This document shows, piece after piece, positions 1-29,669 of a stretch of 29,669 nt of DNA. Both the position numbers and the translations under genes were made by a program. This DNA comes from Chitinophagia bacterium (lineage in GTDB: Bacteria > Bacteroidota > Bacteroidia > Chitinophagales > Chitinophagaceae), in NCBI GenBank assembly GCA_010021705.1, contig RGMU01000001.1, forward strand, positions 1-29,669, read 5' to 3'. Numbering within the stretch: position 1 is the stretch's first letter; each line of letters begins with the position of its first letter. Below the pieces are notes generated by a model. That model was not told the DNA's origin, searched no databases, and saw nothing but the letters and a program-made list of their open reading frames with translations.

Positions 1-1246
1 TTAGCGTATAGCTAAGCGATAGCCCCGCATCACGCGCTGTGGTAGCTAAAATATCTTTTAAAACCTTTTGCATATTTGAGCACATAGCAAATCTATGAGG
101 GTCGGCGCGGAGGAAGTAAGTACGGCGCGTGGTAGTGCTACCACCACCGGTAGAGCTAAAGGTTACTTTGCGGATGCAAACGTTAGTAATGTCTGCAATA
201 TACAAATTACCGGAGACATCTACGGCTACGCCAATGGGATCGGCAAGGCTTGCCGCAGTAGCGGCACCTCCATCACCACTATACCCATAACTACCATTAC
301 CCGCAATTGTGGTTATAACCCCGCTTGTATTCACTTTACGGATACGATGATTATGGGCATCTGCAATATAAACATTACCGGAGGCATCTACGGCTACGCC
401 TTGGGGATTATATAGGCTTGCAGCCGTAGCGGCACCTCCATCGCCACTATAACCATTACTACCATTACCCGCTATAGTGCTGATAACCCCGCTTGTGTTC
501 ACTTTGCGGATACGATAATTGTAATAGTCTGCAAAATATACATTACCGGAGGCATCTACGGCTACGCCGTTGGGGCTACGAAGGCTTGCAGCAGTAGCAG
601 CACCGCCATCGCCACTGTAACCATTACTACCATTACCGGCAATGGTGCTGATAATCCCGCTTGTGTTCACTTTGCGGATGCGATTGTCATTGTATGAAAT
701 ATACACATTGCCGGAGGCATCTACGGCTACGCCGTAGGGATAATATAGGCTTGCAGCCGTAGCGGCACCGCCATCGCCACTATACCCATAACTACTACCA
801 TTACCCGCTATAGTGCTGATAATCCCGCTTGTGTTCACTTTGCGGATGCGATTGTTATGAGTGTCGGCAATATAAACATTGCCGGAGGCATCTACGGCTA
901 CGCAGACAGGCTCATTAAGGCTTGCAGCCGTAGCGGCACCGCCGTCTCCGCTGTACCTACCGGATCCCCCACTGCCATAGCCATCACCGGCTATGGTGCT
1001 GATAATCCCACTGGTATTCACTTTGCGGATGCAATGGTCATCACGGTCTGCAATATACACATTACCGGAGGCATCTACGGCTACGCCGAAGGGATTGCTA
1101 AGACCAGCCGCCGTAGCCGCACCGCCATCGCCGCTAAAACCATGACTACCGTTACCGGCTATGGTGCTAATAACCTGCGCCTTAGCCCCCAGCGTACCGG
1201 CTAAGAAAAAGACGCTTAAAAGTAGTACTTTGCGAATTTCAGCCAT
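1..1246 (-). CDS. Secreted NHL-repeat (teneurin-like) beta-propeller protein; 3' end lies beyond the left edge of the window
   Basis: Translated by hand. ATG at 1246-1244: MAEIRKVLLLSVFFLAGTLGAKAQ (signal peptide), then six repeats of the form L-x-x-P-x-GVAVDASGNVYIAD-x-x-N-x-RIRKVNTSGIISTIAG, then a non-repeat domain (TFSSTGGGSTTTRRTYFLRADPH...). The frame has no stop down to base 1, which probably explains its absence from the ORF track. Confidence 0.92.
   Translation of the reverse strand, partial: MAEIRKVLLLSVFFLAGTLGAKAQVISTIAGNGSHGFSGDGGAATAAGLSNPFGVAVDASGNVYIADRDDHCIRKVNTSGIISTIAGDGYGSGGSGRYSGDGGAATAASLNEPVCVAVDASGNVYIADTHNNRIRKVNTSGIISTIAGNGSSYGYSGDGGAATAASLYYPYGVAVDASGNVYISYNDNRIRKVNTSGIISTIAGNGSNGYSGDGGAATAASLRSPNGVAVDASGNVYFADYYNYRIRKVNTSGVISTIAGNGSNGYSGDGGAATAASLYNPQGVAVDASGNVYIADAHNHRIRKVNTSGVITTIAGNGSYGYSGDGGAATAASLADPIGVAVDVSGNLYIADITNVCIRKVTFSSTGGGSTTTRRTYFLRADPHRFAMCSNMQKVLKDILATTARDAGLSLSYTL
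150..1175 (-). repeat. Six intragenic tandem repeats of 165-183 bp encoding the NHL blades
   Basis: The core atctacggctac recurs at 218, 386, 554, 719, 890 and 1073. Spacings are 168, 168, 165, 171 and 183, all multiples of 3. Confidence 0.95.
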
Positions 1247-1372
1247 CGCGGGGGAGGTATTCAGTTTAAATTTTCTGTGTAGCATGATTGATTAAATTTG
1301 CGGTAAATTTAGACGTAGAAATTATAACTTGCAAGTGGTTACAAAAAGATAATGTACTACAAATAATCCACG

Positions 1373-2080
1373 CTATTCTTTCAACAAATCTTCTATATCG
1401 TCATCACCGCTAAGGTTGTTGCTGTGGTTTAATATTTTAGGGTATTTATGGGCTACAAAGCGGCTCATGGGTTTTACGGTAAACCGCTTGGGGTTGGGTA
1501 GGCAGGCTATTATTTGGGCAGCTTCCGTGGCATTAAGTGCCTTGGCGGGCTTATGAAAATAGGCTTGTGATGCTGCCTCTATGCCGTAAATGCCGGGACC
1601 CATTTCTATCACATTAAGATACACTTCCAATATGCGCTGCTTGCCCCATATCCATTCAATAAGCTGTGTGTAAACAAATTCGGGTGCTTTTCTTACATAC
1701 CTAAACACACCCTTGCCCTGCCATAAAAACACATTTTTTGCCGTTTGCTGGCTTATCGTGCTGGCACCTGCCCCTTTGGGCACTTTTTGCTTGCGCCTGC
1801 CTCTTTGCTTGCCTTGCAGGCTTTTATCCATAGCCTCCCAATCAAAGCCCCCGTGTTCGGCAAATCGCTGGTCTTCGCTGGCAAGGGCTGCCAATTTTAC
1901 GCAGCGCGGTATTGCGCTCCACCCCACATAGCTACGCTTAATGCCTCCGTAGGCTATGGCATCGCCTATTTGGGTAATGGTGATAGGGGGCATCAGCCAC
2001 TTACACAGCACCAAATACACCACCGATGACAAAAAGAGCCACCCTATAATACGTAATATTCTTAATAGCAGTTTTTTCAT
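1373..2080 (-). CDS. mtgA: Monofunctional biosynthetic peptidoglycan transglycosylase
   Basis: GT51 motifs SEDQRF..H.GFD, GASTISQQTAKN, RILEVYLN, GIYGIEAASQAYF and LPNP; N-terminal TM helix. Start moved to MKKLLL at 2080. Confidence 0.93.
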   Translation of the reverse strand: MKKLLLRILRIIGWLFLSSVVYLVLCKWLMPPITITQIGDAIAYGGIKRSYVGWSAIPRCVKLAALASEDQRFAEHGGFDWEAMDKSLQGKQRGRRKQKVPKGAGASTISQQTAKNVFLWQGKGVFRYVRKAPEFVYTQLIEWIWGKQRILEVYLNVIEMGPGIYGIEAASQAYFHKPAKALNATEAAQIIACLPNPKRFTVKPMSRFVAHKYPKILNHSNNLSGDDDIEDLLKE

Positions 2081-2170
2081 ATTAAAACTATTTCTATATT
2101 TGCATCCCAGTAGCAATTAACCGGCAAATATTAGCATTGCCTCCACTTATTATCTCTATTTCCTTGCGGG

Positions 2171-2178
2171 CAAAAATA
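2171..2178 (-). promoter_or_regulatory. Bacteroidota sigma70 -7 element (TATTTTTG) upstream of mtgA
   Basis: Matches TAnnTTTG on the minus strand, about 90 nt upstream of the start codon. Confidence 0.5.
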
Positions 2179-2329
2179 AGAGCTTAAAAAATTTCCGCCT
2201 CAAAAATATACTCTAATATACCCTTTATTGTTTATTATTTCTTATATATCCTTTTCTTAAAGGGAGGGGTAAATCGTAGAAATAACACAAATGTAAAAAA
2301 TACGTAATATGTAGTTGAACTGCATATAG

Positions 2330-2337
2330 TAGTTTTG
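2330..2337 (+). promoter_or_regulatory. -7 element (TAGTTTTG) upstream of the 150-aa ORF
   Basis: Matches TAnnTTTG, 37 nt upstream of ATG 2375. Confidence 0.55.
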
Positions 2338-2374
2338 CAGCGCAATTAACAAGTTAAGACAAGATAACAACAAC

Positions 2375-2827
2375 ATGACCCAGGAAACTATTCAAAATGC
2401 CATTAAAGCTATTATGGCTTCTATGATAGCAGCAGGCGAAGCTTTTTTGACAACAAGCGAAATGGAGCACATTATCCTTTTTAAGCAGGATATGAAAAGT
2501 ATTCGTTCCTTTGTTGACACCGTGAGGCTACACAGGGGCGAAAAAGGCTTACACTTAGGCGACCCTGCCAAAAAAATGTATAAAATAGCAGGAGGCATTA
2601 TAGAACATGAAGACGAGATAGCCGAAGAGAAAAAGAAAAGTGCCGGTAGTGTAAAAATTAGCAAATTAGAGGATAATAAAAAAATACTAATAGAGGAATG
2701 GAAAAACTGCTTTTCTGTATCGGCACTGCAAAAGTTAGAAAAGCAACTTTGCGACTATGATTATGGTAAAGTGCCGGAATTTGTGCTCCAAAATTTCTTA
2801 AAAAGAGCTTCCGTTGCCGATAAATAA
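2375..2827 (+). CDS. Hypothetical helical protein, possible degenerate half-CHAD domain
   Basis: 150-aa ORF with its own promoter element. IILFKQDMKSIRSF...KKMYKIAGGII resembles the CHAD pattern IHxFRVxxKxLRAF...KxLxxxAGxIR, but the His and Arg residues are altered. Confidence 0.5.
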   Translation: MTQETIQNAIKAIMASMIAAGEAFLTTSEMEHIILFKQDMKSIRSFVDTVRLHRGEKGLHLGDPAKKMYKIAGGIIEHEDEIAEEKKKSAGSVKISKLEDNKKILIEEWKNCFSVSALQKLEKQLCDYDYGKVPEFVLQNFLKRASVADK

Positions 2828-3108
2828 CCGATAACCCGGAGTAAGATTAGTGCACCCATTAAGCGTTGGTAGGCAAGCCGGAATTGTCCAATTATTCCCC
2901 TATCTTTACGCAATAATCGCTCTGTTGCACTGCAACGCAACAATTCGTTTATCTACTTTGTATTTATGAAGCAGTTAGATGAAGAAGCAGGAATATTTAT
3001 TGCTGTAGTAATAGCTATTCTATAAATAAGTTAAGAGGCGATTTACAGTAGGGGTTTATATATAAATGCTGCAACAAGAGTTAAAAATCACACAATATAA
3101 AATAAGTA

Positions 3109-3888
3109 ATGGAAATAGCCGATGTATTAAAAACTGCCACGCTTTATGCCGGCAACATTATTCAAAGCCACTTTAACGGTAGTTTTGACATTGCGCATAA
3201 AGAAGGTATCAACAACTTGGTAACGGAAATTGACCTGCTATGCGAGCAAAAAATAATAGCCACTATTAAGCAGTTTTTTCCGCAACATAGCATTATTAGC
3301 GAAGAGAGCGGAAAGCATATACAACACAGCGAATATCAATGGATTATAGACCCGATAGACGGCACGGTCAATTTTGCTCACGGTATTCCGCTATGCTGTG
3401 TAAGCATTGGTGTGTTGCATAACAATGAGTTGCTTTGCGGGGCTGTGTATAACCCCATGATGAACGAATTTTTTTATGCCCATAAGGGGCAAGGAGCTAC
3501 CCTTAACGGCAATAAAATAAGTGTATCTTCAAAAACCGACTTTGACAAAGCCTGCTTGGTAACGGGCTTCCCTTACAAGTGGCCTGATGATAGTAAAGAA
3601 CATCCAATAAAGGTATTTGAACGTTTTATACAGCAAGGGCTACCGGTTAGGCGTTTAGGGTCGGCGGCAATAGACCTTTGCTGGGTGGCTTGTGGCAGGT
3701 TTGACGGCTTTTGGGAATACAACCTTAGCCCGTGGGATGTGGCAGCCGGATACCTGATAGTAGAAGAAGCCGGAGGCAAAGTAAGTGCCTTTAATGGCTC
3801 TGCCTATAGCGTGTATGACAAAGAAACCCTTGCTACCAATGGGCACATTCACCAAGCCATGTTAGATAAGATAAATAATAGCAGATAA
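3109..3888 (+). CDS. suhB: Inositol monophosphatase family protein
   Basis: Motifs LVTEID, EE...WIIDPIDGTVNFAHG, RRLGSAAIDLCWVACG and WDVAAG. Confidence 0.93.
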   Translation: MEIADVLKTATLYAGNIIQSHFNGSFDIAHKEGINNLVTEIDLLCEQKIIATIKQFFPQHSIISEESGKHIQHSEYQWIIDPIDGTVNFAHGIPLCCVSIGVLHNNELLCGAVYNPMMNEFFYAHKGQGATLNGNKISVSSKTDFDKACLVTGFPYKWPDDSKEHPIKVFERFIQQGLPVRRLGSAAIDLCWVACGRFDGFWEYNLSPWDVAAGYLIVEEAGGKVSAFNGSAYSVYDKETLATNGHIHQAMLDKINNSR

Positions 3889-3910
3889 GTTGGTTAGCTC
3901 TAAAAACAAA

Positions 3911-3932
3911 AAAGTACCTTAAAAGGTACTTT
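3911..3932. terminator. Bidirectional hairpin between the convergent suhB and tRNA-His
   Basis: AAAGTACCTT-AA-AAGGTACTTT is a perfect inverted repeat with a flanking A tract. Confidence 0.75.
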
Positions 3933-3940
3933 GATAAGCG

Positions 3941-4015
3941 GGAGGCTGAAGGGTCTCGAACCCTCGACCCTCAGAACCACAATCTGATGCTCTAACCAAC
4001 TGAGCTACAGCCTCC
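3941..4015 (-). tRNA. tRNA-His(GTG), with encoded G-1 and C73; CCA not encoded
   Basis: Minus strand folds as G GAGGCTG TA GCTC AGTTGGTTA GAGC A TCAGA TTGTGGT TCTGA GGGTC GAGGG TTCGAGA CCCTT CAGCCTC C. Complete cloverleaf, anticodon GTG. Confidence 0.96.
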
Positions 4016-4032
4016 ATGTTACTTTGGGAGCG

Positions 4033-4040
4033 CAAAGATA
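4033..4040 (-). promoter_or_regulatory. -7 element (TATCTTTG) of tRNA-His
   Basis: Consensus TAnnTTTG, 17 nt upstream of the tRNA. Confidence 0.75.
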
Positions 4041-4080
4041 CAATAATTTGATGTTTATACCAACATTCTGCCCTTAAATT

Positions 4081-4320
4081 TTATTTTTTTCCGCACCGTT
4101 GCTCTATAAAGTCGCTTGTGGTGAGCAGAAGGTCGTAAGGGAGTTTGCAATCGGGGTCTGTGGCATCATATCTGCCTATAGATGCCCACTTCATAAAGCA
4201 CCTTTCCTCCCCCGCAATATTTACCTCAAAATGCACGCCGTCTCGCTTGTGCACTTCTATTATGGCAATGGCTAAACGCTTGCCTGCGTGTACAATTTCT
4301 CCGGTATAGCTTCTGGGCAT
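4081..4320 (-). CDS. Small hypothetical protein (79 aa)
   Basis: ATG-started ORF with globular composition that fills the gap between hppA and tRNA-His on the same strand. No motif recognised. Confidence 0.6.
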   Translation of the reverse strand: MPRSYTGEIVHAGKRLAIAIIEVHKRDGVHFEVNIAGEERCFMKWASIGRYDATDPDCKLPYDLLLTTSDFIEQRCGKK

Positions 4321-4469
4321 AGCAAGATATGTTTAATGGTACTATATTTATGTAGGAAAACAACACCTAATGGGCGTAGTTTTCGGTACAAAGCTAAAAA
4401 GGATATTGTAAAAAAGCGGTCAGGATATTTCCATGACCGCTTTTTAATATTTGCAATGTTAATTTTTGC

Positions 4470-6665
4470 TTATTTTTGTGTACCAATAGCTACTTGAGAG
4501 TGTTCTACTACCGGTTTTATGCTTGCCTTTTTGGCAGGGTTTACAGTGGCTATTGTAGGGGCTATTACAAGAGCTACAATAGACATCAACTTAATTAAAA
4601 TGTTCATAGACGGACCTGATGTATCCTTGAACGGGTCGCCTACTGTATCACCGGTTACAGATGCTTTGTGTGGTTCAGATTTTTTATAGTATATCTGTCC
4701 GTTAATTTCTACACCTTTTTCAAATGATTTTTTGGCATTATCCCATGCACCTCCTGCATTGTTTTGGAACATACCCATCAACACACCACAAACCGTGGCA
4801 CCGGCTAAAAAGCCACCTAACGACTCGGCACCTAAGCCGGGCATAAAGCCAATGATAATAGGAGATATAATAGCAATGGCACCCGGAGCTATCATTTTGC
4901 GAATGGAGGCTTGGGTTGATATGGCTACACACTTATCGTATTCAGGTTTGCCGGTACCCTCCATAATGCCGGGAATGGTTCTAAATTGACGGCGAACTTC
5001 TTCTACCATGCTCATCGCAGCTTCGCCTACGGCGCGTATCGCTAAAGAAGAGAAGATGAACGGTATCATACCGCCTACAAACAGGCATGCTAATACGTTG
5101 GCTTTGTAAATGTCAATACCCTGAATACCGGCAACGCCCACAAAAGCAGCAAATAGAGCCAAAGCAGTTAAGGCAGCAGAGGCTATGGCAAAGCCTTTAC
5201 CGGTGGCAGCTGTGGTGTTGCCTACTGCGTCTAATATATCGGTTTTTTCACGCACTTCTTTGGGTAATTCGCTCATTTCAGCTATACCGCCTGCGTTGTC
5301 GGCAATAGGACCAAAAGCGTCTATGGCAAGCTGCATGGCTGTTGTTGCCATCATACCTGCTGCGGCTATTGCAACGCCGTATAAGCCTGCACAAAGATAA
5401 GAACCCCATATACCGCCTGCCAATACTATAATGGGCAATAGGGTACTTTCCATACCCACAGCCAAGCCGCCTATTATATTAGTAGCGTGCCCCGTGCTGG
5501 ACTGTCTAATTATACTTAATACGGGGCGTTTACCCATAGCGGTATAATATTCGGTTATCATGCTCATTAGTGTACCCACCACTAAGCCCACCATTATAGC
5601 ACCAAATACGCCACCACGTGTAAACGAGATGCCTCTAAGCTCCATACTGCCATCGGGGAGTATATAGTTAACTAAAAAATAGCAGCCAACAGCCGTAAGC
5701 ACAATAGAACCCCAGTTGCCCATGTTCAACGCATTTTGAACGGCTTGTGCGCTTAGCTTGGCACTGTCTGATATGCGCACAAACAGCGTGCCTATCATAG
5801 AAAATAAAATGCCAAAGCCGGCTATCAACATCGGAAGCAAAATGGGGGAATAACCGCCAAAGTTGTCGCCGGAGGCGATTACTTCACGCCCCAACACCAT
5901 TGTGGCTAATACAGTTGCCACATAAGAGCCAAATAGGTCGGCACCCATACCTGCCACATCACCTACGTTATCGCCCACGTTGTCGGCAATGGTGGCGGGG
6001 TTGCGGGGGTCATCTTCCGGTATGCCGGCTTCTACTTTACCCACAAGGTCTGCCCCTACGTCTGCGGCTTTGGTGTATATACCGCCACCCACACGTGCAA
6101 AAAGCGCAATGCTTTCTGCACCTAAAGAGAAGCCGGTAAGCACCTCAATGGTACGTTCCATTTCTTCGCTGTTTACGCTTGCATCTTTGGCAAATATCAT
6201 TTTTAGAATGATAAATAAACTACCTAAGCCAAGCACGGCTAATCCTGCCACGCCCAAGCCCATTACCGAACCACCGCCAAACGAAATGTTTAACGCTTTG
6301 GAAAGGCTGGTTTTAGCAGCTTCTGCCGTTCTAACGTTTGCCTTTGTGGCTATGCGCATACCTATAAAGCCTGCCAATGCACTTAGCACTGCGCCTATCA
6401 CAAAAGCACCCGCTATCATGGGGCTAGATTTGGGGTTGCTGCTACCCATTATGCCTAATAAAATGGAGGCTATTAGCACAAAGCCTCCCAATATTTTGTA
6501 TTCTGCTTGCAAAAATGCCATAGCACCTTCGGCTATATAGGTAGAAATTTCTTTCATGCGTTCATTGCCGGCACTATGCTTTGTAACCCATGCACCCTTT
6601 ACCGCTGTGTAAAGCAATGCAACAGCACCAAATACGGGCACCAAATAGAACAAAGAATTCATCAT
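4470..6665 (-). CDS. hppA: Membrane-integral cation-pumping pyrophosphatase, K+-dependent type
   Basis: Motifs [70 protein letters not shown] and [14 protein letters not shown]; many TM helices. Confidence 0.97.
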
Positions 6666-6704
6666 AAGTATGTAATGATTGTATAATTATCGGTTAATTG
6701 CGCG

Positions 6705-6712
6705 CAAAGATA
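6705..6712 (-). promoter_or_regulatory. -7 element (TATCTTTG) of hppA
   Basis: Consensus TAnnTTTG, about 40 nt upstream of the ATG. Confidence 0.7.
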
Positions 6713-6896
6713 GTAGTTTGAACCAATAATTTATAGATGTGGTAATGTAAACAGATAGAAACCTCAATACTATAATTAATAGGTGTAAAATAAACCTTAG
6801 TTAATGTGGCTTTATATTGCTGGGCGAAGCTCACAAGTTTTAGCCAAACGAAGGGTATGTTTATGGCTGTAACAACCCATAACCGTTTCCATTTCC

Positions 6897-9056
6897 CTAC
6901 TCCACAATAGTCATTTCGTTGAGTAACCTGCCCGCACCGCCAAATTTGTCTATAATAAATAAGGTGTAGCGAATGTCAACGGCTATGTTGCGGCAGCGGC
7001 GGAGGTCAAACCAATAGTCGCTCATGGTGCCTTCGTAGGTGCGGTCAAAGTTTGTGCCTATCAATTCGCCTTTGCTGTTCAGCACGGGGCTGCCGGAGTT
7101 GCCACCGGTGGTGTGGTTGGTGGCTACAAACGCAACGGGCACTGTGCCTTCTGCGGTTTTCCACCTGCCATAGTCTTTTTTATCGTGTAGGTCTATGAGC
7201 TTAAAGGGGGCATTATACCAGCTAACAGAGGGGTTGTGGTGGGCTACTACATCGTCAATATTAGTTTGCCATTGATACTTTTTGCGCTTGCCATCCGGCT
7301 TTAAGCCCGACACATTGCCGTAGGCTAAGCGAAGGGTAAAGTTGGCATCCGGAAAAAAGTCTTTGGCAGTGTCATACGCCATTTGCGCCTTCATGTATAG
7401 GCGGTTTAGGTAGCGTTTTTGCTTGTAGTAGGCTTGTATGCCCGGGGTAACGTTTTGCTTGCGATAGTTGGCTATGGCACTAAACAACTGCCATCCGGGG
7501 TCGTTTATCAGCTTGTTGCTGTCGTCCAAATAGGCATTTTCGGCAAACCGCTTGAGGAGCAATCCGTTGGCAAAAATAGAATTTTGGAACACTACCTTAG
7601 CCCACTTTTTGTAGTTTTTCTTATACAGTTTGTGCTTTCTCACATAAAAATCAGGCATTTGTTTTTTGCAATTTTTAATGTAGAGTGGCATCAGGGCTTC
7701 AAACAGAGCTTGGTCGGTGGCGGGGTCGTAGTTTTTGTAAAAGCCGTCAAGTGCGGTTACATATTTTTTGAGCGAATCTTCCAGTAGCAGGGCATTGGGT
7801 GCTTTTCTAAAGGCAGCGAGCATTTTTTCGCCATTGGCAGCCACTTGCAGCAGTTCAATAGCCATTAGGTCTTCGTTAATGTGCCTGTCCACAAATAGCA
7901 AGTCTTCTGCGTTGTTGGCTATGCGTTTGAGTGCAGGGAGTAGCGTATCTGCATAAGGGAAGGCATTTTGTGCGCTTGCCCACTTTTGAAAACCGGCTTC
8001 ATATTTACGCTTCTTTTTAGCAGCTTTGTTAATTTCTAAGCCGCGCACTTCACCCTGCCATTTTTTCCAGCCATTGGCTACGCCTGCACGCTTAGATGTA
8101 TATTTTAAGAAAATATTTCTGTCGGCATCCATGTGCTTTGTCCACACGTCCAATTTTTTAGTGCGTGCTTCTATGCTAATAGGGTCTAATATTTGGTAAA
8201 CGTGCTTTAGCTCATAGCTGGAGATGTACTCTTGCGTGGAGCCGGGATAGCCATATACCATTGTAAAGTCGCCTTCGTGATAGCCGTGTGCATTAAGGGT
8301 AAAATATACTTGGGGCTGAAAGGGCACATTAGAGGCGGAATAAGGGGCGGGTTGGTTTTCGGTGTTTACGTAAATGCGAAACATAGAAAAGTCGCCGGTA
8401 TGGCGGGGCCACACCCAGTTTTCGTCATCACCGCCAAAGCTACCTATGCTATTGGGCGGGAAGGCTACAAGGCGAATGTCTTTATACACTTCTCTGATAG
8501 ACACCCAATATTGGTTACCGTTATAATAGGGCTGTATTAGGGCATCTAAGCCTGTTTGTGTTTTATATTTTTCTTCTAAATTGTGAATGCGCTCTGCAAT
8601 TTTTACCTCGCGTTCGCTGTCGTTAATTATATCGGGAATACCGTTTAATACTTCATTGGTAACGTCTTCTACTTTGCGGGTGATTGTAACCGTTAGTCCG
8701 GGGCAGGGCAATTCTTCAGTATTGGTCTTTGCAAAAAAACCATTTGCAAAATAGTCTTTTTCGGGAGAGCTAAGCCCTTGCACCGTTCCGTAGGCGCAGT
8801 GGTGGTTGGTGAGTAGCAGCCCATTTTTAGAAATTATTTCACCGGTGCAGCCACTGCCAAACTGCACCACCGCATTGTTTAGCCCCGTGCCGGCTCTGTT
8901 ATAAATAGCCGATGCGGGTATTTCCAAGCCCATTTCGCGCATGAGTGGCTCTTGCTTATTTAACAGTGCGGGTAGCCACATACCGCCCCGTGCCATAGCA
9001 GGACAAATGCTAAATAATTGATAAAAAAAGAATGCCAATATGGCTTTAGAGTACAT
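6897..9056 (-). CDS. S46 family dipeptidyl peptidase, DPP11-like (Asp/Glu-specific)
   Basis: Motifs GGMWLP, GCTGEIIS..GLLLTNHHC (His), TGDFSMFR (Asp) and TGGNSGSPV (Ser). NFDRTYEG has Arg at the S1 position. Start probably at 9056 (MYSKAIL...) rather than 9086. Confidence 0.92.
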   Translation of the reverse strand: MYSKAILAFFFYQLFSICPAMARGGMWLPALLNKQEPLMREMGLEIPASAIYNRAGTGLNNAVVQFGSGCTGEIISKNGLLLTNHHCAYGTVQGLSSPEKDYFANGFFAKTNTEELPCPGLTVTITRKVEDVTNEVLNGIPDIINDSEREVKIAERIHNLEEKYKTQTGLDALIQPYYNGNQYWVSIREVYKDIRLVAFPPNSIGSFGGDDENWVWPRHTGDFSMFRIYVNTENQPAPYSASNVPFQPQVYFTLNAHGYHEGDFTMVYGYPGSTQEYISSYELKHVYQILDPISIEARTKKLDVWTKHMDADRNIFLKYTSKRAGVANGWKKWQGEVRGLEINKAAKKKRKYEAGFQKWASAQNAFPYADTLLPALKRIANNAEDLLFVDRHINEDLMAIELLQVAANGEKMLAAFRKAPNALLLEDSLKKYVTALDGFYKNYDPATDQALFEALMPLYIKNCKKQMPDFYVRKHKLYKKNYKKWAKVVFQNSIFANGLLLKRFAENAYLDDSNKLINDPGWQLFSAIANYRKQNVTPGIQAYYKQKRYLNRLYMKAQMAYDTAKDFFPDANFTLRLAYGNVSGLKPDGKRKKYQWQTNIDDVVAHHNPSVSWYNAPFKLIDLHDKKDYGRWKTAEGTVPVAFVATNHTTGGNSGSPVLNSKGELIGTNFDRTYEGTMSDYWFDLRRCRNIAVDIRYTLFIIDKFGGAGRLLNEMTIVE

Positions 9057-9187
9057 TTTCTGAACCGATATATTAACGCGTAGCATAAGTAGAAAACCAA
9101 AAAACGAAATAAATGTACAACATTGTGAACAAATTACGTAATTGTGCGTATATTAGCCGATTATTAGAGAATTTCTTGACCGGAAAT

Positions 9188-11266
9188 ATGAAAAAGTGTA
9201 TTCTATATGTACTTGCGTGCCTGTTTTTTCTGCATAATGCAGCGCAGGCGCAAACATTGTTTATAGCACCGGACACCGTGTGTGTGCGTCAGCAACTCCA
9301 TTTAAACAGCACCATTTTTGGTGCCGCTAATTACTATTGGGGTTTCTGCTCCGGCGACCTTATTAACCCGCCTGTGGGTAGCAACATGCGCAATCGCTTT
9401 AACTTTAAGGACGCAGCTAACATAGAAATTGTTAAAGACCATGACGGCTTGTATTACGGATTTGTGGTAAATGCCGCAACCGATGAATTTATGAGGCTCA
9501 ACTTTGGAACAAGCCTTAACAATACACCTACCGTTACCAACATGGGTAACCTTACCAATGGCTTGCCTCATCATCCAACCTCTTTATTTATACTTTACGA
9601 TAAAACTTATGGTAATTGGCATGTGTTTGTATCAGGCGGGTATAATAGGGCGGAGTCAAATTTAGCACGTATAGATTTTGGTGCAAGTTTATCTAACAGT
9701 GCGCCTAATATTGCCCGTTTTGGCAATTTTGGCAATATATTAAATGGTCCTAAAGGCATATTTGTTGCTCAAGAGCCTACTGATAACAAATGGTATGGCT
9801 TTGTGGTAAACCGTTTTAATAGCCGCCTTATTAGGTTAGATTTTGGGCTCAATGTTTCAAACACGCCTATTTATACCGACTTAGGCAATCCCACCGATGC
9901 CGTAACCTCTTTACCGGTGCTTAACTTGCCTACTGATGCCGCAGGTATATTAGACAGAGGGAATTGGTTTTTGTTTGTTACCAATAGGGGCAACAACACC
10001 GTTGCGCGGATACAAATTGGTAGCACCTTATTTACTATTCCCCCTAACACCGGTGCCGGCACAGCCCGCAACTTAGGCGACTTTAACTTTCGTGTCATTG
10101 AGCCGTCTTCTATCAGCCTTACCCGCGACTGTAACGACCTTGTAGCCTATATTACCGACAGCACCACAAGCCAATTAGTAAAAATATCGTCTAACTCTGC
10201 TGCCGGAGTTTTTACGCCTGTTACTTATAGCGTGATAGGCGGTATGAATTTTCCGGACTGTATTACAAGTGTGATACGCGATGTAGATGACCTTTATGCC
10301 TTTGTTACCAATCACGGAGACAGCTCGCTAACTAAGTTACTTATTAACCACTGCACCAACTCTACCATACCTTCGTTTACTGAAGTTACGCCCCCACCTT
10401 ATTTCTATACCACACCCGGACTGTATAATGTGTATTATGTAGTGAATCAGGGCTTGCCTACCATGAGAAGCGAGTGTAAGCAAATAAGGGTATTACCCAT
10501 TCCTAACATCTTTATGAACCAAGACACTACAATATGCCTTAACGACACCATTCAGCTACATGCCATTTCTAACTATGCCGACTCTTTTGTATGGAATCCG
10601 GTATATAATATAGATACAGCCTATAACCATAACGATACGGTTAGGGTATGGCCCCGCTACTCTTATGCCTACGGCTTGTGGATACGCTATCCTGATGGCT
10701 GTACCGTAGATACGGTGATACGCGTAAAGGTAATAAAAGTAGTAGCCGATGCCGGCCCGGATAGAACCATATTAGATGGAGCCACTACCACATTGGGCGG
10801 ACCTAACACCACCCTTACGGGCAATGTAGGCTATCAATGGAGTCCTAATTTCTATTTAGGTAATGCTACCACACCCTATACACATGCCAACCCGCACAGT
10901 GATATAAGCTATGTGCTACAAGTAACATTGCTTGACGACAGGTTTACGTGCCGAGCTTATGACACGGTAGTAGTGCACGTGAATTGTGGTGATATTTACC
11001 TGCCCAATGTGTTTAGACCGGGTAGCGATGTGGCTGCCAACAAAAAATTTGGTATACAAAACGTTATGCTAACACACCTAAACTATTTCCGCATTTTTGA
11101 CCGCTGGGGCAATATGGTATTCCAAACCACCAACCCTGCCGAAGCATGGGACGGTACATACCTTACCGAACCTATGCCGCAAGGCGTTTATACATGGATA
11201 GCCGACGGCTATTGTGACTCAGGCAAGCCCGTTAAAAAGGCAGGCAACGTAACCTTAATGCGATAA
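9188..11266 (+). CDS. T9SS type B (gliding-motility-associated C-terminal domain) cargo with propeller-like repeats and PKD/Ig-like domains
   Basis: Signal peptide MKKCILYVLACLFFLHNAAQA. Repeated xGFVVN...LxRLDFGxSL.N.P units. C-terminus IYLPNVFRP...FRIFDRWGNMVF...WDG...GVYTW...GNVTLMR. Start probably at 9188 rather than 9113. Confidence 0.85.
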   Translation: MKKCILYVLACLFFLHNAAQAQTLFIAPDTVCVRQQLHLNSTIFGAANYYWGFCSGDLINPPVGSNMRNRFNFKDAANIEIVKDHDGLYYGFVVNAATDEFMRLNFGTSLNNTPTVTNMGNLTNGLPHHPTSLFILYDKTYGNWHVFVSGGYNRAESNLARIDFGASLSNSAPNIARFGNFGNILNGPKGIFVAQEPTDNKWYGFVVNRFNSRLIRLDFGLNVSNTPIYTDLGNPTDAVTSLPVLNLPTDAAGILDRGNWFLFVTNRGNNTVARIQIGSTLFTIPPNTGAGTARNLGDFNFRVIEPSSISLTRDCNDLVAYITDSTTSQLVKISSNSAAGVFTPVTYSVIGGMNFPDCITSVIRDVDDLYAFVTNHGDSSLTKLLINHCTNSTIPSFTEVTPPPYFYTTPGLYNVYYVVNQGLPTMRSECKQIRVLPIPNIFMNQDTTICLNDTIQLHAISNYADSFVWNPVYNIDTAYNHNDTVRVWPRYSYAYGLWIRYPDGCTVDTVIRVKVIKVVADAGPDRTILDGATTTLGGPNTTLTGNVGYQWSPNFYLGNATTPYTHANPHSDISYVLQVTLLDDRFTCRAYDTVVVHVNCGDIYLPNVFRPGSDVAANKKFGIQNVMLTHLNYFRIFDRWGNMVFQTTNPAEAWDGTYLTEPMPQGVYTWIADGYCDSGKPVKKAGNVTLMR

Positions 11267-11293
11267 ATATTAATGATAAAGTAACTTAAACGA

Positions 11294-11328
11294 AGGGGTG
11301 CTTGCGATATGCGTAAGTGCCCTTTTTT
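11294..11328 (+). terminator. Intrinsic terminator after the type B T9SS gene
   Basis: AGGGGTGCTTGCG / CGTAAGTGCCCTT stem (several G-U pairs) followed by a T run. Confidence 0.6.
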
Positions 11329-11347
11329 ATAAATCTAATATACAGAT

Positions 11348-11827
11348 ATGCCGATAGAACTTGCAGCATACAACTTATGGGCAAACAGCCTTATTGCCAA
11401 TACCATTGCTCAAATAAGCGATACAGATTACAGAAAACACATAGGCAGTAGCTTTGCCAGTATTAGCCAAACGGTAGCTCACCTATATGCGGCAGAGCAA
11501 CTATGGTATAACCGCTTTGTGCAACCGGAAAAGGCTATTTGGGATGAGGCAAATTTTCCGCAGGAACAACAGGCAGGCTTAACGGCATGGATAGGTGCTT
11601 CCCGACAATTTGCCAACTACGCAACAGGCTTAGTACCGGCTCAATTAGATGACATTATAGCCTATACAGACCTTAAAGGTAATTCTCATAATGATAGCTT
11701 AAAAGTGCTTTTGCAGCACGTGTTTAACCATTCTACCCACCACCGCGGGCAGTTAGTAACCATGCTACGCATAGCAGGCGCAACCACCATGCCCCGTACC
11801 GACTTTATTGCCTACCACCGGAAATGA
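11348..11827 (+). CDS. DinB family protein
   Basis: Motifs YNLWAN, SFASISQTVAHLYAAE and LQHVFNHSTHHRGQL (DinB/YfiT metal-binding His residues). Confidence 0.9.
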   Translation: MPIELAAYNLWANSLIANTIAQISDTDYRKHIGSSFASISQTVAHLYAAEQLWYNRFVQPEKAIWDEANFPQEQQAGLTAWIGASRQFANYATGLVPAQLDDIIAYTDLKGNSHNDSLKVLLQHVFNHSTHHRGQLVTMLRIAGATTMPRTDFIAYHRK

Positions 11828-11842
11828 AGAGTAGATAGGTAT

Positions 11843-11876
11843 AAAAAAAGGGGCTATCATAGAGAAATAGCCCCTT
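11843..11876 (-). terminator. Terminator hairpin between the convergent dinB and poly-Asp genes
   Basis: AAGGGGCTAT-catagagaa-ATAGCCCCTT is a perfect stem, preceded by an A tract (U tract on the minus strand). Confidence 0.75.
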
Positions 11877-11903
11877 GATATTTATGTGCCTTACCCTACG
11901 GTG

Positions 11904-12215
11904 TTAGGCAAGTACTACTACTTTGTTAGTTTTTATTTCGCTGGTGCTATCTTCTACTTCATCGTCGTCATCATCTTCGTCTATATCATCGTCATCGTCA
12001 AAGTAGTCATCGTCATCGTCGTCATCAAAATCATCGTCGTCAAGGTCTTCGTCATATTCATCTTCGTCAGCGTCTTCATCGCTGGCATAAGGTGATAGAC
12101 TGTCTTCAACGCAGATAATTACCTGTACGTTTTCTTCGTTTTTGAACAAGCCTTTAAGGTGTTCTAATTGTTCCGCGGTTAATTCGGAAAGCTGCATTTG
12201 TAGTGTTGCTTGCAT
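11904..12215 (-). CDS. Small protein with an extreme Asp/Glu-rich C-terminal tract
   Basis: 103-aa ORF. Residues 46-89 contain 36 D/E in 44. It has its own -7 element at 12232-12239 and a downstream terminator. Confidence 0.8.
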   Translation of the reverse strand: MQATLQMQLSELTAEQLEHLKGLFKNEENVQVIICVEDSLSPYASDEDADEDEYDEDLDDDDFDDDDDDDYFDDDDDIDEDDDDDEVEDSTSEIKTNKVVVLA

Positions 12216-12231
12216 ATCTGTATTTTTTTGA

Positions 12232-12239
12232 CAAATATA
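12232..12239 (-). promoter_or_regulatory. -7 element (TATATTTG) of the poly-Asp gene
   Basis: Consensus TAnnTTTG, 16 nt upstream of the ATG. Confidence 0.65.
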
Positions 12240-12368
12240 GTAATGTTCTGCAAAAATGTAACCTATCGGATAAATATTTTTTCTATGATAGATTTTAGGG
12301 ATGTTTTATGCGTTTAAGACTGTTCTAAACGCTACTTATAAACCTGACTTTGCAGCTAATAGTTACAT

Positions 12369-13229
12369 CTACTTTTTAGGCAAAGCACCATAGTCGGATA
12401 GTAAAGCGTGCATCAGGTTCAGGCGTTGGGTCATCATGGCTTCCATTGTTAGCTCATGGTTGGTAGAAAAGTTCATGGCAAAGAAATAGGGGTAGTTGCG
12501 CACATTGCCTTTGTTCATGCTACCTTCTTGTTCTTTTACCTTTACTATGCGTTCTACAATGCCAACTATCCAGTAAACATTGCTCACGGTGTTAGTGCCG
12601 GTTTTGTAATAGAGCCTATACTCGGGGGTTTCTTCCATTAGCATTATGGTTTTTACAATGCGCTGTGTGCGTTCTGCAAAAGGGAGTTCGTGAAAATACA
12701 TTTTTTTAAGGAAGCCTAACTGTTCGTCTGCCGATATTTGTAGCGTATCATTAAGCCAAAATTCATCTATTTTGCCGGCGCAGCTATGGCTACCATATTT
12801 TACTGTGTCTAAAAATCCCTTCATGCGGGCATAGCCCACTCTGCGGGCTATTTCTTGATAATAAGGCAGGCAGCTAACCTTAAAGGCTTCACGCATGGTA
12901 AGGTCTTTGTCCCAAGTGGGGCGGCGGGGGATGCTGTCCCATTTAATAACAAGCTGGTCGTCAAATGCTACACCTGTTTCCAACGCTGCCAGCGAGTTGA
13001 ATATCTTAAACGTAGAAGCCGGAGAAAAGCGTTTGCTACAGCGGGCAAGGTTGTAGTAATGTATGCTTTCATGGGTGTGGTCGCCTATCAGCATACAGCC
13101 GTCAGACCAGCCGTTATCGGTAACGTAATGTGCCCATTCCTTGTGCTCATGCACGCGGTTTTCGTTACAAGAGAAAAATAGAACGGGTGCAATAAAAACT
13201 AAGAAAAAATAGCGAAAAAAATGCCTCAT
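12369..13229 (-). CDS. Class D beta-lactamase-like (OXA-family) serine enzyme, predicted lipoprotein
   Basis: PASTFKIFN (SxxK), W..D.T.REAFK.SCLPYYQ, YG, FWL..TLQISADEQ and KTG motifs. The N-terminus ends in the lipobox-like LFFS-C. Confidence 0.88.
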   Translation of the reverse strand: MRHFFRYFFLVFIAPVLFFSCNENRVHEHKEWAHYVTDNGWSDGCMLIGDHTHESIHYYNLARCSKRFSPASTFKIFNSLAALETGVAFDDQLVIKWDSIPRRPTWDKDLTMREAFKVSCLPYYQEIARRVGYARMKGFLDTVKYGSHSCAGKIDEFWLNDTLQISADEQLGFLKKMYFHELPFAERTQRIVKTIMLMEETPEYRLYYKTGTNTVSNVYWIVGIVERIVKVKEQEGSMNKGNVRNYPYFFAMNFSTNHELTMEAMMTQRLNLMHALLSDYGALPKK

Positions 13230-13252
13230 ATAGCCAGTATAACAGTAGGGTG

Positions 13253-13260
13253 CAAAGGTA
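13253..13260 (-). promoter_or_regulatory. -7 element (TACCTTTG) of the class D beta-lactamase-like gene
   Basis: Consensus TAnnTTTG, 23 nt upstream of the ATG. Confidence 0.65.
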
Positions 13261-13286
13261 AGCTAAACTGAAAATGTTTGCTACGA

Positions 13287-13853
13287 TTATTTATTAAACT
13301 GCGTCATGGCTTGGCTAATGCCCTGCGTTGCCCAGCATTCAATGGCATCTACGGCTTTCAGCATAGTGGCTTGTACATTGGGTATTTCGCTTGGTTTCCA
13401 CTTGCCCAATACGTGGTTTACCTGCATACCCTTCGGAAAATCGTTGCCTATGCCAAAGCGCAGGCGCGGATAGGCAGATGTGGCAAGTAGTAGCTCTATG
13501 TTTTTCAGCCCGTTTTGCCCACCGGCACTGCCCGTAGCGCGCAAGCGAAGCGTGCCTATCGGCAGGGCTAAGTCATCGGCTATTACAAGCAGGTTTTCTA
13601 ACGGCACTTGCTCTTTGTCTAACCAATATTTAACGGCTTTGCCGCTAAGGTTCATATAGGTGGTGGGCTTTAGCACTATAAAGGTGCGCCCTTTCCATTT
13701 TACTTCCGCTTTGTAGGCATGGCGGTCAAGTTCATAGCGCACCCCGTTACCATGCTTTATTACAAATGTATCTGCCACATCAAAGCCAATATTGTGCCGT
13801 GTGGCATCATACTCATTGCCTATATTGCCTAAGCCGGCTATAATATATTTCAT
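13287..13853 (-). CDS. pth: Peptidyl-tRNA hydrolase
   Basis: Motifs IAGLGNIG.EY..TRHNIGF, KPTTYMNLSG, DDL, GSAGGQNG and RLRFGIG. True start is MKYII at 13853, supported by TAACTTTG at 13866-13859. Confidence 0.96.
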   Translation of the reverse strand: MKYIIAGLGNIGNEYDATRHNIGFDVADTFVIKHGNGVRYELDRHAYKAEVKWKGRTFIVLKPTTYMNLSGKAVKYWLDKEQVPLENLLVIADDLALPIGTLRLRATGSAGGQNGLKNIELLLATSAYPRLRFGIGNDFPKGMQVNHVLGKWKPSEIPNVQATMLKAVDAIECWATQGISQAMTQFNK

Positions 13854-13858
13854 TGGGG

Positions 13859-13964
13859 CAAAGTTAATGGCATTTTTCAAACGGGCTAAGTGGCTGTTAT
13901 AGTGAAGACGAAGCCCCCCTCTCAAAAATTTTACACATTATGTGGGTGATAGATACTACTTTTG
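13859..13964. promoter_or_regulatory. Divergent promoter pair for pth and mlaD
   Basis: TAACTTTG on the minus strand (13859-13866) and TACTTTTG on the plus strand (13957-13964). Confidence 0.65.
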
Positions 13965-13986
13965 CAGCAGAAGATATTTATAAGCT

Positions 13987-14934
13987 ATGCTATTACCTAA
14001 AGAAGCAAGGATAGGGCTGCTTGCCGGCATATCGCTTATTGTTTTTTTTGCGGGTTTTTATTTTTTGAAGGGGGCAGACCTGTTTTCCGGAGAGCGACCC
14101 TATACCTGCTATTTTAATGAAGTGGACGGCTTAGTGCCGGCTACGGAGGTGCAGCTGCACGGCATTGTGGTGGGGCATGTGGGCACAGTTTCGCTTACCA
14201 AAGATAAGGGCGTGAAAGTAATGCTAAGGGTAAGCAAAGATGTGGTTATTACCACCAGTACCACTGCTACACTTGCCAGTAGCGACCTGCTTGGCGGTAA
14301 AAAAATTAAATTAGACTTAGGTAATTCTACTACCCCGCTTGCCAAAGACGAAAGCATTAAAGGCATAGCAGCTACGGGTATGATGGAAAACATAGGTAGC
14401 CAAATTACACCGTTGGTGGGCACGCTTACCAAAACCATTGCTGCATTAGACAGTGTGGTAGCGGGCATTACGCCTATTGTTGACCAAAAAAACCGCATGG
14501 CTATTGCGCACACCTTAGCTTCGCTTGACAGCACGGCTGCCAATGTGGCACTGCTATCGGCTACGCTGAAAAAAGAAAGCGGAGAAATAGCAGGCGTTAT
14601 TCATAATGCCAACGACATTACCACCAACTTTGCCAAAAACAACGATACCGTAAAGCACATATTAAGCAATTTGAACATGCTAAGCAGCCAGCTTGCCAAA
14701 GCACCCATACAAAGCACCGTAGCCGACCTGCAAGCCACCACCGTTCAAATAAAAACGTTGCTTAACAAAATTAACAGCAACGAAGGCTCTTTGGGCGCAT
14801 TGGTGAACAATAAAGACCTTTACAACAATCTTAATAGTACATTAGGCTCGCTTGACCGCCTGTTGGATGACCTGAAAAAGCACCCTTCCAAATATGTAAA
14901 CATTTCTGTTTTCGGTGGCAAAAAAAAGAAATAA
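13987..14934 (+). CDS. mlaD: MlaD/MCE family protein
   Basis: N-terminal TM helix, MCE motif F..VDGL...T.V.L.GI.VG.V, LLGGK.I.L, helical extension, and GSLGAL.N...LY...DLKKHPSKYV. Confidence 0.88.
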   Translation: MLLPKEARIGLLAGISLIVFFAGFYFLKGADLFSGERPYTCYFNEVDGLVPATEVQLHGIVVGHVGTVSLTKDKGVKVMLRVSKDVVITTSTTATLASSDLLGGKKIKLDLGNSTTPLAKDESIKGIAATGMMENIGSQITPLVGTLTKTIAALDSVVAGITPIVDQKNRMAIAHTLASLDSTAANVALLSATLKKESGEIAGVIHNANDITTNFAKNNDTVKHILSNLNMLSSQLAKAPIQSTVADLQATTVQIKTLLNKINSNEGSLGALVNNKDLYNNLNSTLGSLDRLLDDLKKHPSKYVNISVFGGKKKK

Positions 14935-16621
14935 AATTTATAGCCGTTTTTCTGTACTGTTGTTTTGGGTGATGGGCTTGGTGGCAGGCAGTAGTGTTTC
15001 GTTTAAGGTAATGGCTATACCCGTTGCGCCGCCACCCGACACGGCAAATAGCATTATCATCAACATAGTTCACGCCAACAGCATCGCCTTTTTTAAGACC
15101 GATAGCGGCAGCTATTACAGCTTTAATGGTGATGTTGTGCTACAGCAGGGCACAGATACCCTATATGCCGACAGTGCCTACCAAAACAATGCCACCAAAA
15201 ACTTTGAAGCCTTTGGCAATGTGCGCATAGCCCAAGCAGGAGGTACGCAGGGCAAGTGTAACTACCTAAAATACACTGCCGCAGAAAAAACAGCCCTTAT
15301 GCAGCACAATGTGAGCCTTACAGACGGTAAAAACAATCTTACCTGTCAAACACTAAACTATCAACTAAGCACCAAAATAGGCTCATATTCCGGAGGAGGA
15401 ACATTACACAACGATTCAACTGATGTGGTGAGTAAGGAAGGTGTTTATAACGTAAACACTAAAGATGCCCACTTTATGGGCAATGTGTATATCAACGACC
15501 CGCAGTATAAGGCATGGTCTGAAGATTTGGGCTATAACACCGGCACGCGCACCACTTATTTTTATGCGCCTTCTACCGTAAGCTCTGATAGCGGCAGGGC
15601 AATACTAAAAGCGTCTAAAGGCTCGTATAACCCGCAGGACGGGCTTGCGGGCTTTAGCGGGCATTCTTCTATTTGGGACAATGGCAGCTACATAGAAGCT
15701 GACACGCTGTATTACAACAAAAAAACGGGCTATGGCTATGCGCAGGGTAAGGTGATAGCCATGGACACCTCGCAAAATGCAGTATTGTATTGCGGCACTG
15801 CCACCTATAATCGCAGGCAGCGCACCATGCGCGCCACCCAAAAGCCCGTATTGCTCAAAATAGCCGAAGGCGACAGCCTGTATATCCGTGCCGATACATT
15901 TTATGCCTATCCGCAAATGTTGCCCAAATTGGCAAAAAAAGATTCTGTGCCCGCTATTCCCAAGCCTAAGATTAAACAAAAAAATAAGACACCTAAGCCT
16001 GAAAGTACCATTATCGTAAAAGATACCCTGCCCGATGCCGATACCACAGCCCCCATGCTGTATTGCGGCTACCGGAACGTAAAGCTGTTTGCCGACTCCA
16101 TGCAAGGCGTAGCCGATAGCCTGCAATTTTCAGAAGCAGACTCCACCATTCGCCTTTTTAACAATCCCATTGCATGGGCACGTAGCAGCCAAATTACCGG
16201 AGATACCATTATTCTATACACCGCAGGCAAACAACTAAAGAAAATTACCGTACCTTCCAATGCCTTTATAGCTTCTGAAGCTGCCCCTTCCAAAGCGCAA
16301 CTCTACAACCAAGTGCAGGGCAGCAAAATGGAAGCCACCCTTAAAAACGATGCCTTAGAACAGCTATACGTATATCCCGATGCCGAAGCCATTTACTACA
16401 CCAAAGACGACAACGGAGCCTACTTAGGCGTAAGCCAAGCTAAATGCGAGCAAATGACCATTATCTTTAAGGAACAGGCGATAGAAAAAATAAAATTAGA
16501 ACATGACGTAAATCAAACCCTTACCCCGCTTACCAAAATAAAGCTATCGCAAGCCCGCCTAAGCCGCTTTATTTGGCAACCCAACCGCCGCCCGCTGTCA
16601 AAATATGAACTATTTAAGTAA
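14915..16621 (+). CDS. OstA-like (LptA/LptD beta-jellyroll) protein; start uncertain
   Basis: Repeated LYADSAY, FEAFGNV, IEADTLYY, IRADTF and QGVADSL units, typical of Bacteroidota OstA-like proteins. The GTG start overlaps mlaD by 20 nt; alternative ATGs at 14972 and 15011. Confidence 0.82.
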   Translation: MAKKRNKIYSRFSVLLFWVMGLVAGSSVSFKVMAIPVAPPPDTANSIIINIVHANSIAFFKTDSGSYYSFNGDVVLQQGTDTLYADSAYQNNATKNFEAFGNVRIAQAGGTQGKCNYLKYTAAEKTALMQHNVSLTDGKNNLTCQTLNYQLSTKIGSYSGGGTLHNDSTDVVSKEGVYNVNTKDAHFMGNVYINDPQYKAWSEDLGYNTGTRTTYFYAPSTVSSDSGRAILKASKGSYNPQDGLAGFSGHSSIWDNGSYIEADTLYYNKKTGYGYAQGKVIAMDTSQNAVLYCGTATYNRRQRTMRATQKPVLLKIAEGDSLYIRADTFYAYPQMLPKLAKKDSVPAIPKPKIKQKNKTPKPESTIIVKDTLPDADTTAPMLYCGYRNVKLFADSMQGVADSLQFSEADSTIRLFNNPIAWARSSQITGDTIILYTAGKQLKKITVPSNAFIASEAAPSKAQLYNQVQGSKMEATLKNDALEQLYVYPDAEAIYYTKDDNGAYLGVSQAKCEQMTIIFKEQAIEKIKLEHDVNQTLTPLTKIKLSQARLSRFIWQPNRRPLSKYELFK

Positions 16622-16780
16622 AGGAGCGAAAGGATACCTGCTATTTACAACACGGTAAGCCACCCCCTGCAAAAAATAATTGCCCATTTTTAGGCACACG
16701 GCTAATAAGGTTATAAAAATTAAAATGTTTTCAATAGATTTGTAGCATAAATACATTCAATAAGGTAAATATTTTGAATT

Positions 16781-17200
16781 ATGGCAGGTCTTAGATACAT
16801 CATTATTGATGACGATAAGTTGAACAATAAGATATGCAGCACGCTAATTGTTAAGCTGTTTAGCGATGCGCATGTAACTGCATTCACCGAAGCACAGGCG
16901 GGGTTTGACTTTATTAAAAACGAATATGGCAATAGTGCCATCACCGGTTCTACAACCCTGTTCTTAGATATTAAAATGCCTGTGATGGACGCATGGGGCT
17001 TTTTGGAGGTGTTTGAAAAGTTAGATGACGTGATTAAAAAGAAAATACGCATCTACATACTATCGTCTTCTATTGATAAGCGAGATATGGAGCGCGCTCA
17101 AGCCCACCCTGATGTAGAATATTATTTAATTAAGCCACTTACCAAAGAGTCCATTAGCTTAATTACACACATGCAAAAGAAAAAAGAAGAGAAAAAATAA
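16781..17200 (+). CDS. Single-domain response regulator (receiver only)
   Basis: IIIDDD, LFLDIKMPVMD (phospho-acceptor Asp), ILSSS and IKP motifs; no output domain. Confidence 0.92.
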   Translation: MAGLRYIIIDDDKLNNKICSTLIVKLFSDAHVTAFTEAQAGFDFIKNEYGNSAITGSTTLFLDIKMPVMDAWGFLEVFEKLDDVIKKKIRIYILSSSIDKRDMERAQAHPDVEYYLIKPLTKESISLITHMQKKKEEKK

Positions 17201-17254
17201 ATTCCTCTCTTCTGCATGCCATTAAGGGCGATATTTATTAAATAGTAGTAGTAA

Positions 17255-19327
17255 TTATTTTACCACTACTATTTTTTCTGTTTTTACTTGTGCTCCGTTT
17301 AGCCATACTGTAACAAAGTAAAGCCCTTGCGGCAGGTCTACTAATGGTAGGGTAAGCGAATGTGTATTGCCGGCTATGGTGCCGCTATACATCTGCCCCG
17401 GAAGTGGCTTGCCGGCAAGGTCAGTGAGTTGAACTTTATAGCTTGCCGGTTGGCTGATGTTAAAGTCTATGTTCGCTTTGTCGGTAGCGGGGTTGGGGTA
17501 TAGGCTAAGTTGCTGTGTTCCGTTAGGAGTTGTAATGGTAGCAGGAGGTGGTGTAGTGAATAGATTAACTGCGCTACTGTCTGAATAGTTAGGACCGGGG
17601 CACACGGTTTGTATTTTATATTCATAATGCGTGTTTGGCGTTAGGCTTGTTATGGTATATGGGCTGGTAGCAGCGGTGGCACTGCCCCATGTAGTGCCAC
17701 CCACCGGGCGGTAAAATACATTGTAGGTAGAGCCGGCAACGGCTGTCCATGAAACGCGGGCAGTGGTGGACGTAACGCTAACCGATGCAATGCTAACGGG
17801 TACGGGGCAAGGCGTAGTTAATGAGTCGTGAATTTCGGCTATCCACGTTTCGCAAACGTGCCCTGAATTGGGATACATGCCGTTCATCCATATAGAAGGC
17901 GTGGTGCTGTTGTGCTTGCGGGCAGTACCGGTATATAAGCCCCAAGCGGCACTGCCCGATGTGCCGGCAATGTAGGTGGTAGAGCTTTTGACTAAGGTGG
18001 TGCTACTCCAGTTCAACGCAGAGTCGCAGTTAATAACCCGTACATCAGGGTAGGAAGAGGCACTGCTACTCACGCAGCCTATCATCACCGTGGGGTCTGT
18101 AAGCGATGTGGCATAAGATACCACTGATGGGTAAGCATAGCTAATGCCGGTGGTGGTAAACAAGCGAAAGCTATCGGCATTGGTCATGGTGTTTACGCGG
18201 TGGTAGCGAATACCGGCTAAGCCTGAACCGGCATCGGCAGTAAAAACAAAGTGAATTTTACCGGCTAAGAAAAAGGCAGATTGTGCGCGGCAGTCGCTCA
18301 CGTCAAGTGCATCTGACGAGCCTTGCTGCGGTGCGGGAGAGGCTCGGTTGTAGGCGGTAGTATAAATGGTGGTGGAGGTCATGGAAGGCGAGCTTGACCA
18401 GTTGCCGGTTATCTTATAAAGGTTATAAGTGTTGCCCCCGCCGTTTAGCGTGCTTATGAGGTACATACCGGTGGTGTGAGTGGACTGCCCATGCGACACG
18501 GGTAGCAGGTATTGTGGGTTGCCGTATATATAGTTGTAATAAACCGAACTGATAGACGTACCCGCATAGCCGGCACGCTTATCCATTTGATACAATAAAG
18601 GGCGGCTGAAAGAAGGGGAAGAGGTAGGCGATGAGTACATGTTGCCCGCTAAAAACATTTCGCTGTCGTTTATGGCTATGCGGGGATAGTCAAAGCCTAA
18701 ACTTGCGCTAAAAGGGTCTCCGTTAAACATATAGCAAGACCATGATGCTGTTGGCACACCGGAGCGTGAAAAAGCCACAAAGATTTTGCCCGTGTCGCTT
18801 ATAGGGTAAGATTCGCAGGCAAACACAAAGCGGTCGGCAGTAACGTCATACAGCACTTGTGGGCGAGCCATGCCGCGTGCACCATAAGGCAGCCAGCCGT
18901 TAAGCGTTGAAGAAAATGCCAGCGCACCGGTAGGACTATATATATGTATGCGCGAACTGCTAACGCTTACCACATAGCCCCCGTTGGAAACGGCAATAGA
19001 GTTGTCTTGCGTGGCACTGCCATCGTTAAGGTTGCCTTGATAATTTAAGCCTCTAATGGGGTTAACGGCTGTGGTGCGGGCTAAAATGTTTCTTACTCTT
19101 GCTGCTTGGGTAGGGTCTTCTGTTATTGTGGTGTTATTTAGATTGCTATTATGCGTTGCTGCCCAATTGGTGGCATCATAAGTGTAGCCGGTGCATGGCA
19201 CGGGGGGCAGCAACGTAGTGCTTTGCGTATTGTAATGTTGATAATAATCGGGGCAACACTGTGCCGATACGTTACCTATAAAGCAAAAAACAAGTAGCAC
19301 AATAGCTAAAAATACTTTATTTGTCAT
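17255..19327 (-). CDS. T9SS type A cargo with a propeller-like passenger domain and a fibronectin type III domain
   Basis: Signal peptide. DNSIAVS...P.VLYD..ADRF...DYPRIAI passenger. FN3 motifs ARVSW...YNVFYR...LTPNTHYEYKIQ. CTD LSLYPNPAT...LPQGLYFV...KIVV. Confidence 0.85.
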   Translation of the reverse strand: MTNKVFLAIVLLVFCFIGNVSAQCCPDYYQHYNTQSTTLLPPVPCTGYTYDATNWAATHNSNLNNTTITEDPTQAARVRNILARTTAVNPIRGLNYQGNLNDGSATQDNSIAVSNGGYVVSVSSSRIHIYSPTGALAFSSTLNGWLPYGARGMARPQVLYDVTADRFVFACESYPISDTGKIFVAFSRSGVPTASWSCYMFNGDPFSASLGFDYPRIAINDSEMFLAGNMYSSPTSSPSFSRPLLYQMDKRAGYAGTSISSVYYNYIYGNPQYLLPVSHGQSTHTTGMYLISTLNGGGNTYNLYKITGNWSSSPSMTSTTIYTTAYNRASPAPQQGSSDALDVSDCRAQSAFFLAGKIHFVFTADAGSGLAGIRYHRVNTMTNADSFRLFTTTGISYAYPSVVSYATSLTDPTVMIGCVSSSASSYPDVRVINCDSALNWSSTTLVKSSTTYIAGTSGSAAWGLYTGTARKHNSTTPSIWMNGMYPNSGHVCETWIAEIHDSLTTPCPVPVSIASVSVTSTTARVSWTAVAGSTYNVFYRPVGGTTWGSATAATSPYTITSLTPNTHYEYKIQTVCPGPNYSDSSAVNLFTTPPPATITTPNGTQQLSLYPNPATDKANIDFNISQPASYKVQLTDLAGKPLPGQMYSGTIAGNTHSLTLPLVDLPQGLYFVTVWLNGAQVKTEKIVVVK

Positions 19328-19591
19328 AAAATTACAACTTTAAGTTAATAATACATGCTATGAAAGGCTAATACAACCCAATAGAGCACTTAAAATTAAA
19401 CACAATATTTTGTATTTCCAAATATTCTTTGCAAATAGAATTATTTGACGCTCAACTGAAGATATTTTGCAGGGATAATGCCTATTACTATACGCAATTC
19501 TGTGGTCAAAAAACTAAACTATAGTTGTTTGGAAAAAAATGTATATCTTTACCCGTTTTCTTAACATTTTATACCGGAGGCATAAAAAACC

Positions 19592-21799
19592 ATGATAAAA
19601 AAGCTACTATTATTAGCAGGGCTGTTAGGGTGTGTACTACACACTTATGCCCAACAGCAATGCGGAACTGATGAAAAATATTGGCAATTATTAAAGCGCA
19701 ACCCGCAAATTGCGGAGCTTGAGCGTGAGTTTGAAGAGCAATTACAAAATGCGCTACACCACCACCCTGCTACTATCATGGGCAAAACCACAGCCGGACC
19801 GGATACCGCTTACTATGATGTGCCTATTGTTGTACATATAATACATGACTACGGTACAGAGTTTTTACCCGATAACGATATTTATGAGGCAGTAGCCTAT
19901 TGGTCAAAGGTTATGTTATGCCAACTACCTACAGATACGGTTGCGGTTATAGCCCCATTTAAGCCATATATAGGTAATCCGCGCATCAGGCTACACTTAG
20001 CCACCAAAGACCCTAACGGCAACCCTACCAAAGGCGTTACCCGCAGGCAACACTACACCACCGTAAATGCAAGTGATGACTCTAAAATGGACGATTGGCC
20101 CAACAATAAGTACATTAATATATGGTTTATCCGCAACTTTGACCCCAGTTCCAGTGCGGCGGCTTATGCTTATTATCCTTCTTCTGCAGCCGGTATGCCT
20201 TGGTATGATGGTGTGATAGGCTTGGCAAGCTATGTGAACACTGACAAAGTGATTCCGCATGAGCTTGGGCATGTGCTTAACTTGCAGCACGTATGGGGCA
20301 ATACCAACAATGCTGCAGTAGCCTGCGGAGATGACCGCGTGGACGATACCCCGCCCACTAAAGGACATACGCCGGTAGGTTGCGTAAATTCCGCTATATA
20401 TGACACAGCTTGTGCACGTGGCTATTCGCGCCGCTATACAGCTGTTGGCGGAGGCGATTCTATTGCCAACTATCCTGATACGGTAAATGCACAAAACATT
20501 ATGGATTATACCTATTGCCAAAAGATGTTTACCATAGGGCAGTGTGTTAGAATGCGTGCCGCTTTAACCAGCACTACAGCCGGTAGAAATAACCTCATTA
20601 CGGCTGCCAACGTTAGTGCAACCGGTGCCACTGCACCTTCGCCTGACCTGCCTCCGGTAGCTGAGTATTCCGTAGAAAAGGCTTCAGGTGTAGGCACAGT
20701 TACTGACCCTCGCACCCGCTTTTTAACCATGAACAACTCTTTTAGCTTCAGCTTCCGCAACCGCTCATGGAACGACACCATTAGTGCCATAAGCTGGGCT
20801 TTTTCTAACGGAGCGTCCACACCTACCTCTACTTCAACTGTTGCCGTGCTTAATAAATTTAGCATACCGGGTTGGGTTACTACCACATTAACCGCTACCT
20901 CAAATGCCGGTGCTACAACCCTTGTTGACCCGCAAAGCGTATATGTGGCAGATACTACCCCTATAGACGGGCACGGTTATTTTCAGCACTTTACCTCTGC
21001 CGGTTCAATAAGTAATTGGCCTATGATTAATTACTTTAACAATCAGTATAAATGGCAATGGTATAAGGGAGCAGGCATTGCCGATAGCACCTGTGTACGC
21101 TACCGCTCAAAAGACACTACCAACAAGCGCGTGGCAAGCCCTTATGGCGATGCAGACGACTTTTTTACGCCTGCGTTCAATTTATCGGGCATAACCGGTA
21201 ATTACTATCTAAACTTTAGCTATGCGGGTGCAAGAGTGGCGGGTAGCGGTGCCGGAGACTCACTTGAAATTCAGGTGAGCACCAGCGGTGGTGTACGCTG
21301 GACGCGCATTGCAGGGTTAAATGCAACCCAATTAGCAACCGGAGGCTATTCAACCCCTGAATTTGTGCCAACAGCCGCTCAGTGGCGAACAATGGCTATC
21401 AACATACCGGATATTTACCGCACAAGGCAAACCTTTTTCCGCTTCCACTACATGCCCGGGGAATTAGGCAATAACTTTTACATGGACAAGTTTAACTTAT
21501 ATCCTTATCCCGCATCTGTGGAAGACCATATAGCAGCTAATAGAAAAGTTACCATTTACCCTAACCCAAGCACGGCTACCGGCTGCAACCTGATATTTAA
21601 CGGTGGGAACGAGGAAAGCGCGCAAGTGCTAATAAAAGACCTTGCAGGGCGTGTTATTTACCACAACACCTATACTTGCAAGCCCCAAAGCATAAATGAA
21701 CTGAAAATAGAGCCTGACGGGCTAACGCAAGCAGGAATTTATTTTGTAACCGTATTAATAGACGGTATGCCCACTACCGAAAAGTGGATTGTTTATTAA
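19592..21799 (+). CDS. M43 (pappalysin/ulilysin-like) zinc metalloprotease with PKD-like domain and T9SS type A CTD
   Basis: Signal peptide, Cys-switch-like QCGTD, HELGHVLNLQH zinc motif, DD..DTPP, NIMDY Met-turn, and IYPNPS...GIYFV CTD. Confidence 0.92.
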   Translation: MIKKLLLLAGLLGCVLHTYAQQQCGTDEKYWQLLKRNPQIAELEREFEEQLQNALHHHPATIMGKTTAGPDTAYYDVPIVVHIIHDYGTEFLPDNDIYEAVAYWSKVMLCQLPTDTVAVIAPFKPYIGNPRIRLHLATKDPNGNPTKGVTRRQHYTTVNASDDSKMDDWPNNKYINIWFIRNFDPSSSAAAYAYYPSSAAGMPWYDGVIGLASYVNTDKVIPHELGHVLNLQHVWGNTNNAAVACGDDRVDDTPPTKGHTPVGCVNSAIYDTACARGYSRRYTAVGGGDSIANYPDTVNAQNIMDYTYCQKMFTIGQCVRMRAALTSTTAGRNNLITAANVSATGATAPSPDLPPVAEYSVEKASGVGTVTDPRTRFLTMNNSFSFSFRNRSWNDTISAISWAFSNGASTPTSTSTVAVLNKFSIPGWVTTTLTATSNAGATTLVDPQSVYVADTTPIDGHGYFQHFTSAGSISNWPMINYFNNQYKWQWYKGAGIADSTCVRYRSKDTTNKRVASPYGDADDFFTPAFNLSGITGNYYLNFSYAGARVAGSGAGDSLEIQVSTSGGVRWTRIAGLNATQLATGGYSTPEFVPTAAQWRTMAINIPDIYRTRQTFFRFHYMPGELGNNFYMDKFNLYPYPASVEDHIAANRKVTIYPNPSTATGCNLIFNGGNEESAQVLIKDLAGRVIYHNTYTCKPQSINELKIEPDGLTQAGIYFVTVLIDGMPTTEKWIVY

Positions 21800-21970
21800 T
21801 CAAAACCCATATATAAAAATATTTGCTTTACCCAAGCATTGCTTTAACCGTTACGTTTATCTTTAAGAAGCCTATAAGCTAAAACGGAAGATAAACAAGC
21901 CACAAAGCGTTTATGCTTATTTTGCTTAGTATACATTATTAACTACATACAATTTTTTTATTCATTACAA

Positions 21971-24277
21971 ATGAGAAAGCCATTATTTCTACTATCGCTT
22001 GCCCTATCCCTTGTGGTAAGCAGTGCTATGGCACAAACCATTCCGTGCTATACCGATGAGATGCATCGCGCAGCCATTAAGGAAAAACCCTATTTAGCCG
22101 ATGCCGAAAAGCGCATGAACGAGAACATTAAAAGAAGCATTGCAGCAATGGACTTTTCTTCTATGAGGCGCACTACTGCTGCCTCCGGCTGGGATACCAT
22201 ACATGTGCCGGTAGTGGTGCATATTGTGCATAGCTATGGTGGTGTAGATTACCTTACCGATAACCAAATTTATAACCTTATTAAGCGCATGAACGACAAC
22301 TACAATTTGTTTTATGATACCACGCAAATTGTACAGCCGTTTCGCAAATATTTGGTTAGGGCACGCATCTATTTCCACTTAGCTACAAAAGACCCATTGG
22401 GCAATCCAACTACCGGCATCACGCGTGATTTTTCTTACCTAACTTATGGTGGTGATGATCAAGGCAAAATTAACCAATGGTCGCCTACCAACTACTATAA
22501 TATTTGGTTTGAAAATGTGATAGGCAAAGGCAACTCTATAGGCACAATATTGGCTTATGCGCAGTTTCCGTCTTCTGACTATGATGCACCCGGCTATTCC
22601 GGCGTAATTTGTGCTGCTCCTTACATAGATGATGGTAGCACACTTGAGCATGAATCAGGGCACTACCTAAGCCTATACCACACATGGAACGACAACGGCA
22701 GACAGTGTGCTCAAACACCGTTGGAGTGTGGTAATGACGAAGTAGATGACACACCTCCTACTCCCGGTCACTTTAGCACTTGCGGAGCGGCACAGTTGCG
22801 TGATACTTTTTGCAACACTAATCACTTTAAGATATATCCCGACATCACCGGTGCAGACTCTTTAGCTGACTATCCTGACACTGCCAACACCCAAAACATG
22901 ATGGACTATAGCTCTTGCACCTATTCCAACTTTACTAAAGGGCAAGTGATAAGAATGCGCGCTACTCTTCAAAGCAGTGTTGGCTCACGCGATTCTTTAA
23001 GCACACCTTATAATCTTGCTATTACCGGTGCGCTTAACAGAAACAGAGACTTATCTCCCATTCCTGACTACTATGTTACCAATGGTGCTACCACCATGCA
23101 ATATTTTACTTGCCCAGGTACAGCTTTGCGTTTTACCAACAAAAGCTGGAGAGATACCGTAACCAAAGTAGAGTGGACTTTCAGTAACGGTGCTTCTACC
23201 CCTACTAATACCATGACCGGTACCGCCCCTAATGGCGTTAGTTATAACACTTATGTGAGCAATAGCTTTACAGACTCAGGTTGGGTAAAAGTTACCGTAA
23301 AAGCTACCGGCAACAATACAACTCCAACTACCACAGAGTTTAAAAATGTGTATGTAGCATCTCCTACTGCTACACCTGCGGCTGACCTCTTACAAGAGTT
23401 TACCGAAATTAGCGAAGCTAAAGGCAACTGGCCCTTATTTAACTATTATAACAACGACTTTAAGTGGGAATATGCCTTCAAAGGCTATTTAGACGGGCAT
23501 TGCTTGCGCTATAGAGGTTATGAGTACAGAGCACTTACGTTTGAACCATGCCCTAAAGGCACTCCTTATGGCGACTATGACGACTTCTTTACCGAACCTA
23601 TTGACCTAACCGGCTACAGTGGCGGTATTTGCTACCTTGACTTCTTCTCTTCCGGTGCTTCACGTACTAGTATATCAACCGACATTCGCGATACTTTAGA
23701 AATTTCTTACTCTAAAGACAAAGCTAAATCTTGGACAAAACTTACCAATATAGCTAAAGGCAGTTTGTGTAACAAAGGCGTATCTACCACTGCTTATGAG
23801 CCTACGTCTCCGTCTGACTGGATACCGCAATCTATTAAATTACCTGACACGCTTCGTAACAACTATGTTGTTTTCCGCTTCCGTTATAAGCCAAATGTGG
23901 TTGCACCGCCCTCAGATGCTACTAAGTATTGGAGCAAAAAAAGCACAGGTAACAACTTCTACATTGACCGTATGACATTTAGCCGCTTCCCTGCAGGTGT
24001 TAACGAGGTTGTTGCTGCTCAAAACGCCCCTGTGGTAGTAGCACCCAACCCAACACAAGGCGATGCGCTTGTGGTGCTTAAAAACGGCTTTACCGGCAAT
24101 GCAAAAATCACAGTAACCGACATTACCGGCAAAACAGTATTCACTGCATCAGCTGATATTTCTGCTGCCAATGCAAGTATAACCATTCCTCAGTCTGCTA
24201 TAGCCGTTAAAGGCATTTATATGGTGCACACTTCTACCGGTAGCTTCACCAACACCCAAAAATTGGTGGTAAACTAA
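21971..24277 (+). CDS. Second M43 zinc metalloprotease (tandem paralog) with T9SS type A CTD
   Basis: Signal peptide, PCYTD, HESGHYLSLYH, DEVDDTPP, NMMDY, and VAPNPT...GIYMV...KLVV. Confidence 0.92.
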   Translation: MRKPLFLLSLALSLVVSSAMAQTIPCYTDEMHRAAIKEKPYLADAEKRMNENIKRSIAAMDFSSMRRTTAASGWDTIHVPVVVHIVHSYGGVDYLTDNQIYNLIKRMNDNYNLFYDTTQIVQPFRKYLVRARIYFHLATKDPLGNPTTGITRDFSYLTYGGDDQGKINQWSPTNYYNIWFENVIGKGNSIGTILAYAQFPSSDYDAPGYSGVICAAPYIDDGSTLEHESGHYLSLYHTWNDNGRQCAQTPLECGNDEVDDTPPTPGHFSTCGAAQLRDTFCNTNHFKIYPDITGADSLADYPDTANTQNMMDYSSCTYSNFTKGQVIRMRATLQSSVGSRDSLSTPYNLAITGALNRNRDLSPIPDYYVTNGATTMQYFTCPGTALRFTNKSWRDTVTKVEWTFSNGASTPTNTMTGTAPNGVSYNTYVSNSFTDSGWVKVTVKATGNNTTPTTTEFKNVYVASPTATPAADLLQEFTEISEAKGNWPLFNYYNNDFKWEYAFKGYLDGHCLRYRGYEYRALTFEPCPKGTPYGDYDDFFTEPIDLTGYSGGICYLDFFSSGASRTSISTDIRDTLEISYSKDKAKSWTKLTNIAKGSLCNKGVSTTAYEPTSPSDWIPQSIKLPDTLRNNYVVFRFRYKPNVVAPPSDATKYWSKKSTGNNFYIDRMTFSRFPAGVNEVVAAQNAPVVVAPNPTQGDALVVLKNGFTGNAKITVTDITGKTVFTASADISAANASITIPQSAIAVKGIYMVHTSTGSFTNTQKLVVN

Positions 24278-24298
24278 ACTACTTAAAAAACTTAAAGG

Positions 24299-24329
24299 AA
24301 GCCCGTAACACAGCGTTGCGGGCTTTTTT
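24299..24329 (+). terminator. Intrinsic terminator after the second M43 gene
   Basis: AAGCCCGTAAC-acagc-GTTGCGGGCTT followed by TTTT. Confidence 0.85.
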
Positions 24330-24474
24330 GTTCTTGCAAAAGATAGGTTTATAGTAGGATAATAGCATAGATTAAAAATACTTTATATTATCTGTTTAAA
24401 AATCGCACAACTTTTGCTTCAAAATACCGTTATACACGAAATAGAAAATATATTTGTGCGAAAATTGTTTTGCG

Positions 24475-25611
24475 ATGACTAACCTGCAAATGGTTGACCT
24501 AAAAACCCAATACTTACATATTAAACCTGAAATAGATGCAGCCATTGAGCGCGTGCTGGATAGTGCGCAGTTTATAGGTGGTAGCGAGGTAGCTACATTT
24601 GCAATGGAGCTTGGTCAATATATGGAGTGCAAGCATGTAATTCCTTGCGCCAATGGCACTGATGCCCTGCAAATAGCCCTAATGGCATTAGGCTTGCAAC
24701 CCGGAGACGAGGTAATAGTGCCTTCGTTTACCTATATGGCTACTGCCGAAGTGATAGCTTTGCTGCGCCTTACTCCGGTGTTTATAGACGTATATCCGCA
24801 TACCTACACGCTTAGCATAGAAGCCGTAAAGGTAGCCATTACACCGCGCACCAAAGCCATTATAGCTGTGCACCTTTATGGACAAAGTGCCGATATGGAG
24901 CCTTTGCTAAACCTTGCCAATGAAGCCGGCATACCGGTAATAGAAGATAATGCCCAAGCCATAGGCGGAACATACACCTTCGCTGACGGAACGGTAGCCA
25001 AAACCGGCACTATGGGCACAATAGGCACTACTTCGTTTTTTCCGTCTAAAAACTTAGGCGGCTACGGCGATGGCGGTGCTTTGTTTACCAACGATGATAG
25101 CCTTGCCGAAAAGCTAAAAATGATAGCAAATCATGGGCAAAGAAGCCGCTACTTGCATGAAATAGTGGGCTGTAACAGCCGATTAGATGCCATACAAGCA
25201 GCCATATTGCGGGTAAAACTGCAAAAGTTAGAGCAATATAACCAAGCCCGCCGAAAAGCGGCTTATCTATACAACATATTGTTGGTTGGGCATCCGGACA
25301 TTACCGTACCGCATGAAGCTGTCAACCGCCGCCATGTGTATCATCAATATACCCTGCAAATAGGCAACTATAAAGACCGCAATGAGGTGCAAAGGCTATT
25401 GGCAGAGCGGGGCATACCTACTATGATATATTACCCCATTCCGTGCCACAAGCAGCCCATGCTTTCGCCTTATAATGTGGCAGATACCCCGCTACCTGTT
25501 ACCGATTTTCTACAGCATAACGTACTTTCGCTGCCCATACATACCGAGCTTAACGAGGCTATTCAAAACCACATTGTTACCCAACTTAAAGAAGTTTTAG
25601 CAACACTATAA
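24475..25611 (+). CDS. DegT/DnrJ/EryC1/StrS PLP-dependent nucleotide-sugar aminotransferase
   Basis: Motifs NGTDALQIAL, GDEVIVPSFTY, VHLYGQ, IEDNAQA, SFFPSKNLG.YGDGG (PLP Lys) and NSRLD. ATG at 24475; TATATTTG at 24449-24456. Confidence 0.93.
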   Translation: MTNLQMVDLKTQYLHIKPEIDAAIERVLDSAQFIGGSEVATFAMELGQYMECKHVIPCANGTDALQIALMALGLQPGDEVIVPSFTYMATAEVIALLRLTPVFIDVYPHTYTLSIEAVKVAITPRTKAIIAVHLYGQSADMEPLLNLANEAGIPVIEDNAQAIGGTYTFADGTVAKTGTMGTIGTTSFFPSKNLGGYGDGGALFTNDDSLAEKLKMIANHGQRSRYLHEIVGCNSRLDAIQAAILRVKLQKLEQYNQARRKAAYLYNILLVGHPDITVPHEAVNRRHVYHQYTLQIGNYKDRNEVQRLLAERGIPTMIYYPIPCHKQPMLSPYNVADTPLPVTDFLQHNVLSLPIHTELNEAIQNHIVTQLKEVLATL

Positions 25612-25635
25612 CGCATATAATAATTATAAATAAAA

Positions 25636-26142
25636 ATGGAAATAACCAAAACGCCCATTGAAGGCTTGTTGATAATAAACCCCAAAATATTGCGCGATGA
25701 AAGGGGCTATTTTTACGAAAGCTTTAATAAAAACACCTTTTTTAATGCCACCGGCATAGAGACCAACTTTGTGCAGGACAATCAAGCCCGCTCGGTAAAA
25801 AATGTATTACGCGGGTTGCACTACCAAAATTCACCGGCTGCACAAACCAAGCTGCTGCGCGTGATAGAAGGCAGTATTTGGGACGATGGCATTGAACTAA
25901 CTGCCGACAACAAGCTACAGTTTTACATTCCTAAAGGCTTTGCACACGGCTATGCCGTTTTATCAGACACCGCAGAAGTGTTTTATAAATGTGATGACTT
26001 TTATAGCCGTGAATGCGAAGGCGGTGTTTCCTATTCAGACCCTGCCATAAACATTGACTGGAAAATAGACCTTAGCGCAGCCATAGTTTCAGAAAAAGAC
26101 CTGAAGCAGCCCTTATTGGCAAATGCCAATATCAGGTTTTAG
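25636..26142 (+). CDS. rmlC: dTDP-4-dehydrorhamnose 3,5-epimerase, with an apparent internal in-frame deletion
   Basis: DERGYFYE, VQDN, LRGLHYQ, QTKL, GFAHG, YKCD and SEKD are present. The usual VAVD(L/I)R..SPT(F/Y)G.W segment after WD is missing; 168 aa. Confidence 0.88.
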   Translation: MEITKTPIEGLLIINPKILRDERGYFYESFNKNTFFNATGIETNFVQDNQARSVKNVLRGLHYQNSPAAQTKLLRVIEGSIWDDGIELTADNKLQFYIPKGFAHGYAVLSDTAEVFYKCDDFYSRECEGGVSYSDPAINIDWKIDLSAAIVSEKDLKQPLLANANIRF

Positions 26143-26221
26143 ATAGCTTGCTTGCGTTACTAAAACGGGTTATAACCAAAAAAGTATTTACTTTGTGCTT
26201 TAGTAGATGTAAAAGGGTATA

Positions 26222-27544
26222 ATGAACAAAATAGCACTGATAATACAACGGGAATACCTGTCAAGAGTGAAAAAAAAATCATTTTTGCTGGTAACTTTTG
26301 GAGTACCGTTGCTGTTTATTGGCATGTTTGTTGTAATGATATACCTTATCATATACCAAAGCGGACTAAGCGACAAAAAAAAGGTATTGGTGGCAGATGA
26401 AAGCGGGTGGTTTGCCGGAAAATTACACGCTACAAAAACCTTAGCCTACACTTACGAATCTTCTTACACCACAGCCAAAGCAACCTTCATCAAACAAGGC
26501 TATGACTATTGCCTGCATATTCCTGCCAACTTGCAGAATATACAGCTTATTAGTGAAAAAAAGCCCAATACCATTGTACGGGGTGCCATAGAAGACGCAC
26601 TGTCTAATGTGGCGCAGGCACACCGCCTAAGCGAAGCGCACATAGACAGTGCCATTGTTGCCAATGCGCAAAAGCCCATAAAGATAGAACCCCGCCAGCT
26701 AACGGAAACCGGCGAAAAAGATGCCCATATATGGGCTGCCTATAGCGTGGGCTTAATAGGGGCTTTTATTATTTACCTTACTTTGCTATTGTATGGGGCA
26801 CAGGTGATGCGCGGCGTAATAGAAGAAAAGGTTAGCCGTATAGTGGAGGTTATTATATCATCGGTAAAGCCTATCCAGCTTATGTTGGGTAAAATAATAG
26901 GTGTGGGGTTGGTGGGGCTTACCCAGTTTGTGATATGGATAGTGCTTACCGGCACACTGCTTGCCGGAGTGGGTGTGATGGGCATTGGTACTAAAGCACC
27001 GCAAGTATCTACGGCTATTCAGGAATCGCAGTCAAAGAGCATGGCTATGTCAAACGCGGAAGCAAGCACCCTTGCCGATAGCGATATGGGGCATTTTTTA
27101 GAGTCGGTTCACTCTTTACCATTGGGACTGATAGTGGTTTGCTTTTTATTTTACTTTCTATTTGGTTATTTTTTATACAGTGCTTTGTTTGCGGCAGTAG
27201 GCTCGGCAGTGGATAGCGAAACGGAAACACAGCAGTTTATGCTGCCCATTACATTGCCGTTAGTTTTTACCATCATGCTTTCTAACTCTGTAATCATAAA
27301 CAACCCGGACAGCAACTTATCGGTATGGCTGTCTATGATACCGCTAACCTCGCCTATTGCCATGATGATACGGCTACCGTTTGGCGTGCCGGCATGGCAG
27401 CTGGCATTGTCAATGCTATTGCTGCTGTTAGGCTTTTTAGGCACGGTGTGGGTGGCGGCGCGCATCTACCGCGTGGGCATACTGATGTATGGAAAAAAGG
27501 CTAATTACAAAGAGCTAATGAAGTGGATAACCTATAAAGAATAA
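26222..27544 (+). CDS. ABC-2 type transporter permease (NatB-like)
   Basis: REYLSRVKKKSF, VMRGVIEEKVSRIVEVIISSVKP.QLMLGKIIG, YSALFAAVG, IPLTSP..M..R and IYRVGILMYGKK. Confidence 0.9.
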   Translation: MNKIALIIQREYLSRVKKKSFLLVTFGVPLLFIGMFVVMIYLIIYQSGLSDKKKVLVADESGWFAGKLHATKTLAYTYESSYTTAKATFIKQGYDYCLHIPANLQNIQLISEKKPNTIVRGAIEDALSNVAQAHRLSEAHIDSAIVANAQKPIKIEPRQLTETGEKDAHIWAAYSVGLIGAFIIYLTLLLYGAQVMRGVIEEKVSRIVEVIISSVKPIQLMLGKIIGVGLVGLTQFVIWIVLTGTLLAGVGVMGIGTKAPQVSTAIQESQSKSMAMSNAEASTLADSDMGHFLESVHSLPLGLIVVCFLFYFLFGYFLYSALFAAVGSAVDSETETQQFMLPITLPLVFTIMLSNSVIINNPDSNLSVWLSMIPLTSPIAMMIRLPFGVPAWQLALSMLLLLLGFLGTVWVAARIYRVGILMYGKKANYKELMKWITYKE

Positions 27545-27559
27545 TGCTAATAATATCCC

Positions 27560-28285
27560 ATGCCGGCAAAACTATCGGTTAATATTAATAAAATAGCCAC
27601 CCTGCGCAATAGCCGCGGTGGCAATATACCCAATGTGGTAAAGACAGCCATTGATTGCCAAGCCTTTGGCGCAAACGGCATTACCGTGCACCCTCGCCCC
27701 GATGAACGGCACATACGCTACCAAGACGTGATGGATTTAGTGCCACATATTACCACCGAGTTTAACATTGAAGGCAATCCGCGCGAGGGCAAGTTTGTGG
27801 CATTGGTGCTGGCAGCAAAGCCTGCGCAAGTAACCTTAGTGCCCGATGCTCCGGGGCAGCTAACGTCTAATCATGGGTGGGATACGGTAAAAGAGCAGGA
27901 TTATCTAAAGCAGATAGTGAAGCAGTTTACCAATGCCGGCATACGCGTTTCGCTATTTATAGACCCCGTGCCCGCTATGGCTACCGCCGCAGCAGAAACG
28001 GGTGCTGCGCGTATAGAAATATATACCGAGCACTATGCCCGCTGCCATGAGCAAGGCAATGCTAACGAAGCACTTAATGCCTGCGTAGCCACCGCCAATG
28101 CAGCCCAAAAAGCAGGGCTAGCCGTGAATGCCGGGCACGACCTTAACCTGCAAAATCTAAGCACCCTTGCCCGCCACATTCCGTTTTTAGCCGAAGTGTC
28201 TATTGGTCATGCGCTGATAGCCGATGCGCTATACTATGGCTTGCACAATACTATACAAATGTATCAAAGAGCATTGGCTGTATAG
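27560..28285 (+). CDS. pdxJ: Pyridoxine 5'-phosphate synthase
   Basis: LSVNINKIATLRNSR, GITVHPRPDERHI, NIEG, VTLVPD, SLFIDP, VNAGHDL and EVSIGHALI. Confidence 0.96.
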   Translation: MPAKLSVNINKIATLRNSRGGNIPNVVKTAIDCQAFGANGITVHPRPDERHIRYQDVMDLVPHITTEFNIEGNPREGKFVALVLAAKPAQVTLVPDAPGQLTSNHGWDTVKEQDYLKQIVKQFTNAGIRVSLFIDPVPAMATAAAETGAARIEIYTEHYARCHEQGNANEALNACVATANAAQKAGLAVNAGHDLNLQNLSTLARHIPFLAEVSIGHALIADALYYGLHNTIQMYQRALAV

Positions 28286-28304
28286 GGTATAGATAGGGTA
28301 AGTC

Positions 28305-28335
28305 AAAAAAGCCGCCCTTTTAGTAAAGGACGGCT
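28305..28335 (-). terminator. Terminator hairpin between the convergent pdxJ and dinB
   Basis: A6, then AGCCGCCCTTT-tagt-AAAGGACGGCT (one mismatch). Confidence 0.7.
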
Positions 28336-28366
28336 AAACAAGTTTTAAACGCTATTTATGGCATGC

Positions 28367-28900
28367 TTAGTTGGCTTCTGCTGCCTTTGGCGCACCCATC
28401 ATAGGGGCATCGGCAGTGGGTCCGTACATACCCGGTACCGCTACATTGATTAAACGCAAATACACGCTTAATTGCCCGCGGTGGTGAAACAAATGGCTGT
28501 AGCTAAAGGAGCGTAGCACGGCTATTTTGGGTAGCGTAAAAAATACATGGTCGCCGTGGCGCAAAGTCCAAGTCTTATACAGGTCGGCTTCGGTGCAGCC
28601 TTCTAAGCAAGCTATGGCAGCAGCCACCTTAGAGTCTTGCAAGGCAAGCAAATCGTCAACAGACGTAGCAGTATAAGGCTTAAATTCGCGTGCAGCAAAG
28701 TCAAGCTCGTCAGCCCCGATAATGGTGTTTGTCCAGCCGGAAATTTCAGCAATGTGTGTAGCCAATCTACCTAAAGACATTGACTTTTCGTGAGGCTTAA
28801 AGTCTGAATGCTCAAAAGGAACGGTGGCAAGCATTTTGCGCGTGTTGGCTGCTTCCATTTGCATTTCCATAATAAACGATTGTAGTGGTCCGATACCCAT
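28367..28900 (-). CDS. DinB family protein (second copy)
   Basis: FKPHEKSMSLGRLATHIAE and HLFHHRGQLSVYLR...PG.YGP. Confidence 0.9.
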   Translation of the reverse strand: MGIGPLQSFIMEMQMEAANTRKMLATVPFEHSDFKPHEKSMSLGRLATHIAEISGWTNTIIGADELDFAAREFKPYTATSVDDLLALQDSKVAAAIACLEGCTEADLYKTWTLRHGDHVFFTLPKIAVLRSFSYSHLFHHRGQLSVYLRLINVAVPGMYGPTADAPMMGAPKAAEAN

Positions 28901-28938
28901 AAAATAATAATTTTATGGCAAGGATAAACTCCGCTTCA

Positions 28939-28997
28939 ATACCTGACCATAGAAAGTAGCTATACTACATTTTACAGAAAATAATTTTGTGGTATCA
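28939..28997 (+). repeat. 59-bp segment repeated exactly at 29611-29669 (window end)
   Basis: atacctgaccatagaaagtagctatactacattttacagaaaataattttgtggtatca is identical at both positions, offset 672. Confidence 0.95.
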
Positions 28998-29015
28998 AAA
29001 AGAATAGTATCTTTG
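28986..29015 (+). promoter_or_regulatory. Complete Bacteroidota promoter (TTTG ... TATCTTTG) upstream of tRNA-like copy 1
   Basis: -33 TTTG at 28986-28989 and -7 TATCTTTG at 29008-29015. Confidence 0.75.
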
Positions 29016-29054
29016 CGCGCCGTTTGAAAAAGCGGTATAGTTTTTATAGTTTTT

Positions 29055-29127
29055 GATCTCGTAGCTCACTTGGTAGAGCATCCCGCTTTTTGCGGGAGGG
29101 TCTTGGGTTTTAGTCCCAAAGGTATCA
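29055..29127 (+). pseudogene. Degenerate tRNA-Lys(TTT)-like element, copy 1 (73 nt), with palindromic anticodon arm
   Basis: GATCTCG TA GCTC ACTTGGTA GAGC A TCCCG CTTTTTG CGGGA GGGTC TTGGG TTTTAGT CCCAA AGGTATC A. Cloverleaf spacing is intact. However, the T-loop TTCG is changed to TTTT, position 37 is T, and the acceptor stem has two mismatches. Confidence 0.8.
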
Positions 29128-29136
29128 CGCGAGTTT

Positions 29137-29165
29137 AAAAAGCTGTCCAAAAGGTCAGCTTTTTT
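29137..29165 (+). terminator. Terminator after tRNA-like copy 1, 5 nt upstream of the GIY-YIG ATG
   Basis: AAAAA GCTGTCC aaaa GGTCAGC TTTTTT. Confidence 0.75.
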
Positions 29166-29170
29166 GTTAT

Positions 29171-29425
29171 ATGGCGTTTGTGTACATTCTATTTTCAGCT
29201 AAATTGAACAAGTATTATGTTGGCGCATGTACCAACCTTGAAAGGCGTTTATATGAACATAATATTGGTCATTCTACTTTTACGGCAACAGGCACCCCAT
29301 GGGAATTGAAATACACTGAAACTTATAACTCTTTACCGGATGCCAAGAAAAGGGAATTGGAAATCAAGAAAAAGAAATCAAGGGCTTATATTGAAAAACT
29401 CGTAGCCCAGAATAAACGACAGTAG
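29171..29425 (+). CDS. Small stand-alone GIY-YIG nuclease (84 aa)
   Basis: FVYIL.S...KYYVG (GIY-YIG hairpin), LERRL.EHN (catalytic Arg), T....PW.L.Y.E, and A..RE..IK (catalytic Glu). Confidence 0.93.
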   Translation: MAFVYILFSAKLNKYYVGACTNLERRLYEHNIGHSTFTATGTPWELKYTETYNSLPDAKKRELEIKKKKSRAYIEKLVAQNKRQ

Positions 29426-29516
29426 TGGTACGATACCATAAAAATAATAATTTTGCGGTATCAAAAATAATCGTATCGCTGCGCTCCCTTAGAAAAAGGA
29501 AAGTTCTTTTATTATT

Positions 29517-29573
29517 GATATCGTAGCTCAGTTGGTAGAGCATCCCGCTTTTTGCGGGAGGGTCTTGGGTTTT
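29517..29573 (+). pseudogene. tRNA-Lys-like element, copy 2, truncated in the T-loop
   Basis: 55/57 identical to 29055-29111, including the same TCCCGCTTTTTGCGGGA arm at 29543-29559. No 3' half of the T or acceptor stem. Confidence 0.8.
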
Positions 29574-29610
29574 GCGCTGATAGGCTATGGTAGCAGCCAC
29601 CTTAGCTGCC

Positions 29611-29669
29611 ATACCTGACCATAGAAAGTAGCTATACTACATTTTACAGAAAATAATTTTGTGGTATCA
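29611..29669 (+). repeat. Exact copy of 28939-28997; the start of a probable third repeat unit running off the window
   Basis: 59/59 identity; the sequence ends inside the repeat. Confidence 0.9.

Follow-up and report, generated by a model that had tools for sequence, protein, structure and literature searches.

Results

The locus at the 3' end of the contig

The DNA that we analysed (the window, 29,669 nucleotides) is one entire contig of a fragmentary metagenome-assembled genome (2.14 Mb in 535 contigs, about 80% complete) of a Chitinophagia bacterium, and the cassette described here lies at the 3' end of this contig. On its left the locus is bounded by a DinB-family gene on the minus strand (28367..28900; Pfam DinB, E 3.5e-11), pieces of which are repeated further right (repeats D4 and D5). 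All features that follow lie on the plus strand. A leader with a promoter-like unit (28933..29054, repeats D1 and D2) precedes a degenerate, full-length copy of tRNA-Lys (copy 1, 29055..29128), which is followed by a terminator-like hairpin with a T run (29141..29165), a small GIY-YIG gene (29171..29425), and a second copy of the DinB start and leader (29407..29516; D4, 85%; D1, 75%). Next come the 5' 57 nt of a second tRNA-Lys copy that is cut in the T arm (copy 2, 29517..29573; repeat D3, 29512-29573) and, up to the contig end, an interior fragment of DinB with a third leader copy (29584..29669; D5, and D2 at 97%). In the first leader unit, TATCTTTG at 29008-29015 resembles the Bacteroidota -7 element, and relatives carry TATTTTTG at the same spacing ahead of their canonical tRNA-Lys. 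The terminator-like hairpin, which has one stem mismatch, was read from the sequence, having been missed by an automated hairpin scan of the window; relatives have a terminator hairpin at the equivalent place.

The gene encodes an 84-aa, single-domain GIY-YIG protein of Ssn-like type (Pfam GIY-YIG, E 3.6e-13). The match covers residues 2-71 and the protein holds no further domain. In an alignment with relatives, Y5, Y16, R26, H30 and E62 fall on conserved columns, and identity to homologs adjoining tRNA-Lys in other genera is 59-71%. The final six codons and the stop derive from the DinB-start repeat. PDB and NCBIfam searches with the protein did not tell the subfamilies apart. The genome has one gene of this nuclease type; its other small GIY-YIG match, on contig C315, is of a different type and has no tRNA nearby.

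ARAGORN called copy 1 as tRNA-Lys(ttt), and its Rfam tRNA score was 39.6 bits versus 72 bits for the canonical tRNA-Lys of relatives. A canonical cloverleaf has the T-loop TTCGA, a purine at position 37 and a paired acceptor stem, all of which copy 1 lacks: the Rfam alignment contains two acceptor mismatches, the T-loop reads TTTTAGT rather than TTCGAGT, and position 37 is T. Given this T-loop and the T at 37, we consider copy 1 a pseudo-copy. Copy 2 is 95% identical to copy 1 over the 62 nt of D3, whereas the duplicated leader DNA upstream of the copies is only 75-85% identical, and in form copy 2 is like the upstream array units found in relatives. Both copies carry the hairpin TCCCGC-TTTTT-GCGGGA exactly in the anticodon-arm position (hairpin 1, 29081..29097; hairpin 2, identical, 29543..29559), with TAGAGCA, the 3' strand of the D-stem, on the 5' side and GGGTC, of the variable loop, on the 3' side. 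The two hairpins bracket the gene on the same strand as the gene and with the same flanks; the GIY-YIG gene is the sole gene between them, where an HUH Y1 transposase is absent. Folded as single-stranded DNA, the window hairpin reached -7.8 kcal/mol versus -1.4 for the canonical arm.

These results bear out most of what a preliminary description of this DNA had read from the letters alone, namely a GIY-YIG gene with intact catalytic Arg and Glu between two tRNA-Lys-like sequences, a shared palindrome in place of the anticodon arm, lost tRNA hallmarks, and surrounding duplicated DNA that is more diverged than the tRNA-like copies themselves. The better pairing of the copy 2 acceptor strand with the 3' strand of copy 1, also put forward there, is arithmetically right but carries little weight as evidence.

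Support for the assembly and hairpin census of the genome

Logan contigs from three separate lake or freshwater studies supported each junction of the locus: from the DinB start through copy 1 to the ORF, from one hairpin to the other across the ORF, and from the ORF end through copy 2. One Logan contig (X1) links 29610 back to 28939 and closes a repeat loop, so that the number and order of units past 29669 are not fixed by the contig. In two runs the same leader was followed by ATACACTTTT, the canonical arm, which indicates that a normal tRNA-Lys exists in the population, off this contig. None of the listed RNA runs contained any of the stretch.

Across the genome we counted 19 TCCCG..CGGGA sites versus 3-10 in simulations, and five of the 19 are tRNA-Lys-like. 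There is no genome-wide hairpin expansion in this genome, and the amplification suggested in the preliminary description comes down to these 5 tRNA-type copies. At the end of contig C184 (2478-2699; L003-L005) lie at least three tandem 64-nt units, each composed of a tRNA-Lys 3' part with a canonical T-loop and a four-T version of the arm, TCCCGC-TTTT-GCGGGA. The depth of this unit was 3-5x the local depth in two other studies, and a GmrSD_N + HNH gene adjoins the array of tRNA-Lys fragments. Three further hairpins (C27:1490, C255:1423 and C532:387) share the 3' flank GAAGCARCCTMAAG and sit outside any tRNA context; they may represent a second small repeat family.

The hairpin recurs in tRNA copies of relatives

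A native tRNA-Lys with this same arm in relatives would, by the preliminary description's own reckoning, have refuted it. No such arm was seen: the native arm there is ATACA-CTTTTAA-TGTAT or similar, a weak one, and the ATACA/TGTAT arm was also present in reads of the window's population. We surveyed 201 Chitinophagaceae genomes with the pattern GTAGAGYA-TCCCG-N-CGGGA-GG and found it in 15 of them, from 14 genera; a reversed control pattern gave 0 matches in the same 201 genomes. Distribution is patchy, and in several genera the pattern was present in only one of two sampled species. The copies also form arrays, with six copies 5' of the working tRNA-Lys gene in G093, five around the working tRNA-Lys gene in G069, and three 3' of a tRNA-Lys(CTT) gene in G129. 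Each pseudo-copy has the T arm and acceptor of the local working tRNA, yet always the TCCCG stem: the arm is replaced by the hairpin in every copy and never in the working tRNA gene. In many copies the 5' acceptor strand or the T arm is missing.

The hairpin is conserved with compensatory changes, by which the stem is lengthened through paired extensions (TCCCGAT/ATCGGGA, TCCCGC/GCGGGA and TCCCGACT/AGTCGGGA). Among 63 distinct sites the perfect stem usually has 7-8 bp and the loop 3-4 nt, and as single-stranded DNA the hairpins of relatives fold at -7 to -8 kcal/mol versus -1.4 for the native arm. The hairpin is not confined to one tRNA; it was found within Lys, Arg, Met and Ala tRNA copies, in each case with the flanks of the local tRNA, and its loop often retains the local anticodon. 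A hairpin-first scan of species-representative genomes returned at least 120 loci, which span Bacteroidota, Verrucomicrobiota, Elusimicrobia, Armatimonadota, candidate-phyla bacteria and others. Matches to the tRNA-Lys pattern turned up well beyond Bacteroidota too, in records labelled as a Synechococcus MAG (L266), Actinokineospora (L307) and a gammaproteobacterial MAG (L297).

At one orthologous tRNA-Lys locus, one species carries the full cassette, of which its sister species retains no more than some 40 nt similar to the start of the ORF. This remnant lies behind the tRNA-Lys terminator at ~1640-1700 of L354 (G089), and G018 and G069 have similar short ORF-start fragments behind pseudo-copies. 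L217 (381-1765) has a tandem series of ten 5' pseudo-copies of tRNA-Arg(tct), spaced at 103 bp, ahead of the working gene; here the TCCCGAT/ATCGGGA stem reappears, with a T run behind it, in the terminator that separates tRNA from ORF.

Linkage of hairpin, tRNA and nuclease gene

Homologs of the ORF were present in 110 of the 201 Chitinophagaceae genomes, often in tandem. Among the best 30 homolog loci, a canonical tRNA (Lys, Arg(tct), Met, Ala or Ser) stood on the same strand no more than 300 bp upstream at 21, a hairpin followed within 80 bp past the ORF at 20, and at least one hairpin was present at 27. Starting instead from the hairpin, we found a nuclease gene within 700 bp at 84 of 182 sites, many of the remaining sites sitting at locus edges, and the gene was on the hairpin's strand in 83 of these 84. 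The association of the hairpin with the small GIY-YIG gene greatly exceeds chance, as the preliminary description had predicted.

In several relatives, as seen in L211, L213, L203 and L210, the ORF terminates at the TAG contained in GGTAGAGCA, the D-arm motif of the pseudo-tRNA that follows; where that TAG is mutated, the frame continues to a TAA in the hairpin loop. Tandem arrays of the GIY-YIG homolog reach eight or more units with a period of ~365 bp, some of the copies carrying stop codons (G145:C12:24898-28762, G081:C1:2371907-2373230 and G104:C1:3195156-3201132).

In the protein tree, an Ala-linked clade stands beside a Lys-linked clade in which an Arg-linked group is nested. Clades that follow tRNA type imply that switches of tRNA type are rare; they also make any co-evolution of hairpin and enzyme inseparable from tRNA type. 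An assignment of the G022 cassette at tRNA-Lys as an Ala-type cassette was contradicted by the tree and was dropped.

Passive tandem duplication, or att-site leftovers of integrative elements at tRNA-Lys, would make the nuclease a bystander, its surroundings possibly inflated by misassembly. The contig does end in repeats with an assembly loop, and duplications of tRNA 3' parts are typical of integrases, but the window's gene list has no integrase near the cassette and the junctions recur in three separate studies. Nor would it be expected on this account that the hairpin occupies the arm of every copy and never that of a working gene, or that 83 of 84 linked genes share its strand. We therefore regard such an origin as very improbable; the layout of hairpins and nuclease is due neither to chance nor to misassembly.

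Kinship with Ssn nucleases

Ssn proteins, which were introduced in 2025 as the first site-specific endonucleases for ssDNA, are single-domain GIY-YIG enzymes whose binding site is the NTS hairpin repeat in ssDNA and whose cut falls upstream of this repeat (Chenal et al., 2025; PMC11893778). They are inactive on dsDNA and RNA, and SsnA does not bind RNA. Their genes are typically flanked by hairpins, the NTS core is TCCCGC..GCGGGA, and SsnA of Neisseria meningitidis reduces the integration of NTS-flanked DNA; the paper makes no mention of tRNA (PMC11893778).

SsnA was sought in the sampled Neisseria genomes, which returned only UPF0213-like and UvrC-like matches; in N. lactamica and N. mucosa the UPF0213-like small GIY-YIG genes had no adjoining NTS. 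As the reference type, in place of SsnA itself, we used genes flanked by exact NTS (from Anaerolineales and gammaproteobacterial MAGs) together with Sphingopyxis homologs. A profile of 30 window-type proteins scored 37-53 bits against the NTS-flanked genes versus only 15-17 bits against the UPF0213-like Neisseria proteins, and the reverse profile gave 26-47 bits versus 18-19 bits. The hhalign comparison of the window-type and NTS-flanked profiles returned 98.8% (E 7e-17) over 74 columns. A tblastn search with the window protein against 120 loci with exact NTS gave nothing at E 0.01, which means that the kinship is visible only at the profile level.

The core of the window hairpin is the NTS core, with similar stability as ssDNA. 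The published SRM regex matched 4 other sites of the genome but neither of the window hairpins, which differ from it in the 5' flank (GAGCA versus GTCA) and in a conserved C that lies two bases further from the stem. No tRNA adjoined the sampled NTS-flanked relatives. Taken together, the profile kinship, the SRM mismatch and the tRNA-free surroundings of the NTS relatives point to a tRNA-associated branch with its own site and, judged from sequence comparison, the window nuclease belongs to the same broad family as the NTS-flanked Ssn type. Like the Ssn/NTS pairs (PMC11893778), it combines a single-domain GIY-YIG protein of ~90 aa with a gene bracketed by directly oriented GC-rich hairpins. 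Unlike theirs, its hairpins occupy the anticodon-arm position of tRNA pseudo-copies and have tRNA flanks, and they number few in the window's genome, compared with hundreds for NTS.

The kinship also bears on whether the pseudo-tRNAs act as RNA, either as processing or stabilising ends for the nuclease mRNA or as non-decoding, tRNA-like decoys. A promoter-like leader precedes copy 1 and a terminator follows it, and in relatives whose ORF stops within the D arm of the next copy, ORF and copy are co-transcribed by layout. Copies without a 5' acceptor strand or T arm, however, cannot fold as tRNA, the conservation of a particular stem sequence across phyla goes beyond mere stability, and the failure of SsnA to bind RNA (PMC11893778) speaks against such a role as well. 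We give this possibility little credence, and found no support for 'tRNA-mimicking' at the RNA level, as the preliminary description had phrased it.

Discussion

We lean towards the explanation that an Ssn-like nuclease and its cognate hairpins make up a small selfish cassette that lives at tRNA genes. The patchy recurrence of the unit and its arrays agree with the selfish behaviour first proposed for it. By analogy with SsnA and NTS, the two TCCCGC...GCGGGA hairpins, each built into a tRNA-Lys copy, would be the putative cognate recognition sites: in single-stranded DNA, the hairpin extruded on the tRNA-sense strand would be bound by the enzyme, which may nick a few bases 5' of it, in the D arm. 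A nick at that place would fit the downstream partial copies that start in the D arm, and also the TAGAGCR on the immediate 5' side of the hairpin, which persists even in copies that have lost the remainder of their 5' half. Repair between the many tRNA-homologous segments could then yield partial tRNA duplications and arrays, and the same repair may occasionally carry gene and hairpin to another tRNA gene. Since GIY-YIG nucleases catalyse hydrolysis but no ligation, spread would have to depend on host repair. With one intact tRNA copy left, the cost to the host would be low. The window carries a rearranged cassette, whose upstream tRNA copy has turned into a pseudo-copy and whose ORF 3' end has been replaced by the DinB-start repeat. 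What the enzyme binds, where it cuts and how the cassette spreads are inferred, and a 'writing' of the hairpin into tRNA arms by the enzyme, as the preliminary description had it, is unproven.

A classical homing endonuclease would instead cleave the canonical tRNA gene, as duplex DNA, in genomes that lack the cassette, with the hairpin copies as cleavage-immune targets. The precedent is SegB, a free-standing GIY-YIG homing endonuclease in the tRNA gene cluster of phage T4 (PMC2330249), with which the cassette shares a GIY-YIG gene lodged among tRNA genes and selfish inheritance. A gene in or beside tRNA genes, a patchy distribution and an altered arm exactly at a possible target position all agree with homing. 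SegB is a larger enzyme with a DNA-binding part and cleaves dsDNA, whereas the 84-aa protein of the window consists of the catalytic domain alone, and hairpin-bearing pseudo-tRNAs are not described for SegB. Moreover, an intact canonical tRNA adjoins the gene, which would leave the carrier without immunity, an immunity scar would not require the same stem in different tRNAs and phyla, and the protein is kin to the ssDNA-specific Ssn type. On balance, we consider homing of this kind unlikely.

The nuclease might also be a domesticated host function that restricts or tunes the recombination of incoming ssDNA at tRNA loci, much as SsnA and NTS do in Neisseria transformation. The reduced integration of NTS-flanked DNA by SsnA (PMC11893778) is in line with this, and tRNA-Lys loci are island sites, as the GmrSD-HNH gene by the C184 array exemplifies. 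A maintained function sits poorly, however, with presence that is patchy within genera, with the frequency of broken copies and remnants, and with tandem gene arrays that appear selfish; we judge this explanation improbable.

The selfish cassette that we favour has counterparts in the REP/RAYT and IS200/IS605 systems, in which a small nuclease gene is likewise bracketed by ssDNA hairpins and the repeats occur in arrays. They differ in that those systems use HUH Y1 enzymes, whereas the GIY-YIG fold is hydrolytic and forms no covalent intermediate, and in that the hairpins here are embedded in tRNA copies. The REP/RAYT-like idea of the preliminary description was thus partly right, but the pairing of nuclease and hairpin had already been published, and the comparison with IS200/IS605 and REP was made by the Ssn authors themselves (PMC11893778); the statement that nothing of this kind had been functionally characterised was outdated for that pairing. 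What is new is the embedding of the hairpins in tRNA copies: our literature search found no published description of Ssn-type hairpins inside tRNA copies.

A bolder proposal, which we offer tentatively as possible rather than probable, is that tRNA-nested Ssn cassettes are undescribed minimal mobile elements that spread via hairpin nicking and host repair, with tRNA genes as the ancestral niche of the free NTS/SRM repeats. Flanked by GAGCR and RGGTC, the anticodon arm of tRNA genes is itself already similar to the site.

In genome annotation, tRNA-nested cassettes account for tandem arrays of pseudo-tRNAs and for many puzzling calls, 'tRNA-undetermined' or suppressor-like. They also name a candidate substrate, in which the hairpin is framed by its D-arm and variable-loop flanks. 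For the role of Ssn nucleases outside Neisseria, a large, multi-phylum subfamily with sites built from tRNA gives a concrete handle, and the embedding in tRNA suggests a natural niche, and possibly the origin, of the hairpins.
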